Positions 1-64,000 of a stretch of 64,000 nt of DNA are shown piece by piece. Below the pieces are notes generated by a model. It was not told where the DNA came from. It saw nothing but the letters and a program-made list of their open reading frames with translations, and did no database searches. This DNA comes from an uncultured Planctomycetota bacterium (GTDB taxonomy: Bacteria; Planctomycetota; Planctomycetia; Pirellulales; Lacipirellulaceae): positions 384,001 through 448,000 of the forward strand of contig CAVRBU010000003.1 of the NCBI GenBank assembly GCA_963719315.1, written 5' to 3'. The position numbers were made by a program, and so were the translations under genes. Numbering within the stretch: position 1 is the stretch's first letter; the number at the start of each line of letters is the position of its first letter.

Positions 1-1
1 C

Positions 2-466
2 GGCATGCCGAAGGGGCCCGTCACCGTAATGGTCCACGTGGCCAGCGTGTGGGTGCCGTTCACCAGCGAATCGAAGGAGGCGATCGCGAGTTATCCGGAG
101 ATTCAGAAAGAGCTGCGGCTGGCACTGCAGGCGGTCGGCCGGCACCTTGGGACCTACGTGAAGAAGCGGCAGAAAGTGAAACAGCAGGGAGAGCGTCGGC
201 AGATTTTCTTGCGCTATCTGGGGGAAGTGGCGACGGCCGTGAGCGACATCAATGCGGCTGACCGCGCTCAATTGTACGAGCAACTGCTGAGCGTCGCGAA
301 GAAGCGGACGGCGGATGCGGATATGAAGTTGGACGATCGCGGCCGAAGGATTGAAGAGGCCGAAGCGCTCGCGACTCATGAAAACGTGCTGATTGTAGAT
401 CCGACGGAGGTGCCGGCGGCGATCAATCGAGCAGCGACCAATGGACCAAGAACTGACGAAGCATGA
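2..466 (+). CDS. top6B: DNA topoisomerase VI subunit B, C-terminal part (5' truncated by window)
   Basis: Transducer-domain motif VHVASVWVPFTSESKEAIASYPEI; lies upstream of top6A. Confidence 0.92.
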   Translation, partial: GMPKGPVTVMVHVASVWVPFTSESKEAIASYPEIQKELRLALQAVGRHLGTYVKKRQKVKQQGERRQIFLRYLGEVATAVSDINAADRAQLYEQLLSVAKKRTADADMKLDDRGRRIEEAEALATHENVLIVDPTEVPAAINRAATNGPRTDEA

Positions 467-481
467 TTGGAGGAATGAATC

Positions 482-733
482 ATGACCCGAGTCACGATGG
501 ATGCGGAACTGAAAAAGAGGCTCCTTAATTGCACGGAGCCGCTGGAGTTGTGCGATGAGCGGGGCACGGTGTTGGCGCGACTCACTCCGTCAACTCCTTG
601 GAACGACCCAGAAAACTGGGTGGACTTGGGCTCCGACGCGAGCGACGAGGAGATCGAACAGGAGATTAACTCTGGCGAAACCTACAGCACGCAGGAACTC
701 ATCGATCAGATAAAAAAGCTTAGGGGGCTGTAA
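482..733 (+). CDS. Small acidic protein, putative antitoxin
   Basis: 83 aa with GGAGG RBS; its TAA abuts the ATG of a RelE/ParE-like gene. Confidence 0.6.
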   Translation: MTRVTMDAELKKRLLNCTEPLELCDERGTVLARLTPSTPWNDPENWVDLGSDASDEEIEQEINSGETYSTQELIDQIKKLRGL

Positions 734-1000
734 ATGTTTCGCATTCGCTGGCGGAAATCAGTCAGTCGAAAGTTACTTGACGAATGTGCAAACGCGGACT
801 CGGCGCTGCTGAACGAGATTCTGGATGCGATGGCAGATGCTGAATCGATTCTTTGAAACGAACCAGAGTTTGTTGGGGAATCGCGCGATCTCAATAGGCG
901 GTGCTTGATAGTCGATCCAATTTCGGTCATTTACAAGGTAGATAATCGCAATCGACTCGTGATAGTGACCCATGCGTGGGTACACGGCTCAAGGAATTAA
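734..1000 (+). pseudogene. RelE/ParE-like toxin with an internal stop
   Basis: Manual translation MFRIRWRKSV...AESIL*NEPEFVGESR...PISVIYKVDNRNRLVIVTHAW; TGA at 854-856; frame continues to TAA 998-1000. Confidence 0.7.
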
Positions 1001-1023
1001 TCAGCTACTCAAGAACAAACATC

Positions 1024-2184
1024 ATGGCCAAGAGAATCAGCCGGCGCCGTGGCGCGGCAACCGAAGCGAAACAAGCTGCGGCGAAGCTTTCGCTGCGCGA
1101 TAAGAAAACGATGACGAGCATTGTCGGTCTGGCAGACCGAGTCGTCGATGCAGCGGAAAAACGGAAGGATCCGGCGGTCGATATTCCCTCGCGAACGTTA
1201 TCAAACGTGCACTACAGCCCGCGGAAGCGGATTATCGAGATGGGCAATTCGACGAATCGCCGACAGTTGTTCGATCTTTCACAAGCCAAGTCGTACATGC
1301 AAACGATGCTCGTGGCGAGCGGCGCGAAGAAGCTACTCTTGCAAAGCAAATCGACGAGTTTGCGCGGTCTGTTTTACATGCTAAAGCACACGATCGAGGG
1401 GACCAAAGAAAACACGTTCGACGATCAAGGTGAATGCGACCCGGTCGTGGAGGACATCGAGGTCCTTTTGAATACGCTGCGTGAAGAGCTGCATTTGTAT
1501 GCATCCAATCGCGGAACCTTGGTGGGGCCCATCACGCTGGTCGATACGGGCGACACGATCGATTGCTCGCGAATGGGATCCGGCGGCTATAGCATTCCAT
1601 CGATCGTCGAGCCGGAGGTGATGCAGTTCGTCAAGTGCGACGCGAAATTCATTCTGCACGTCGAAAAGGACACGGTTTGGCGGCGTTTCAACGAGGACAA
1701 GTTCTGGAAGAAGCACAATTGCTTATTAACGCACGGCATGGGTCAGCCGCCTCGCGGCGTGCGGCGACTGCTCAACCGCCTGCACCACGAATTGAACCTG
1801 CCGATCTATTGCCTGCTCGATAACGATCCGTGGGGGTACTACATCTACAGCGTCATTAAGCAGGGGTCGATCAACCTGGCGTACGAATCGCAGCGGATGG
1901 CGATTCCGGACGTGCGGTACCTCGGGCTGCGAAGCAAGGACTTTGAGCGGTGTCAACTTTCGGACAGCGTTAAGATCTCGCTGAACGACAACGATAAAAA
2001 ACGCGCGAAGCAGATCGCGAATTACCCGTGGTTTGCGAAAAAGCGCGACTGGCAACGCGAGATCGAGAAGATGCTCAAGAACGACTTCAAGCTGGAAGTC
2101 GAATCGCTGATTTCAAAAGACATCAGCTACGTGACTGAGCAATACGTCCCGGCGCGGCTGGCGGAGCAGGATTGGCTGGATTGA
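1024..2184 (+). CDS. top6A: DNA topoisomerase VI subunit A (Spo11-like)
   Basis: Catalytic-Tyr region TSLRGLFYMLKH; Toprim motifs HVEKD and DNDPWG; KLEVESL; start set at ATG 1024. Confidence 0.95.
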   Translation: MAKRISRRRGAATEAKQAAAKLSLRDKKTMTSIVGLADRVVDAAEKRKDPAVDIPSRTLSNVHYSPRKRIIEMGNSTNRRQLFDLSQAKSYMQTMLVASGAKKLLLQSKSTSLRGLFYMLKHTIEGTKENTFDDQGECDPVVEDIEVLLNTLREELHLYASNRGTLVGPITLVDTGDTIDCSRMGSGGYSIPSIVEPEVMQFVKCDAKFILHVEKDTVWRRFNEDKFWKKHNCLLTHGMGQPPRGVRRLLNRLHHELNLPIYCLLDNDPWGYYIYSVIKQGSINLAYESQRMAIPDVRYLGLRSKDFERCQLSDSVKISLNDNDKKRAKQIANYPWFAKKRDWQREIEKMLKNDFKLEVESLISKDISYVTEQYVPARLAEQDWLD

Positions 2185-2206
2185 ATTAGGGTCGAGAGCC
2201 AGATAG

Positions 2207-2286
2207 GTAGGGTGTGTCGAATCTTCGAGACACACCACAAGGTCATACCAGCATGCGGTGTGTCTTGAAGACTCGACACACCCTAC
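2207..2286. repeat. GTAG-type REP doublet (REPIN-like)
   Basis: GTAGGGTGTGTCGAATCTTCGAGACACACC ... GGTGTGTCTTGAAGACTCGACACACCCTAC; 30-bp inverted arms with 2 mismatches. Confidence 0.85.
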
Positions 2287-2427
2287 TAAAACTCCTGCGG
2301 CTCCGCCTGCTTTCTTGGCACGCAATGCCTGTGAATTAAGCGGCGTCCCGCGCCGACTTCTGGCACGCGCTCCACTTTCTTCGCGAAAACACCCTTGCCA
2401 AGGCAAATTGAGTCCGTGCTAGCTCCA

Positions 2428-2443
2428 CGGCACGGCAGTTGCT
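2428..2443 (+). promoter_or_regulatory. Putative sigma54 (-24/-12) promoter of the amtB-glnK cluster
   Basis: CGGCAC-GGCAG-TTGCT with exact GG-N10-GC spacing, upstream of nitrogen-uptake genes. Confidence 0.7.
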
Positions 2444-2660
2444 TTGCGGGACGCTCTGCGTCTGGCGGGACGCCTAACCTATGCGCTAAGCATTGGCGAT
2501 TTCCATCCTTCTGGAAATTGCCGGAGTAAGTCGAATCGCCCTCCGCGATTTCGATCCGGTGGATTCCACGGGTTGGGGATGGCCCGGTGCACGCTCAACG
2601 CGCTGGCAGTGTGCAAAAATCGGCGCGCCGAAAAACCCTTCTGATGCGGAGACTGAATTT

Positions 2661-4124
2661 ATGGGAAGTACCACTGACTGGGCACGATGTCGATCATGGT
2701 TACTCGCGATCGGCCTGCTAAGCATGTTGATCGCGACATACTGTGCGAACGCGGCGCAAGCACAAGAACAAACACCGGCGGCGGAGCCCGCGGCAGCCAC
2801 ACCCGCCGCGGCGGGACCTGCGGGACTGAATGAGTCGCTGGGCGCAACGTCTCACGCACTGGATACGGTCTGGGTCTTGGTGACGGCGTTTCTGGTGATG
2901 TGGATGCAGGCCGGTTTCGCGTTGGTGGAAACGGGTCTCACGCGCGCTAAAAACGCGGTAAACATCTGCATGAAGAATCTGCTGGACTTTTGCTTCGGCA
3001 CGATGACGTTCTGGATCGTCGGCTTCTCGATCATGTTCGGCGACGGCGGCAGCATGAATAAACTCTGGGGCGGGCTCAACGGAATGTTTTTGAACACCGC
3101 TGAGCCATTCAAATCGCTGGATTGGACGCACGTTCCGTTGGACGCCAAGTTCTTTTTTCAGCTTGTGTTTGCCGCGACGACGGCCACGATTGTTTCCGGC
3201 GCCATGGCCGAGCGGACCAAGTTCACTTCGTACATGCTTTACAGCGCGGTCGTTTCGGCTTGTATTTATCCCGTTTCCGGTCACTGGATTTGGGGCGGCG
3301 GCTGGTTGGCGGACAAGGGATTCTTCGATTTCGCAGGTTCGACCGTCGTGCATAGTTGCGGCGGCTGGCTGTCGCTGATCGGAGCGTTTGTGCTCGGCTC
3401 ACGGCTCGGCAAATTCGATTCGGCCGGCAAGCCACGGGCTATCCCGGGCCACAACCTCGTGTTCGTGACGCTGGGAGTGTTCGTCCTGTGGCTGGGGTGG
3501 TTCGGGTTTAACCCGGGCAGCACCATGTCCGCGGACGCCGGATTGATCGCCAAGATCACGGTGAACACCAACGCGGCGGCGGCGATCGCTTGCATCGCGG
3601 CCGTGTTCACCGCGCGCGCCATGTACGGTAAGTGGGAAGCAACCATGGCGCTCAACGGAGCGCTGGCCGGATTGGTCGCCATCACCTGTCCGTGCGCGTG
3701 GGTTTCGACGTCGTCGTCGGTGATCATCGGCTTGGTGGCCGGTATCTTGGTCGTGCTCTCCGTGGTCGGCATTGAGAAGTTTCTCAAGATCGATGATCCG
3801 GTGGGTGCGATTTCCGTGCACGGCGTCTGCGGCGCCTGGGGCACGTTATCGCTAGGCCTGTTCTCGATTGCCAATGGCGATGCGGCGCCGAAGCCCGGTT
3901 TGTTCATGCCGGGTGGCAGCTCCGAACAGTTGGTTTCCCAGGCCATCGGCGTCGCCGCCGTGTTCGGCTGGGCGATTGTCACGGGAGCGGTGTTGTTCTA
4001 TATCCTCAAAGCCACGGTCGGCTTGCGCGTTTCTCCGGAAGAGGAGCGCGAAGGGCTCGACTACGGCGAGCACGGCAACGAGGCCTATCATGGCTTCGTG
4101 TTCGAGGCCACGACCGAGGGTTGA
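2661..4124 (+). CDS. amtB: Ammonium transporter Amt (copy 1)
   Basis: MQAGFALVETG, DFAGSTVVH, WLGWFGFNPGS, DDPVGAISVHG (twin His intact); GGAGA before ATG 2661. Confidence 0.96.
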   Translation: MGSTTDWARCRSWLLAIGLLSMLIATYCANAAQAQEQTPAAEPAAATPAAAGPAGLNESLGATSHALDTVWVLVTAFLVMWMQAGFALVETGLTRAKNAVNICMKNLLDFCFGTMTFWIVGFSIMFGDGGSMNKLWGGLNGMFLNTAEPFKSLDWTHVPLDAKFFFQLVFAATTATIVSGAMAERTKFTSYMLYSAVVSACIYPVSGHWIWGGGWLADKGFFDFAGSTVVHSCGGWLSLIGAFVLGSRLGKFDSAGKPRAIPGHNLVFVTLGVFVLWLGWFGFNPGSTMSADAGLIAKITVNTNAAAAIACIAAVFTARAMYGKWEATMALNGALAGLVAITCPCAWVSTSSSVIIGLVAGILVVLSVVGIEKFLKIDDPVGAISVHGVCGAWGTLSLGLFSIANGDAAPKPGLFMPGGSSEQLVSQAIGVAAVFGWAIVTGAVLFYILKATVGLRVSPEEEREGLDYGEHGNEAYHGFVFEATTEG

Positions 4125-4592
<468 letters not shown>

Positions 4593-4807
4593 ACGCGGGC
4601 ATTGTGCGGCAATAGAACAGTCCTGTCGTTGCCCGGAAATCTTCGCGGCGACACTCTTGCACCTACCGTGCGCGGCAGCGTACACTGTGCGCCATCATCG
4701 TTCAGTAGCGGACGAATTCTCGTCCAATTTCTATCGTTGGTCATATGGCGGTTCAGGGAGTGCGATGACTCGGGCGGCGCAGGCGGCGCATTTCTACCCT
4801 TCTGAAA

Positions 4808-6313
4808 ATGGAGACTTCTACTATGGAGTGGTTGCATCGATCCGATACACGGCTCGGGTTGTTTTCGATTTTCCTATTCGGTGCTCTGTTGCTCCTAGCA
4901 GCGGGCCGGTCGGCCATCGCGCAAGAAGCGGCGCCCCCGGAGCAGCCGGCCGCTGCGGCCGCAGCCGCGCCCGCCGCCGACCCGGTCGCGGCGCTAGAAG
5001 CAAAGGCCAAGTTCTGGGCCGACACCCTCTGGGTGCTGATCACGGCCATGCTCGTGTTCTTCATGAACCTGGGCTTCGCCTGCGTGGAATCGGGGTTCTG
5101 TCGCGCCAAGAACTGCGTGAACATCCTCTCCAAGAACTTCGTCGTGTTTGCGGTCACGTCGCTGACCTTTTGGTTATTGGGGTTCGGCATCATGTTTGGC
5201 GACGGCAACGACTATTTCGGTATGAGCGGCCTGTGGATGCTCAAAGGCGCGGATAACAGCCCGATGCTCGCGGATGCCTACCAGGGAGTTTACAAGTCAT
5301 TGAACTGGACCGGTGTGCCATTGGAAGCCAAGTTCTTCTTCCAATTGGTATTCGCCGGCACGGCTGCGACGATCGTGTCGGGCGCGGTCGCCGAGCGCAT
5401 TAAATACATTTCGTTCATCGTGTTCAGCGCCTGCATGGCGATCGTGATTTATCCAGTGGTTGGCCACTGGATTTGGGGTGGGGGCTGGTTGGCGCAAAAA
5501 GGTTTTCTGGATTTCGCCGGCTCGACACAGGTGCATTCCATCGGCGGCTGGGCGGCGCTGGTCGGCGTCTATATGCTGGGCCCGCGAATCGGCAAATATA
5601 GGTCGGACGGAAAAGTCCAAGCGATTCCCGGCCATAACATGACGGCCGCCACGATCGGTTGCTTCGTGCTGTGGCTGGGTTGGTTCGGCTTCAATCCGGG
5701 CAGCACGATGGCTGCCAACCCCGATGCGATCGCGCACATCTGCATTACGACCAATACCGCGGCCGCCGCGGCCACGCTCACCGCCACGGCCACCGCCTGG
5801 ATCAAGCTTGGCAAGCCGGATATCGGCATGACGCTCAACGGTTGCCTTGCGGGGCTCGTGGCCATCACGGCGCCGTGCGCCTACGTGAGCGTTTTGTCGT
5901 CGCTGATTATCGGGGCGATTGCGGGCGTGCTCGTCGTTCTCTCGGTGTTGTTCTTCGACCGCATCAAGGCCGACGATCCGGTCGGCGCGACCTCGGTGCA
6001 CCTGGCAAACGGCGTTTTCGGCACACTCTGCGTGGGCCTGTTCGGAGAGCCGGAGATCATGTCCAAAGTGGCCGGCGTATCGTCGAAGGGCGGCCTGTTC
6101 TTCGGCGGTGGCGCCGACCAGCTCGTCGCGCAGCTTATCGGCGTGGTCGCAACCGGAGCGTACGTCGTCGTTGCTTCCGCCGTATGCTGGACGATAATCA
6201 AGGCGACGCTGGGCATGCGTGTTTCGGCCGCGGAAGAGAGGGAAGGCCTCGACTTCGGCGAGCACGGCAACGAGGCTTACCACGGCTTCGTCATGGCCGC
6301 GGAAAGCATGTGA
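4808..6313 (+). CDS. amtB: Ammonium transporter Amt (copy 2)
   Basis: MNLGFACVESG, DFAGSTQVH, WFGFNPGS, DDPVGATSVH, GLDFGEHGNEAY. Confidence 0.96.
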   Translation: METSTMEWLHRSDTRLGLFSIFLFGALLLLAAGRSAIAQEAAPPEQPAAAAAAAPAADPVAALEAKAKFWADTLWVLITAMLVFFMNLGFACVESGFCRAKNCVNILSKNFVVFAVTSLTFWLLGFGIMFGDGNDYFGMSGLWMLKGADNSPMLADAYQGVYKSLNWTGVPLEAKFFFQLVFAGTAATIVSGAVAERIKYISFIVFSACMAIVIYPVVGHWIWGGGWLAQKGFLDFAGSTQVHSIGGWAALVGVYMLGPRIGKYRSDGKVQAIPGHNMTAATIGCFVLWLGWFGFNPGSTMAANPDAIAHICITTNTAAAAATLTATATAWIKLGKPDIGMTLNGCLAGLVAITAPCAYVSVLSSLIIGAIAGVLVVLSVLFFDRIKADDPVGATSVHLANGVFGTLCVGLFGEPEIMSKVAGVSSKGGLFFGGGADQLVAQLIGVVATGAYVVVASAVCWTIIKATLGMRVSAAEEREGLDFGEHGNEAYHGFVMAAESM

Positions 6314-6748
<435 letters not shown>

Positions 6749-6818
6749 CGTTGCAGGTCGTGGGTAAAAGCCAGCGGCGGCACTTCCAGGAGATGCTCTT
6801 GGCGGAACGTGGTATGCT

Positions 6819-8039
6819 GTGAGGGTGAATTGGCACCTTCCCAACGCGCTGCGACGCATCTCGGCCGCGGTCATAGTGCTCGGCTTGCTAATCGGCACCG
6901 CGGCGGCCGGACCGTTCACCGACCTGGTCTTGTTCGGCGACAGCCTCTCGGACGTCGGTAACATTTCAGACGCGACGCCGATTCTTTTTGGTTTGGTCCC
7001 CAAAACGCCCGGTCCCTCCTATTGGAACGGACGCTTTTCGAACGGACCCGTGTATGCTGAATCCTTAACAACCGGGCTGGGCCTGCCGACACTGGATAAT
7101 AGTAGTGCTGGCGGAAAGGATTTCGCCTACGGCGGCGCGCAAACCACCGGCACTGGGTTTCCCGATAACATCGTCGTCCGCGATGTGGATGACCAAGTGG
7201 GCGACTTTTTAGCCGGTCCCGCGGCCGATCCGAATGCCCTGTTCGTGGTATTTGCCGGCGCCAACGATTTGATCGGCGGCCAGACGAACATGAGCGTGCC
7301 CGTCAATAGTTTGCAGGGCAGCATCAACCGGCTCATCATGGACGGCGCGCGGCAGTTCCTGGTCTTCAATCTTCCGCCGCTGGGTTACACACCGCGGTAC
7401 AACGCCAACCAATCGACGCGCGACATATACAACGCGCGTTCGCAACAATACAACGCGGCACTCGCCACGATGCTCGGCGGCGTGCAAGCCGGCAATCCGG
7501 CCGTCACCGTATTTCAATTCGATGTGGCCGCGATGTTCAACCAAGCGCTGGCCGATCCAGCGGCGTTCGGACTGACGAACGTGACCGACTCCGCCGCTCC
7601 TGGCCTGCAACCCGGCGCGAAGTCGTATGACACGAGGCTCATCGTGCCCAATCCGAACCAGTATATGTTCTGGGACGACCTGCACCCGACCGCCGCGGTC
7701 CACGCGATCCTGGCCCAGCGCGCGCTCGATCTATTCCGGCTGCCCGGCGACTTCAATCACGACAACGTGGTGGACGCGGCCGACTACATCGTGTGGCGCA
7801 ACGGCGTCGGCACGGCGTACATCCCGTATGACTACGACGTGTGGCGAGACCACTTCGGCCAAACCGCCGGTAGCGGCGCAGCATCCACCCTCCCCCTTCC
7901 CCCTTCCGCCTTGGATTCCGCCGTGCCGGAGCCAGCGACGCTGCTCTTGCTCGGCTTGGCCCTGTCGGCCCTTGCGCTTGGCAATCGCCACTGCTCTCCA
8001 CCAAGAGCCACCGCCGCGTTGCAGCTCATACGGCATTAA
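6819..8039 (+). CDS. SGNH/GDSL hydrolase with dockerin-like module and PEP-CTERM
   Basis: FGDSLSD, YGGA, GAND, WDDLHPT; GDFNHDNVVDAADYIVWR; VPEPATLLLLGL. Confidence 0.9.
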   Translation: MRVNWHLPNALRRISAAVIVLGLLIGTAAAGPFTDLVLFGDSLSDVGNISDATPILFGLVPKTPGPSYWNGRFSNGPVYAESLTTGLGLPTLDNSSAGGKDFAYGGAQTTGTGFPDNIVVRDVDDQVGDFLAGPAADPNALFVVFAGANDLIGGQTNMSVPVNSLQGSINRLIMDGARQFLVFNLPPLGYTPRYNANQSTRDIYNARSQQYNAALATMLGGVQAGNPAVTVFQFDVAAMFNQALADPAAFGLTNVTDSAAPGLQPGAKSYDTRLIVPNPNQYMFWDDLHPTAAVHAILAQRALDLFRLPGDFNHDNVVDAADYIVWRNGVGTAYIPYDYDVWRDHFGQTAGSGAASTLPLPPSALDSAVPEPATLLLLGLALSALALGNRHCSPPRATAALQLIRH

Positions 8040-8419
8040 CACGCTAATTTCCGCGTACAGTCCTTCCCTCTTCTTGCCCTGCGGTGAGTTTTGCGCGAGG
8101 GCTTTGTGCAATAGGATTCGCAAGTCGTTGGGCGGCAAGGGATTGCGATTTGCGCACACGCGGAAATTTTTTTTCCGCGTGCAAAACCCCTCCTTATTGC
8201 ACGCCGCTCGGGGCGGCGGACCGCTGGAAATCCAGTGGTTTGGGCATCCGTTCGACGTGCAATAGTAGGCGAGTTTGCTCACTAAAAAGCCGGTTCTTGT
8301 CACGTTCTTGGCACGTTTTCGACGCGCATCCCATGGTGCATGCTGCAAATCAAAGCGCAGCATGGGCGTCTGGGCGGCCACATGGCCGTCAGCCGTCAGC
8401 CGACAGCTAATCATTCAGA

Positions 8420-8468
8420 TTTTCAAGGAGCGAACGCCGTCGCAGTGCGGCGTGATGAGACTATAGCA
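8420..8468 (-). promoter_or_regulatory. Extended -10 promoter, hairpin and boxA-like motif (minus strand)
   Basis: Minus strand: TGcTATAGT (8468-8460), ACGCCG..CGGCGT hairpin (8434-8453), GCTCCTTGAAAA (8431-8420). Confidence 0.4.
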
Positions 8469-8545
8469 TTTTCGTGGGTCCCGATCCACAATTATTTTTG
8501 GCCGCGCGGAGAAGACGTGCGGCGGTCGTTAGCGGTGTTTTTTGT

Positions 8546-8622
8546 GACCACGGATAGCGTGGATGGCGCGGATCAGGTTGCGAGACGGAATCTTATCCGT
8601 GCGAGCGGTGTAATCCGAGGTT
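8546..8622. repeat. Degenerate 9-mer (CACGGAT-type) inverted repeat
   Basis: ACCACGGATAGCGTGGATGGCGCGGAT ... ATCCGTG...TAATCCGAGGT. Confidence 0.55.
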
Positions 8623-8708
8623 GACCAGGTGCTCGCATCTGACGAACGTTGGGGCGAACGCGGCCGGGCGTAGCCGTCGCAACCACGGCACGCGCCAGAA
8701 TAAACGAA

Positions 8709-8799
8709 CGGGGTCAGGATTTGATTAAATCGTTCCGACCCGATTTCCGGATTTCACTTTAATTCACCTTCGGTCAGCGATTTGACTCCCGTCCCCTTT
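8709..8799. repeat. Cassette-delimiting palindromes (GGGTCAG/CTGACCC and TGACTCCCGTCCCCTTT types)
   Basis: CGGGGTCAGGAT..GTTCCGACCCG; GATTTGACTCCCGTCC (8779-8794) is identical to 11975-11990. Confidence 0.65.
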
Positions 8800-8945
8800 A
8801 ATTAAAATCTTATGGAAGCGGTCAAACATTTGTGGTTCCACCTAATACGGTAATACGGTATCCGGGATTTTGGGGAACCATCAAGTATCCACTTGGACAA
8901 CGCATGTACATAGGCCCGGGACTTTTCCCGGAGTAATACGCCACG

Positions 8946-9263
8946 ATGCGCTATGCGCGGCATAATTGTATGATCCAGACGCTCGGAATCCTGATGTTTG
9001 CCATCGCGGCGTTCTTTGCTGGGACAAACTTCTATTTTAGCTTCATTGGTCCATGTATTAGTCGGTGGTTTGGCTGGAAGCTGCGCCGCGAATCTGTGAC
9101 TCCTTTCTTGGGAAACTTATTTCTGATTGCAGCCTTAGCGCTGCTCAAATGGTCAGTATTTATTTGGCTAATTGCGATTGTTCTCTGCGCGATAGATACG
9201 GGTGGTATCTTTTGGTTTTGCGCAGTTATGTTCTGGCGAGCGATTATTCAGAGGAAGTCGTAG
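8946..9263 (+). CDS. Small membrane protein (immunity-like, unassigned)
   Basis: 105 aa, about 3 hydrophobic segments, AT-rich. Confidence 0.65.
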   Translation: MRYARHNCMIQTLGILMFAIAAFFAGTNFYFSFIGPCISRWFGWKLRRESVTPFLGNLFLIAALALLKWSVFIWLIAIVLCAIDTGGIFWFCAVMFWRAIIQRKS

Positions 9264-9280
9264 CCCGCTGAGGTAAAAAG

Positions 9281-9589
9281 GTGTTGCCGGAAGGTTATGT
9301 ATTGGAATTTGCTCGTTGGATTCTCGGTGGGCTTTGCTTGGTAATCTTTAGCTTAATCGCTCTGGGGAACTGTGCGGTCGCGTGGAATTGGTTCGTTCAC
9401 CACAAACGAGGTTCGATGTTTCCTGTCTTCGGCGGTCTGTTAGGGGCAATCGGTGTTCTGCTACTTCCAATTGAGAATAGTTCGCAGTGGTGGTGGCTTC
9501 CACCTCTTTTGGATTTGGGATGCGTTCCAATTGTTATTATCTGGTTGGTTGCCTTTCTTGGCCGTTATTTTAGGTATCTGAAGTCGTGA
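9281..9589 (+). CDS. Small membrane protein (immunity-like, unassigned)
   Basis: 102 aa, about 3 hydrophobic segments, GAGG RBS; layout similar to the preceding ORF. Confidence 0.65.
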   Translation: MLPEGYVLEFARWILGGLCLVIFSLIALGNCAVAWNWFVHHKRGSMFPVFGGLLGAIGVLLLPIENSSQWWWLPPLLDLGCVPIVIIWLVAFLGRYFRYLKS

Positions 9590-9598
9590 GTCGCAGAG

Positions 9599-9877
9599 AT
9601 GAAATTTGCAGTTGAATCGAATCAATTCCAACACGCATGGAGCAATCGTATGGTCAGCATCAACCGTGATTGGTTCAATGAAAGATTCGCGTTTAAAGGC
9701 GACGTAGCGGACCTGCAATCCAACCCCGTTCGCCATTACGATCCAACGCTCGGCCGCTGGTTAAGTGAAGACCCGATCGGCTTCAACGCCGATAGTGCGA
9801 ACGTCTGTAGCTACGTTGCACCGCGTCAGACACCTACAGGTCAGAAAAGTGGTCAGAACTATTATCGTCATAAATAG
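9599..9877 (+). CDS. Mini RHS-core-like ORF (copy 1)
   Basis: RHYDPTLGRWLSEDPIGFNADSANVCSYV matches the RHS repeat-associated core motif. Confidence 0.65.
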   Translation: MKFAVESNQFQHAWSNRMVSINRDWFNERFAFKGDVADLQSNPVRHYDPTLGRWLSEDPIGFNADSANVCSYVAPRQTPTGQKSGQNYYRHK

Positions 9878-9891
9878 TTCTGACCCCTTTT
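9851..9891. repeat. Cassette-delimiting palindrome
   Basis: GGTCAGAACTATT-N9-AATAGTTCTGACC (13-bp perfect), then CCTTTT. Confidence 0.8.
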
Positions 9892-9899
9892 CTAACTCC

Positions 9900-10199
9900 A
9901 TGAAGCAACGAATAAAGAACATATTGCTGTCCGGGCTAATTGGCATCTCAGTAACGACGTTCGGTATTATGGTAGCCTATATTTCAGGAGGAAGTTCCAT
10001 CGGTCGCTTATTGTATTGGCAAGGCTATTTGTTGCAGAGTTTCGTGCCAGCTCCTAATCTCGGTCCACCGACCGACCCACACTTTGAAGCAACACCTATT
10101 CACATGTTTGCATTCTTTTTGGGAATTCCACTTGGCATCTTGATTTACTCGATACTATCGTATGCAGTGATATCAATGGCGCAAAGAAAGATGAACTAG
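9900..10199 (+). CDS. Small membrane protein
   Basis: MKQRIKNILLSGLIG...; 2 hydrophobic segments; starts just after the palindrome. Confidence 0.65.
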   Translation: MKQRIKNILLSGLIGISVTTFGIMVAYISGGSSIGRLLYWQGYLLQSFVPAPNLGPPTDPHFEATPIHMFAFFLGIPLGILIYSILSYAVISMAQRKMN

Positions 10200-10274
10200 A
10201 GTGGACGTGTCAAATCCTGGGGCTACCATCTCGATTCTTCTAAAACGGAAACGGAAAACGAAACGGACAACGGG

Positions 10275-11237
10275 TCAGAACGATTTTTTGTCGAAAAACA
10301 GTTCTGCCCTGCTCAGTAGAAAACCTAGGTGTTGTCTGAGAATCGAGATGTTGTGAGTGAGTGTTTTGAGGAGCAGGAGTCGGCAGCGGCGCCAGTGGGT
10401 GCGGGCGTTGACGACTTCTCCCGAGAGACGTTTGATCATCGAGTAGACGGTTTCCACCTGCCAACGTTGTCCATAACGACTTTCGTGCAAATGACGTTTC
10501 ATCTGCTTTCGATAGCGGCCCACGGGTTCCCCGGCCGGCGGTCGGCCGTGCTCGGCGGGGATCAGGGACTGAATCCCCAGTTCGTCGCGGGCCAACACGT
10601 GGTTGGCTTCGCTGTCGAAGCCGGCGTCCGCCGCGACCGCCTTCACTCCGGTGCGAGCCTGCGCTTCGACGACGAGCGGGCGGAAATCGCCGAAGTCGGG
10701 CCGCGGTCCCTGGCTAGCCCGGGCCGCCAGGCAGAAATGACTCGTCGTGTCGCAGACCACGCCCAGCTTGGGGTAGCGGCGATAGGAGACGGCGCACGTT
10801 CGTCCGTGTTTTCCCACCTTTTTTCGACGCCAGGCATAGTAGCGACTGGTGTGCCGCGCTTCGAAGCCGCTGGTGTCGATGGCTGCCAATCGCACGGAGC
10901 GGCGGAGCAGCTTGGCCTTCCGTGCCCGCTGGACCGTGGCCGTGATCAGCCGTTGAAACGACTTCTTCACCAACAACCGATCGGCCGACTTTTGCAGCGT
11001 CGTGAAGTGGGGCACCTTTTCCAGGCCGATCGCTTCGCACAGCGAATCGCTGTCCGCCAACAGGCCAACGGTGCCCCGATAGGTCAGGTTGTAAAAATCC
11101 TTGAGCACCAGACAGGCAAACAGTTGATGCTGCGTGAAGACCCGTGGGCTGAACCGATGCGAGTACCGCGGCAGCGAAGCCTGGGCCACGGCCAGTGCCT
11201 CGACCAACACGCGCTTCGGACTCTTGCTCGTCTTCAT
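10275..11237 (-). CDS. DDE transposase
   Basis: FTQHQL, VPHFTTL, AIDTSG, ADAGFDS, RWQVETVYSMIKR; ORF reads through its own TIR. Confidence 0.92.
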   Translation of the reverse strand: MKTSKSPKRVLVEALAVAQASLPRYSHRFSPRVFTQHQLFACLVLKDFYNLTYRGTVGLLADSDSLCEAIGLEKVPHFTTLQKSADRLLVKKSFQRLITATVQRARKAKLLRRSVRLAAIDTSGFEARHTSRYYAWRRKKVGKHGRTCAVSYRRYPKLGVVCDTTSHFCLAARASQGPRPDFGDFRPLVVEAQARTGVKAVAADAGFDSEANHVLARDELGIQSLIPAEHGRPPAGEPVGRYRKQMKRHLHESRYGQRWQVETVYSMIKRLSGEVVNARTHWRRCRLLLLKTLTHNISILRQHLGFLLSRAELFFDKKSF

Positions 11238-11302
11238 CCACCGTCATACGAACCAACACACACCGATGTTTAGCTAGCATTCAGACGTTTTCTACTGAGC
11301 AG
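10309..11302 (-). mobile_element. Complete IS (IS5/IS4-like DDE), 994 bp
   Basis: 16-bp perfect TIRs CTGCTCAGTAGAAAAC (10309-10324 and 11287-11302); 7-bp TSD TTCTGCC (10302-10308 and 11303-11309). Confidence 0.92.
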
Positions 11303-11429
11303 TTCTGCCCCCTTTCTGACCCTAACATGCACTGCGACACCAGTTTTGGATGTTCCATTTACATATTGGTATATTGGCCCTTGGTTCCATGCAGATTAAT
11401 TCTCCACGCCGCTAGCGGCTTACCTACCG

Positions 11430-11726
11430 ATGTTGTTCGCACGGATTGACCCTCGTTATTCGACATATTTGCGCATGAATTTTGCGCTAATGTGTTTGAT
11501 GCTGTTGATTGTCGCGTTATTAGACGCCGAAGAAGGCGATCAGTTATTCCTTCTTGTTGGCTTGCTTGGAATTAGCTTCGTCTATTTTGCTGTCGCGAGC
11601 AGATTGGTTCGCCGTGAGAACGTGGAAGTACCACGGGCCACGCTTGCGATCTTGAAGTGGTCATTTTCAGCAATGTTGTCTTTAGAAATCGGAATATATT
11701 TTGTCATTTTAATTTTGCGCAATTGA
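11430..11726 (+). CDS. Small membrane protein
   Basis: 98 aa, about 3 hydrophobic segments, AT-rich. Confidence 0.6.
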   Translation: MLFARIDPRYSTYLRMNFALMCLMLLIVALLDAEEGDQLFLLVGLLGISFVYFAVASRLVRRENVEVPRATLAILKWSFSAMLSLEIGIYFVILILRN

Positions 11727-11737
11727 GGGGCTTGCGT

Positions 11738-11950
11738 GTGATTCGCCATCCTCAAGCAAAGCCGACCCCATTCCAATACGCATGGAGCAATCGTATGGTC
11801 AGCATCAACCGTGAGTTGTTCAGCGACGACTTCAAAGGCGAAGCGACGGACCTGCAATCCAATCCCACCCGCTGGTACGATCCAACGCTCGGCCGCTGGT
11901 TGATTGAAGACCCTGTTGGCTTCAGCGCCGACAATGCAAAGATTAAGTAA
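11738..11950 (+). CDS. Mini RHS-core-like ORF (copy 2)
   Basis: FQYAWSNRMVSINR...RWYDPTLGRWLIEDPVGF; paralog of 9599-9877; GAGGGG before GTG 11738. Confidence 0.6.
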   Translation: MIRHPQAKPTPFQYAWSNRMVSINRELFSDDFKGEATDLQSNPTRWYDPTLGRWLIEDPVGFSADNAKIK

Positions 11951-11990
11951 AGGGGACGGGAGTCATTGTTACATGATTTGACTCCCGTCC
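11949..11990. repeat. Cassette-delimiting palindrome interrupted by an IS end
   Basis: GGACGGGAGTCA-N13-TGACTCCCGTCC (12-bp perfect). Confidence 0.8.
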
Positions 11991-12460
11991 GGCTCTGTAG
12001 AAAACATGCCTAGCTAGCTAAACATCCGTGCACCACAACTGCGTACAGCAGTTGTGGCGGTAACCAGTTAATCTCCGAAGGCGGTGGTGTTGGCCGCGTT
12101 GGCGACGGCGCGGCGGGCGTTGCCGGAGTATGCGCACCGCTATAGTCCCAGGAAGTTCACGCAGCATCAGTTGTTCGCCTGCCTGGTGCTGAAGAACTTT
12201 TTGCGGACCGACTACTGCGGCCTGGCGGCCCACCTGGAAGATCATCCGTCGCTGCTCGCCCTGTTGGAACTGAAGCAGGTTCCCCACTTCACCACGTTTC
12301 AGAAAGCAGCGCATCGCTTACTGCTCACAGCACCCGCGCGACAACTTCTGGAGTCCACCGTTCGCCTCCACCTGGGCCGGCGGAGACGGGTGAAGCGGGC
12401 GGCGATCGATTCGACGGGCCTCGAATGCAGTTGTGCCAGCGGCTACTTCGTCCGCCGCCC
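11990..12460 (+). mobile_element. Truncated related IS (left end plus transposase pseudogene)
   Basis: End CGGCTCTGTAGAAAAC..GCTAGCTAAACATC resembles the first IS; VAVTS*SPK (TAA 12069-12071), FTQHQL, AIDSTG; breaks off at about 12460. Confidence 0.85.
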
Positions 12461-12595
12461 AACGGATCGGGCACCGCGGCTGGCCTGCTCAGCAGCGCTA
12501 TACCCGAACCGGCGGCGTGGCTCATCCTGCTCACGGGGCTTGTGGCGATGCTCGTTGGTCGCCGCGGTGGTACGCCAGTTTGCCGTGACGAGTGA
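12461..12595 (+). pseudogene. Orphan PEP-CTERM tail
   Basis: Manual translation NGSGTAAGLLSSAIPEPAAWLILLTGLVAMLVGRRGG...*; no gene body upstream. Confidence 0.8.
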
Positions 12596-12744
12596 TGTCT
12601 GCTGTTCTCGCAGGCAGGAATCCTCTCGCAGAGCGAGTGGATTACACTCATCTTGGCCAACTACCGTCGCCGCTAATCGTGTGCTCGATTCACGGTTTTC
12701 TGGTATCATAAGGTTGGAGGCCGAGGCAGTCGCGGCGGCACTAC

Positions 12745-12870
12745 TGCTTTGTCACAGCTTGCTTTTGAGATTAGCCGCGGGGCGCTAGCCCCCGGTTGGA
12801 GCGGCACATACCGGGGGCTAGCGCCCTGCGGCTGATGCGCCCAACCCCAATTTTTAGCTGTGACAAAGCA
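12745..12870. mobile_element. MITE-like element with internal palindrome
   Basis: 15-bp perfect TIR TGCTTTGTCACAGCT; flanking CTAC direct repeat; inner inverted repeat 12770-12836. Confidence 0.7.
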
Positions 12871-12921
12871 CTACGTGCCTCTAATCTCTTCACAACGGAA
12901 CCCTTGCCGACAACGGAACAG

Positions 12922-14621
12922 ATGAAGCAGTGGCCGACATATCTCGTTAGCGCGGCCATTCTGCTGCTGATGGGCCTGAAGTCCGCGCTGGCCATTGACG
13001 GCGGCACGCTGCGCGTGAATCCGCGCAACGGCTGGCGGGCGTTCGAGGTCATTTCGGTCGGCGACAATCCGGCTGGAGATGGCTTCACCTGGGCAATGCC
13101 CGGCGTGTTCGACGGCGTTGGCGCCTGGTTGCCGGATGCCGCGACCTTGCGATTGGAGATCAATCACGAAGTCTCCGACGGCACGGTGAGCGAGGTGAAT
13201 CTCAATCTGGCCAACTTCCAAACCGCGATTCGCAATGTCATCGGCGGCGGTTCCACCGGCGGCGCGACGTTCGTCGAATCGGCCCGACAGGCGTATGGCC
13301 GTTGGAGCAACGACGGCGGTACAAACTGGATTACGACCGTCAACGTCTCCAATACGAGCTTTAGCAAGTATTGCTCCGGCCAGTCGTACCGGCCCGACAC
13401 GTTTGGCGCGGGCGCGGATTCGTGGACAACATCTACATCACGGGCGAAGAGTTCACCACGACCAACCGCTTGTTCGCCATCGACCTTGCGAACCGCGACT
13501 TTTATCGGCTCAGCGGCGTCGCCGGCAGCGCGAGCGGAGGAATCGGCGGCATGCCCTTCGATTCTTTTGAAAACGCGGCGCTGTTGGATACGGGCGAGAC
13601 CAATCATGTGGCGCTGCTGCTCTCGCCGGACGGCGGCTCGCAAATCATGCAGCTCTATATCGGCGAGAAGGGCAAGGACACTGCCGGGAACGCTTCGGGC
13701 AGCTTCCTGGCCCGCAACGGATTGGCCTACGGCAGTTACTACTATTTGAACGATACGCTGCCCGCGAACGGCACATCGAGCGACGGGTTTTTCGACACGA
13801 CGACCGCGGGCGGCTTGTATTCCTATAAGTTGGAGGACGTCGATACCAATCCGAACAATCCGACGCAGGTCGCGCTGGGAGTTCAGGAGACGGGGTTGTT
13901 CACATTCGATTTCAATCTCGACTTCAGCGGGGGAAGCTTTAACGCCGCGGCGTCCGGTTTCTCGATCACTAAGATTCAGAATCACAACAACGATACCGAT
14001 GGATTGTTCGGCGACGCCGACAACGTCGATTGGACCGCGGCCACGACGCTGAATGGCGTGAGCTACCCGAACGGTCTGATTTTCGTCAATGAAGACAGCG
14101 GCACTTCCAACGGCGAGACGTGGATGATGTCGCCCAACGGCAGCGGGTTGACGAAGATCGCCGATACGGCGCCGACCGATGCGGCCACGACGGAAACATC
14201 CGGCATCCTCGATATCTCCACGCTCGTGGGCTTCAAACCCGGCAGCATTCTGGTGACCAGCAATCAGGGGACGGCGTCTTCGCTCAGCGTGCTGATCAAC
14301 CCCTATGCGGCGCTGCGGGGCGATTTCAACGGCGACGGCATCGTGGACGGCGCCGACTACGTGGCGTGGCGCAAAGATCTCGGAACGACATACATGCAAG
14401 ATGATTTCGACATCTGGCGGGAACAATTCAGTCTAACATCCGGCAGCGCGGCGGGGACGATCGTCGGCTCAGCGAATTACGCCGTGCCCGAGCCAGCGAT
14501 CACCAGCCTGTTAGCTGCGGCCGCGATGGTGGCTATGAGCGCCAGGAGAAATACAACATCGGGCCCCGGCGGTCCTTTTTTGGCGAACCGGGCTCATGCT
14601 TGGCTGGCATGGCAAGCCTAA
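12922..14621 (+). CDS. Secreted PEP-CTERM protein, possibly PhoX/DUF839-like phosphatase (frameshift at about 13412)
   Basis: Signal peptide; FSKYCSG...GRGFVDNIYITGEE joined across a 1-nt deletion; FENA, DNVD, IFVNED; GDFNGDG module; VPEP. Confidence 0.6.
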
Positions 14622-14731
14622 TGTGGTGGAGAAATTGGGTAAGAGGGTTCAAATTTGCGGTCGAGTTGTGTACGATACGAATGTTTTCCAAAAGGGTCTG
14701 ATGAGTAGCACAATGTAGTAAGGGATGTCTA

Positions 14732-15502
14732 ATGGCTGCACGACGATTGACGACCTTAATGCTGGGTACTGGCTTGGCACTCTTGATGGCGGGTGGAACG
14801 GTCAAGGCCGGAACGTTTCCCGTCTTCACGAATTCTTTCGACACCGTCGTTGGAATCTCGTTCTCGATTGGCGGCGGCCCCGATCTGACCGGTTATTACG
14901 TGGATGATCCCGACCCTCGCGTCGGCAGCGTCAACGCGCAGGCGCTATTGAGGCAAGTAAAAATCTATGGATTCAAATTGCCCGTACTCGACGCTCCGAC
15001 AATCGCATCCGCGGAGTTGATCCTTTCTTCCGCCACGTTGAATAACCCCGACAATGCGTTCAATCTCGATCTGTACGGCCTCAACACTTCCAATCCGGAC
15101 GTTACGGGTACAACGCTTTTCTTTCAAGGCGACGACGATTTCAGTCAACAGAAGTTGGCCGACCCATACGTAATGGGCAGTGGCTTCGGCCCGACCGCCG
15201 GTCCTCACATCGCGGACGCCACCGCGTTCATTCAAGGACTGTACTCGGGCACGACGCCGACGCAATCGGAAGCGTTTTTCCGGCTGAATCCCGACACGGC
15301 GTTCTTTGTGTCGCCGCCCAATGTCAATGAATTCATTAGCGCGGATTTCTTAGTAAATGGTTTCTTATTGATTACCACGATACCGGAGCCCGCATCGGTA
15401 CTGCTCCTACTTCCAGCCGTCCTAATCGCTCCGTTGGTTGGGCGCCGTCGCTCGATGGCGACCATCTTGCCGGATTCGATCCTCTGCCCGGTGAGGTGTT
15501 GA
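14732..15502 (+). CDS. PEP-CTERM protein
   Basis: Signal peptide; IPEPASVLLLL...GRRR. Confidence 0.8.
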   Translation: MAARRLTTLMLGTGLALLMAGGTVKAGTFPVFTNSFDTVVGISFSIGGGPDLTGYYVDDPDPRVGSVNAQALLRQVKIYGFKLPVLDAPTIASAELILSSATLNNPDNAFNLDLYGLNTSNPDVTGTTLFFQGDDDFSQQKLADPYVMGSGFGPTAGPHIADATAFIQGLYSGTTPTQSEAFFRLNPDTAFFVSPPNVNEFISADFLVNGFLLITTIPEPASVLLLLPAVLIAPLVGRRRSMATILPDSILCPVRC

Positions 15503-15693
15503 CCCTCCTACATTTTCCGAGCGCGAGAAACTCGGTCCAAGATCGTCCGGCTCGCCCGGCATCCTATGTGGGGTTGATTTGGGCCATTTTTCGGGATGCG
15601 CAGATTCGGCTGCGCGTTTGTCGCTAGATTGGGCCGCGCGTTTCAGGCAGAGTGAAGGGTGAGCCGATCGAGGCGAAGCCACGCGAGAAACGC

Positions 15694-17364
15694 ATGATCC
15701 GACGCATTCTTACCGCTGCGACTTTCTGTACGCTCGCCATCGCCCTGACAACCGCGGCGCGCGGAGCGATCTCGCTCGATGCTAGTTTTGATTCTGGGTC
15801 GCTCATGTCGTACACGGTCAGCGGCAACACGATCAACCTGGTCGGGCGCAGCAATTTCTACGGCAATAACAAGTGGCGATGGCTGAGTTTCCAAGCCACC
15901 GACGTATTGAATATGCAGCCGACGTTTTCAATTCGCGGCGATTTGTTTGCCGGCGACAGCACGCCGGGACCACATGAGCTGAGCGAACATGAAATGGTTT
16001 ATTCGTACGACAACGTGAACTGGTCTTTCTTTGATAATAACGCATTGACGCCAACGCCCACGGATCCGAGAGGCTCACTACCTTCGCCAACGCAGTTCAA
16101 TTTTTCGAACAACACTCCATTCACACAAAACGAAGTGTATATCGCCTACGCGTTGCCGTACCCCTACAGCAAAATGGCTTCGCACACGCAAACCGTGTTA
16201 GCCTCGCCTTGGGCAGCGCCGACCGCATCGGGCAACGCCAGTGGAATTATCGGCCAGTCACCGGCCGGCACCGATGACTTGGGGCGAGCCGTTCCACCGC
16301 TCAACATGTACGCCTATCGAATTACCAATCCGGCGACCGACTCGCCCACGATCGAGAAGCGGAAGATCATGATTTCGACCGGGCTGCACGCCGGCGAGAC
16401 GTTGGGCAACTACACGTTCGAGGGCCTCGTCAACTGGCTGATTTCGGCTGACCCCCGCGCTGGCCGGTTGCGCGATGTGGCCGAAGTCCTTTGTTATCCG
16501 GAGCTCAACCCGGCCGGCCGATTTGCGGGAAACAGCCGAAGCACGGTGAGCAATTCCACAATCGATCCCAACGGTTTGTGGGACCCGACGCGCTGGCAGA
16601 ACAACAATAGTTCGAGCGTGAAATGTCCGGGAACGACGGCCTGCCAGGACATTCGCGTATCGGGGACGGCGATGTTGGCCGACGTTCAGTCCACGCCGGG
16701 TTTTCTGGATGCGTTCATCGATTTTCATTCGACTGTTCCCGACTACACGATCGACCCCGCCTCGGACGAAGCCCATAACGTCTGGGGACGTCCGGACGAC
16801 TTTGCTTACATCAATCCAGAGGACGTCAACGCCGACTGGTTTTTGGCACTGCAGGCGCTGCAACCGAATTTGCTCCACTATCAATCGACCAGCGGCAGCT
16901 ACACGACGACGGGTTACGCCCGACGCATTCTCGATCAGCGAGCGGCCGGCGTCACGCCGCGAGTAGTCGAGATGACGCTCGAAACCGCGTTCTCGTGGGA
17001 GCGAAACATCGACTACTATCACGACTTGGGCCAAAAAGTCGGAATCGCGTTTTACGAGGCTTGGGTGCCGCAAGTGGACGGCGATTTCACGGGCGACGGC
17101 ATTGTGGACGGGCGAGATTATGTTCTGTGGCGCGAATCGGTGGGCCAAACGGGCCCCGGACTGCAGGCCGACGGCAACCACGATAACATGGTCGATGTGA
17201 ACGACTACGATCTGTGGCGAGCGCATTTCGGCCAAACGTCAGGCAGCGGCGCGGGCCAAACCGCTCTTAAGGCCGTGCCAGAGCCCAGTTCCTTGCTCAT
17301 TTCTTTGGCCATCGCGGCGATTCTCTCCCTCCGGCGGCTTGGCATGAAACGTGACAAAGCATGA
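15694..17364 (+). CDS. M14 zinc carboxypeptidase (CCP-like) with PEP-CTERM
   Basis: ASFDSGSL, WRWLSF, AYALPYPY, GLHAGE, LNPAG, FIDFHS, LETA; VPEP. Confidence 0.85.
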   Translation: MIRRILTAATFCTLAIALTTAARGAISLDASFDSGSLMSYTVSGNTINLVGRSNFYGNNKWRWLSFQATDVLNMQPTFSIRGDLFAGDSTPGPHELSEHEMVYSYDNVNWSFFDNNALTPTPTDPRGSLPSPTQFNFSNNTPFTQNEVYIAYALPYPYSKMASHTQTVLASPWAAPTASGNASGIIGQSPAGTDDLGRAVPPLNMYAYRITNPATDSPTIEKRKIMISTGLHAGETLGNYTFEGLVNWLISADPRAGRLRDVAEVLCYPELNPAGRFAGNSRSTVSNSTIDPNGLWDPTRWQNNNSSSVKCPGTTACQDIRVSGTAMLADVQSTPGFLDAFIDFHSTVPDYTIDPASDEAHNVWGRPDDFAYINPEDVNADWFLALQALQPNLLHYQSTSGSYTTTGYARRILDQRAAGVTPRVVEMTLETAFSWERNIDYYHDLGQKVGIAFYEAWVPQVDGDFTGDGIVDGRDYVLWRESVGQTGPGLQADGNHDNMVDVNDYDLWRAHFGQTSGSGAGQTALKAVPEPSSLLISLAIAAILSLRRLGMKRDKA

Positions 17365-19063
17365 TGGTCCGTTACTAGCGACTTGGTGCGCCTGGGCGAT
17401 GTTCGCCGCGCCTTTTGCGGCTGCCGCTACCAACGAGATTACCGAGCCATTCGAGGGCGTGCGGTTGATTCACAGCACATCCACCGTGCCGCGACTGGTG
17501 GATATGTATGTGGTCGAGATCGATCTGTCCGCGCCCGGATTGGCTTTTCTGACGAGTCCATCGAACGGGTCGCTGGTCGGCGATGTTACGCCGCAAACGA
17601 CGCGGGCTTTTGTCCAGCAAGTTGGCGCCCAGATTGGCGTGAATGCGTCGTTCTTCGCCTCGGCTGGCAGCGGGCAGTTCAACGCGCTGGGATTGTCGGT
17701 TTCGAACGGTGACGCCTACTCGCAATTCGAGCCTGGGTTCGTCGATGCGCTGAATGTTTCGCTCAGTAACGTGGCGACAATTATTCGCGCAACGAGCACT
17801 TCGGGAACCGCGCATCAACCTGCGTCCTCTCTCTACAACGCGGTCGGCGGAAATACGCGGCTGGTTACCAACGGCGCAAACGTCGCCAACGGCGATCCGG
17901 CAATTCACCCGCGCACCGCCGCCGGTGTCACGGCGAATGGAAAACTGTTGCTGTTCAATGTGGACGGGCGCAACCCCGACCACAGCAACGGCTTGACCTA
18001 TGGCGAGATGGCCGACGTTCTCATACGGTGGGGCGCCCGCGATGCCATCAATCTCGATGGCGGTGGATCGACCACGTTGGTGATCGACAATCCCCGGACG
18101 GCGGCGAATGACCCGCAAGTTACAAACATTCCGAGCGATTTGCTCCCGAACGGCCAGCACGGGTTGGAACGGGCCGTAGCCAATAGTTTCGCGGTCTTTG
18201 CGCGAGAGCCTGCTGGGCCGACGGAAAACGAGTTCGTTTACGCAGATTTTGAAAATGGCGACGCGAGCACCTTCAACGCCGCACTTTCCTATTCGGGGTC
18301 GAACCGCGGCTTCAATCGCGATTTGTCCACGGCCACGGTCGTAAGCGGACAAGGGCACGACGGCTCGTGGTCGCAACGTTTGACGATCATCGACGATCCG
18401 AGTTCCGATGGCGACGTCAACAATCCGGGCGGCGCCTGGTTTGTGCGGCACGTTTCGGGAGTCGGCGCTCCGGCCAACAACGTGAGCCGCCCGGCGGTAG
18501 GTTCCGTGGGATTCTGGGCCAGAACAACGGATCCCGATTTGCGTGTTTCGATCGTCGTGGATGACCCGAGTCTCGCTACCGGTGAGCGCGGGATCGCGCA
18601 GTGCATGCTCGCCGACGGTCAGTGGCATCCGTACTTTTGGAAAGTCGACGACGAGAATCAATGGGAAGGGTGGGTGAGCGGAGATGGCAAGGTCGACGCG
18701 AGCTTTACGCTCGACTCGATTCAAGTATTCGGTCCCCCGCTTGGAGGAGCGAACCTCAACGCGACAATCGATATCGATGCCGTGACACACATCATGCCCG
18801 GTTATTTGCCGGGCGATTTCAACGGCGACTTTGTTGTCGATGGTTCGGATTATGTGGTATGGCGAAAAGGACTGGGCACGACTTTTACGCAAAGTGATTA
18901 CGACGTTTGGCGCTCGCACGTCGGTCAGCGAGCAGAGGTTGGATTGGGCTCCGCGACGGCATTTACCCACGGCGATTCCGTGCCGGAGCCGGCCGCGGTT
19001 TTGCTGCTACTCGTGGGCGCGGGCGTCGCGTCGATGCGTTCGGGCCGCCTTCGCGCGCGGTAA
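17351..19063 (+). CDS. Phosphodiester glycosidase (NAGPA-like) with PEP-CTERM
   Basis: VNASFF, HPRTAAG, VDGR, AINLDGGGST; GDFNGD module; VPEP. Confidence 0.85.
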   Translation: MTKHDGPLLATWCAWAMFAAPFAAAATNEITEPFEGVRLIHSTSTVPRLVDMYVVEIDLSAPGLAFLTSPSNGSLVGDVTPQTTRAFVQQVGAQIGVNASFFASAGSGQFNALGLSVSNGDAYSQFEPGFVDALNVSLSNVATIIRATSTSGTAHQPASSLYNAVGGNTRLVTNGANVANGDPAIHPRTAAGVTANGKLLLFNVDGRNPDHSNGLTYGEMADVLIRWGARDAINLDGGGSTTLVIDNPRTAANDPQVTNIPSDLLPNGQHGLERAVANSFAVFAREPAGPTENEFVYADFENGDASTFNAALSYSGSNRGFNRDLSTATVVSGQGHDGSWSQRLTIIDDPSSDGDVNNPGGAWFVRHVSGVGAPANNVSRPAVGSVGFWARTTDPDLRVSIVVDDPSLATGERGIAQCMLADGQWHPYFWKVDDENQWEGWVSGDGKVDASFTLDSIQVFGPPLGGANLNATIDIDAVTHIMPGYLPGDFNGDFVVDGSDYVVWRKGLGTTFTQSDYDVWRSHVGQRAEVGLGSATAFTHGDSVPEPAAVLLLLVGAGVASMRSGRLRAR

Positions 19064-19224
19064 TCGCGGATTTCCTGATTCAACTATTTCTGTAGTCCTT
19101 CGGCGCTTACGAGTTGAAATAGTTTCCTTTTTGGCGATTTCTTGGTTGCCATCGCGGCCGCGGAAGGCGTATGCTATCGGTTACTTGAGGAAATGCCGCC
19201 GGCAAGATTCATTGGGGGTGACAC

Positions 19225-21890
19225 ATGACTCGCTGTGCATGCCTTTTCGCTGCGCTAATCGCACTCGCTGCCTCGCCAGCCGCCGCTCAAACGTTCATCG
19301 GCAGCAATTTCACGGGCAGCACATTTGGGATCGACAGCAATTTTCGCACGCCGGATACGATGGGGGCGTCCGGCGTCGATTACTTCGTCGAGTTGATCAA
19401 CGGGCGCTATAGCGTTTATCGCAAAAGCGACGGTGTGCGGGTGCAGACCAGTACGCTGAACGCGTTTTGGAACAACGCGGGGCAACCGCCGTCCGGAATC
19501 AACGGCGCTTTCGATCCGCGGGTGTTGTACGACCCGCACGCGAGGCGTTGGTATGCAGTGGCGGCGGACAACGGAGGCGGCGCCAACAACTATTTGTTTG
19601 CCGTTTCCAGCTCGTCCGATCCGACACAGCCTTGGACCGCGTTCAAAATCGATTCCGATACCGACGACAGCAACTGGGCCGATTTTCCGATGATCGGCTA
19701 CAATCCAGAGGCCGTAATTCTCTCGGCCAATATGTCGCCGCTCACGGCGCTTTCTACAAGGATGTCATTTGTCGTGATCCCAAAGTCGAGCCTGTTGCAG
19801 CCGGTGCCAACCACGACAGGCATGACATTGCTGGAAGACGTGCCGCCGCCGGCGTTCACCAACGCCTTGACGCCGCAGCTAGCCGTCGATGCGAGCAACT
19901 TAATCGGCATCAACACAGAATTGCCGGTTTTGATGCACGATTTCGGCGCGGGAACCGTGTATCGCGCGGAAATCGTTTCGCCCGGCGCACCGTCGGTTGT
20001 GAACGTCGGCACGGTTGGTGTGCCGGCTGCCGGGAACCCGCCAACCGTCGATCAACCGGGGCCCAAGCAAAACATCGAAGCCAACGACGGCCGGGTCAGC
20101 GCGACCACGGTGATGAGTAACGGTCAGATCTACGCCGTGCAGTGCATCGACAATGGAGGGCTGGCGTCGGTGCGATATATGCGGATCGATGAGGCGACGA
20201 ATGCCGTTTTGGAAAGTCAGACCATTGTTGACCCGGCCGGTCGGGCGCTAACGTTTCCTTCGATCGCCGTCAACGAGTTCGGCGACGTGGTGATCGGCGT
20301 CACTGGGACGAGCACCACGGAGTTCGCCAGCAGCTATGCGATGGTCGGCAACTCCTCCAGCGGCATTACGAACTTCGCTCCGCCGATACTGCTGAAGGCG
20401 GGCGTCTCCGACTATGAAGTATTGGACTCGCAGAACCGCAACCGTTGGGGTGATTACAGTTCGACCACCGTCGACCCGGCCGATCCTGGCATCTTTTGGA
20501 CGAGCCAGGAGTATGTTAGTTCGACGGACCATTGGTCGACCCAGGTGACCGAATTGATCGTGTTGCAACCGAACGAAGCGCGTTGGACGGATGCCGGCGG
20601 CGGCACGTTTGACGACCCGACGAAGTGGCAGACGGCAAGCGGCGGTCTGCCGCTCTCCAGCGACCAGCTCATCTTTAGCCGCGCGACGGATCTTAGCGGG
20701 GTGTCGACGACGATCGTTTTCCCGCCTCAACCGCCCGGTGTGTATGCCTATCAAGCGCTGAGTGCTCGCCAGGGCGATGTTCGGCTCGACCTGGCCGGAA
20801 GTCAGTTGGACCTGGCGTTGCATGTGGAAGTGGGCCCCTATAACGGGCAGCCGCTGCTCACGATCGCAAACGGCACGGTGAATTCGGTGGTTGGCGTCGT
20901 AGCACCGCGGCCAACGTCGGAAGCGTACCTGGTACTGGATAATACGCACTGGACGGTCAACAGCGTGACGGTCGGCAGCGCACGGCGCCGTCGGCTTGCT
21001 GTGGCCTGCCCGGCGCTACGGGTGGTGTCGGCACGCTGACGATTGATAACAATTCGCGGGTCGATGTCGCCGGAACACTCACGATCTGGGGGCATGCCAC
21101 GGTCAACCTGGTCGATGGCGTGCTCTCGGCCGATACCATTCTGGAACTCGCGCCGCCGCTGCACGGTGGCGGAGGTTTCGGCTTGAATTTTACGGGCGGC
21201 ACGCTTGATGTGCACAAATTCGATGGAGTGCTGATCAACTCTGGCGGCACGCTCGCCCCCGGCGGCAATGGCTCGATCGGAAGCACCAACGTCAACTTCG
21301 GCTACTCGCAGCTCGCCGGCTCGGTGCTGGACATCGATATCGGCGGCACGGCGAGCGGCCAGTTCGATCAACTGACCGTGGGCGGCGGCGCCGATTTTGA
21401 TGGTGCGCTCGACATCGCCTTGTTCGGCGGTTTCACGCCGAGCTTGAGCGACACGTTTCCCATCGTGCAGGCCGGCAATATCCCGCTCACCAGTTTGGCC
21501 AATCTGCTGACTCATAGCACATTCACCAACATCACCAACAAGCTCATTTGGCATTTGTTCTATGACCCGACCGCGCTGACGTTGGCCGTGGTGCCGGCGC
21601 TGACCGGTGACTTCAACGGCAACGGCATTGTCGACGCGGCCGACTACGTAGTGTGGCGCAACTCGCAAGGACAAACGGGCATTGGCCTTGCCGCGGATAG
21701 CAACTTTGATGAGCAGGTCAATTTCGTCGACTATCTCATGTGGCGGCTCCACTTCGGCCAGGCCGTGCCGGGCAGCGGCGCGGGCGCCGGTGAACAGGCT
21801 GCAGTGCCGGAACCGGGGTCGCTCGCGCTGGTGGTCTTGGCAATCGTCGCGCTGCTTGCCGCGCCACACCGCAAAGGCGGTTCGCGCTGA
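19225..21890 (+). CDS. Large secreted PEP-CTERM protein (frameshift at about 20981)
   Basis: Signal peptide, PDTMGA, FDPRVLYD, RWGDYS; beta-helix-like Gly/Thr repeats continue in the shifted frame into 21120-21890; VPEP. Confidence 0.75.
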
Positions 21891-22027
21891 CACGGATGCA
21901 ATCGTCTGCCGTGGAATTGCGAGTGCTTCCTGGTGTTGCTCGTTACCCGCGATCGTGATGTGACTCGGGCGGTTTGCAAAACGGGGAGGTGCGCGGTGGA
22001 AAGGAATTGGGGGTTGACGGACGGTGA

Positions 22028-22246
22028 TTAGCCGACGGCCCTGGCGTGCGCAATTTCGCGCGGCTCGATGGGCCGCAATTGGTCGTGGCGCAACGAAACG
22101 ACAGCCAGCGTCTCTCCTTCGAGAGTGACAAATTCCACTTCGCAGCCCTCGCGGTCGTGAACCAGCACAATCGTGCCAACGTCTCCAGCACTCAACCCGT
22201 ACTCGGGCAAGTCCGTCGTCAACACAGCCGATTGCAGTTCTTTCAT
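22028..22246 (-). CDS. DUF4926 protein
   Basis: DLPEYGLSAGDVGTIV...EVEF...GET. Confidence 0.8.
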   Translation of the reverse strand: MKELQSAVLTTDLPEYGLSAGDVGTIVLVHDREGCEVEFVTLEGETLAVVSLRHDQLRPIEPREIAHARAVG

Positions 22247-22276
22247 CGCTTTTGAAGATGTTGAGGTGTTCGTATT

Positions 22277-22477
22277 CTAGGGTTCGTCGGCAGACGCCTG
22301 TCGTTCGATTTCGTCGATCGTGGTTTGATCGACCCAGGCGTGCCGTTGCCGGGCATAATCTCCGTTGCCCGTCTCAAACTGCTGCAAGAAGCGGGTCATA
22401 TCGGCCCGTCCAAGCCGTTCACGCAAGGCTTGTAGTCCCTCTTGTCGGACTTCATCCAGGGTTCGCTACGTCTTCAT
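22277..22477 (-). pseudogene. Small antitoxin-like gene with a stop at codon 4
   Basis: Manual translation MKT*RTLDEVRQEGLQALRERLGRADMTRFLQQFETGNGDYARQRHAW; resembles partners of PIN toxins (from memory). Confidence 0.55.
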
Positions 22478-22503
22478 GCGATTGGCCGAAAAATGGACCG
22501 CGA

Positions 22504-22722
22504 CTAAGATGTTCTCACTGGCGCGGTATGGAGGACAATCAATTCGTCGCCCGCCAAGGGCAGCATCGCATACGTTTTCCCTTCATCATCCGAAAACTCG
22601 ACTTCAAACATGCCGGGCGATAAGACCTCGACTATTGTGCCAACCTGACCGCGCACTAAACCATCGTTTGGTCGATCATGGACCAACGCAACCACGTCGA
22701 GAAGCTGGATCGGCGCGTTCAT
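22504..22722 (-). CDS. DUF4926 protein
   Basis: LLDVVAL...GLVRGQVGTIVE...FEVEFSDDEGKTYA. Confidence 0.85.
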   Translation of the reverse strand: MNAPIQLLDVVALVHDRPNDGLVRGQVGTIVEVLSPGMFEVEFSDDEGKTYAMLPLAGDELIVLHTAPVRTS

Positions 22723-22733
22723 TTCGATTCCCA

Positions 22734-23066
22734 TTACACCACGTAAGCGCTCACAAACCTCGGAAAATCCTCGCTCGTCCGTACGATCCACGCCGTGCGC
22801 ACTTGCGCTTGGCCCGTCGGTCCTGATAATAGACATTCTATCACGTAACGCTGGCCGTGCACATTCGGCGGCACCTGAAGAGCCTCGTCGTTGGCGGCCG
22901 CGTCGAAAAGCTGTTCGCGCATCAATTCCGCGTTTTCAGCAGTGAACCCACACGAGGCACGGAACACGCGGGCTTTGTGCTTTCCGCGGGGATGGTCCGG
23001 GTTGAGGCAGTAGTCGGTGAGCTTTTCCAGATCGATCACCGCTTGCTGGCCGTTAGGGAGTTTCAT
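22734..23066 (-). CDS. DUF6883 protein (putative toxin domain)
   Basis: MKLPN...KLTDYCLNPDHPRGKHKARVF...VRTAWI...PRFVSAYV; paired with DUF4926. Confidence 0.8.
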   Translation of the reverse strand: MKLPNGQQAVIDLEKLTDYCLNPDHPRGKHKARVFRASCGFTAENAELMREQLFDAAANDEALQVPPNVHGQRYVIECLLSGPTGQAQVRTAWIVRTSEDFPRFVSAYVV

Positions 23067-23199
23067 TTCGTCGCCGCCTCCACTAAGGCGATTTCGGCGT
23101 CGGTGAGGTTGTAGAGTTGGTAGACGAGTCGGCCGATCTCGGCGTCGGAGTGCTCGATTTGGCGCTGGAGGGCGGTTCGCTCGTGGTCGGTGCGGCTTT
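23063..23199 (-). pseudogene. Orphan duplicate of the R-M gene 3' tail
   Basis: RTDHERTALQRQIEHSDAEIGRLVYQLYNLTDAEIALVEAATK*; 32 bp identical at 23160-23191 and 24176-24207. Confidence 0.85.
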
Positions 23200-23251
23200 A
23201 CCTCTATACACACGGTAGCGCCAAGAGTGTACCTACGTCGCCGCTGGATAT

Positions 23252-24079
23252 TCAAGAAGTCAGCGGCCGTTTTAGGCTCTCAAGTTCCGCTGCTTCTCGT
23301 TGTGTATTCTCTCGGGCTTCACGCTCAAAATTCTCGACCTTCAGCCGTAGGAAAGCTTCCGGATTTCGTTCGCAATGGTAATGGTGATGTCGCATTTTGA
23401 GTTCTTCTTCCGCCGTCTGTTTTTCATGCTCGCTCGGTTTGATGTAACCAAGTAGCTTCAAAGCGCCATGAATGGCCTTGCCTATGCCATAAGCAACAAT
23501 GATAAAACCAAGGGCCGGACTTGCAAAACCCAGGAATGCTACCAAAGTTGGCACGGCAACGCCCCACGCGGCAATTACAAGTATTCCGAGTCGAATGGTC
23601 TTGGCGCGTTGAACGGCCTTGATGCGCCGTTCTTCCTTGGTACTACACGGAACGTTATCATAGATGTTCACTAATTGCGGTTCGCGGAGCGGCCCTAAGG
23701 AGAACTCCTCATTCTTCAGCGTTTTCCAGTGTCGGACCAATTTGCCATCTTCGACGAGTCCGATCAAATGGTCGCATGTTCGCACTCCCTCGAGAGGGAT
23801 AACGCTCTCAGCATCATCGAATGCAGTAACCATTAAAGGGACGGGATATCGTTGAATCCATGTGTTGCATTCGTTCTCCATGATTTCCGCAATCTCGGAT
23901 GATCCCAGATGCTCAAGAATGACCACACTAAGTGATGCAAAATACCCGCCGGGCCATGTTGGCACGTACTCGACAAAATACTTGCCGCGATGTTCCTTAA
24001 TGGTCTTAAAGATGAGTCCTTTCTCATGTGCTTTCGATGCTCGTAAATCACGGTCGGACGCATTCGCTTCGCCGCTCAT
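23252..24079 (-). CDS. Hypothetical protein with a C-terminal 2-TM hairpin
   Basis: 275 aa, AT-richer than flanks, ATGA-coupled to the R-M gene. Confidence 0.75.
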   Translation of the reverse strand: MSGEANASDRDLRASKAHEKGLIFKTIKEHRGKYFVEYVPTWPGGYFASLSVVILEHLGSSEIAEIMENECNTWIQRYPVPLMVTAFDDAESVIPLEGVRTCDHLIGLVEDGKLVRHWKTLKNEEFSLGPLREPQLVNIYDNVPCSTKEERRIKAVQRAKTIRLGILVIAAWGVAVPTLVAFLGFASPALGFIIVAYGIGKAIHGALKLLGYIKPSEHEKQTAEEELKMRHHHYHCERNPEAFLRLKVENFEREARENTQREAAELESLKRPLTS

Positions 24080-27059
24080 CGTGTTGTCCCCTTCTGCACT
24101 AATGCAATTTCTTCGCCTGTCAGGCCGTACAGCTCATACACCAGCCGGTCGATTTCCGCGTCGGTGTGTTCGATCTGGCGCTGGAGGGCGGTTCGCTCGT
24201 GGTCGGTCCGGGCTGTCGACCGTCGTTTGGCGAGCTCAATGGCGTGGCTGCCATGCTCGTGGAGTGATGTGTCATCAATCGTCGCCGGATCGACGGGCAG
24301 CTTGTTAATATATTGATTGAACAAGCGGTATGCCCCGCCACGGTTTGCGGGGCAGTGGCGTGTTATCCAAAACCAAGCGAGCTTGGAATTCAAATAGGCG
24401 AGCAACGCTACATTACTTGTGGGGATACAGAATGCGGTATTGCTTGGATAGGATCCATCGACATTCAGCGCGAACTTAGGACGTGAGGCCAAGTCGGGGT
24501 ACATTATTTTCGGTCGTTCGAAAATGTCGGTGTGCGCCACCTGTCGTATCACCCACCAGTCGTAATCTCCACGGCGTACCTCATAGCGATCGCGAAGTTT
24601 CTTCTGATGTTGCAATAGATATCGTTTCACCGAGGGAAACTCGTCGATGTCGATTGCTTCGCGAGTGCAAACTAAGAATTGGCCGTTCGTTTCTGTAAGC
24701 CATCTGGTAATGTCGCGTCCTCGCGTAAACGGCCGAAGTATTTCGCGTGCGCGCTCGTTTTGCCGGACCATTTCTGCGGCACTTCTCTGGTCGATCACAA
24801 ATACTTCGTTGAGACTCGTCTTTACTCCTAGCTGTGCCTCGCCAGCCATAGCGGCAAGTTGTGGATGCGCGGCTAGCCTTTCGAGGAGTAACTGTTGCGT
24901 CTTTGGGACAAGCAGCCATTGTGGAGACGAAAGTGCTGAAACGGGTACTGAGTAAGCATTGCGTTGGACGTCACGGGGCAACAGTCCAGTCGAAGGCGTT
25001 GCGCGAGAATACATCAACGAATCGCGCTTCGTGACTGCGTTTTTTTTCGCTATTAAAATTACGGGGTACGTCGTTGCTCCATGAAACAATTGCATGTCGC
25101 CGTAGTCAATGATGCTTTGAAACACAAAGTTAGAAAGGTACTTCCGGGCAGCAACTCCATAACCTGCGTGTACGAATTTGCCAGAACAAATTACACCCAA
25201 CATTCCGGATTGACGAAGCAAATAAAGGCCGCGTTCAAGGAAGTACACATACAAGTCAGCTAAACCATGAAACGATTCATATTTGGAACTGAAGTATTGT
25301 TTGAATGCCGAAACACCCTCTTGTCGAACGTATGGCGGATTTCCAATCACCGTCTCGAACCCAGGGTTGTCGCCAGCGAAGATATCCCGAAAGCCGAATT
25401 TACCTTTCCAATCGAAGGCGTTGATACGCAGCATTTCATCTTCGTCGAACAAGTCGCGTTGTTTGCCTTCGTAAAAGTCGGGGCCGATTAGGCTGTTGCC
25501 GCATTTGATGTTGCCATTTAGGTCGGGCAGCACCGTTCTTTGTGAAACGCTTCGAGCTGGCGGAGCGTGGCCTGGGTTTCGCCTTCGAGGACTTTTAACA
25601 GCAGCGAGAGCTTCGTGACCTCGACGGCTTGCGAATCGATATCCACGCCGTAGATGTGGGAGAGCAGGATTCGCTTGCGCTCGGCGGTGGTGAGCCGCCA
25701 ATCGCCGGTGGCGGATTGGTAGATGCGCGGGTTCGCGCCGCGATGGTGCGGTTTCGGGTCGTCGGCCGTGTATTGCTTGAGATACCAGTCGAGCAGAAAT
25801 TGATAGGCGACGATCAGAAACGAACCGCTGCCGCAGGCCGGGTCGAGCACGGTTAACGGCCGAGAATTCTTAGCAGGCTTGTAGGTGGTGGTGAGTCCGC
25901 CGACTTCTTGGGGCGTTTTGCCTTCGACCAGTTTGCCGACGCCCGCCTTGCGGACTTCCGGCTTCTCTTCGATTTTGGCCCGGTGGCCGGCGGTGAGGCG
26001 AATTACTTTGCCCAGGAACTGCTCGTAGACCTGGCCGAGGATATCGGCCGGCAGGGCCGCGAACTCGTAGGGGCTGTCTGGATAATAGAGCCGCCGCAAG
26101 ATCTCTTTCAAGACTTTGTCGTCGACGATGAGGCTTGGCGTAAGCTCATCGGGCTCCTGGCGATCTTTTTCCTTCTGGAAGTGGAACAGGCCGGAGTTAA
26201 ATTTTTCGTCGGCGCGGTGAAAGATTTCGACGAGGCGGGGATAGACGCGGTCGCCGTTGAGCAGCGATTGCAGCCGGCCGTAAGGCTCGATGTCGCGGCC
26301 TTCGCACATGCGGAGGAAGATGATGCGGTCGATGATGAGCTGCACGGCGGCGTTCAGCTCGCGATCGGTGATCGATTCGTTCCGCAAGCTGAGATTTTTT
26401 GCCAGCGATTCGCGCCAGGATTCGATTTCTTCCAAAAAGGCTTCGTCGACTTCGGCAGTGCCGCGTTTTTTCTTGGTCGAGCCGGCGAAGTCGTCGAACC
26501 GGCCTTTAAGGACCGCTTCACGAGAGAAGATGCCGGCGACTTCGCCCCAGCGGTCGATGTAGTCGGTGTAGCTAAGGAGCATGACGCGAGCGGTGGCGGC
26601 GCTGTCGTCTTTGTCTGGCTTGATGCGACAATCGTAGACGGCGAATTCCTCGAAGTCGGTGAGGATCGAGAGGGGCAGCTTGGCCGTCCAGGCGTAGCGC
26701 CGCAGTTGGAATGCGGGGCCCACGTCGCTTTTGATATCGACGGCCGGCTTCTTGGCCTCGACGAAGAATTTCGGCACCGGGCCGATGCGGATGCAGTAGT
26801 CGGGCGCTTTGACAGTCTTCTCGACGCGCAGGCCTTGTTCCAGGATTACGTCGCGGTAGTTTTCGTGGATCCCGGCGCGGTTGTAGATGTCCCAGCCGAG
26901 TGCGATCAGGAAGGGATCGAGAAAATCTTGCCGAAGTTGCGTTTCGTTGTAATTGCCGCGGTGATAGGTATCGCGATGCTCGGCGAATTTTTCGACCAGA
27001 TCGCGAATTTCGCGTGGGGCAGTGGTGGAAGCTGGCTTCGAGTCGGACTTTTTGGCCAT
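24076..27059 (-). pseudogene. Type IIG (Eco57I-like) restriction-modification enzyme, apparently damaged
   Basis: NETQLR..LGWD, PDY, EAKKP, DPACGSGSFL, GNPPY, C-terminal TRD; frameshift at about 25534; GxxYTP motif X absent at about 25940. Confidence 0.85.
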
Positions 27060-27290
27060 GGCATAGGTGAGGGACGACAGGTTCGTTGGCGGCTGCGATT
27101 TGCGCTCTCCTCGCCACGGCGAGTCTATGACCGGCGGGAGAGGGAGCATTGGTTCGCGGCCAGTTTAGCGAACGTCGCAGACGAATGCCAGGATTGGCGC
27201 GGGAGCTTGCGGCGCACCGACAAGCGGCCGGGCAGAGTTGATGATCGTGGCGGTGCACAATCGGCCGACAATCGGCGCCGCGCGACTTTG

Positions 27291-30134
27291 TCACTCCAAC
27301 CCGTAGGCACCGACGGGCGGAATCTCGATGCCGGTTTTGCGGGTGACGTTGAGGTTGGGCAGGAACCGGGGCTCGATGAGGAAATGGGCGCCGACCGTGC
27401 CTTTGGATTCGTCCACGTTCGCGCCGACGGTGGTGATGAGCGATTCACCGATGCGGCTAAAGGCGACGAACTGGCCAATGTTACCGGTTGGGCCGAAGTC
27501 GATGCTCGAGCTGACCGAGCCGATCCACTTCTGGCTCATGCGGTAGTTGATGGTCGCATTGAGGACGTCGGCCTCGAACAGGCCGGTGGCGGCGCGGAAA
27601 CCGAGATAGAAGTTTCCGGTCCGCGGTCGATTGACCAAGAGACCGATTGAGGCCGTCTTGAGGGCGTCGCCGAACGTGTCGGCGTAGCCATCGGAGAGGA
27701 TCGAGAAACGATCGCCCAGGTACCAGTGCAGATCGTAGTCGAGCAGGCCGACCTCCTGGCCGGCATTGTCGCGATTGGCGTCCGGAAACACCGTGGCGTT
27801 GGCGTCGAACGTTACCCAATCGACGATCCGCTGGTCATCCGGGCCGCCGTGCTTGGTCTGCAGGCGATGATGCATGCCGAGGCGGAGGGCGGTAAGGTCG
27901 TCGGCGATTTCGCTGGAAGGGGACGTGACCCAATCCTGCAGGCCGGAGCGGAGGGCCACGAACCGCGGGTCGAATTTGGTATCGATGAACGAAGGCGCAC
28001 CGGGGATATAATACACGCCGGCAAGCGTGCCGGCGAATTGTGGACCGCCGAACGGCGAAAAGAACAGCCGGCGACGGAAGTCTTCGATCGAGTTATCGTC
28101 CAATTCATCGTAGAGCGGAAAGCGGTTGAGGCTCTGCGTGGCATCGGCCCACGAGAACTGGGCATCGAACACCACCTTGTGGGCCAAACCGTTCAAATTG
28201 AAGAGCGCGTTGCGGATCGTGGGGTCGGCATACCAGAACGGAATGCTGGCGCGGACGCCGGCGTTGACGAAAGCGCGATCGACGGGGTCGCCGTTGATGT
28301 CCTGGCCCCAATGGCCGAGTTCGCCGAGCGCGAAGGGCACGACCTTGAACGGCGCGAAGTCGAGCGGCCAATCGAGCTCTTGCCGGGTAATGAGCCGCTC
28401 GCCCTGGCCCGTGATTGGGTTGCCGAGACTATCTTCTTCCCACGGGAATAGTTCGAACTCTGACGCCAACTGCGGATTCGAGGGAGTCGTGGCGATGCCG
28501 ATGTTGGCATACGCAAGGTTCGAGTGCTCGAACCAAGTGAGGTTGTCGTCGATGAGCGGTTCGCCGAGCCAGTAGTGGTCGAGGCGCGGCAGCCACTGGG
28601 TTTGCGTGAAGAAGTCGTTCAAGCGGACGTTGGACTCAACCGAGAGCGACTGGTTGTCGTACGTCCGCTTGAGTCGCACGCCGGTGAGCTGGTCCTTGTT
28701 CTGGTCCCACTCTTGTTCGTAGTACTCTTCGAGGAACGTGCGGTCGCTAAGCCAGCCGACTTCGGCTTGCACGGTCCAGTCGTCGAGCGGGCCGCCGATG
28801 AGGTGCTGTTGATGGTTCCAGAACATGCGGCCGCGGAATTGCGCTTCGGGCACAATGTGGCGGCGATCGAGGCCCAGATTATCGATCCCCGTGTCGTTGA
28901 TAAACCACACATCGGCCCGGCCGGTCGTGGGGCCATCGAGCACGAAGAAGGAATCGCGAGCGTACTCGACGCCGCTGCCGTAACCGAACCCGCGCAGGCT
29001 TAGGTAGTCGAGGTCGAGGTTCCACTTCACGCCGTCGGGCGCTTGGATGCCGGTGAGTTGGAAGGCGTCGAGCTCGACGAGCGCCTGGTAGCCGAAGATC
29101 GAGTCGTGGCGGAAGCGGAAGTTGTTGATGTAGTAGCTGGGTTTCTCCAGATCGGTGGCGAGCGTGGGCCAGTAGAATACGGGCACATCGCCGACATAGA
29201 GGAAGTTGCTTTTGGCCTCGGCCATACGCCGGTGCGTGGCAACCGGGCGACCCGTGGCGGGATCGATGGCCGGCACGCCGGTGATCGGATCGACCAGAGG
29301 TTGCTGCAGGTCCTCGAACGTGATCTGGTCGGAGGTGAACGCATAGCTGGGATCTTCGAGCCGGCTGGTGGTGACGAGGCCGTTCTCGGCGACGAAGTGG
29401 GCGTTGTCGAGTTGGCGAATTGCAGCCGCCCGAAGCCGGACGATGCCGGCATACGAAGCGTTGTTGATTTGCGGTACGGATGCGATCAACTCGCCGTTCA
29501 GGATCACGCCGATCTGGCGGCGGACATCGTAGAACATGCGGTCGGCGTACACGGTGCGGTCGCCTTGGCGGAAAACGATGTTGCCTTCCATGTAGATTTC
29601 GAGCGGCGTCTCGCTGGATTGGGTCGCGCCGCCGCCGAGGCCGGCATTCAAGTCGCCGACTCCCCATATGACGACGCGGTCGGTTTCGATGTCAATGTCG
29701 CCGAGCGGACCGAACGTGGCGGGAAGGCCGTCGACGGAAAGACCTTGCACAACGACGTTGACGCCGCCGCTGAGCACCATCACTTGTTCGCCCTGCGGCG
29801 TGGTGAACGATTCAGCGTTCGGCCCCATGCCTTCGGAACGCGGCATGATTTTTATGCTGCGAAAGCTGGACCGCGGCGGCGCGGTCGATTGCGGCGCGGG
29901 CACGGTTTGCAGCGGCGTGAACGGGGTTGCCGGCAATTGAGCCGTTTGGATGGCAGCATCGACGGGCGGCAGACGCGTGACCGGCGCGGCGGCGGGCGGT
30001 TGGGCGACCACACGGGTGCTACTGGTTCCGCCAGTGACGATTGATATTGCGCACAGCACTGGCAGAGCCAGTGGCAACCAGCGCGCACGGGGAGCGCAGC
30101 GGTTGCGGCGAGGCGCTCGGGGGCGCCGTTGCAT
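27291..30134 (-). CDS. lptD: LPS-assembly protein LptD/OstA-like
   Basis: IYMEGNIVFRQG..ADRMFYD, VPVFYWP, aromatic-rich beta-barrel-like region, SDRTFLEEYY. Confidence 0.7.
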   Translation of the reverse strand: MQRRPRAPRRNRCAPRARWLPLALPVLCAISIVTGGTSSTRVVAQPPAAAPVTRLPPVDAAIQTAQLPATPFTPLQTVPAPQSTAPPRSSFRSIKIMPRSEGMGPNAESFTTPQGEQVMVLSGGVNVVVQGLSVDGLPATFGPLGDIDIETDRVVIWGVGDLNAGLGGGATQSSETPLEIYMEGNIVFRQGDRTVYADRMFYDVRRQIGVILNGELIASVPQINNASYAGIVRLRAAAIRQLDNAHFVAENGLVTTSRLEDPSYAFTSDQITFEDLQQPLVDPITGVPAIDPATGRPVATHRRMAEAKSNFLYVGDVPVFYWPTLATDLEKPSYYINNFRFRHDSIFGYQALVELDAFQLTGIQAPDGVKWNLDLDYLSLRGFGYGSGVEYARDSFFVLDGPTTGRADVWFINDTGIDNLGLDRRHIVPEAQFRGRMFWNHQQHLIGGPLDDWTVQAEVGWLSDRTFLEEYYEQEWDQNKDQLTGVRLKRTYDNQSLSVESNVRLNDFFTQTQWLPRLDHYWLGEPLIDDNLTWFEHSNLAYANIGIATTPSNPQLASEFELFPWEEDSLGNPITGQGERLITRQELDWPLDFAPFKVVPFALGELGHWGQDINGDPVDRAFVNAGVRASIPFWYADPTIRNALFNLNGLAHKVVFDAQFSWADATQSLNRFPLYDELDDNSIEDFRRRLFFSPFGGPQFAGTLAGVYYIPGAPSFIDTKFDPRFVALRSGLQDWVTSPSSEIADDLTALRLGMHHRLQTKHGGPDDQRIVDWVTFDANATVFPDANRDNAGQEVGLLDYDLHWYLGDRFSILSDGYADTFGDALKTASIGLLVNRPRTGNFYLGFRAATGLFEADVLNATINYRMSQKWIGSVSSSIDFGPTGNIGQFVAFSRIGESLITTVGANVDESKGTVGAHFLIEPRFLPNLNVTRKTGIEIPPVGAYGLE

Positions 30135-30476
30135 CGAAATTGGTTTACGCGACGAGATCAGACCGGCGTCCTTGCCAGGAAAAGTGCGCACGCGGCGCGT
30201 CGATTGTCGGCCGCTTCGCGTAACGCAAAGCGGCGCCGACAATTAGAAATAGCCGCGGCGAAAAATGCGGCGGATTATAAGAGCGGGGCGCGCTAGCGGT
30301 CAATTGCGGTTCGTGGCGATAGCAGGCATCGTAAGGTGTGGGCTGGCAATGGTTTGCAAGAGAAGGGCTCACCCCAAGGCGCTGAGGCGCAAAGGAGAAC
30401 TGCGAATGGGCCGTATTGGGTGCTGAAAAACTACAAGCGTTCCGCAAGCGGAAAGATGATGCGATAGCTTGATTAT

Positions 30477-31286
30477 TCAGCGGCTTTGCGGCTTTGCGTG
30501 AGATACGGTTGGCAAATTCGCTGCGAGCCAGGCGCGGAGGCGGGCCGCGTCGGTGCCGCGCGGCGAAGGATCGCTCGCGAACAAAATGTGGCCATCCGTG
30601 CCGACGACGACCATGCGGTTCGGCCAGCCGGCATACGCCCGGCCGACCTGGTTGTCGATCGCATCCACGGCGATCGGCATGCTGAGTTTCAACGTCCGCC
30701 CGCAAGCGGTCGCGGCCGCCGTGCGCTCATCGGACGTCGCGGCCTGCGGAATTTTCGTGAGCGTTGCCGTTCGCTGGCCATCGACGAGCGACAGCACCGA
30801 ATCGGGATGCGCCTCGCGGATGTAGACGAACAAGAATTTGGCCTGATCGCGGAAGTCGCGGTAGACGTCGTCAATCCCTTCCAATGCACGGCGGAACGGC
30901 GGGCAAGTGACGCTGCCGAAGATGAGCACGACGGGTTTTTGCGAGCGCAATTCTTTGAGCGAAACCGTCCGGGGACTGTCCTCCTTGCCCTTGGCCTTGA
31001 TGCTTTGATTTGTGTCGCGCCCATTTCGCTTGCCGCGCTCGGCGATTGCCTTCGCCTCCTCCGTCCCATTCGCGAGTGGGAGAGTAAATTCTGGCGCGGC
31101 CGCGCCAATCTGCAACTGATCGCGCCACCGCTCACTCAAATCCGGGGCCGTAATGATCTCGCCAGGCTTGGCTCCTTGCCGCGCGCCCCGCGCCCGCGTC
31201 GCGCGATCGGGCGGCTGGGCCCATGACGGCGCAATCGCTGGAACGGAAACCAGCATAACAAATAGCGACAAGACGGTGACACGCAT
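30477..31286 (-). CDS. Deiodinase-like thioredoxin-fold protein (Cys form), secreted
   Basis: APEFTL, PVVLIFGSVTCPPF, YIREAHP, YAGWPNR; signal peptide. Confidence 0.8.
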   Translation of the reverse strand: MRVTVLSLFVMLVSVPAIAPSWAQPPDRATRARGARQGAKPGEIITAPDLSERWRDQLQIGAAAPEFTLPLANGTEEAKAIAERGKRNGRDTNQSIKAKGKEDSPRTVSLKELRSQKPVVLIFGSVTCPPFRRALEGIDDVYRDFRDQAKFLFVYIREAHPDSVLSLVDGQRTATLTKIPQAATSDERTAAATACGRTLKLSMPIAVDAIDNQVGRAYAGWPNRMVVVGTDGHILFASDPSPRGTDAARLRAWLAANLPTVSHAKPQSR

Positions 31287-31483
31287 GGCGGCACCCCCGT
31301 TAGAGATTCGCATTGAATTGCCTGCTCAGTAAACACCGGAAGTTAAATATTGTTTCGGATGAAATTCATAGGCTTCACTGACTTTGGCCCTGCCAGACGC
31401 GGCGAAGCAAATAGCGTATAATCGTTTAAGGGCACGTTCACGGAGAAGGAATTGTACCCGTCTTGCCGCGGAGAAGCTTCACT

Positions 31484-31750
31484 ATGAATCGCCAGCCACG
31501 ATACAGCAAGGAAGAGCATGCCCAGCGGGGGGAGGACGTGTACGAGCAACGACTGCGTGCCCAACTCGAACCGGACAAAGACGGCAAGATCGTCGCAATT
31601 GACGTCGATACTGGCGAGTACGAGGTGGCCGAGAAGGTGCTCGCGGCATCCCAGCGGTTGCTAGCCCGTTTGCCGGATGCTCAAGTTTGGTGTGTCCGGA
31701 TCGGCCACCGCGCGGTACACCGCTTTGGTCCCCGCTCCACGAGCGCTTAG
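31484..31750 (+). CDS. Small DUF5678-like partner of an aspartic protease
   Basis: RGEDVYE...GKIVAIDVDTGEY...RIG. Confidence 0.65.
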   Translation: MNRQPRYSKEEHAQRGEDVYEQRLRAQLEPDKDGKIVAIDVDTGEYEVAEKVLAASQRLLARLPDAQVWCVRIGHRAVHRFGPRSTSA

Positions 31751-31751
31751 C

Positions 31752-32121
31752 ATGATTTCCGGGACGGTCACTGATTTATTGGAAGCGACAGTCTCGCTGG
31801 AGGTGCGTGGCGACGACGGGAAATCGCATCCAGTTACGGCAATTATTGATACGGGCTTTAGCGGCGAACTGACTTTATCGCAATCGCTGATCGATTCCCT
31901 CCAGTTGCCGTAGCTATGTCGCCAACAAGGCATACTTGCCGACGGCAGCTTGCGCACGTTCGATGTCTACACGGGAATAATCGTGTGGGACAATCGCGAG
32001 CGAATCATCGAGATCGAGTCTGCAGAAATCGATCCGCTACTTGGTATGTCATTGTTAGAGGGTAACCAAGTTGCATTGGATGTGCGCAGGTGGCAAGGTG
32101 ACGATAGAAAAAGGCACATAA
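31752..32121 (+). pseudogene. Clan AA (retropepsin-like) aspartic protease
   Basis: IIDTGFSG, LADGS, PLLGMSLL; in-frame TAG at 31911-31913 and a probable frameshift at about 32087. Confidence 0.75.
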
Positions 32122-32127
32122 TCTGTT

Positions 32128-32544
32128 ATGAGTGCGGCAACTTCGGGTAGGCCCGATCGACGCTATCTGAACCTCGTGCGCCAATTTCCGCTGCGGCCGA
32201 TTCGCAGCAAGCGTGATCTGGACCGGGCGATGAAGATCGCCGGCCACCTGGCGACCTATGACGAGAAAACGCTGCCCCCCGGCGAGCAGGACTACCTGGA
32301 TGCACTCACCGTATTCAACGAAGACTACCAGCGACGGCATCCAGTGGATTTGCCCGAGGTGACACCGCTAGCGATGCTCAAGCACCTGATGGAACAGCAC
32401 GGCATGAATGTCACCGAGCTGGGCCGCATCATCGGCAGCCAGTCGAATGCAGCCCTCATACTGTCCGGCAAGCGGGCGATTAGCAAGCACGTGATGGGGT
32501 TGTTGAGCGAGTACTTCGGAGTGGCGCGCGGGGTGTTTGTGTGA
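32128..32544 (+). CDS. HigA-like HTH antitoxin (no adjacent toxin)
   Basis: FPLRPIRS...LKHLMEQHGMNVTELGRIIGSQS...ILSGKRAIS. Confidence 0.8.
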   Translation: MSAATSGRPDRRYLNLVRQFPLRPIRSKRDLDRAMKIAGHLATYDEKTLPPGEQDYLDALTVFNEDYQRRHPVDLPEVTPLAMLKHLMEQHGMNVTELGRIIGSQSNAALILSGKRAISKHVMGLLSEYFGVARGVFV

Positions 32545-32613
32545 TGGAACCGCTCCGACGCGCCGATATTCGACAACGCATTGCCTCCTCTTATTAATCC
32601 GGCGAGGATACGG

Positions 32614-33027
32614 TCATCGTGGTTCAATGCCATTCATTTTCGCCTGCTCGTTCCAGTACTCACGGCTGCAAAACTCTGGAACGATCTTCAATTCCATGTT
32701 TGCTCGATCCACTAACTTGGACATGAGAATCGCGTACATTTCGCCCGTATTTGAATCTCGGTGCGTTGTGACAATCTCCTCACTCACATCTTCACCAATC
32801 TTCAAATAATCATGGCTATATGTTGGAATCGGGTTAGCATCGAACATGTCGAACAGCATTGCCGGTGTTGGCCTGAGATAATTTACACCAATAACACTTT
32901 CCGACACATCCCTGATCCTCCCTTGCTTCCGCATCTCTTCCCACCAGCGCTTTGTCACAGTACGACACTGCCCGTTCGACAATTGAATTTGCTTCTTTTC
33001 GCCGAACAACCAATCCCAGAAACCCAT
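32614..33027 (-). CDS. Hypothetical protein
   Basis: AT-richer ORF beginning MGFWDWLFG. Confidence 0.55.
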   Translation of the reverse strand: MGFWDWLFGEKKQIQLSNGQCRTVTKRWWEEMRKQGRIRDVSESVIGVNYLRPTPAMLFDMFDANPIPTYSHDYLKIGEDVSEEIVTTHRDSNTGEMYAILMSKLVDRANMELKIVPEFCSREYWNEQAKMNGIEPR

Positions 33028-33073
33028 TGAGCATCGCATGACAGTGTTTGACCATTTGTGCTTGCAGGTTGCC

Positions 33074-33610
33074 TTAAATCGAATTTTCCGAAACTATCGA
33101 TACGTTGACGATAGCCGAATACTTGAATGGAAATCTCAACAATACCTGATCTGACGTTTTATCAATGATATCCTTGGAAACCGCCGACCAAAGGTCTGCT
33201 GATAAATTGGCATCAAGGAAATTATCTTCGAGCGTGCGCAAGGCAGTAGCACAATCGCCTCCGTTGATCGCAGCTTGACGTCGAAGTGACTGAAGGTCGT
33301 CAGGCGGAATGTACCGCGGGCCATAATCTAATATGTGACACCACACGAGACTGTCGATGTAAGCGACGATATCTCTGGTATCAACGTCAATTACATGAAG
33401 GTATTGGCCAACCTCGACACGGAGAGAAGAGTTATTTTGAACACCCCAGACAACTTGGTCGTCGCTCAGCTTGCCCTCCTCTATAAGCTTGTCGTAAAGC
33501 TTTCGCTGAGCAGCCTTTATCGTTGGGTTATCCCTATATGAACCGAGATCCAGGTTTATGGGCCCGGCAAATTCTCGCAGATCGTAGCCTTGAGTTGTTC
33601 GAACTCGCAT
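33074..33610 (-). CDS. Hypothetical protein (faint DUF3841-like pattern)
   Basis: AT-richer ORF; MRVRTTQ...QVVWG...IDSLVWCHILD; start uncertain. Confidence 0.5.
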   Translation of the reverse strand: MRVRTTQGYDLREFAGPINLDLGSYRDNPTIKAAQRKLYDKLIEEGKLSDDQVVWGVQNNSSLRVEVGQYLHVIDVDTRDIVAYIDSLVWCHILDYGPRYIPPDDLQSLRRQAAINGGDCATALRTLEDNFLDANLSADLWSAVSKDIIDKTSDQVLLRFPFKYSAIVNVSIVSENSI

Positions 33611-33635
33611 TTTGGAATTCGTGGGTATCGGCCCG

Positions 33636-33848
33636 TTAACGCGCAATATCTCGAACCTTTGGAACGAAGTGTTCATAGGCAGCCCTGCCTTCGACGGTAA
33701 ATGAGATGTCCTCTGTTGCCAATGGCGAAAGAGCGGACTTGGGGACGAGAGTGTACCCGTCGTCAAACGTCTTGAACGGAAACCGGCCGGCAAGATAGCC
33801 GAGCGCCTTACGTTCCGAGTCCGAATTGGGAAAGCGGACTTTGATCAT
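33636..33848 (-). CDS. Small hypothetical protein
   Basis: MIKVRFPNSDSERKALGYLAGRFPFKTF... Confidence 0.55.
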   Translation of the reverse strand: MIKVRFPNSDSERKALGYLAGRFPFKTFDDGYTLVPKSALSPLATEDISFTVEGRAAYEHFVPKVRDIAR

Positions 33849-33897
33849 ATTTTGAGCATACGCGCATCCAACGCTGCAACAAGATGACATAACAAGT

Positions 33898-36249
33898 CTA
33901 CTGGTTCAGCGAATACAACAGCACGTTCAGCCCAATCCGTGCGGCGTCTTGTTGGGTGTAGCCGCGGCAGCCGATGGCTTCGTGGCTTTCCAGCGCGCAG
34001 CTGATGTCGTACGGCGAAAAGATCACGGCCCAGCGGCCATCGAGTTGAATGCCTTCGAGTTGCGGCTCGACCTGACGGACGCGGGCGGCGATCGGTTGTT
34101 TGCCATCTCCGGCCGCTTCGGGGTCGCGGAGGGAGACGTTGCGAATGTCGTAGCCACCGTAGGCATTCGTGAAGAGCGGGTCGTTGATCGGGATGCGTGA
34201 AAACGTGTGGCCGGCGAGCGCGGCAGTGACTTCGCGGCGGAAAGCGGCGGCGAACGGTTTGCTCGCGCAGATCGAATCGGCGAGCAGCGTGCCGCCGCGT
34301 TCGAGGTATTGGCGGAGTTGCGTGCGCTCGGCGTCGGTGAGGTGGAAGTCGTAGCGGCCGTGCATGAATGCCAGGTGATAGCGGAACAGGCTGGGGTCGC
34401 TGATGTTGATCAGGTCAGGGGCGGCGCGGACTTGAAGTTTCAGCTCGCCTTGTGAGGCGGTGCGGAGCAGGTTGAGGAGCGCGCCGGGCGCGTCGTTGCA
34501 GCCGCCGCCGTGGCGGAGCTTGGCGATTTCGATCACTCCGCGGGTGGTTCCGTCCGCTGAAGCGGCCTCGCCGGCGGGCGTGTCGAAGCTTTGTTCTTTG
34601 CCTTTGGGTTCGCGGTTGGTGGCGTAGGTGAGGATGTTGACGCCGATGGCCAGCGCGTCGGCGATATGTTGGACGACATCGGCCGGATAGTGATTCCATT
34701 GGCCAGGGCGAGCAAGCTCCCAGTAACATGACAAGTCCTGATCGCAGTAGACGACGCACGTGCGGCAACCGTATTCCACGCCATACAAATGACCGGCGTA
34801 GGGCGAGTCGGGCCGGACCATGTCTTGCATTCGCCACACGGGATGGCCGGGCGGTATCGGTTGCAGTTTGTACTCGGACTCCGGGAAAACGGCAGACATC
34901 AATTGTCGAAACGCCGAGTCAAAACGGCTCGAATCGGTACAGCAGGCTTCGGCGCAGATGAAGCCGCCGCGGTCGACATAGTCGCGCAGCTTCTGCGCGT
35001 GAGGCTGCAAACTCGGCGCCTGGCTGCCGCTGATGTAGAGCACCGGCGCTTGCAACAAATCTTCGACGCTGGCCTTCGCGGGATCCATCACCTGCCAGGT
35101 TAGGCCGAGGCCCCAGGCGTCTTCGGCGTACTCGGTCAGGTGGGCGGCGTCTCGGCGGTGTTGGTTCCAGGCGTCGCCTTCGCCGTACTTGACCTTGGCC
35201 ATGACGACGGGGCGGCGGCCCTTCGACAGGAACAATAGGGCCATCGCGGTGCTGATGCGCGGCTCGCGCTCGGCGTACCAAGTTCCCTTCCAATAATGCG
35301 AGAGGGAATCTTGTTCGCGGGCGAGGAACTCCGCGCCTTCACGGTACCAATCGTGGTCGCCGATGAAGCGGTGGGCGGTGAGGCGGCCGGCGCGTTCGAC
35401 GCCGTACAGATAATAGTAGAGACACGCCTGGCCGCCACCGGCGGGGCGCGGGTTGTGATTGACCGAGAAGTGCGTGGCCAGCCAACCGATCGCGCGGTCG
35501 AGCTTGTCGTCGACATCGTGCGGCCGGCAACAAATCACGCGGCCGTTTTCGACGGTTGCGTCGCCCGACTCCAGCGCGGCCGACGAGACGGCCAAGCCGC
35601 CGATGCCGGCGCAAGTCATGCTACCGGTGCCGGAATCGCCCGGCACGTAGCCCCACGAGCCGTCTTCGTTCTGCGTGGTGCGCCAATAGTTGGCGGCGAG
35701 AACCCAAGTGTCGTGGCTGACATCGGCGCCGATTCGCTGCGCGTCAAACAACGCCAGCACGGCGAATTGCGAGTTGCTGTTGTCGCCGCCGGGTCCGGGA
35801 TAGGACCACGCACCCTTCCGCTGGCCGTCTTTGATTTGATGCTCCTCCAGCCACTTCACGTTGCGGCGGATATCGAGCATATCTCTTTTCGGCTCCGCGG
35901 CGCAGAGAACCATCGTCTGCAGCGAAACCGTATACGTTTTGTCGGGTTCGAGGCTACGCAGATATTTGATACCCTGCTGCACGACCGGGTCGTCGACGGG
36001 TACGCCGGAATTGATGAGCGCGAGCGTGCAGAGGGCCGTGACGCCCCCTTCGTAACCGGGCAATTCGCCCCACCGGCCGCGCGGTTGCTGGTCGCGCTTG
36101 AGGTAGGCAACTCCGCGATCGATCGACTCGATGACTTGGGCGGCGTCGATCGGCCGTTCTTGCGGTTTTTGAGCTAGCGTTCTGGCGGGCGCTACAATTG
36201 TTACGATCGGCAAGATCGCAACGAAGGATAGCGCCGGGTGAAGTCGCAT
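33898..36249 (-). CDS. DUF4159 protein with a prenyltransferase/squalene-cyclase-like N-terminal barrel
   Basis: GDNSNSQFA, QNEDGSWGY, SMTCAG, YYLYGVER; two DUF4159-like halves (LRDYVDRGG, LRQYLERGG). Confidence 0.8.
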   Translation of the reverse strand: MRLHPALSFVAILPIVTIVAPARTLAQKPQERPIDAAQVIESIDRGVAYLKRDQQPRGRWGELPGYEGGVTALCTLALINSGVPVDDPVVQQGIKYLRSLEPDKTYTVSLQTMVLCAAEPKRDMLDIRRNVKWLEEHQIKDGQRKGAWSYPGPGGDNSNSQFAVLALFDAQRIGADVSHDTWVLAANYWRTTQNEDGSWGYVPGDSGTGSMTCAGIGGLAVSSAALESGDATVENGRVICCRPHDVDDKLDRAIGWLATHFSVNHNPRPAGGGQACLYYYLYGVERAGRLTAHRFIGDHDWYREGAEFLAREQDSLSHYWKGTWYAEREPRISTAMALLFLSKGRRPVVMAKVKYGEGDAWNQHRRDAAHLTEYAEDAWGLGLTWQVMDPAKASVEDLLQAPVLYISGSQAPSLQPHAQKLRDYVDRGGFICAEACCTDSSRFDSAFRQLMSAVFPESEYKLQPIPPGHPVWRMQDMVRPDSPYAGHLYGVEYGCRTCVVYCDQDLSCYWELARPGQWNHYPADVVQHIADALAIGVNILTYATNREPKGKEQSFDTPAGEAASADGTTRGVIEIAKLRHGGGCNDAPGALLNLLRTASQGELKLQVRAAPDLINISDPSLFRYHLAFMHGRYDFHLTDAERTQLRQYLERGGTLLADSICASKPFAAAFRREVTAALAGHTFSRIPINDPLFTNAYGGYDIRNVSLRDPEAAGDGKQPIAARVRQVEPQLEGIQLDGRWAVIFSPYDISCALESHEAIGCRGYTQQDAARIGLNVLLYSLNQ

Positions 36250-36378
36250 ATCGCATCCTTGGCGGCCGGCGGGGCACATCGTCCGTAAGTAGTTTACGTT
36301 TCAGAGGTTGAAGCGGCAACGCGCTGCTGGCCGGGCGATTGTCGCTGTTGCAAGGCACCGATAGAATGCGGTTGGCGG

Positions 36379-36476
36379 CGGTCCGTTGTCGGTTGTCCGT
36401 GGTCCGTTGTTTCGCCACGGAATGCAACCCCCGAACCAATTTAACAACGGACATCGGACAACGGACTACTAACTAA
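36379..36476. repeat. Heptamer inverted repeat (GTCCGTT / AACGGAC)
   Basis: GTCCGTTGTCGGTTGTCCGTGGTCCGTTG ... CAACGGACATCGGACAACGGAC. Confidence 0.7.
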
Positions 36477-36480
36477 TCTT

Positions 36481-37527
36481 ATGTCAACTTCCACGCCGCC
36501 GACGACGCCCCCGACAAAGACGCGCAATTTGGGCGACGTGTTGCAGGAGTTTCGCAACCATCGCATGATCATGCAGCGCGAACTGCAGAAGGTGATCGTC
36601 GGGCAGGACCTGGTGATCGAGCAAATCTTCGCGGCGATTTTCACGCGCGGCCATTGCTTGCTGGTCGGCGTGCCGGGGTTGGCGAAGACGCTCATCGTGA
36701 GCACGCTCGCCCAGATTCTCGATTTACAATTCAAGCGCATTCAGTTCACGCCCGATTTGATGCCCTCCGACATCACGGGCACGAGCGTGTTGGAAGAGGA
36801 TGCCGAGGGACGGCGGTCGTTTCGCTTTGTGGAAGGGCCGATTTTCACGAACATCCTGCTGGCCGATGAAATCAACCGCACGCCGCCCAAGACGCAGGCC
36901 GCGCTGTTGCAGGCGATGCAGGAGCGCGAGGTGACGGCCGGGCAATCGACGTACTCGCTGCCGAATCCGTTCTTCACGATCGCGACGCAGAACCCGATCG
37001 AGCAGGAAGGCACATACCCGTTGCCCGAAGCACAGCTCGACCGGTTCATGTTCAACATCAAAGTCGATTACCCGTCGGTCGCGGAGGAAGAACAGATTCT
37101 CACGGCGACGACGCGGCAGGACAAGCCCGAAGTGAACAAGGTCCTGTCGGAGCGAGCGATATTGAACTTGCAGAAGTTGGTCGGCTCGGTTGCGGTCAGC
37201 GAGCACATTATCAAGTATGCCGCGTCGGTCGTGAGGGCGACGCGGCCAAAGGATGCATCGGCGCCGAAGTTCGTGCAGGAGCTCGTCGATTGGGGCGCGG
37301 GGCCGCGGGCCGGGCAATTTCTCATCCACGGCGGCAAAGCGCTCGCGGCGATGGACGGACGATTCAGCGTGTCGATCGACGACGTGCAGAAAGTCGCCGT
37401 GCCGGTGCTGCGGCATCGGATCAGCACGAACTTCCAAGCACAAGCCGAAGGGATGACGGCCGAGGATGTGATCGCGCGGCTGTTGCGCGAGATCCCGGTG
37501 CCGGTGATCCCGAAGTTTGTTGGATGA
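36481..37527 (+). CDS. moxR: MoxR-family AAA+ ATPase
   Basis: [49 protein letters not shown]. Confidence 0.95.
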
Positions 37528-37614
37528 TGGATGCGGGATGCGGGGGGGCAGGGAAATACACTCGAATATCACGTACTTATTTCCTCCACCCCGCATCCTG
37601 CATCCTCAACACTC

Positions 37615-38508
37615 ATGTCCACCGTTGAAAAATATCTGAAGCCCGAAGTCATTCGGCAGATTTCACGGCTGGATTTGCGCGCGCAATTCATTGTGCGGGG
37701 GTTTTTGCACGGGCTGCACGCCAGCCCGTACCACGGCTTCTCCGTCGAATTCAGCGAGCATCGCAAGTACACGCCGGGCGACGACCCGCACGATATCGAT
37801 TGGCTGGTCTACGCCAAAACGAACAAGTATTACGTCAAAAAATTCGAGGCCGAGACGAACATCACCGGCTACCTGGCGATGGATCTCAGCGAGTCGATGG
37901 CGTACACGTATCGACAGGAGTTGACGAAATTCGACTACGCGATTTGCGTGGCGGCCGCGCTGGCGTATTTGATGATTCATCAGAGCGATCCCGTGGGGGT
38001 CGTGACATTCGCCGAGCGGATCTCAAATTACTTGCCGCCGAAAAGTAAGCGACAACAGATCGGCAATATCCTGTCGCTGCTCGCGCGGCTGCGGCCGGCG
38101 GGAAAGACGGACGTGGCGCGGAGCCTCGTGCAACTCGCCGCGATGCTGAAACACTCCAGCCTGGTGATGATCTTCAGCGATTTGCTGGCCGACCCGGAGC
38201 CGATCATTACGGCGCTGCGGCGGCTGCGGCACGGCGGGCACGACGTGATCCTGTTTCACATTTTGGACGAAGCCGAGGTGAAGTTTCCGTTTTCTGGGCT
38301 CGTGGAACTCGAGGAGCCGGAGACGCACGTGCGATTGGAGTTGGATGCGGACAGTTACCGCCGCGACTACTTGCAGGAGATCGAGCAGTTCCGCGAGACG
38401 TACCGCCGCGAGTGCTTTCAGAGCGGCATCGATTACGTGCCGCTCGATACGAGCATGCCGTTCGACCGGGCGCTGACGGAGTATTTGTTGATGCGGCAAT
38501 CGCGGTAA
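37615..38508 (+). CDS. DUF58 protein
   Basis: GFSVEFSEHRKYTPGDD..IDW, KKFEAET, DLSESM. Confidence 0.92.
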   Translation: MSTVEKYLKPEVIRQISRLDLRAQFIVRGFLHGLHASPYHGFSVEFSEHRKYTPGDDPHDIDWLVYAKTNKYYVKKFEAETNITGYLAMDLSESMAYTYRQELTKFDYAICVAAALAYLMIHQSDPVGVVTFAERISNYLPPKSKRQQIGNILSLLARLRPAGKTDVARSLVQLAAMLKHSSLVMIFSDLLADPEPIITALRRLRHGGHDVILFHILDEAEVKFPFSGLVELEEPETHVRLELDADSYRRDYLQEIEQFRETYRRECFQSGIDYVPLDTSMPFDRALTEYLLMRQSR

Positions 38509-38519
38509 TGCGTTTTGGA

Positions 38520-38669
38520 GCCAAAGAGGACGCAAAGAAGAGACTTCAGATTTGTCATTGGTAATTGGTAATTTGAAATTGGTCATTTCAGATATGGCCA
38601 ATGACAAATGACCACTTTGCAATGACAAATTTCTATTCTTCATTCCATCGCCTGTGTAGTCTCTGTGGC
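38520..38669. repeat. Composite nested palindrome, copy A
   Basis: 81-bp heptamer core ATTTGTCATTGG...AATGACAAAT (38550-38630) inside outer GCCAAAGAG/CTCTGTGGC arms. Confidence 0.85.
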
Positions 38670-38692
38670 AAAGACTTTTGGGAAGTATCGAG

Positions 38693-40899
38693 ATGGGCTT
38701 CGTAACACCAGCTTTGCTCGCCGGCGCGGCGCTTGTAGCGTTGCCGATCGTGCTGCATCTCATCATGCGGCGGGAGTCGAAGCTGCTCAAGTTTCCCGCG
38801 TTGCGGTTCGTGCAGCAGAGGCGAATGTTGAACCAGCATCGGCTGCGGTTGAGGCAGTGGCTGCTCTTGGCGCTGCGGTGCGCGATTATCGCATTTTTGG
38901 CGTTTGCTCTGGCGCGGCCGACCTTGCGCGGGTCGATTGGTGCCGGCAAGGAGGGCGCGGCCGTGGCGTCGGCGCTCGTGTTTGATAACTCGCTGCGGAT
39001 GCAGTACGAGAGCGACAACCAAACGCGGTTGCAGAAGGCGAAGGAGCTGGCCGGCTGGCTCGTCAATCAACTGCCGGCCGATAGTCCGGTGACGATCGTC
39101 GATCGGGCCGGCCAACAACGGGGGCAGGATTTGACCCGCGACGCGGTCGAAATGCGGATTGAGCGGTTGGACCTGAGCGCGGCCGTGCGGCCGATGGAGG
39201 ATGCGCTCCGCGACGCCACGCGTTGGCTACAGAGCAAAAAGGATTATCGCGGCGAGATATATGTGTTTACCGATTTGTCGGCCGAAGCCTGGCCGGAGGC
39301 GACGGTCGCCGCGTTCGCCAAGTCGCTCGATGAAATGCCCGGTGCGAACGTTTATTTGGTGGATGTAGGGGCGCTCGAGCCGAAAGATCGCGGGTTGGGA
39401 GCGCTAAAGCTTTCGGGGCAGCAGGTTGCGTCCAGCGGGCTGCTTCAATTAACGACCGAGTTGTTGACGACTGGCGCGGCGGGCAAGGAGCCGGAAACCA
39501 CAGTCGAGCTGTTCATGGGCGATCGCGCGGAAAAGCCCGAGAAACGCGGACAGCAAATCGTTGTGAATCACGATCCCTCGACGCCCGTCGAGTTTTCGCT
39601 CTCGGGATTGGAGCCGGGCACGCACCAGGGTTTTGTGCGGATCGTGGGGCGCGACGCCCTGCCCTGCGACGATGTGCGCTACTTCACGGTCGACGTGCGG
39701 CCGCCAAGCAAAGTTTTATTGCTGGGCGAAAAAGCGGCCGACACGCTCTTCCTGCACGAAGCGCTCGCGCCCACGGCCGCAGTTGGCGTGGCCCAATCGG
39801 AGTTCGCCTGCGACGTGCGGCAGTACAGCGAGGTTGGCAAAGCACGCTTGGCGGATTATGCGGCCGTGTTTCTGGTGAATCCGCCGCCGCTGCCGAATGC
39901 GGTCTGGGATTCACTGGCAGATTTTTCCGAAGCGGGCGGCGGCGTGGGGATTTCGTTGGGTCGCAATGCACGCCGCGAAGAAATGAACGGCAGCGAAGCC
40001 CAGCGGCTGCTGCCGGCCAAGCTGCGCTGGCAATCGCACGAGCCGACTTACTTGCGGCCGGTCGCCGTCGAGCATCCGGCGCTCAGCAGTTTGGCGGGAA
40101 TGGCCGATAGCGTGCCGTGGTCTGAGTTTCCGGTGTTCAAGTATTGGGAATTGGAGCCGGGCGCGGTGACGGCCGACGTTGTAGCCACGTTTGCCAACGG
40201 CAAGCCGGCGATCGTGGAGCGGCAAATTGGCACGGGCCGCGTGCTGATGATGACGACTTCGATTTCCGATAACGCCTCGGACAATCCGTGGAATCTGCTG
40301 CCGACGGCGCCCGACCCGTGGCCGTTCATTGCGCTCGCGAATGGATTGGCCCGCTATTTGACGGCGCGGGCCAATCGCAAGTGAATTACCTGGCCGGCCA
40401 GACGGTCGTGTTGCCGCTTGCGCCCGATGAGCAGGTGTCTAGCTACGTGCTGCAATTGCCCGATTCGAGCGCGGTGCGGCAATCGCTGGCGGCGGGGCAG
40501 CACGATCTTTCGATCTCGTCGGCCGATGCGGTGGGCAATTATCGAGTTCGCGCCGGTGGCGAGAACGAGCGGCTCGACCGCGGCTTTAGCGTGAACGCGC
40601 CGGCTGAAGTGGGCCGGTTGGAACGCGTCGAGGCGCCGGAGCTTGTAAAAAGTTTGGGAAGCGAACGGACGCGCATCGCTCGGACGCGCAACGAGATTGA
40701 GCTGCGCGTGGGCGTGGGGCGAATCGGCCGAGAGCTCTTTCCGGTCCTTATTTTGGCGGTAGCGCTGATCATGGCGGCCGAGCAATTGTTGGCCAATCGA
40801 TTTTATGAATCCGTGGGCGAAACGCGTTCCCAAGCTCCGCGTGGCAATGCACTAACTGGAAGTACCGCGTCCTATGACGATGTAGTTCATACAAGTTAG
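38693..40899 (+). CDS. BatA N-terminal/vWA domain membrane protein (frameshift at about 40364)
   Basis: LPIVLHL...FPALRF...LALRC...ALARP, DNSLRM; continues in ORF 40288-40899 to a C-terminal TM (AAEQLL). Confidence 0.8.
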
Positions 40900-40998
40900 C
40901 GGTACAAGCGCCAGAGCGCGATAAGGAATTGCGTCCTGGACAATGTGCGGAAAGCTTCGGGCTGAGGTTAAGGGAAAGCTGTGAGCGGAGTTACAACA

Positions 40999-41247
40999 AT
41001 GAGCAATCCGAAGAAGCGATATTGGTTTCCCGCGAAGCGTTACGGATGGGGTTGGGGGCTGCCCGCGACGTGGCAGGGATGGGTCGTTTTCATAATTTGG
41101 ATTGCAATAATCGTTCTCGCATCGCCGTGGCTGGCAATCCGCAGCCTTCCATGGTTCTTTTCGTTTATCGCAATGATGACTGCAATTCTGATTGCAATCT
41201 GCTACATCAAGGGAGAGCCTCCACGTTGGCGCTGGGGCGGAGAATAA
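40999..41247 (+). CDS. Small 2-TM membrane protein
   Basis: YWFPAKRYGWGWGLPATWQGW...KGEPPRWRWG; AT-richer than the operon. Confidence 0.75.
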   Translation: MSNPKKRYWFPAKRYGWGWGLPATWQGWVVFIIWIAIIVLASPWLAIRSLPWFFSFIAMMTAILIAICYIKGEPPRWRWGGE

Positions 41248-41323
41248 TTACCACAGCAACAAAGTAATCAGCCAATACCAGGCGGTGCGTTCCCACACGA
41301 ATCGTGGGAATGAGGATCTTTGC

Positions 41324-43711
41324 ATGATCGAACTTCGCTTCCAACCCGTGGTAAGTTTACCGGTCGTCTTGGCGGTGACGGGTGTGTTGCTGGGGTTGCT
41401 CTTCATTCGACCGCGGCATGTGCAGTTGTTACGCCGGCAGTGGGCGGCGTTGATTGGGTTGCGGCTCGCCGTCGTGCTGCTGATGCTGTTCGCGCTGTTG
41501 CGGCCGTCGCTCGTGTACACAAAAGTCGAACCGGTGAAAGGTTCGCTCGTCATGCTCGTGGACGGATCGCGAAGCATGCAGGTAGCCGATTCGCTGGGCG
41601 ACAAATCTCGCTGGGACGCGATGAAGCTGCTGTTGGATGCTTCCGCGAAAGACATCGCGAAGCTGGTTGCTAAATGGGACGTAACGGCGTATCTGTTTGA
41701 CCATGAAACGAAGAAGTTGGAATTACGCGACGGCAAATTGGAGTTGGCCGCGACCGCGGGGGGCGACGAGTCGGCCATCGGCGCGGCGATTGGCGACGCG
41801 CTCGATCGCGAAACGAGCAAACGGGTTTTGGCCGCGCTGCTGTTGAGCGACGGCGCGCAGCGCGCGGGGCCGCCGCGCGATTTGCCGCCGCAAGTGGCGG
41901 CCCGCCGGCTGGCGGCCGAAAGCATCCCGCTGTACACGTTCACCTTCGGCAAGAGCGGCGGCAGCGAACGGGCCGACTTGAGTGTGGGCGATCTCGTAAC
42001 GAATGAAACAATCTTCACCGAGACGCCGACCGAAGTGCGGGCGCGGCTCACGGCCGAAGGCTACGCCAACCAGCGCGTGAAGGTGCAACTTTTGTGGGAG
42101 GCCGCCAACGGCATGGAGGTCGTCGAAACGACGCTAGTGGACACGGGCAACGAAGGCGCTGCCATTCCGATCGCGCTCCGTTACACGCCGAGAAAGCCGG
42201 GCGAGTATAAGGTCACGGTCCGAGTTGAACCGCGCGAGGGGGAACTCATTACGAGCAACAACGAAGTGAGCACGTTTGTCACCGTGCGGCCGGGCGGCAT
42301 CAATGTGCTGTACCTGGTCGGAACGCAGCGCGTGGGGGGCGGACCGGGGCAGGAACAGCGATTCGTGCGGGCATCGCTGGCGCAATCGCCGGATATCGTC
42401 GTGAGGCGGCGGCTCATCAATTACGAGCCGCCAGGGGCGGATATTACGGACCTGATTGGGAAAGGCAGACCTTCGGAGGGCCGAAGTGCGGCGTCAGGAG
42501 ACCCGCGCACAACAAACACAACGATTCCAGCGCCGGATGTGGTTGTCCTCGATAACGTCGACATGCAGGGGCTGAGCCCGGCAAGTTGGCAGGCGATCGC
42601 GGAGCGCGTGCAGAAGGGCATGGGCCTGATCATGATTGGCGGCTACCACAGCTTCGGGCCGGGCGGATTTCGCAGTTCGCCGCTGGCCGACGTGCTGCCG
42701 ATGGAAATCGGACCGGCCCAGCGGCAGGAGTTCGGCGAACCAGTGCGGCAGGATGTGCAGTTGCCGGGGCCGCTCCACATGCGGCCGGCGCCGCCGCTCG
42801 GGATGCGGCATCCGGTGATGCAGTTGCAGGGGACAGGGTTCAGCGTTCAGGGTTCGGGCAAGAACTCAAACGCGGGCCCTGAACCCCAATCCCTGAACCC
42901 TTGGACGCAGTTGCCGCCGCTGGATGGCGCGAATCGGTTCGAGCGCGGCGAATTGAAGCCGAATGCGCAGGTGCTGGCCGAGGCGGACGATCCACAGAAA
43001 CATCCGCTGCTTGTGGCCGGTCAGTCGGGCGAAGGGCGCGTCCTCGCGTTCGCCGGCGATTCGACGTGGCGCTGGCAGATGGGCGGGTTTGGCGAGGCCC
43101 ATCGGCGTTTTTGGCGGCAGTGCGTACTCTGGCTCGCGAAGAAGGATGAGCACACCGAGGGTCGTGTGTGGGTCAAGCTGGCAGGCCGGCGCGTGGCGCG
43201 CGGGACGCGCGTCGATTTCAACGTCGGCGCGGATAGCCCACAAGGCGAACCGGTTGCGACGGCCAAGTTTGACGTTTCCGTGCAGTCGCCAGATGGACGA
43301 AGCGAATCGGTCCGACCGACGAAGACGGCCGATGGTTGGGCCACGACGTTCCGCGACACGACCAAGCCGGGCGATTACCGGATCGCCGTAAAAGCCAAAG
43401 ACGGCACCGCGGAACTGGGCACAGCGGAAGCCCGCTTCCTGGTGCCGAATCAAGACATGGAACTGGATCGACCGGCGGCCGAGCCGACCCTGATGGCCCA
43501 ATTGGCCGAAATGACCAAGCCGGCCGGCGGCGCGGCCCTCGCGGCGGAGGAGTTGCCCGATCTGTTGAAGCGCCTGGCGGCGAAACCGCCGGAGCTGAAG
43601 CAAGAAGTCGTCGCCAAAGTTACTTACTGGGACACGTGGCCGTTCTTCTTGATCTTCGTCGGGCTGTTGGGCGGTGAGTGGTATTTAAGGAAGCGGTGGG
43701 GGTTGGTGTAG
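41324..43711 (+). CDS. vWA plus glutamine-amidotransferase-like membrane protein
   Basis: VDGSRSM, LLSDG, GLIMIGGYHSFGPGG, DSTWRW, terminal EWYLRKRWGLV. Confidence 0.82.
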   Translation: MIELRFQPVVSLPVVLAVTGVLLGLLFIRPRHVQLLRRQWAALIGLRLAVVLLMLFALLRPSLVYTKVEPVKGSLVMLVDGSRSMQVADSLGDKSRWDAMKLLLDASAKDIAKLVAKWDVTAYLFDHETKKLELRDGKLELAATAGGDESAIGAAIGDALDRETSKRVLAALLLSDGAQRAGPPRDLPPQVAARRLAAESIPLYTFTFGKSGGSERADLSVGDLVTNETIFTETPTEVRARLTAEGYANQRVKVQLLWEAANGMEVVETTLVDTGNEGAAIPIALRYTPRKPGEYKVTVRVEPREGELITSNNEVSTFVTVRPGGINVLYLVGTQRVGGGPGQEQRFVRASLAQSPDIVVRRRLINYEPPGADITDLIGKGRPSEGRSAASGDPRTTNTTIPAPDVVVLDNVDMQGLSPASWQAIAERVQKGMGLIMIGGYHSFGPGGFRSSPLADVLPMEIGPAQRQEFGEPVRQDVQLPGPLHMRPAPPLGMRHPVMQLQGTGFSVQGSGKNSNAGPEPQSLNPWTQLPPLDGANRFERGELKPNAQVLAEADDPQKHPLLVAGQSGEGRVLAFAGDSTWRWQMGGFGEAHRRFWRQCVLWLAKKDEHTEGRVWVKLAGRRVARGTRVDFNVGADSPQGEPVATAKFDVSVQSPDGRSESVRPTKTADGWATTFRDTTKPGDYRIAVKAKDGTAELGTAEARFLVPNQDMELDRPAAEPTLMAQLAEMTKPAGGAALAAEELPDLLKRLAAKPPELKQEVVAKVTYWDTWPFFLIFVGLLGGEWYLRKRWGLV

Positions 43712-43719
43712 CAGTAGCA

Positions 43720-43782
43720 GTAGGGCGGGCACCACCCACCATAGCTCTTAGCCGACAGATTGGTGGGCAGTGCCCACCCTAC
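43720..43782. repeat. GTAG-type REP doublet between convergent genes
   Basis: GTAGGGCGGGCACCACCCACCA ... TGGTGGGCAGTGCCCACCCTAC. Confidence 0.8.
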
Positions 43783-44486
43783 TCTTTGTCCGCGGTCCAG
43801 GTCCAGTGGCGGTCGGAAGTCACGCGGACGGTGTTGGGCGCGACGCCGAAATTGGCGACCAATTCGGCCATTTCTTCCGCCGTGAGTGCCGCGCGAAGGG
43901 AATCAGCGAAGAGCCGGCGTTGGTACGGTGTAGCTTCGTTGGCGTACGTGTTGACCAGGATCTGCACGGCCGGTTCGTCGAGCGGGCGGGCGAGGTCGCG
44001 GTGGAACAACAGGCCGCCGGGGGCGGTGACGCGAATGGCTTCAGAGACGACCGTTCGCGGATCGGGGATGTGGTGGATGATGCTGTTGCTGATGACGACG
44101 TCGTAGGAGGCGTCGGCGAACGGGAGTTTTTTCGCGTCGGTGAGCGTGAACGTGATACGATCCGCGAGGCGCGCGGCAGCGATATTGGAACTTCCGAGCG
44201 CAAGCATATTCAGAGCGGCGTCTACGGCGGTAATGTGAACGTGCGGCGCGCGGCGGGCCAGCTCGATCGGGATTTGGGCCGTGCCGGCGCCGAGATCGAG
44301 GAGCTTGAGCGCCTTTCGCTGGGGGCTCGCTCGCGCTCGACCCCAGTCACCCTGCGACCAGTTCGACATGGCCGCAAGCAGATCGTTGACGAACACCGCG
44401 TTGACGGCGGAGTGGTCCATCGCGTCGTATTCACGCGCGTCGTCGGCGGTGTCCATCAGTTCAGGTTCGAGGGTGCGTTCAAGCAT
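43779..44486 (-). CDS. Class I SAM-dependent methyltransferase
   Basis: LEPELMD, LLDLGAGTA, YDVVISNSIIHHI, PGG. Confidence 0.88.
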   Translation of the reverse strand: MLERTLEPELMDTADDAREYDAMDHSAVNAVFVNDLLAAMSNWSQGDWGRARASPQRKALKLLDLGAGTAQIPIELARRAPHVHITAVDAALNMLALGSSNIAAARLADRITFTLTDAKKLPFADASYDVVISNSIIHHIPDPRTVVSEAIRVTAPGGLLFHRDLARPLDEPAVQILVNTYANEATPYQRRLFADSLRAALTAEEMAELVANFGVAPNTVRVTSDRHWTWTADKE

Positions 44487-44499
44487 TGCAATAGGGTTT

Positions 44500-44664
44500 T
44501 TTACCACAGGACACAAAGAGGACGGAGAATAAGCTAAAACTTTGTCTTTGCAAATTGGTCATTTGCCATTGGCCATATCAGAAATGACCAATTTCAAATT
44601 ACAAATTACCAATGACCAATCTTTGTTATTCTTTTCTTCGCGCTCTCCGTGTCTCGGTGGTAAA
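44500..44664. repeat. Composite nested palindrome, copy B (reverse orientation)
   Basis: Core 44541-44620 is the reverse complement of copies A/C; outer TTTACCAC/GTGGTAAA arms. Confidence 0.85.
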
Positions 44665-44668
44665 CACT

Positions 44669-45661
44669 TCATGGATTGATCACGATCTTACCCGCCAGTG
44701 CGCCGGACTTTCCTACCGTGCTTCCTTCTTGAAGGCGGTGGGCGGCGGCGGTCTCGGCCAACGGCATCACGCGATCGATGCGCGGTTTCAGTTTGCCGGC
44801 GGCGAGCCAGCAATTGATGTCGGCGGCGGCGGCCCGCAATTCGTCGGCCGTGGCGTTGAACATCGCGAAGCCGTACAGATGGCAGCCCTTCACGTAGAAC
44901 GGGCCAACCGGGAACGCGGGCCGGGCGTCGCGGCCGGCCATGAGGATCATGCGGCCGCGGGGGGCCAGGAGCGGAACGGCCTCTTCGAAATTTGGCTCGC
45001 GGAGCGTTTCCCACCAGACGTTGACGCCTCCGGGCGCCGCCACTTTGATGCGGGCCGGCACGTCTTCGGTTTTGTAGTTGATGGCCGCATCGGCGCCGAG
45101 CGCGCGGCAAGCGGCAACTTTCTCGTCGCTGCCGGCGGTGGTGATGACTTTCGCGCCGATCGCTTTCGCCATCTGCACGACCATCGAGCCGACGCCGCCG
45201 GTGCCGCCGTTGACAAACAGCGTTTCGCCGGCTTGCAACTTGGCATCGCGCACGAGGCCAAGGTGCGCAGTCAAGCTCACGAGCGCGCAGGCGGTCGCGG
45301 TTTCGTCGCTCACGCCGGTTGGAATTGGGTAGAGCCAACGCTCATCGACGGCGGCAAATTCGGCAAACGTCCCCTGACGGCCGAGCAGGCCCTGGCAGGA
45401 ACCCCACACGCGGTCGCCGACCTTATATCGCTCTGCGCTGGGGTCAACTTTTTCGACGACTCCGGCCAAATCGCAGCCGACAATGAACGGCAGCGGGATG
45501 TTCATGGGGATCGTGCCGGCGCGGATGTAAGTATCAACCGGGTTGAGTGCGGCTGCCTTTACGCGCACGAGGACTTGGCCTTCGGTCGGTGTGGGTGTGG
45601 GCAGGTCGCCGATGAGGATGTTCTCGGGCGGGCCGGGGGATTTGATGTATGCCGCTTTCAT
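44669..45661 (-). CDS. NADPH:quinone reductase (zeta-crystallin family)
   Basis: ALNPVD, GCDLAGVV, GGTGGVG, GKIV. Confidence 0.9.
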   Translation of the reverse strand: MKAAYIKSPGPPENILIGDLPTPTPTEGQVLVRVKAAALNPVDTYIRAGTIPMNIPLPFIVGCDLAGVVEKVDPSAERYKVGDRVWGSCQGLLGRQGTFAEFAAVDERWLYPIPTGVSDETATACALVSLTAHLGLVRDAKLQAGETLFVNGGTGGVGSMVVQMAKAIGAKVITTAGSDEKVAACRALGADAAINYKTEDVPARIKVAAPGGVNVWWETLREPNFEEAVPLLAPRGRMILMAGRDARPAFPVGPFYVKGCHLYGFAMFNATADELRAAAADINCWLAAGKLKPRIDRVMPLAETAAAHRLQEGSTVGKSGALAGKIVINP

Positions 45662-45705
45662 GTTCGTAGCCCTGCTCGATGGTTTGCGATGTCAGTTCTT
45701 CACGA

Positions 45706-45778
45706 AGACAAGGAGGCAAGGAGACAAGGAGAGGGAAAGACAAGGAGAATCATATTCAAACCGCAACTCCTTGTCTTC
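45706..45778. repeat. Octamer (GACAAGGA) inverted repeat; related copy at 49465-49542
   Basis: AAGACAAGGAGGCAAGGAGACAAGGAG ... CTCCTTGTCTT. Confidence 0.65.
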
Positions 45779-45842
45779 GATGTTATTCGATTGCGGTTCG
45801 ACTGCAATGGAGTGTCGCGAACTCAGTGCTTATACTAGCGGA

Positions 45843-47408
45843 ATGCCCCAGTCGCGAACTACCACCGGCATTTTTCTCGTAGTTTTGCTGGCGGTGATTG
45901 GATACGTGCTGGTGATGCTGCCGCCACGGCTCGTGGAACAGTATTACCATGCCCAGCAGATCAGCCCGTGGATTGCGTACATATATGCGGGAGTTGTTGG
46001 TTTCGGTGCGTTGCTTCTCGGCGCGCTGCTGCTGGCGATCCTGATTCACCTTTGGCGGAACACGCGGCAGAAGGCGGCCGACCGCGAGCGGCGGAATTTG
46101 AGCCCGAGCCAGATGTCGACCGGCGCACAGGAACAGGAATTTGCGGACAACCTCGCCGCCGGCCGCGAATTTGCCGATGCCGGGTGGATGACGCCGGAGG
46201 TCAAGGCGGAGATTGCCGCGGCCGTGGCGGAGCTCGAGGCCAAGCGCGAGTCGCAGCAATTGGAGATCGTGGCGTTCGGCACGATTTCGAGTGGCAAGTC
46301 GTCGCTCTTGAACGCGCTGGCGGGTCGGCCGGTGTTTCGCACGAACGTAGTGGGCGGCACGACGACGACGCGGAGTGAAATCCCCTGGGTCGCCGCGGCG
46401 ACCGATCACGTGGTGCTGGTCGATACGCCGGGGCTTGCCGAAGTCCGCGGCGAAGCTCGGGCGGCCGAATCGGCCGAGGCCGCGAAGAATGCCGACCTTG
46501 TGCTATTCGTCGTGGATGGACCGCTCAAGGCGTATGAATCGGAATTGTTGGAAGCGCTGGCGGCGATGGAGAAGCGGATCGTCGTCTGCCTCAACAAGGA
46601 AGATTGGTACGATGCGCCGCAGCGCGATGAGCTATTGCGGCAACTATCGGAGCAGATTGCGCCGGCGGTGAACGCGGCCGATGTCGTGGCCGTTCGCAGC
46701 CGGCCCACCAAGCGGCGGCGCGTACACGTGCTTTCGGACGGTACCGAGCAGGAGGAAGAAGTGCCGGTCGAGCCGGATATCGGGCCGCTGGCTAAGCGCA
46801 TGATGTCGATCGTGCAGCGTGATGGGCGTCAATTATTGTTGGGGAATCTGCTGTTGCAATCGCGGGGGCTGGTCGATGAAGCGAAAGATCGCGTGCTCGC
46901 GTCGCTCGATGAACGGGCCGAGGAAGTCGTCAGCAAATACATGTGGGCGGCCGGCGGGGCGGCGGCGATTAACCCGTTTCCGCTGTTGGATCTGGCCGGC
47001 GGCAGCACGATCACGGTCAAAATGGTGCTCGACCTGGCGAATGTGTACAGCCAGAAAGTGGATGTCGATACGATCGTCACATTGCTAGGGCAGTTGGGCA
47101 AAAACTTGATTGCAATGGTCGGGGCGTCGGCCGCCGCGCCGGCGCTGGGCGCCGCAATCGGATCGGTGCTCAAAACGGTGCCGGGAATCGGCACGATCGC
47201 GGGCGGCGCAGTGCAAGGGCTAGTGCAAGCGCTCGTGACACGATGGATTGGTCGCGTGTTTTGCGAATACTTCCGCCGCGAGATGCAGCCGCCACCGGGC
47301 GGCCTGGCCGAATTGGCGCGACGCGAGTGGGCCGAGGTCACGCGGCCGGAGCAATTGCGGAAGTTGATTCAGTTGGGACGGGAACGATTGACGAACAAAG
47401 TTAAGTAG
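45843..47408 (+). CDS. Membrane-anchored GTPase with DUF697/YcjF-like domain
   Basis: Two N-terminal TM segments; GTISSGKS, DTPG, NKED; NPFPLLDL. Confidence 0.85.
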   Translation: MPQSRTTTGIFLVVLLAVIGYVLVMLPPRLVEQYYHAQQISPWIAYIYAGVVGFGALLLGALLLAILIHLWRNTRQKAADRERRNLSPSQMSTGAQEQEFADNLAAGREFADAGWMTPEVKAEIAAAVAELEAKRESQQLEIVAFGTISSGKSSLLNALAGRPVFRTNVVGGTTTTRSEIPWVAAATDHVVLVDTPGLAEVRGEARAAESAEAAKNADLVLFVVDGPLKAYESELLEALAAMEKRIVVCLNKEDWYDAPQRDELLRQLSEQIAPAVNAADVVAVRSRPTKRRRVHVLSDGTEQEEEVPVEPDIGPLAKRMMSIVQRDGRQLLLGNLLLQSRGLVDEAKDRVLASLDERAEEVVSKYMWAAGGAAAINPFPLLDLAGGSTITVKMVLDLANVYSQKVDVDTIVTLLGQLGKNLIAMVGASAAAPALGAAIGSVLKTVPGIGTIAGGAVQGLVQALVTRWIGRVFCEYFRREMQPPPGGLAELARREWAEVTRPEQLRKLIQLGRERLTNKVK

Positions 47409-47460
47409 TGATCAAATCCCGCAGGGATTGTCTTTGTCGCAGATCGCTCGAACAAAACAA

Positions 47461-48828
47461 ATGACCTTGTCGTCTGACATCACTTCTGGAACTCATGTTG
47501 CTGTTGGCCTCGACAGCGACTACGAAGCGGCGATGAACTCGGTCCGCGATGCGATCGATAACTTTCGCGGTTGCAGCCCGGACGAACGGGCCGCGTTGCA
47601 GCGTGATCTCGATCAATTGCACGCGATGGCCGAGAAGCTCGCGACGGGCAAAGTTGAGATCGTCGTGTTCGGCGAAATCAGCACGGGCAAGTCGGCACTA
47701 ATCAACGCCTTGGTCGGCGAGGCGGTTGCGGAAGTGAATGTTCGCGGTGGCTGGACGAAGGATGTGTGGAACGTCGGGTGGAAGGGCGCGGGGTATTGTG
47801 TGCCAGGGTTGGCGGATTCACAGGTCATCCTCATTGATACGCCGGGTTTGAACGAAGTCGATGGGGCGCAGCGGGCCGTGATGGCGCATGAGGCGGCCGC
47901 CCGGGCCGATCTGGTGCTGTTCGTCGCCGATTCCGATTTGAATGAAGTCGAGTATTCGGCGCTCGTGGAACTGGCATCCACGCACAAGCCGATCATCTTG
48001 GTGCTCAATAAGGCCGATCTGTATCCGCCGAAGGAGTTGTCGGAGTTAATATCGGTCCTTCGGGGTCCGCGGTTGGCCGGCATTGTCGAACCGGAAAATG
48101 TGGTCACGGCCAAGGCCGACCCGCGACAGGTGGAGTATTACGTGGAGTCGGCCGATGGCCGCACACGGCAGGAATGGCGGAAGCCGGCGCCGGATGTGGC
48201 GGCCCTGCGGGAACGGATTCTGGAAGTGCTCGCGGTCGAGGGCAAGGCGCTGGTGGCGCTCAACGCCGCGATGTACGCGGCCGACAAGAGCGACCGAATG
48301 GGTGCGTTGCGGGTGCGGATGCGGAACGAAAAGGCGACGGCCACGATCTGGAGCTTCGCCGTGATGAAGGCGCTCGGCGTGGCGTCGAACCCGCTGGCCG
48401 TGGCCGACGTGCTGGGCGGCACGGCCGTCGATGCCGTCATGGTCGTAACGCTCGGAAACGTGTACGGGATTGAAATTACGACGGCCAACGCCCGCGAACT
48501 GATCGCGTCGATCTTGAAGGCGGCCGGCTGGATGATGTTGACGGAAGCGGCGGTGAGTTACACATCGTCGTTCTTCAAAGCGGTGACGGGGGGGTGGGGC
48601 ACGCTCATCACCGCCCTACCGCAAGGCGCGGCAGCGGGGTACGGGTCGTACATCGTCGGCCAAGCTGCCCGCTACTACTTCGAGCACGGCGCCAGTTGGG
48701 GCCAACAGGGCCCGAAGCGGGTGGTCGCCCGAATTTTGGAAAACACCGACAAGAAATCGGTCCTGCAGCGAATCAAGGAGGAGATCAAGAAAAAGATTTC
48801 GGTGAATCGCTACGCGGGGAAACAATAG
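47461..48828 (+). CDS. GTPase with DUF697/YcjF-like domain (paralog)
   Basis: GEISTGKS, DTPG, NKAD; NPLAVADV. Confidence 0.85.
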   Translation: MTLSSDITSGTHVAVGLDSDYEAAMNSVRDAIDNFRGCSPDERAALQRDLDQLHAMAEKLATGKVEIVVFGEISTGKSALINALVGEAVAEVNVRGGWTKDVWNVGWKGAGYCVPGLADSQVILIDTPGLNEVDGAQRAVMAHEAAARADLVLFVADSDLNEVEYSALVELASTHKPIILVLNKADLYPPKELSELISVLRGPRLAGIVEPENVVTAKADPRQVEYYVESADGRTRQEWRKPAPDVAALRERILEVLAVEGKALVALNAAMYAADKSDRMGALRVRMRNEKATATIWSFAVMKALGVASNPLAVADVLGGTAVDAVMVVTLGNVYGIEITTANARELIASILKAAGWMMLTEAAVSYTSSFFKAVTGGWGTLITALPQGAAAGYGSYIVGQAARYYFEHGASWGQQGPKRVVARILENTDKKSVLQRIKEEIKKKISVNRYAGKQ

Positions 48829-48831
48829 CTC

Positions 48832-48860
48832 TTGCACGGTTATATCAAATAAAGTATAGT
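48832..48860 (+). promoter_or_regulatory. Sigma70-type promoter of the TA operon
   Basis: TTGCAC-N17-TATAGT, ending 11 bp before ATG 48872 (near-leaderless). Confidence 0.7.
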
Positions 48861-48871
48861 CCTAATATAGT

Positions 48872-49153
48872 ATGTGGCGGATCGAGGAACATCGCCGGGT
48901 CGACAAGCAGGTTGCTTCGGCCCCGAAGGAGATTCTGAGACGCTACGAAAAGTGGAAGGACATCGCCGCTTTATCTGGGCCGCCAGGATTGCGCTTGATC
49001 AAGGGATTTCATGACGAATTATTGCAAGGAAAATGGAAAGGTTATCGATCGTCCCGTCTTGGCGACCAGTGGCGGGTGGTCTACCGTACGGTTGCAAAAG
49101 AATTGTTGTTTCAGGTCGCCTCGATCGCGGCGCACGATGATCGGAGATCGTAA
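48872..49153 (+). CDS. RelE/HigB-like toxin
   Basis: GFHDELLQGKWKGYRSSRLGDQWRVVY; toxin-first gene order. Confidence 0.85.
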   Translation: MWRIEEHRRVDKQVASAPKEILRRYEKWKDIAALSGPPGLRLIKGFHDELLQGKWKGYRSSRLGDQWRVVYRTVAKELLFQVASIAAHDDRRS

Positions 49154-49414
49154 ATGAGCACTTATCGCCCCGCGAAGAAACGTATTTCGGTGTCGGTGGG
49201 ACAGTCGGTACGCATTATCCGGGAACTCCAAGAACTGGGCCAAACTGAATTGTCGAGGCTGACCGGCATTCCGCAATCCACGATCTCAGCAATTGAAAAC
49301 GACCGCGTCCGACTGGGCGTGGAACGGGCTAAAGTATTGGCGCGGGCACTGAAGTGTCATCCCGGCGTTCTCGTATTCCCAGGATGGGAGCTTCCACACG
49401 ACGCTGTGGCCTAG
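49154..49414 (+). CDS. Xre-HTH (HigA-like) antitoxin
   Basis: QTELSRLTGIPQSTISAIEND. Confidence 0.85.
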   Translation: MSTYRPAKKRISVSVGQSVRIIRELQELGQTELSRLTGIPQSTISAIENDRVRLGVERAKVLARALKCHPGVLVFPGWELPHDAVA

Positions 49415-49495
49415 ACTTCCTAGTAGGGCTCATCGCTAGTTGACGCCCTCTTACTATTTTAAAGGAGAGACAAGGAGATTCTTCGTTCAACTCGT

Positions 49496-50065
49496 TCAAC
49501 TCGTTCTCCATGTCTTCTTGTCTCCATGTCTCCTTGTCTTCCCTGCCACCGGCGCGGGCCAGAAGGCGGCGGCGAGGGCGACTACGACGAAGATGCCGGC
49601 GACCGACAAAAGCATCCGGCGGAGGAATCTCCGACCGGCAATTCTTCGCGTGATTTCGTCTGCGTTGGAGGGCTGAAAAACGGGGAATCCCCGCTCTGCC
49701 ATTGGCCGGTAATAGGCGATCCAGGCTTCCCACGCCCCGACAGGGGTCTTGATTTGTTCTTCCACCTGATGCTCGCGAAAAACGGGGTCGAATTTCGGGA
49801 TAACCGGGTCCAACCACCAGCTCCAAGCGCTCCATCCAAGAAGCCCGGCGACGACAATCAGGCTGGCGGCAACAATGCCTTGGCGTGTGCCCCAACTTTT
49901 ACTGGTCCCTGCTTCAGCCACTTTGGCCTGAGGCAGATGGCGGAGTTGTCGCAGCGGGGGGACATCTAATTTGGCGCCGCATCGGCAGGAGACCTGGCCG
50001 CCGGCCTGGCCAACTTCGACGGGCAACGAGTTGCCGCACTCACAGCTAAGTAGATAAGCGGACAT
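49496..50065 (-). CDS. Cys-motif (CxCG) membrane protein
   Basis: LLSCECG...QAG...CRCG..LDVP; two TM segments. Confidence 0.7.
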   Translation of the reverse strand: MSAYLLSCECGNSLPVEVGQAGGQVSCRCGAKLDVPPLRQLRHLPQAKVAEAGTSKSWGTRQGIVAASLIVVAGLLGWSAWSWWLDPVIPKFDPVFREHQVEEQIKTPVGAWEAWIAYYRPMAERGFPVFQPSNADEITRRIAGRRFLRRMLLSVAGIFVVVALAAAFWPAPVAGKTRRHGDKKTWRTS

Positions 50066-50943
50066 GGGTTCGCCGCAGCAATCGCTGCAACTCTCTATTA
50101 TCAAAGGAGATGGGGCATCAAATCGAAGCTGAACGGGTGCCTCTGACAACGCTCCATCCGCAACATCTGGAGCGTAGCTCCGGGCGTCCTTCGGCCATTC
50201 TTTCAGACGCTATCACGCCTACCCATCGTAATGATTTTTTCGGTCCTGCCTATGGACTCGAATTTATGGCCGCTTAGAATTGAGAGGCTAAACCTCCCGG
50301 TCAAGGGCAGCAATCACTGTGTCCATGGACGCGGCGCCGCAGGGAGGCCACGCGAAATGACTCCGCGTGGGGCGCGAGCGCTCTGACGGGCGGCAATGAC
50401 CAGGTGGCCAGGGCCGAGGGAGGGCAGGACGAATATGGTGCAAGTCCGCCGCCACCGACACCCATGTGCCAGTTCATGGATTGATTTAATGCGAAGTTCG
50501 TCTCGCTATGGCGCGATGAAATTTCGTCCCACCGAATTGCAAACTGTTCCGTGCAACGCATCGACCGCAACCGGCACTAATGGTTCGCGCGGCTCAGAAG
50601 ATAAGTAGTAACGATCAGTAAAACTTGAAGTTGGCTGACTCGGCCTGCTCGCCGTAATCTTTTACCAAATGCTGCGACAAGCCAGCCAGCGAACTAGACA
50701 GTGTTAGAATTAGTCATTCACTTCACGGAAATCGGAGCGAGTTCGAAGTTTTTGTTGGAGGAGTTGTAATTGTCGACCGACGTTCGGCTCGATTGTCCGC
50801 GTGTCTCGCAGGGGGTCCTTTACCTACCAAGGCGCCTGCACCCGGCTATCGCACTAAAACGAACGTTGACAGTTCAGGTTCGTGCCTTTTCACCTGTTAA
50901 TCGTAATCTCTCGTTGGCCTAATCAATTGGTAGGAGTGTAATC

Positions 50944-52512
<1,569 letters not shown>

Positions 52513-52539
52513 ACGAATGACTGTTGAAATGCGTCCGCG

Positions 52540-52775
52540 ATGGCAGAGCATCCCAACAAACACATTCGCGCAGCGATTGAATATGCTGAGCAACGTGGTT
52601 GGGAGTTTGTGAAATCGAGCGCCCGGCGCACAGCTACGGCGCACTTTATTGTCCCCATCACGACAGAGACGGTTGTATACTTCAGGTTTTCAGCACACCG
52701 AGAAATCCTGAAAGCCATGCGCGGTGGATTCGCCGCCAGATCAATCGTTGCCCCCATGTCGGTGGAGGAACGTAG
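52540..52775 (+). pseudogene. HicA-like toxin (frameshift at about 52626)
   Basis: HPNKHIRAAIEYAEQRGW..SAR continues, after a 1-nt correction, as AHSYGALYCP..DGC..VFSTPRNPESHA..RCPH. Confidence 0.7.
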
Positions 52776-52776
52776 A

Positions 52777-53055
52777 ATGCCAATGTATGATTTTCAACTC
52801 GTTCTTGGAAATTTGGACGTGATGACCGATGAAATCGCCGACTCGCTTTTCGAGGCGGGGTGTGATGACGGTACGCCGTTCAGCAGCCAGGGTGTGGCGG
52901 CGATAGGATTTTCTCGCGAGGCAAACAGCCTGGAGGAGGCCATCCGATCGGCAATTGCCAACGTTAACAATGCCGGCTTCCTGGTTTCCCGGGCCCTGCC
53001 GGCGGACGAACGCGTATACGAAAAAATCAATCAGGAACTAAGCGCTTCTGAATGA
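52777..53055 (+). CDS. HicB-like antitoxin
   Basis: YDFQL...DSLFEAGCDD...FSREANSLEEAIRSAIANV; GGAGG RBS. Confidence 0.7.
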   Translation: MPMYDFQLVLGNLDVMTDEIADSLFEAGCDDGTPFSSQGVAAIGFSREANSLEEAIRSAIANVNNAGFLVSRALPADERVYEKINQELSASE

Positions 53056-53178
53056 CAACAATTCAAGGCAACTCGTTTGCCTTCTACCAGAGACCGAGGC
53101 GTCCCCGCACGCCCCGGTCTTTTTTCGTGTTCTTGATTGACAGCGGATATTCACCGCGTTACATTGCCTGCGTTCGAC

Positions 53179-53416
53179 GTGCGTTGGTGGTCGGTGGCCA
53201 TTGTTGGGCTGCCGACGAACAGGGAACCCGGTGCGAATCCGGGACGGCCCCGCCGCTGTAACCGAGCAAACTCGCGAAGCATTCTGTAAAGAGCCATTGC
53301 TTCGAAGTAGTAGGCACGCTCCGCCGTGCCGTGACGGCATTCGGAGAATGCCTGCTACTTTGGGCGAGAAGGCTGGCTTCGTGACGGCTCGGGAGTCAGA
53401 AGACCTACCAACGCGT
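53179..53416 (+). ncRNA. Cobalamin riboswitch
   Basis: AGGGAACCCGGTGCGAATCCGGGACGGCCCCGCCGCTGTAA, GCCATTG, GAGAAGGC, B12 box GAGTCAGAAGACCTACC; P1 GCGTTGGT/ACCAACGC. Confidence 0.93.
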
Positions 53417-53521
53417 GGCATGTGGTTGGCTGCGAGGGACGGCCTCTGCGAGCGTTTGATCTTTTAGGTTGCGATTTTCGCGCCGGTGTTCCGTTTTGGC
53501 TGCGCTTGTCGCAATTGCAAA

Positions 53522-54446
53522 ATGCAAATTGCAAATTGCAAATTGCAAATTCGTCAGTTGCTGCGCGGCCGGTGTAGCGATGTAGGGGCCGCAAGCCGAG
53601 AGGCCCATCGTCGGCCTCGGCTCGGTCGACCCACTGCGCTTACGCTCATCGAGCTGCTGGTCGTTATGGCGATCATCGGTGTACTGGTGGCGATGTTGAT
53701 GCCGGCGGTGCAGGCGGCGCGCGAGGCCGCCCGACGGCGCAGTGTCAGAACAATCTGCGGCAGATCGGTGTGGCGCTGCACGTATATCACGATGCGCACC
53801 AGCAATTGCCGGTAGGTTGCGTCGATAAGCGCGTGCCGAAGTCGAATCCCAACGGCCGGCAACTGGCCTGGTCGGCCGAGCTTCTGCCGCATTTGGAGGA
53901 GCAGCCACTATGGCAGCGGATCGACTTCGGTGCGCCCTACGATAGCGCGGCCAACGCGACGCCCGCGGCGGCCGTGGTCAGCGTTTATCTGTGCCCGAGC
54001 ACGGTGCGTTGGGCCGCCGGCCGCGACGGCGCGATCGTCGGCAACACCGGGGCGGCCGGCAGCGCGTTTCGCGCGGCGGCCATCGACTACGGCGGCATCT
54101 ACGGCGCGGCACAAGTGTCGCCCGCTGCCAACGGCGTTTTTCTCTACGACCGCGCGGTGAAATTCTCGGAGATCTCCGACGGAACCTCACACACGCTGGC
54201 CCTGGCCGAGGACACGGGCCGCGGTTGGCTCATGGATGGCGAATGGATCAACGGCGAGAACATTTACGATGTCAGTAACCCGATCAACACGCAGCAGCAT
54301 AACGAAATCTGGAGCGACCACCCGGGCGGCGCGATGGTGCTGTGGTGCGACGGCGGGGCAACGTTGCTGGCCGAGACGATTGGACTGCCCGCGTTCGCGC
54401 GATCTGTACGCGGGCCGGTAACGATGCGACGAGCGATACGAGGTAA
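53522..54446 (+). CDS. DUF1559 prepilin-type protein with H-X9-DG (frameshifts at about 53737 and 54394)
   Basis: [33 protein letters not shown] / [32 protein letters not shown]; start uncertain. Confidence 0.85.
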
Positions 54447-54468
54447 ACCGTTCGCATACAAGACAAGT

Positions 54469-54535
54469 CTCACGCAGAGGCGCAGGGGACGCGGAATGCA
54501 ACTACCGCGGCAATCTCTCCGCGCCTCTGCGTGAG
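54469..54535. repeat. Intergenic palindrome
   Basis: 15-bp perfect CTCACGCAGAGGCGC / GCGCCTCTGCGTGAG. Confidence 0.75.
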
Positions 54536-54554
54536 GCCAACAAAGGAGTTTTTC

Positions 54555-55781
54555 ATGAATGCGGCAAAATATTGGATGGTCGTTGGCGGAGTTGTCGTTT
54601 TGTTGGCGTCTGAAACAGCAGCAGCGCCGCCGGGGTTCGTGAAATCGACGATTCCACTCGGCGCACCGCCGGTGGGCGTGGCGTTTGCCGCGGATGGCAG
54701 GCTATTCGCCCTGGAAGGCGCGGCGTTTGGCGACAGCGAGGCGACGCTCAAAGTGATTGACCCGGACGGATCGTTTTCAGCCAACTTCGCCGTGATGGGC
54801 GACGACATCAGCAATTTTTTCGTCGGCGGCATGGCCTACGACCCGATCGGCGATCGTGTGCTGATTACGGATAACACATCCGATGGCCGGTTGTACGCGG
54901 TCGATGCGGCTGGTGTGAAACAAACCATCGGGATGGGCATTGCGGGAATCGCCGGCGTGGCGGTTCGCAGCACGGGCCAAATCTTCGTGTCCACTGCCCC
55001 CTTTGGCAGCCCGGGGGAAGTGCTGCAAGTGGATCGGACGACGGGCGTTACAACGCCGGTGCTGGGCGGGCTCGGTTATGGAGCGGGCATGGCATTCGAT
55101 CCCGGCGGTAATCTCATCGTGCAGGATGCCAGCACCGCGACGTTTCTTGGTAGGCTGCAACGCTTGCCGATGACGGACTCGGCGGGCGTGCTAACGTTGG
55201 AAACGCCCGAACCCCTGCTCGATGGCATGCAATCGAGCGCCGGCTTGAGCGTAACAAGTGACGGCACGATTTTCACGACCGGCAACGGCGGCCTGTTTCG
55301 CGTGAGCGGCACGCCATTGGCCGAAACGTCATTCGACGCCAACGGCAGTGCATTCCAGTTCGCGACCGCGATCGCGTTCGACCCGGGTTCGCAGCCATTC
55401 GATGGTTTTTCCGGACCGGACGGCGGCCGGCTGGCCTACATGGCCGACTTCGGCTTCGCCTCGCAAGATTCGTTCGTCACGTTGCTAACGCCTGCCGAGC
55501 CGGGCGATTACAACGGCGACGGGCACGTCACTGCGACCGATTACGCTGTGTGGCGGGCTGCTTACGGCACTAGTGATCCGTCGGCCGACGGGAGCCGTGA
55601 TGGCACAGTGGACGCGACGGATTATGTGCTTTGGCGGAAGCATTTGCCGACGGCGGGACAAAACACATCTGTTGCCGTCGGTACGAGCGTGCCAGAACCT
55701 GTAGCGATAAGTCCCGCAATTTTCGTAATTCTCTCAATCGCTTTGAGAGCTAACCGAAATTTCGGAATTAGGCATGGGTAA
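54555..55781 (+). CDS. Beta-propeller-like PEP-CTERM protein
   Basis: Signal peptide; repeated G(V/M)A(F/Y)D..G blades; GDYNGDG module; VPEP; AAGGAG RBS. Confidence 0.78.
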   Translation: MNAAKYWMVVGGVVVLLASETAAAPPGFVKSTIPLGAPPVGVAFAADGRLFALEGAAFGDSEATLKVIDPDGSFSANFAVMGDDISNFFVGGMAYDPIGDRVLITDNTSDGRLYAVDAAGVKQTIGMGIAGIAGVAVRSTGQIFVSTAPFGSPGEVLQVDRTTGVTTPVLGGLGYGAGMAFDPGGNLIVQDASTATFLGRLQRLPMTDSAGVLTLETPEPLLDGMQSSAGLSVTSDGTIFTTGNGGLFRVSGTPLAETSFDANGSAFQFATAIAFDPGSQPFDGFSGPDGGRLAYMADFGFASQDSFVTLLTPAEPGDYNGDGHVTATDYAVWRAAYGTSDPSADGSRDGTVDATDYVLWRKHLPTAGQNTSVAVGTSVPEPVAISPAIFVILSIALRANRNFGIRHG

Positions 55782-56537
55782 AATGAAACCGCTGCCTAGC
55801 CAAACGGTCAGCACGCATGCTTGAGTAAGATAGAAGGCTAGTAGAATCGACAAGGGCTCTGCGCCGGCACCGCCTGCCCCCATGCTGACGGTCAAAAGAG
55901 TGTAGCCGAACGCGCCCAGCAGAACGGCGAGACCGAGAACGCTTGCCAATCGAAAGACCCAATGCCAAGAAAAGCTCCACAGAAAAACGCTCGCGAGAGC
56001 TAGCGCTACGTAACTGCACGCAAATGCGATATTGAGCCATTCGCCACCGCGAAAGAACAAATTATTACGCATCAGAGTGGACAATACCGCGACAATTGTC
56101 ATCACAATGAGTAGATGCGCAAGAGAATATTGCCAGGTGTGAACCAAACGACTTCGTCGCCGCCAAAAACTTGTTCGCTGCAAAAACCAAATAGATGCCA
56201 TTAGCAACACAACATGTAGTCCGTAATACCCCAGACAGGATGTGAGAACATTCTTACTCGGAAACTGCGCTTGCATTTGAGTAAAACTCACAGTCACTAA
56301 CGCTGCGACCACGGTTGTAGTTAGGGGCAGCGTCAACTTCCATACGATTTGCGTCGAGCTCATTGCAGACCAAATGCATACGAGACTTAGCTGGGCAAAA
56401 ACCAGCGCATGAAAAGCTACGACAACGTAGCCAGTAGATGGAGATCGTTCGCTTGCCATCCATGTTAGAACTATGGCATCGACGCAAAGCGTCGCCGCGA
56501 GCAGTAGCCAGAAGATGACGGGCGATCGTTGCGGCAT
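55734..56537 (-). CDS. Polytopic membrane protein
   Basis: About 8 hydrophobic segments; WQYSLAHLLIVMTIVAV. Confidence 0.7.
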   Translation of the reverse strand: MPQRSPVIFWLLLAATLCVDAIVLTWMASERSPSTGYVVVAFHALVFAQLSLVCIWSAMSSTQIVWKLTLPLTTTVVAALVTVSFTQMQAQFPSKNVLTSCLGYYGLHVVLLMASIWFLQRTSFWRRRSRLVHTWQYSLAHLLIVMTIVAVLSTLMRNNLFFRGGEWLNIAFACSYVALALASVFLWSFSWHWVFRLASVLGLAVLLGAFGYTLLTVSMGAGGAGAEPLSILLAFYLTQACVLTVWLGSGFILPMPNSEISVSSQSD

Positions 56538-56585
56538 GGAAATCGTCAACGCGGCGCTTGCGGCGAGAATGACCACACCGATTCT

Positions 56586-56712
56586 GCCCCGGAAGGGCAA
56601 AAGATAATAGCCCAGGGCAAGGCACGGCGAGCGCCGCGAGCTTTGCCGCAGCTCTGGGTTAGGCTGTACCCAGGGCTTCGTCCTGGGCTATCATATTTTG
56701 GCCCTTCAGGCC
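56586..56712. repeat. REP-like palindrome (GCCC.GAAGGGC / AGCCCAGGG family)
   Basis: GAAGGGCAAAAGATAATAGCCCAGG ... CCTGGGCTATCATATTTTGGCCCTTC. Confidence 0.7.
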
Positions 56713-56748
56713 TGACGAACTCTGGAAGCTGTCGAACTTGGATCACCC

Positions 56749-57597
56749 GTGCCCAGTGCCTCGCTCATTGAAAAGTGCTGCCTAATTGCCAATCCGGCGG
56801 CGGGGAATCCTACTCAGTACCTCGTCGAGCAGGCGTTCGAGCGGGCCGGTCTCGATTGGCGGTTCATGACGTTCGAGGTCGAGCCGCCGTCGCTCGGCGA
56901 CGCCATGCGGGGAATTCGCGCGCTCGGCTTTCATGGCCTGAAAGTCGGCGACCCTTTTAAGGAGTCGGTCCTCGAGCACGTCGATGACCTCACCGACGCC
57001 GCGCGGCGAAGCGGTTCGGTCAACTGCATTACGGCGACGAATGAGCGACTGATCGGCGACAACACGGAAGGTGTGGCACTCGTGTCGCTCGTTCGACAAC
57101 AAGCCGATCCGGCCGGGCGGAACGCAGTGATCGTCGGCGCCGGCCGGCTCGCCCGGGCGGTGGCGATGGAGCTCGCGGCCGCGGGCGTTACGTCGATTAC
57201 CATCACCAGCCGCAACCCCACCGCCGGGCAGCAATTGGCGGAGTCGATTCAGAGACAGTCCTCGGCGACGGCGGCGTTCGTGCCACTAGCCGGAGCCGTC
57301 GCGATCGATGCCGACACTGCGGTGCTCGTAAACGCCACGTCGCTCGGCTCAACGAAGCCGGAGGCCAAGCTGCCGTTGGACATCGAATCGTTCGGGCCGA
57401 AACTCGTGGTCGTCGAAGCGGCGTACAACACATCGAGGACCTGGTTGACATCGCAGGCGGCTCAGAAGGGCTGCCCGATCATCGATGGCCTTTCGATCTA
57501 CGTCGAACAAACGGCGCTCGCCATGCAACGGTGGACAGGCACCATGCTGGACACGACCGCGATGCGGGAAGCGGCGGAAGAGTTTTTGGGAATTTAA
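56749..57597 (+). CDS. aroE: Shikimate dehydrogenase-like protein
   Basis: PFK, GSVNCI, GDNTEG, GAGRLARA, VNATSLG, DGL. Confidence 0.8.
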   Translation: MPSASLIEKCCLIANPAAGNPTQYLVEQAFERAGLDWRFMTFEVEPPSLGDAMRGIRALGFHGLKVGDPFKESVLEHVDDLTDAARRSGSVNCITATNERLIGDNTEGVALVSLVRQQADPAGRNAVIVGAGRLARAVAMELAAAGVTSITITSRNPTAGQQLAESIQRQSSATAAFVPLAGAVAIDADTAVLVNATSLGSTKPEAKLPLDIESFGPKLVVVEAAYNTSRTWLTSQAAQKGCPIIDGLSIYVEQTALAMQRWTGTMLDTTAMREAAEEFLGI

Positions 57598-57604
57598 CGC
57601 GGGG

Positions 57605-57751
57605 GAATTTGCCACGGAGGGCATCGAGAAGAAGACATTTGTCATTGGTAATTTGTAATTTGAAATTGGTCATTTCGGAAATGGCCAATGACAAATGACA
57701 AATTTGCAATGACAAATTCCATTTGCTTCTTTGTGCCTCCGTGGTGAATTC
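57605..57751. repeat. Composite nested palindrome, copy C
   Basis: Core 57637-57717 matches copy A at 76/81 nt; outer CCACGGAGG/CCTCCGTGG arms. Confidence 0.85.
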
Positions 57752-57774
57752 CTCCGGCTTGCTGTGGAAAGCGC

Positions 57775-58494
57775 ATGGCCGGGGGTTTGTTCATCACTGG
57801 AACCGGGACGGGCGTCGGCAAGACGTATGTTGCAGCGTTAATCGCTCGTGCGCTGGGCGAAGCTGGTAAGCGTGTGGGTGTGTATAAGCCCGTCGCCAGT
57901 GGATGTGAAATGCGCGGCGGGCGGTTGGTTTCGCCGGATGCGGTCGCGCTGTGGGAAGCCGCGGGGCAGCCGGGGACGTTGGACGCGGTGTGCCCGCAAG
58001 TGTTCGCCGCACCGCTGGCGCCGCATTTGGCCGCTCGGGGCGAAGGCCGCCGCGTGGACGCGGCCCTGTTGCGAAGTGGCCTCGATTACTGGCGGGAGAC
58101 GAATGATATCGTGCTCGTGGAAGGTGCGGGCGGGCTGATGTCGCCGATCAGCGACGAGGATTACAACGCCGACCTTGCGGAAGCGTTCGGCTATCCGCTC
58201 GTCGTCGTGGCGGCGAATGAATTGGGAGCGATCAACGCCACGCTGCAAACATTAATTACGGCCAGCACGTATTGTCGGACACGGAGCGAGGAGCGAGGAG
58301 CGAGGAGCGAGAGCGACCTTCGCGTCGCCGGCATCGTGCTGAATTCGCCCCTCGCGGTCGTCGATTCAAGCTGTGAGAGCAATGCGGATGAACTGGCTCG
58401 GCGGTGCGTTCCGCCGCTGTTGGCGGTCGTGGAGCACGGTGGTGGCTTCGATCGCGCCGTGAATTCGGCGCTTGTAGGTCAGGCTTCAGCCTGA
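57775..58494 (+). CDS. bioD: Dethiobiotin synthase
   Basis: FITGTGTGVGKT, YKPVASG, LVEGAGG, LGAIN. Confidence 0.92.
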   Translation: MAGGLFITGTGTGVGKTYVAALIARALGEAGKRVGVYKPVASGCEMRGGRLVSPDAVALWEAAGQPGTLDAVCPQVFAAPLAPHLAARGEGRRVDAALLRSGLDYWRETNDIVLVEGAGGLMSPISDEDYNADLAEAFGYPLVVVAANELGAINATLQTLITASTYCRTRSEERGARSESDLRVAGIVLNSPLAVVDSSCESNADELARRCVPPLLAVVEHGGGFDRAVNSALVGQASA

Positions 58495-58606
58495 CGCACG
58501 CCGCGGTGGGTGGCATGCTCTCGCGGCGCTTTGGCCGCGTGAGCATGTGACTCATCGTGGCTGCTGAGCATGCTCACGCCGCGGCAGCGAGAACATGCCA
58601 CCCACC
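58474..58606. repeat. REP-like palindromes after bioD
   Basis: GTAG-GTCAGGCT-TC-AGCCTGAC (58474-58495); GGTGGGTGGCATG/CATGCCACCCACC (58505-58606). Confidence 0.7.
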
Positions 58607-58641
58607 ACAGAGATTTGGACGGAAAGGATTGTCCGTCCCAC

Positions 58642-60885
58642 TCATGCGACGACCGGGACGGCCGGGCTATGTTGGCGGCGCTTTTCGGCCATTGAAGTGT
58701 CGATGGCCAGCGTCATGGTCGTACTCCAGCGGCCGTCGCTGCCGGCTTCGATCAGCCAGTGCGGATGCACGACCACCGATTGGTGTACCAACTCGAAGCC
58801 GGCCTCGGATTGGCTGACGGTTTCGATGGGAAACGTCCAGAGGTGCATCGGTTTGTCGCTCGAGAGTTCGACGTCGATGCCCAGCCATTCGTCGAACAGG
58901 GCCAAGTAATCGACCGACTTGAGATCGAGTCGAGCGCCGAGCTGGCCGAGCGAGTTGCGGTGGGCATCGTGGAAATAACGATCGTCGCAACCGCCGGGCA
59001 GACCCGCGAAATTGAATTCCACGCCGAAGTGAACCGGTTCGCCCGGCGGCAGGCCCTCCAACAAGTACGCGATCTCGAGCGTTTGCCCGCCCGCATCGAG
59101 CGTGAGACCCTTCGTGATCCGCACCTGCCGACCGGCCACATAGCCGTTTCGCGTCAGCTGCACCTGCATGCGGTTAGGATTGCGACGCAGGCGGGCTTCG
59201 AATGGAGCGGTAACGAAGTCGCCCAGTTCTTCGTATTGGCCGTTGGCGATTGATTCGGCAGCGACGTTGGCATCGTAGAAATGATCCACCAAACTCTTGC
59301 GGCGATAGCGATCGAACTGCATTCGCTGATCGAGGTCTTTCTGCTTGAACACGACGCGATCGTGAATGCTGGCGACGTCGCTGTTTGCCTCGCGTTCGCC
59401 GGCGCGAATGGCATCGTGATAGGCCTCTTCGCGGCGGGTGAGTGTAGCAAGCAGATTGTGGCAGATGGCACGCACGTCGAGCTCGTAGAGGTGGCCGCCG
59501 TGTGACGGGGCGATGAGCGCGATGAGGCGGTTGCTGGCCAGGCGGACCTCGGGGCGGGCATCGAAGTTGTAATCGTCGGTCGTGAGTTCGACCCACGTTT
59601 GGTCATTTTCTCCGAGTCCGCGGCCCTCGGCCGCATCGAGCAGGTTGTCGGCCGATATCAGATGTTGGTAGACGGCGTTTCGGAGGTGGGGCAGATAGGC
59701 GCCGCCGAAGGCGCCGTGCCAATAGCTGCAGTTGCACTGACCGCGGTACAGCTCGGCGCGGGCTTGATCGAGGAGTGTTTCGATGCGAGACGATCGGCCG
59801 TTTGACTGGTCGCTGAAGCGACCTGTCCGGAGTGGGCCGTTAGTGGGTGATTTGATGGCGTCGTGGAGGCGCTGGCTGACCATCTGCATGCGGGCGTACA
59901 TTTCGTTGGTTTCGGGATACTTCACTTTGAAGTTCCGCCAGTAGCCGCCGCGAACAAACGGGGCCACTTCCGCCCAACGGCCCTCCTGTTCCCATTGGTG
60001 TTTGAATTGATTGAATTCCTTCAGTTTTTCGGTGGGTAGCACCCACTCGGTCATTTCACGATAGCTGCCTTCAGGAATGTAAACCTTGCCGATCGGCGGC
60101 ACCTGGTCGAGCGCTTCGGTCGGCGTGACGACGCTGAGCCAACTGCGATTCTCGACGAGCGCGTCCAGGAAGCGGCGCAACCAGCCGTGGTGATACACGT
60201 GTTCCTTGGTGCCGGGCCAACTCCCGAACTTTTCGCCGTCGTCGCCAAAAACGACGACCGCACCGGGCTGCCGTTCGGCGATCGGTCGCAAATAGGCGAT
60301 CGTTTCTTCAGGCTCGCAGAATGGAATCGTGTACCGCAATCGCTCGCTGCCTGGAAATACGGTGAGCAGTTTGCCATCGTCTTCGGTAATGTAATAGCCG
60401 TGCAGTTCTTCTTCGCTGAGACCGGCATTTTTGAAGTGAAAGTCGTCCAAAACCGTATAGCGCACGCCGGCTCGCACAAGGTCGCTGGTGAGCGATTGCT
60501 CCCAAACACGTTCCGGGATCCACATGCCGTTGATCGCCGTTGCAAACCGTTCGGACAGCCATTCGGAATATCGGATGATTTGTCCCACGCGGTCTCGCGG
60601 CGGAATCATCGTCAGAATCGGCTCATAAAACGCGCCGCCCACGATTTCAATGCGGCCCGCGGCCACTAGGGCGGCGAGGCGATCGAGATACTCTGGGTGC
60701 CGTCCGGCCAGCCATTCCATGAGCGAACCGCTCGTATGGAGCGCCACGGGCAGACCGGAGTACTGTTCGAATACGTCGAGAAACGCGTTGTAGCTATCCT
60801 GGAAGGCGCCTTCGAATACACCATCGAAGTTGCCGATGGGCTGATGGTTGTGGAGAACAATGACCAGTCGCAGATTCGGGCTCAT
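58642..60885 (-). CDS. GH57 alpha-amylase / 4-alpha-glucanotransferase
   Basis: HNHQP, WIPERVW, GDDGEKFG, QCNCSYWHG. Confidence 0.92.
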   Translation of the reverse strand: MSPNLRLVIVLHNHQPIGNFDGVFEGAFQDSYNAFLDVFEQYSGLPVALHTSGSLMEWLAGRHPEYLDRLAALVAAGRIEIVGGAFYEPILTMIPPRDRVGQIIRYSEWLSERFATAINGMWIPERVWEQSLTSDLVRAGVRYTVLDDFHFKNAGLSEEELHGYYITEDDGKLLTVFPGSERLRYTIPFCEPEETIAYLRPIAERQPGAVVVFGDDGEKFGSWPGTKEHVYHHGWLRRFLDALVENRSWLSVVTPTEALDQVPPIGKVYIPEGSYREMTEWVLPTEKLKEFNQFKHQWEQEGRWAEVAPFVRGGYWRNFKVKYPETNEMYARMQMVSQRLHDAIKSPTNGPLRTGRFSDQSNGRSSRIETLLDQARAELYRGQCNCSYWHGAFGGAYLPHLRNAVYQHLISADNLLDAAEGRGLGENDQTWVELTTDDYNFDARPEVRLASNRLIALIAPSHGGHLYELDVRAICHNLLATLTRREEAYHDAIRAGEREANSDVASIHDRVVFKQKDLDQRMQFDRYRRKSLVDHFYDANVAAESIANGQYEELGDFVTAPFEARLRRNPNRMQVQLTRNGYVAGRQVRITKGLTLDAGGQTLEIAYLLEGLPPGEPVHFGVEFNFAGLPGGCDDRYFHDAHRNSLGQLGARLDLKSVDYLALFDEWLGIDVELSSDKPMHLWTFPIETVSQSEAGFELVHQSVVVHPHWLIEAGSDGRWSTTMTLAIDTSMAEKRRQHSPAVPVVA

Positions 60886-61090
60886 GAAACCATCCGTGTC
60901 CAGGACAGGCCGCGCGGTCACACGTCGCGGCGTCGCTGGAATTCTCAGTCTTGTAGAATTCATCGATCCTACCGTAAGGCCGTGCGATGCGTCTATCGGA
61001 CTTGGCGCGGTTATCGGCAGAATTGGGAAAACACGACGTTTCGCGTCGATACGCTAGTGAGGCAGACATTCTTTGTCTGCCGGAAGACAC

Positions 61091-61149
61091 GTAGCTGAAT
61101 TCGCAAGAATTCAGATTCAGAGCGGCTGAATTCTTGCGAATTCAGCGAC
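61091..61149. repeat. GTAG-type REP doublet
   Basis: 21-bp perfect inverted repeat GCTGAATTCGCAAGAATTCAG (61094-61114 and 61126-61146). Confidence 0.85.
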
Positions 61150-61152
61150 ACA

Positions 61153-62643
61153 CTAAGCGCCGGCAGTGTTCGTCGCGCGAGCCAACGTGCGAGTATAGAG
61201 CCGTTCGTACTCGCACGCGCTGCGGTTCCAGGACCAGTCCTGTCGCATGCCGGTGCGGACTATTTGTTCCCAGAGGGGGCGATTGGAAAAAGTCTGGCAA
61301 GCGCGGAGGAGCGTATCGGCCAGGGCAGTCGAGTCGTACGTATCGAAACTGAAACCATTCGCCGTGCCGGCCGCTAGCGTTTCATCGCTGAGGTTCGTGA
61401 TCGAATCGGCCAGGCCGCCGGTGGCATGCACGACCGGCACGGTGCCGTATTTCAAACTGTAAAGCTGGTTCAGGCCGCATGGTTCGTAGCGGCTCGGCAT
61501 GAGGAAAATATCCGCCGCGGCCTCGATGCGATGCGCCAGTTCGTTGGCGAAGCCGACCCGAACCGCGACCTTTTCTGGGTGCTGCTCGGCCAAGCGGGCG
61601 AACAGCTCATGGTACTGCGACTCGCCCGTGCCCAGGATCACCCATTGGGCAGGCAAGTTTGCCGCCCAGTGCGGAATGAGCTGAGCCACCAGGTCGAAGC
61701 CTTTTTGGTCGGCAAACCGGCCGATCATCGCAATCAGCGGTTGATCGGCGATTTGCGGCAACCCCATCTCCCCCTGCAGCGCCGCTTTGCAGGCCCGTTT
61801 TCCTTCGGCGAAATTCTTGAGGCCGTATTGATTGCCGTTGAGGTAAGAATCCGTTTCAGGATTCCATTCGCGGTAGTCGACGCCGTTGATGATACCGAAC
61901 AGGTCGTCGCGGCGGTATTGCAGCATGCCTTCTAATCCACAGCCCAGTGGCGCCCGCTGAATCTCTTCCGCATAGCGCGGGCTGACCGTGCTCAGCGTAT
62001 CTGCAAATGCCAGCCCGGTCTTCAAGAAGCTGAGGTTACCGTAGAACTCCATCTGCCGCCAATTGAAATACTTCCAGTCGATGCCGGTAAGCTCCATGTC
62101 CCAGTGCCAGAAGTTGCCCTGGTAGGCGATGTTGTGAATCGTGAACAGGCTGCGGATCGAATCGTACGGCGGCACGCCGGCGAGTTCGGTCTTCAAATAC
62201 GCGGGCACCAGGCCGGAGGTCCAATCGTGGCAATGCACGAGCTCCGTGTGGAGGTCGAGCAGTTGGATGGCCTCCAGCGCCGCGCGGCAGAAGAACACGA
62301 ACCGTTCGCAATTGTCTTTGTAGTCGTGACCATTTTCGCGATAGAGCTCCGCCCGATCGTAATACCGCGGCTGATGAATCAGATAGACCGGCACTTTATC
62401 GCCCGGCAGGGTACTACGCAGGAAGGTGCCCGGAACCATCTTGCGGCCGATGGGAACTTCGAAATCGATTCCCGTGGGTTCGATTGTCCGGCCGCAGCTG
62501 AGGGCCTGGCGGAACGCGGGCAGGATGATGACCGGCTCGTGGCCAAGTCGCGCCAGCTCCTGAGGCAGGCTGCCGCAGACATCGCCCAAGCCGCCCGTTT
62601 TGCAAAATGGCACGGCTTCGGTCGTGGTGAAGAGGATTTTCAC
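61153..62643 (-). CDS. glgA: Glycogen synthase
   Basis: KTGGLGDV, HCHDW, TIHNIAYQG, PSRYEPCGL, TGGLAD. Confidence 0.96.
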   Translation of the reverse strand: MKILFTTTEAVPFCKTGGLGDVCGSLPQELARLGHEPVIILPAFRQALSCGRTIEPTGIDFEVPIGRKMVPGTFLRSTLPGDKVPVYLIHQPRYYDRAELYRENGHDYKDNCERFVFFCRAALEAIQLLDLHTELVHCHDWTSGLVPAYLKTELAGVPPYDSIRSLFTIHNIAYQGNFWHWDMELTGIDWKYFNWRQMEFYGNLSFLKTGLAFADTLSTVSPRYAEEIQRAPLGCGLEGMLQYRRDDLFGIINGVDYREWNPETDSYLNGNQYGLKNFAEGKRACKAALQGEMGLPQIADQPLIAMIGRFADQKGFDLVAQLIPHWAANLPAQWVILGTGESQYHELFARLAEQHPEKVAVRVGFANELAHRIEAAADIFLMPSRYEPCGLNQLYSLKYGTVPVVHATGGLADSITNLSDETLAAGTANGFSFDTYDSTALADTLLRACQTFSNRPLWEQIVRTGMRQDWSWNRSACEYERLYTRTLARATNTAGA

Positions 62644-62819
62644 AACTTGCTCTCGTCAATTGCGGATGATTCGAAGGCACTGCGACGATTCCGTCGTGAG
62701 CCTAGCATATCCGCTCAGATCGGCATAGTTTCGCGGCAGAATTGACGTAAACGCGCAGGTGCCGCGCATGTGATAGAGATGTCGTAGGCGGTATAGGATG
62801 CACCACCGGCCCGTGACTT

Positions 62820-62891
62820 TTGTGCGCGGATCTCCGCCATTCGTTGTGAACGGGGCTCCGGACCCCGCACGGGCCCCGACCGAAGGTCTCC
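62820..62891. repeat. REP-like element (GGAGACCTTCGG..CACAAC family); homolog lies in-frame at 42467-42513
   Basis: Reverse complement of 62843-62889 matches 42467-42513 at 35/47 nt. Confidence 0.7.
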
Positions 62892-62909
62892 ACGTCACGC
62901 TCGCAGCGC

Positions 62910-63702
62910 CTACTTTCCCCACAGAGGCCATAGCCGGCCGCCGCTGTTTTCAATGCGCGACAGTCGCGTGCGGTAAACCGCTTCGATTGCTTCGCGTGTG
63001 ATGATGTCGTGCGTGGGGCCGGTGGCATGGACGCGGCCGTCGTTGAGAATCAGTATGTTCTGGATGCCGGGGACGATTTCCTCGATGTGGTGCGTCACAA
63101 GGACAACCGTGGGGGTTTCCGGCTGCACGAGTCGCTCGTTGAGCCACGCCAGAAACCGCTCGCGCACGCCTGGGTCCATACCAGCACACGGCTCATCGAG
63201 CACCAGCATCAGCGGCCCCGCCATGCGGGCACGGGCGATGAGCACCTGCTGCCGCTCGCCCTGCGAGAGCACGCCGAACGGCTTTTCGGTGAGATCCCGG
63301 CAGCCGAGACGTTCGAGCTCTGCCTCCGCGTCGGCGAAATCCGCATCGGTCGGTCCGAACTCCGGAAACCGCTTCAAGCCCAACTGCCCCAACCGGCCGC
63401 TGACGACTGTTTCCAGCGCGGAATCGGTCGGCGGAATGTCGGCGATCATGCCCGACGAAATCCAACCGATGCTCCGCCGCAGCTCGATCAGATCAAGTCA
63501 ATTCTTCGCCCAGCCGCAGGACGCGCCCGCTGGTGGGCCAGAGATAGCCGCACGCGATCTTCAGCAGCGTGGTTTTGCCGGAGCCGTTCGGCCCGAGTAC
63601 GGCCCAGTGTTGGCCGGGATCGATTCGCCAGTTGATATCGGTAAGGATATCGAGGTCGCTTTGACGATAGCCGACCGCTTCGCAGGTAATGAGGTCGCAC
63701 AC
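62910..63702 (-). CDS. ABC transporter ATP-binding protein, ModF-like (frameshift at about 63496)
   Basis: GPNGSGKT in the 5' ORF; LSQGE, LVLDEP, LVTHH in the 3' ORF. Confidence 0.85.
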
Positions 63703-63711
63703 AATTGCTGT

Positions 63712-64000
63712 CTAGCTATCTGGGTTATCCAACAAAGTTTGCAATCGCTCGGCCAACTCTCCTGCGAACCGCGTCGGCCAGGAATCATCGATCAACCCAA
63801 CGCTAATCATATCCAGCAGATGAACTCGATCTTTGAGCCGATACGAAGTGAGCTTCATGCGCACGAGCGGTTCAAGATCAACGACATGAAATGGACCAGC
63901 GGTGTCCACTTCGGTCACGTCCGGCGATGCCGCAACGTAGTCTGCCGAGACCTTTTCTCCTGCAAACACAATATGGATAGCGTCGCGAGCTTTCGCGCCG
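63712..64000 (-). CDS. Nucleotidyltransferase-like hypothetical protein (5' truncated by window)
   Basis: LVRMKLTSYRLKDRVHLLDM. Confidence 0.55.
   Translation of the reverse strand, partial: GAKARDAIHIVFAGEKVSADYVAASPDVTEVDTAGPFHVVDLEPLVRMKLTSYRLKDRVHLLDMISVGLIDDSWPTRFAGELAERLQTLLDNPDS

Follow-up and report, generated by a model that had tools for sequence, protein, structure and literature searches.

A low-GC islet of Rhs fragments, small membrane-protein genes and REP/REPIN-type hairpins in a member of the Lacipirellulaceae

Gene content and setting of the islet

The window is a 64,000-nucleotide stretch of contig CAVRBU010000003.1 (positions 384,001 to 448,000 of the forward strand; hereafter C3) from the genome of an uncultured planctomycete (GCA_963719315.1), which is 90.7% complete. 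Between 8.7 and 12.0 kb of the window lies a low-GC series of four co-oriented small open reading frames (ORFs), as the initial annotation had described, with a GC content of 0.43-0.50 over 8700-10350 and 11250-11850 versus 0.585 for the genome. The features of this islet and its immediate flanks are as follows.

8417-8755, + strand: dispersed repeat of 335 nt, ending in a degenerate type-1 hairpin (8712-8742)
8779-8799, + strand: type-2 solo right arm, GATTTGACTCCCGTCCCCTTT, inverted relative to the left arm at 11952-11968
8802-8935, + strand: "tip", 44 terminal codons of a C-terminal Rhs toxin domain, by homology to an Rhs protein of genome G089
8946-9263, + strand: TM1, 105 aa, three predicted transmembrane (TM) helices
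9281-9589, + strand: TM2, 102 aa, three predicted TM helices
9599-9877, + strand: miniRHS1, Rhs core fragment (TIGR03696 model positions 13-64 of 76) without a toxin domain
9840-9896: type-1 REPIN-like hairpin with 24-nt arms
9900-10199, + strand: TM3, 99 aa, two predicted TM helices
10272-10309: left part of a type-1 hairpin split by IS-A; 10301-10309 is the left copy of the 9-bp duplication GTTCTGCCC
10310-11301, - strand: IS-A, IS5-family-like, 992 bp, with 15-nt terminal inverted repeats TGCTCAGTAGAAAAC
11302-11323: right side of the split type-1 hairpin; 11302-11310 is the right duplication copy and 11311-11323 the rest of the right arm (CCTTTCTGACCC)
11430-11726, + strand: TM4, 98 aa, three predicted TM helices
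11738-11950, + strand: miniRHS2, shorter Rhs core fragment (model positions 16-55)
11952-11990: type-2 REPIN-like hairpin (GGGGACGGGAGTCA, 13-nt loop, TGACTCCCGTCC)
11991-12460, + strand: IS-B remnant, the end GGCTCTGTAGAAAAC and the first ~135 transposase codons
12497-12595, + strand: 3' remnant of a PEP-CTERM protein gene

The two ORFs first annotated as mini-RHS both match TIGR03696 (cut-off 32.5 bits), miniRHS1 above the cut-off at 36.4 bits and miniRHS2 below it at 27.5 bits, though as its best match. Hairpin 9840-9896 encodes the last 13 codons of miniRHS1, and the stop codon of miniRHS2 sits just 5' of hairpin 11952-11990. Three truncated Rhs cores exist in the genome, ending at model positions 55-64 of 76; the third mini-RHS copy, on contig C13, is frameshifted, which indicates decay. 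No toxin domain follows either core of the islet, where the tip is the sole toxin piece. The genome yielded no full-length rhs gene, and RHS_repeat (PF05593) has no match anywhere in the 90.7%-complete assembly, contig C3 included, which agrees with the earlier remark that a full RHS gene is missing. The other Rhs places of the genome are orphan modules with toxin domains (one colicin-E5-like) and small downstream genes. A type-1 hairpin is present at all three Rhs-bearing loci.

The tip lacks a start codon and begins directly 3' of the type-2 arm. It aligns, at 50% identity over 38 aa, with the very C-terminal end of a complete Rhs protein of 1068 aa in G089 (L080:3954-7157), as expected if it is the toxin remnant that it had been taken for. 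In G089, a TM2 homologue lies 4 nt downstream of this Rhs toxin gene, the position of an immunity gene. Thus, for TM2 at least, it does not hold that homologues of the membrane-protein genes never occur downstream of Rhs toxins. The tip match and the place of the TM2 homologue in G089 support the reading of the locus as an Rhs toxin/immunity remnant, and they suggest that TM2 is probably the cognate immunity protein of the lost toxin.

All four TM genes, first annotated as membrane genes, have two to three predicted helices. The TM1 family is rare (three homologues, 55-65% identity), and the sole TM1 homologue with context, at L025, has no Rhs neighbour. TM3 has one homologue (55% identity) and TM4 matches three representative clusters (34-42% identity); neither was found in any of 400 sampled genomes of the order. 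An immunity role for TM1, TM3 and TM4 may be supposed by inference only.

In orphan Rhs arrays, displaced C-terminal tips with their immunity genes lie downstream of rhs genes. Such toxin/immunity arrays occur, for example, in Salmonella (PMC3967940). The islet resembles them in having core fragments followed by small genes, a toxin tail followed by an immunity gene, and low-GC, co-oriented modules. Unlike them, it lies in a genome without a full-length rhs gene, its cores stop short of the DPxGL end and lack a toxin, and REP-type hairpins and IS elements are found at its module boundaries.

The islet belongs to ~4.7 kb of lineage-specific DNA (about 8040-12795) that is missing between matching flanking genes in two genomes of the same genus, G016 and G012. 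The spacing of the flanking genes is ~320-340 bp in these two and 1.56 kb in G015; the PEP-CTERM remnant is the sole intergenic piece that matches the corresponding stretch of G015. The 335-nt repeat occurs in seven copies in the genome (88-97% identity, one partial), precedes low-GC genes at several of them, and has as its first ~90 nt a motif that is spread more widely.

An empty site in relatives could also be read as the absence of one composite mobile element, the whole 3.2-kb islet bounded by inverted type-2 arms at 8783-8805 and 11943-11965, which form a 23-nt repeat with 96% complementarity. We regard this as highly improbable, because the lineage-specific stretch exceeds the arm interval, extending leftward over the 335-nt repeat and rightward over the IS-B remnant. 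Moreover, the arms are arranged as in two adjacent hairpins (right; left plus right) and not in the left arm-gene-right arm order of RAYT loci, and the genome has no second islet copy, with TM1-TM4 and the tip each occurring once.

Hairpins and their RAYT genes

Three of the palindromic stretches were folded and compared with 200 shuffled sequences. Hairpin 9840-9896 (-16.8 kcal/mol, z -8.4) and hairpin 11952-11990 (-13.7 kcal/mol, z -5.0) were matched by none of the 200 shuffles, and they correspond to palindromes first placed at 9851-9891 and 11949-11990. Near-identical copies of the former lie at C13:2535-2591 and C2:1471235-1471281. A third palindrome, annotated as split, is indeed split (10272-10309 and 11311-11323); the cause, an IS-A copy inside it, had been missed. 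The proposed single palindrome at 8709-8799 did not survive the fold test (8709-8805 folded as a whole: z -0.14, with 88 of 200 shuffles folding as well), and it is instead the degenerate type-1 hairpin that ends the 335-nt repeat, followed by the solo type-2 right arm.

Counting arms with at most one mismatch in 14 nt, the genome contains 32 (19 of type 1 and 13 of type 2). Five of these fall within the 3.3 kb of the islet, or 0.06% of the genome, which is more clustering than expected by chance. In other genomes of the genus, one to five complete hairpins occur per genome, and among 23 other genomes, 7 have exact type-1 arms and 4 have exact type-2 arms, with varied loops. Most copies, here and in the relatives, lie among ordinary genes, as REPs do.

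Two genes for HUH tyrosine transposases of the RAYT type are located elsewhere in the genome, one with type-1 arms (C2:1311235-1311933) and one with type-2 arms (C6:246161-246850). Both match PF01797, both look intact, and the HUH and Tyr motifs are visible in their sequences; against NF047646 (cut-off 80 bits), the C2 gene scores above the cut-off (88 bits) and the C6 gene below it (61.9 bits). The C6 gene has inverted type-2 arms 51 nt before its ATG and 19 nt after its stop codon. The C2 gene has one type-1 arm upstream; the other arm, interrupted by an IS-A copy, overlaps the gene's stop codon. Eleven further RAYT loci with inverted arms were found in relatives, namely five of type 2 with both arms (L059, L060, L061, L063 and L064), three of type 1 (L075, L077 and L040) and three of a third type; at L062 only the upstream arm is present, and the L065 locus runs into the end of its contig. 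Each RAYT clade of the genus has its own cognate arms, at equal distances. The search proposed with the initial annotation, for the same palindromes around a RAYT gene, was therefore positive for both types. On these sequence grounds, the palindromes are REP/REPIN-type (TIRtron-type) repeats of two families with putative cognate RAYT genes elsewhere in the genome.

Sections of PMC3733652 describe tyrosine-transposase genes that lie between TIRs with GGGGWSAS in common, the TIRs forming moderately abundant families, including those of Rhodopirellula baltica, and REP/REPIN-RAYT systems are treated in parts of PMC3116915 and PMC3337134. As in REP/REPIN-RAYT (TIRtron/TIRYT) systems, inverted hairpin-doublet arms surround a single-copy HUH tyrosine transposase gene, the islet hairpins are extragenic and near gene 3' ends, and each clade of the transposase goes with a repeat of its own. 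The type-1 arm of the islet (GGGGTCAG) fits GGGGWSAS, whereas the type-2 arm (GGGGACGG) departs from it at one position. Unlike in those systems, copies are very few (19 and 13 arms) and strongly clustered in low-GC islets, and, unlike classical REPs, the hairpins carry no GTAG tag.

It might be argued that the hairpins are intrinsic bidirectional terminators of small acquired genes, alike through duplication of modules and not through mobility. They follow stop codons at 0-70 nt, have G/C-rich stem bases with an A-run before and a T-run after, and the miniRHS-plus-hairpin modules are paralogous (80-85% identity). However, a simple consensus terminator scan did not flag them, the same arms stand inverted around RAYT genes in 13 loci of 13 genomes, and arms are exact across species whose genes are just 72-78% identical, while the loops vary. 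Terminator and REP roles are not exclusive, and we consider the terminator-only explanation improbable.

Insertion sequences at the hairpins

IS-A is present in the genome as 19 complete copies and one solo end. Its inverted repeats are perfect (15/16-nt), its DDE transposase matches PF01609 (E 1.3e-12), and its score against NF033579 (134.3 bits) is just below the cut-off of 140. The islet copy is flanked by the 9-bp duplication, and such duplications are perfect in 13 of the 19 complete copies. An A-run/G-run arm lies beside one end in 18 of the 19 (12 by a strict pattern); IS-A accepts varied stem sequences, provided the A-run/G-run base is present. The IS-B remnant, which had escaped the first reading, is inserted exactly at the right-arm end of hairpin 11952-11990 and is truncated on its right side; its transposase piece is 50% identical to the IS-A transposase. 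Thus, the hairpins are a preferred insertion target of two related IS5-like elements.

Examples of REP-targeting IS elements are known from the IS3 and IS110 families. Insertion of IS elements into REPs is reported in excerpts of PMC1525189, and part of PMC12288879 presents ISPpu9 as a REP-targeting IS. IS-A is like these in residing repeatedly inside one class of palindromic repeats, and unlike them in being an IS5-family-like DDE element that makes a 9-bp duplication and inserts in the arm.

Probable decay of the islet and possible movement of its units

We consider it rather likely that the islet derives by decay from an orphan array of Rhs toxin/immunity modules within lineage-specific DNA, and that its REP/REPIN-type hairpins are rearrangement hot spots targeted by IS elements. 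For the order of events, and for the part that hairpins or IS elements may have had in the deletions, we infer the following. The toxin-coding parts would have been lost, leaving one toxin tail, two truncated cores and four small membrane-protein genes. The hairpins, placed just 3' of stop codons as is usual for REPs, may have served as terminators too; one would have been split by IS-A, and another adjoined by IS-B. Hairpins and IS elements would then mark the junctions at which toxin sequences were excised, as hot spots of rearrangement in a decaying islet and not as sites of a dedicated gene-capture machine. Counted against decay is that the two families are tiny for REPs, yet place five arms in 3.3 kb; passive colonisation does not obviously predict such clustering.

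Taken as a whole, the initial observations were partly confirmed and their interpretation was partly supported. What was not borne out is hairpin-mediated capture of immunity genes into an integron-like array. The locus has neither an integrase nor an integron-like platform, one mini-RHS is frameshifted, and most hairpins lie among ordinary genes. The sole population-level breakpoint seen at a palindrome is the presence or absence of an IS and not of a cassette: one soil-metagenome contig bridges 10298 to 11300 without IS-A.

A related idea is that trans-acting RAYTs excise units of one or more genes with a hairpin and insert them at other hairpins through single-stranded intermediates, much as IS200/IS605 transposases mobilise DNA lying between sub-terminal hairpins. 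Integron-like orphan immunity arrays beside Rhs loci would be the outcome. The presence of cognate RAYT genes that look intact is consistent with this idea, as are hairpins at every unit boundary, ORF junctions that coincide with hairpin ends (the miniRHS1 tail and the tip start), and tandem duplications of 8-12 nt flanking hairpins at several copies. In G002, a SUKH immunity gene and two more genes are delimited by four type-2 hairpins (hairpin/SUKH gene/hairpin/gene/collapsed hairpin/gene/hairpin), and G004 has a hairpin, a 140-aa low-GC gene and an arm. Moreover, of 55 RAYT places in the genus, 4 are within ~2 kb of an Rhs core place (54 in all) against a rough expectation of ~0.15; the genomes compared are kin and not independent samples. 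These four cases come from other genomes and two RAYT clades, and their contexts are non-homologous, with only the RAYT gene and the Rhs core in common.

Nonetheless, no cassette was found in two contexts, and no excision or circle junction was found; a metagenome joint of 11970 to 8785 has unrelated flanks and is thus another hairpin copy. Ordinary genes flank most hairpins here and in relatives. In portions of bioRxiv 10.1101/2024.07.17.603846, RAYTs are seen as domesticated, moving REPINs only, and slowly. Our literature search found no paper linking RAYT/REPIN with immunity or Rhs. Because RAYT genes lie near Rhs cores in four other genomes and hairpins bracket a SUKH gene in a fifth, we keep RAYT-driven shuffling at a low but appreciable probability.

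Resemblance to integrons extends to co-oriented short cassettes between imperfect palindromes, which here, unlike in integrons, belong to RAYT-associated families. The genome gave no IntI (TIGR02249) match above the cut-off, and no attI/Pc platform could be recognised at the islet. Of the 15 tyrosine recombinase places (PF00589) in the genome, none is on contig C3, so that the earlier statement that no integrase is present holds for the contig. Orphan immunity gene arrays associated with a recombinase in Bacteroidales (rAID-1) are described in part of bioRxiv 10.1101/471110. Unlike rAID-1, the islet has no XerD-like recombinase at its head or on the contig, its repeats are RAYT-type hairpins, and the array is short (four genes) and visibly decayed.

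The locus is mostly built of known parts; what is new is the recurring pairing of hairpins with toxin/immunity genes. An active link between RAYT/REPIN and immunity cassettes fits the clustering of arms, the hairpins at Rhs loci, the proximity of RAYT and Rhs genes and the G002 array better than pure decay does. There is a low but appreciable chance that RAYTs and hairpins, more than domesticated passengers, move or rearrange units of an immunity gene and a hairpin, assembling and editing orphan immunity arrays near Rhs loci in this genus; the 335-nt repeat might serve these arrays as a head (promoter platform). If this holds, the genus would have an HUH-enzyme equivalent to both integrons and the Bacteroidales arrays of immunity genes that go with a recombinase.

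Layout and lineage specificity of the islet

At ~8.7-12.0 kb of the window lies an islet with a GC content of 0.43-0.50, except for a 1-kb insert at 0.6-0.7, in a source genome of 5.93 Mb (20 contigs, GC 0.585). The initial annotation described an AT-rich, co-oriented array of TM genes and mini-RHS ORFs delimited by palindromes. The low GC, the plus strand throughout, the TM and Rhs-core matches, the hairpins at 9840-9896 and 11952-11990, and a third hairpin in two parts are borne out; the palindrome placed at 8709-8799 is not one structure (z -0.14), and two IS elements, IS-A and IS-B, had been overlooked. The window is C3:384001-448000 of the source genome (G000); below, unprefixed positions refer to it, C-numbers to contigs of that genome, other G-numbers to related genomes, and L-numbers to extracted loci.

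Features of the islet
8417-8755: 335-nt dispersed repeat, with a degenerate type-1 hairpin at its end
8779-8799: solo type-2 right arm, 3' of the 335-nt repeat
8802-8935, plus strand: tip, a start-less ORF tail of 44 codons
8946-9263, plus strand: TM1, small ORF (TM1-TM4 each with 2-3 predicted membrane helices)
9281-9589, plus strand: TM2, small ORF
9599-9877, plus strand: miniRHS1, TIGR03696 (Rhs-associated core) at 36.4 bits against a cut-off of 32.5
9840-9896: type-1 hairpin, 24-nt arms, DNA fold -16.8 kcal/mol, z -8.4
9900-10199, plus strand: TM3, small ORF
10272-10309 and 11311-11323: third hairpin, in two parts, interrupted by the 992-bp IS-A
10310-11301: IS-A, 992 bp, perfect terminal inverted repeats, 9-bp duplication GTTCTGCCC
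11430-11726, plus strand: TM4, small ORF
11738-11950, plus strand: miniRHS2, TIGR03696 at 27.5 bits, under the cut-off of 32.5
11952-11990: type-2 hairpin, 12-bp stem, DNA fold -13.7 kcal/mol, z -5.0

The islet reads tip, TM1, TM2, core fragment, hairpin, TM3, hairpin (with IS-A), TM4, core fragment, and hairpin (with IS-B). The tip begins immediately 3' of the type-2 arm, the final 13 codons of miniRHS1 are hairpin sequence, and a 3' remnant of a PEP-CTERM gene comes after the truncated IS-B. TM1-TM4 and the tip occur once each in the genome. TM1-TM4, the tip and the mini-RHS ORFs belong to no significant Pfam family, and Rfam and tRNA scans of 7.0-13.5 kb gave nothing relevant.

Homologous blocks in the source genome end at 7877 and resume at 12997, and homologues of the flanking genes lie ~320-340 bp apart in two relatives of the same genus (G016 and G012) and 1.56 kb apart in a third (G015). 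The islet's unique DNA is covered by none among the matches listed for 40 relatives. Four soil-metagenome runs contain only 20-27% of sampled words, with a few short low-depth contigs on the islet's unique parts, so that uncovered parts are no evidence of cassette gain or loss. One contig of run X2 (depth 2.1) bridges 10298 to 11300, the site without IS-A. An X2 contig over 11323-11631 is shorter by 11 nt at 11367, 5' of TM4; this variant in the population comes from a single contig of low depth. A joint from 11970 to 8785 was considered as a circle junction and rejected, since both contig flanks are unrelated sequence; it is another type-2 hairpin.

Rhs remnants and the position of TM2

Among 400 sampled genomes of the order, the tip (44 aa) matched a single one, G089, where it aligns with the extreme C-terminus of a 1068-aa protein (50% identity over 38 aa, pairwise E 5e-10) that carries YD repeats and, at residues 759-840, an Rhs core. 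Only 4 nt 3' of this protein lies a 98-aa gene homologous to TM2 (34% identity over 85 aa, E 1e-12), and the motif LLDLGCVP is common to both. Since the tip matches this Rhs C-terminus and a TM2 homologue follows it there, the short ORF is a toxin remnant, as first proposed, and TM2 occupies, by homology, a predicted cognate-immunity position. That TM homologues never lie downstream of RHS toxins, the case against its own reading considered in the initial annotation, does not hold for TM2. For TM1, TM3 and TM4 we infer an immunity role. The TM genes form genuine though sparsely represented families: TM1 has three homologues (55-65% identity), TM2 one in a large protein collection, TM3 one (55%), and TM4 three representative clusters (34-42%). 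Context is available for a single TM1 homologue (L025, on a metagenome contig of 66% GC), whose neighbours are a response regulator and unrelated genes; no Rhs gene is close by. TM3 and TM4 had no match among the 400 genomes, a TM2 alignment found no relatives in metagenomes, a TM1 alignment found none in the genome collection, and the ESM Atlas clusters retrieved with TM2 were all unnamed, their recognition being under the stated level.

Rhs core matches occur at six places in the genome, three of them complete with C-terminal domains and three truncated. The complete cores are all in orphan-type modules, two at the start of C13, where they adjoin an integrase and tRNA-Leu and one has a colicin-E5-like domain, and the third at C2:1467 kb. 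Of the truncated cores, two lie in the window and one, a frameshifted paralogue, at C13:1017-1219. Those in the window reach only to model positions 55-64 (of 76) and are without a toxin domain; they are 80-90% identical in DNA, and their dN/dS of 0.41 over 56 codons decides neither for a functional gene nor for a relic. RHS_repeat had no match in the genome (90.7% complete) and contig C3 holds no tyrosine recombinase, in agreement with the initial statement that neither an integrase nor a full RHS gene is present in the window. The Rhs orphan array at the end of C13 (G000:C13:1-7215, L020), beside the integrase and tRNA-Leu, comprises two core-plus-toxin modules, small downstream genes, an inter-module type-1 hairpin, an IS-B-type end remnant, and the frameshifted third mini-RHS.

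In the window, hairpins or IS elements occupy the places where toxin domains would be expected. The toxin-less order, these occupied positions, and the frameshift in one of three mini-RHS copies together point to a decaying Rhs toxin/immunity islet. The locus is thus probably an Rhs immunity islet in decay, carrying hairpins of the REPIN type and IS elements that target them. An orphan Rhs array would have lost its toxin-coding parts and kept the immunity genes, and REP-type hairpins, with the IS elements they attract, would have served as rearrangement junctions; the order of these events is a reconstruction.

Hairpin families, RAYT genes and IS elements

The two hairpin families have the sequences GGGGTCAGAAC(T/G)ATT ... 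AAT(A/C)GTTCTGACCCC (type 1) and GGGGACGGGAGTCA ... TGACTCCCGTCCCC (type 2), each preceded by an A-run and followed by a T-run. Genome-wide, arms with at most one mismatch number 19 for type 1 and 13 for type 2, and the 3.3 kb of the islet hold five. A type-1 hairpin is present at all three Rhs-bearing loci of the genome, and near-identical 55-nt copies lie at 9840-9896, C13:2535-2591 and C2:1471235-1471281. By density of the AAAGGGG/CCCCTTT heptamer the islet is in the genome's top four windows, with only four matches, a signal that is weak alone. Complete hairpins with exact arms, their loops differing and often palindromic, were found in 7 (type 1) and 4 (type 2) of 23 other genomes of the genus, at 1-5 copies per genome, and the species sharing them have common genes that are only ~72-78% identical. 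Stretches of 8-12 nt 3' of hairpins are tandemly duplicated (CCCCTTTGTGCG three times, GTCCCCTTTAATTTATTC twice, and CCCCTTATATTC-type; e.g. C6:170998-171040, C2:2147480-2147513, L047:4800-4850 and L025:8440-8495), and CCCCTTAT is repeated four times 3' of the TM1 homologue in the distant 66%-GC contig. Such short duplications may be footprints or slippage.

The 335-nt repeat has sharp ends and seven copies (88-97% identity, one partial), the others being at C2:2140438, C2:1472105(-), C2:778057, C2:1677022, C6:45357 and C1:146295(-). The whole repeat is in none of 23 other genomes. A decayed RAYT gene and a known RNA were both weighed as candidate identities for it; Rfam gave no match. Several copies have low-GC small genes downstream, plus another type-1 hairpin or IS-A copy. 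A ~90-nt conserved motif (…TTTTCAAGGAGCAAACGCCGTCGCAATGCAGCGTG…GACTGTAGCA…CCACAATTATTTTTGGCC) spans 8417-8510 and recurs ~14 more times in the genome (e.g. C3:38460, C2:254075 and C4:826950), at six places in G015 and at two in G008. It usually has GCTAACAGCTAA-type repeats 5' and differing sequences 3', and resembles a promoter or leader module common to these sites.

The initial annotation suggested a search for a RAYT (HUH tyrosine transposase) gene flanked by the same palindromes. There are 11 Y1-transposase places in the genome, and two of these are RAYT-like genes (~230 aa) that have the hairpin arms known from the window on either side. Against the NCBIfam RAYT model (cut-off 80), the C2 protein scored 88 bits and the C6 protein 61.9 bits, under the cut-off. 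Across the genus, each RAYT clade has its own arms at like distances.

RAYT genes and clades with their arms
C6:246161-246850: type-2 RAYT gene, AAAGGGGACGGGAGTCATTT 51 nt 5' of the ATG and AAATGACTCCCGTCGCCTTT 19 nt 3' of the stop
C2:1311235-1311933: type-1 RAYT gene, AAAAGGGTCAGAACGATTT upstream; the second arm extends over the stop codon and has a copy of IS-A inserted in it
Type-2 clade: both arms at L059, L060, L061, L063 and L064; upstream arm only at L062; L065 cut by the contig end
Type-1 clade: both arms at L075, L077 and L040
Third clade: AAAAGGTGTCAGGAACC arms at L070, L072 and L073
Fourth clade: L074

A further RAYT-like gene at C4:426278 has 24-nt inverted repeats at -52 and +19. 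Two far commoner palindromic families, CACGGACTTCAGTCCGT…ACGGACTGAAGTCCGTG and GCGCTAGCCCCCGGTT…AACCGGGGGCTAGCGC (e.g. C1:70389 and C1:54435), with dozens of copies each genome-wide, are presumably classical REPs of other RAYTs.

Of the genus's 55 RAYT places, four have one of the 54 Rhs core places within ~2 kb (tables compared by eye), against a rough expectation of ~0.15, the related genomes not being independent samples. These contexts belong to two RAYT clades and have only the RAYT gene and Rhs core in common.

RAYT genes near Rhs cores
G004:C16: RAYT 88960-89571, Rhs core 90962-91225
G007:C16: RAYT 68561-69133, Rhs core 66982-67197
G002:C27: RAYT 1346-1945, Rhs core 2904-3134
G015:C4: RAYT 2647121-2647720, Rhs core 2649522-2649752

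In G002:C170, four type-2 hairpins (one collapsed) delimit three genes beside an IS-B remnant, namely an SMI1/KNR4 (SUKH-1) immunity-family gene (E 1.8e-20), a 189-aa low-GC gene, and TauE; in G004:C3 a low-GC gene of 140 aa has a hairpin on one side and an arm on the other. At L114:7482-7889 (G007:C16), a 136-aa low-GC DUF6188 gene lies between the downstream arm of a RAYT gene and an arm of another type, directly 3' of an Rhs module. Arm clustering, the hairpins at Rhs loci, RAYT-Rhs proximity, and the bracketed SUKH and low-GC genes do not fit a purely passive picture. Nonetheless, RAYT-driven shuffling of immunity cassettes appears unlikely: the majority of hairpin copies are flanked by ordinary genes (kinases, dehydrogenases, hydrolases and the like), and neither a cassette at two places nor an excision junction was observed. 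Of the original interpretation, the Rhs/immunity origin (from the tip and TM2) and the RAYT link (from the flanking arms) are supported, and hairpin-mediated capture remains hypothetical.

IS-A, part of the decayed islet favored here, has 19 complete copies and one solo end in the genome. One flank consists of an A-run, a (C/G)G-run, and then 6-9 nt to the IS end in 18 of the 19 copies (12 with a strict AAA-GGG pattern), while the stems at these sites vary (GGTCAGAAC, GGACGGGAG, GGACGCGAC, GGTCCGACC, GGTGGGCG and others). A perfect 9-bp duplication flanks 13 copies, and the six without it suggest later recombination between copies. The related IS-B end begins at 11991, directly 3' of the last hairpin, and is truncated after ~135 codons; IS-B ends adjoin hairpin arms both in the window and in G002. 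These IS elements seek the hairpins, and REPs are known targets of other IS families (PMC1525189, PMC12288879). The IS-A transposase frame (window 10275-11237, minus strand, and other copies) has no stop of its own before the IS end and crosses the terminal repeat into the flanking hairpin, so that its last ~10 residues vary by copy; tblastn alignments stop at residues 309-315 of 320.

Relation to known systems

The genome has no IntI match above the cut-off, and C3 is devoid of tyrosine recombinases. The locus is neither an integron nor a rAID-1 array, although it resembles the latter (bioRxiv 10.1101/471110): orphan immunity-type genes are arrayed at low GC, and the sequences between them are repeated. 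Each of its parts belongs to a known kind, be it Rhs orphan array, RAYT/REPIN (TIRtron) repeat or REP-seeking IS element. TIRtrons, as described in PMC3733652, are tyrosine-transposase genes flanked by inverted repeats sharing GGGGWSAS; their repeat families are moderately abundant, with "a plethora" of them in Rhodopirellula baltica. The RAYT clades with their own flanking arms match that account; the type-1 arm GGGGTCAG fits the consensus, whereas the type-2 arm GGGGACGG is off at one position.

Searches of the literature on RAYT/REPIN with immunity, Rhs or Planctomycetes found no link of RAYT repeats to toxin/immunity cassettes, and the only paper naming both topics treats them separately. 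As far as these searches reached, what is apparently new is the repeated physical association of hairpins and RAYTs with toxin/immunity modules, that is, low-copy RAYT hairpins at module boundaries, RAYT genes beside Rhs modules in several species, and a hairpin-bracketed SUKH gene. The function of RAYTs is still debated. If the link is not mechanistic, the islet is a clean example of REP hairpins and hairpin-seeking IS elements eroding a toxin locus while immunity genes are retained. If it is mechanistic, RAYTs would acquire a definite function, in turning over genes for interbacterial defence, and integron-like immunity arrays could arise by a second route in addition to that of tyrosine recombinases.
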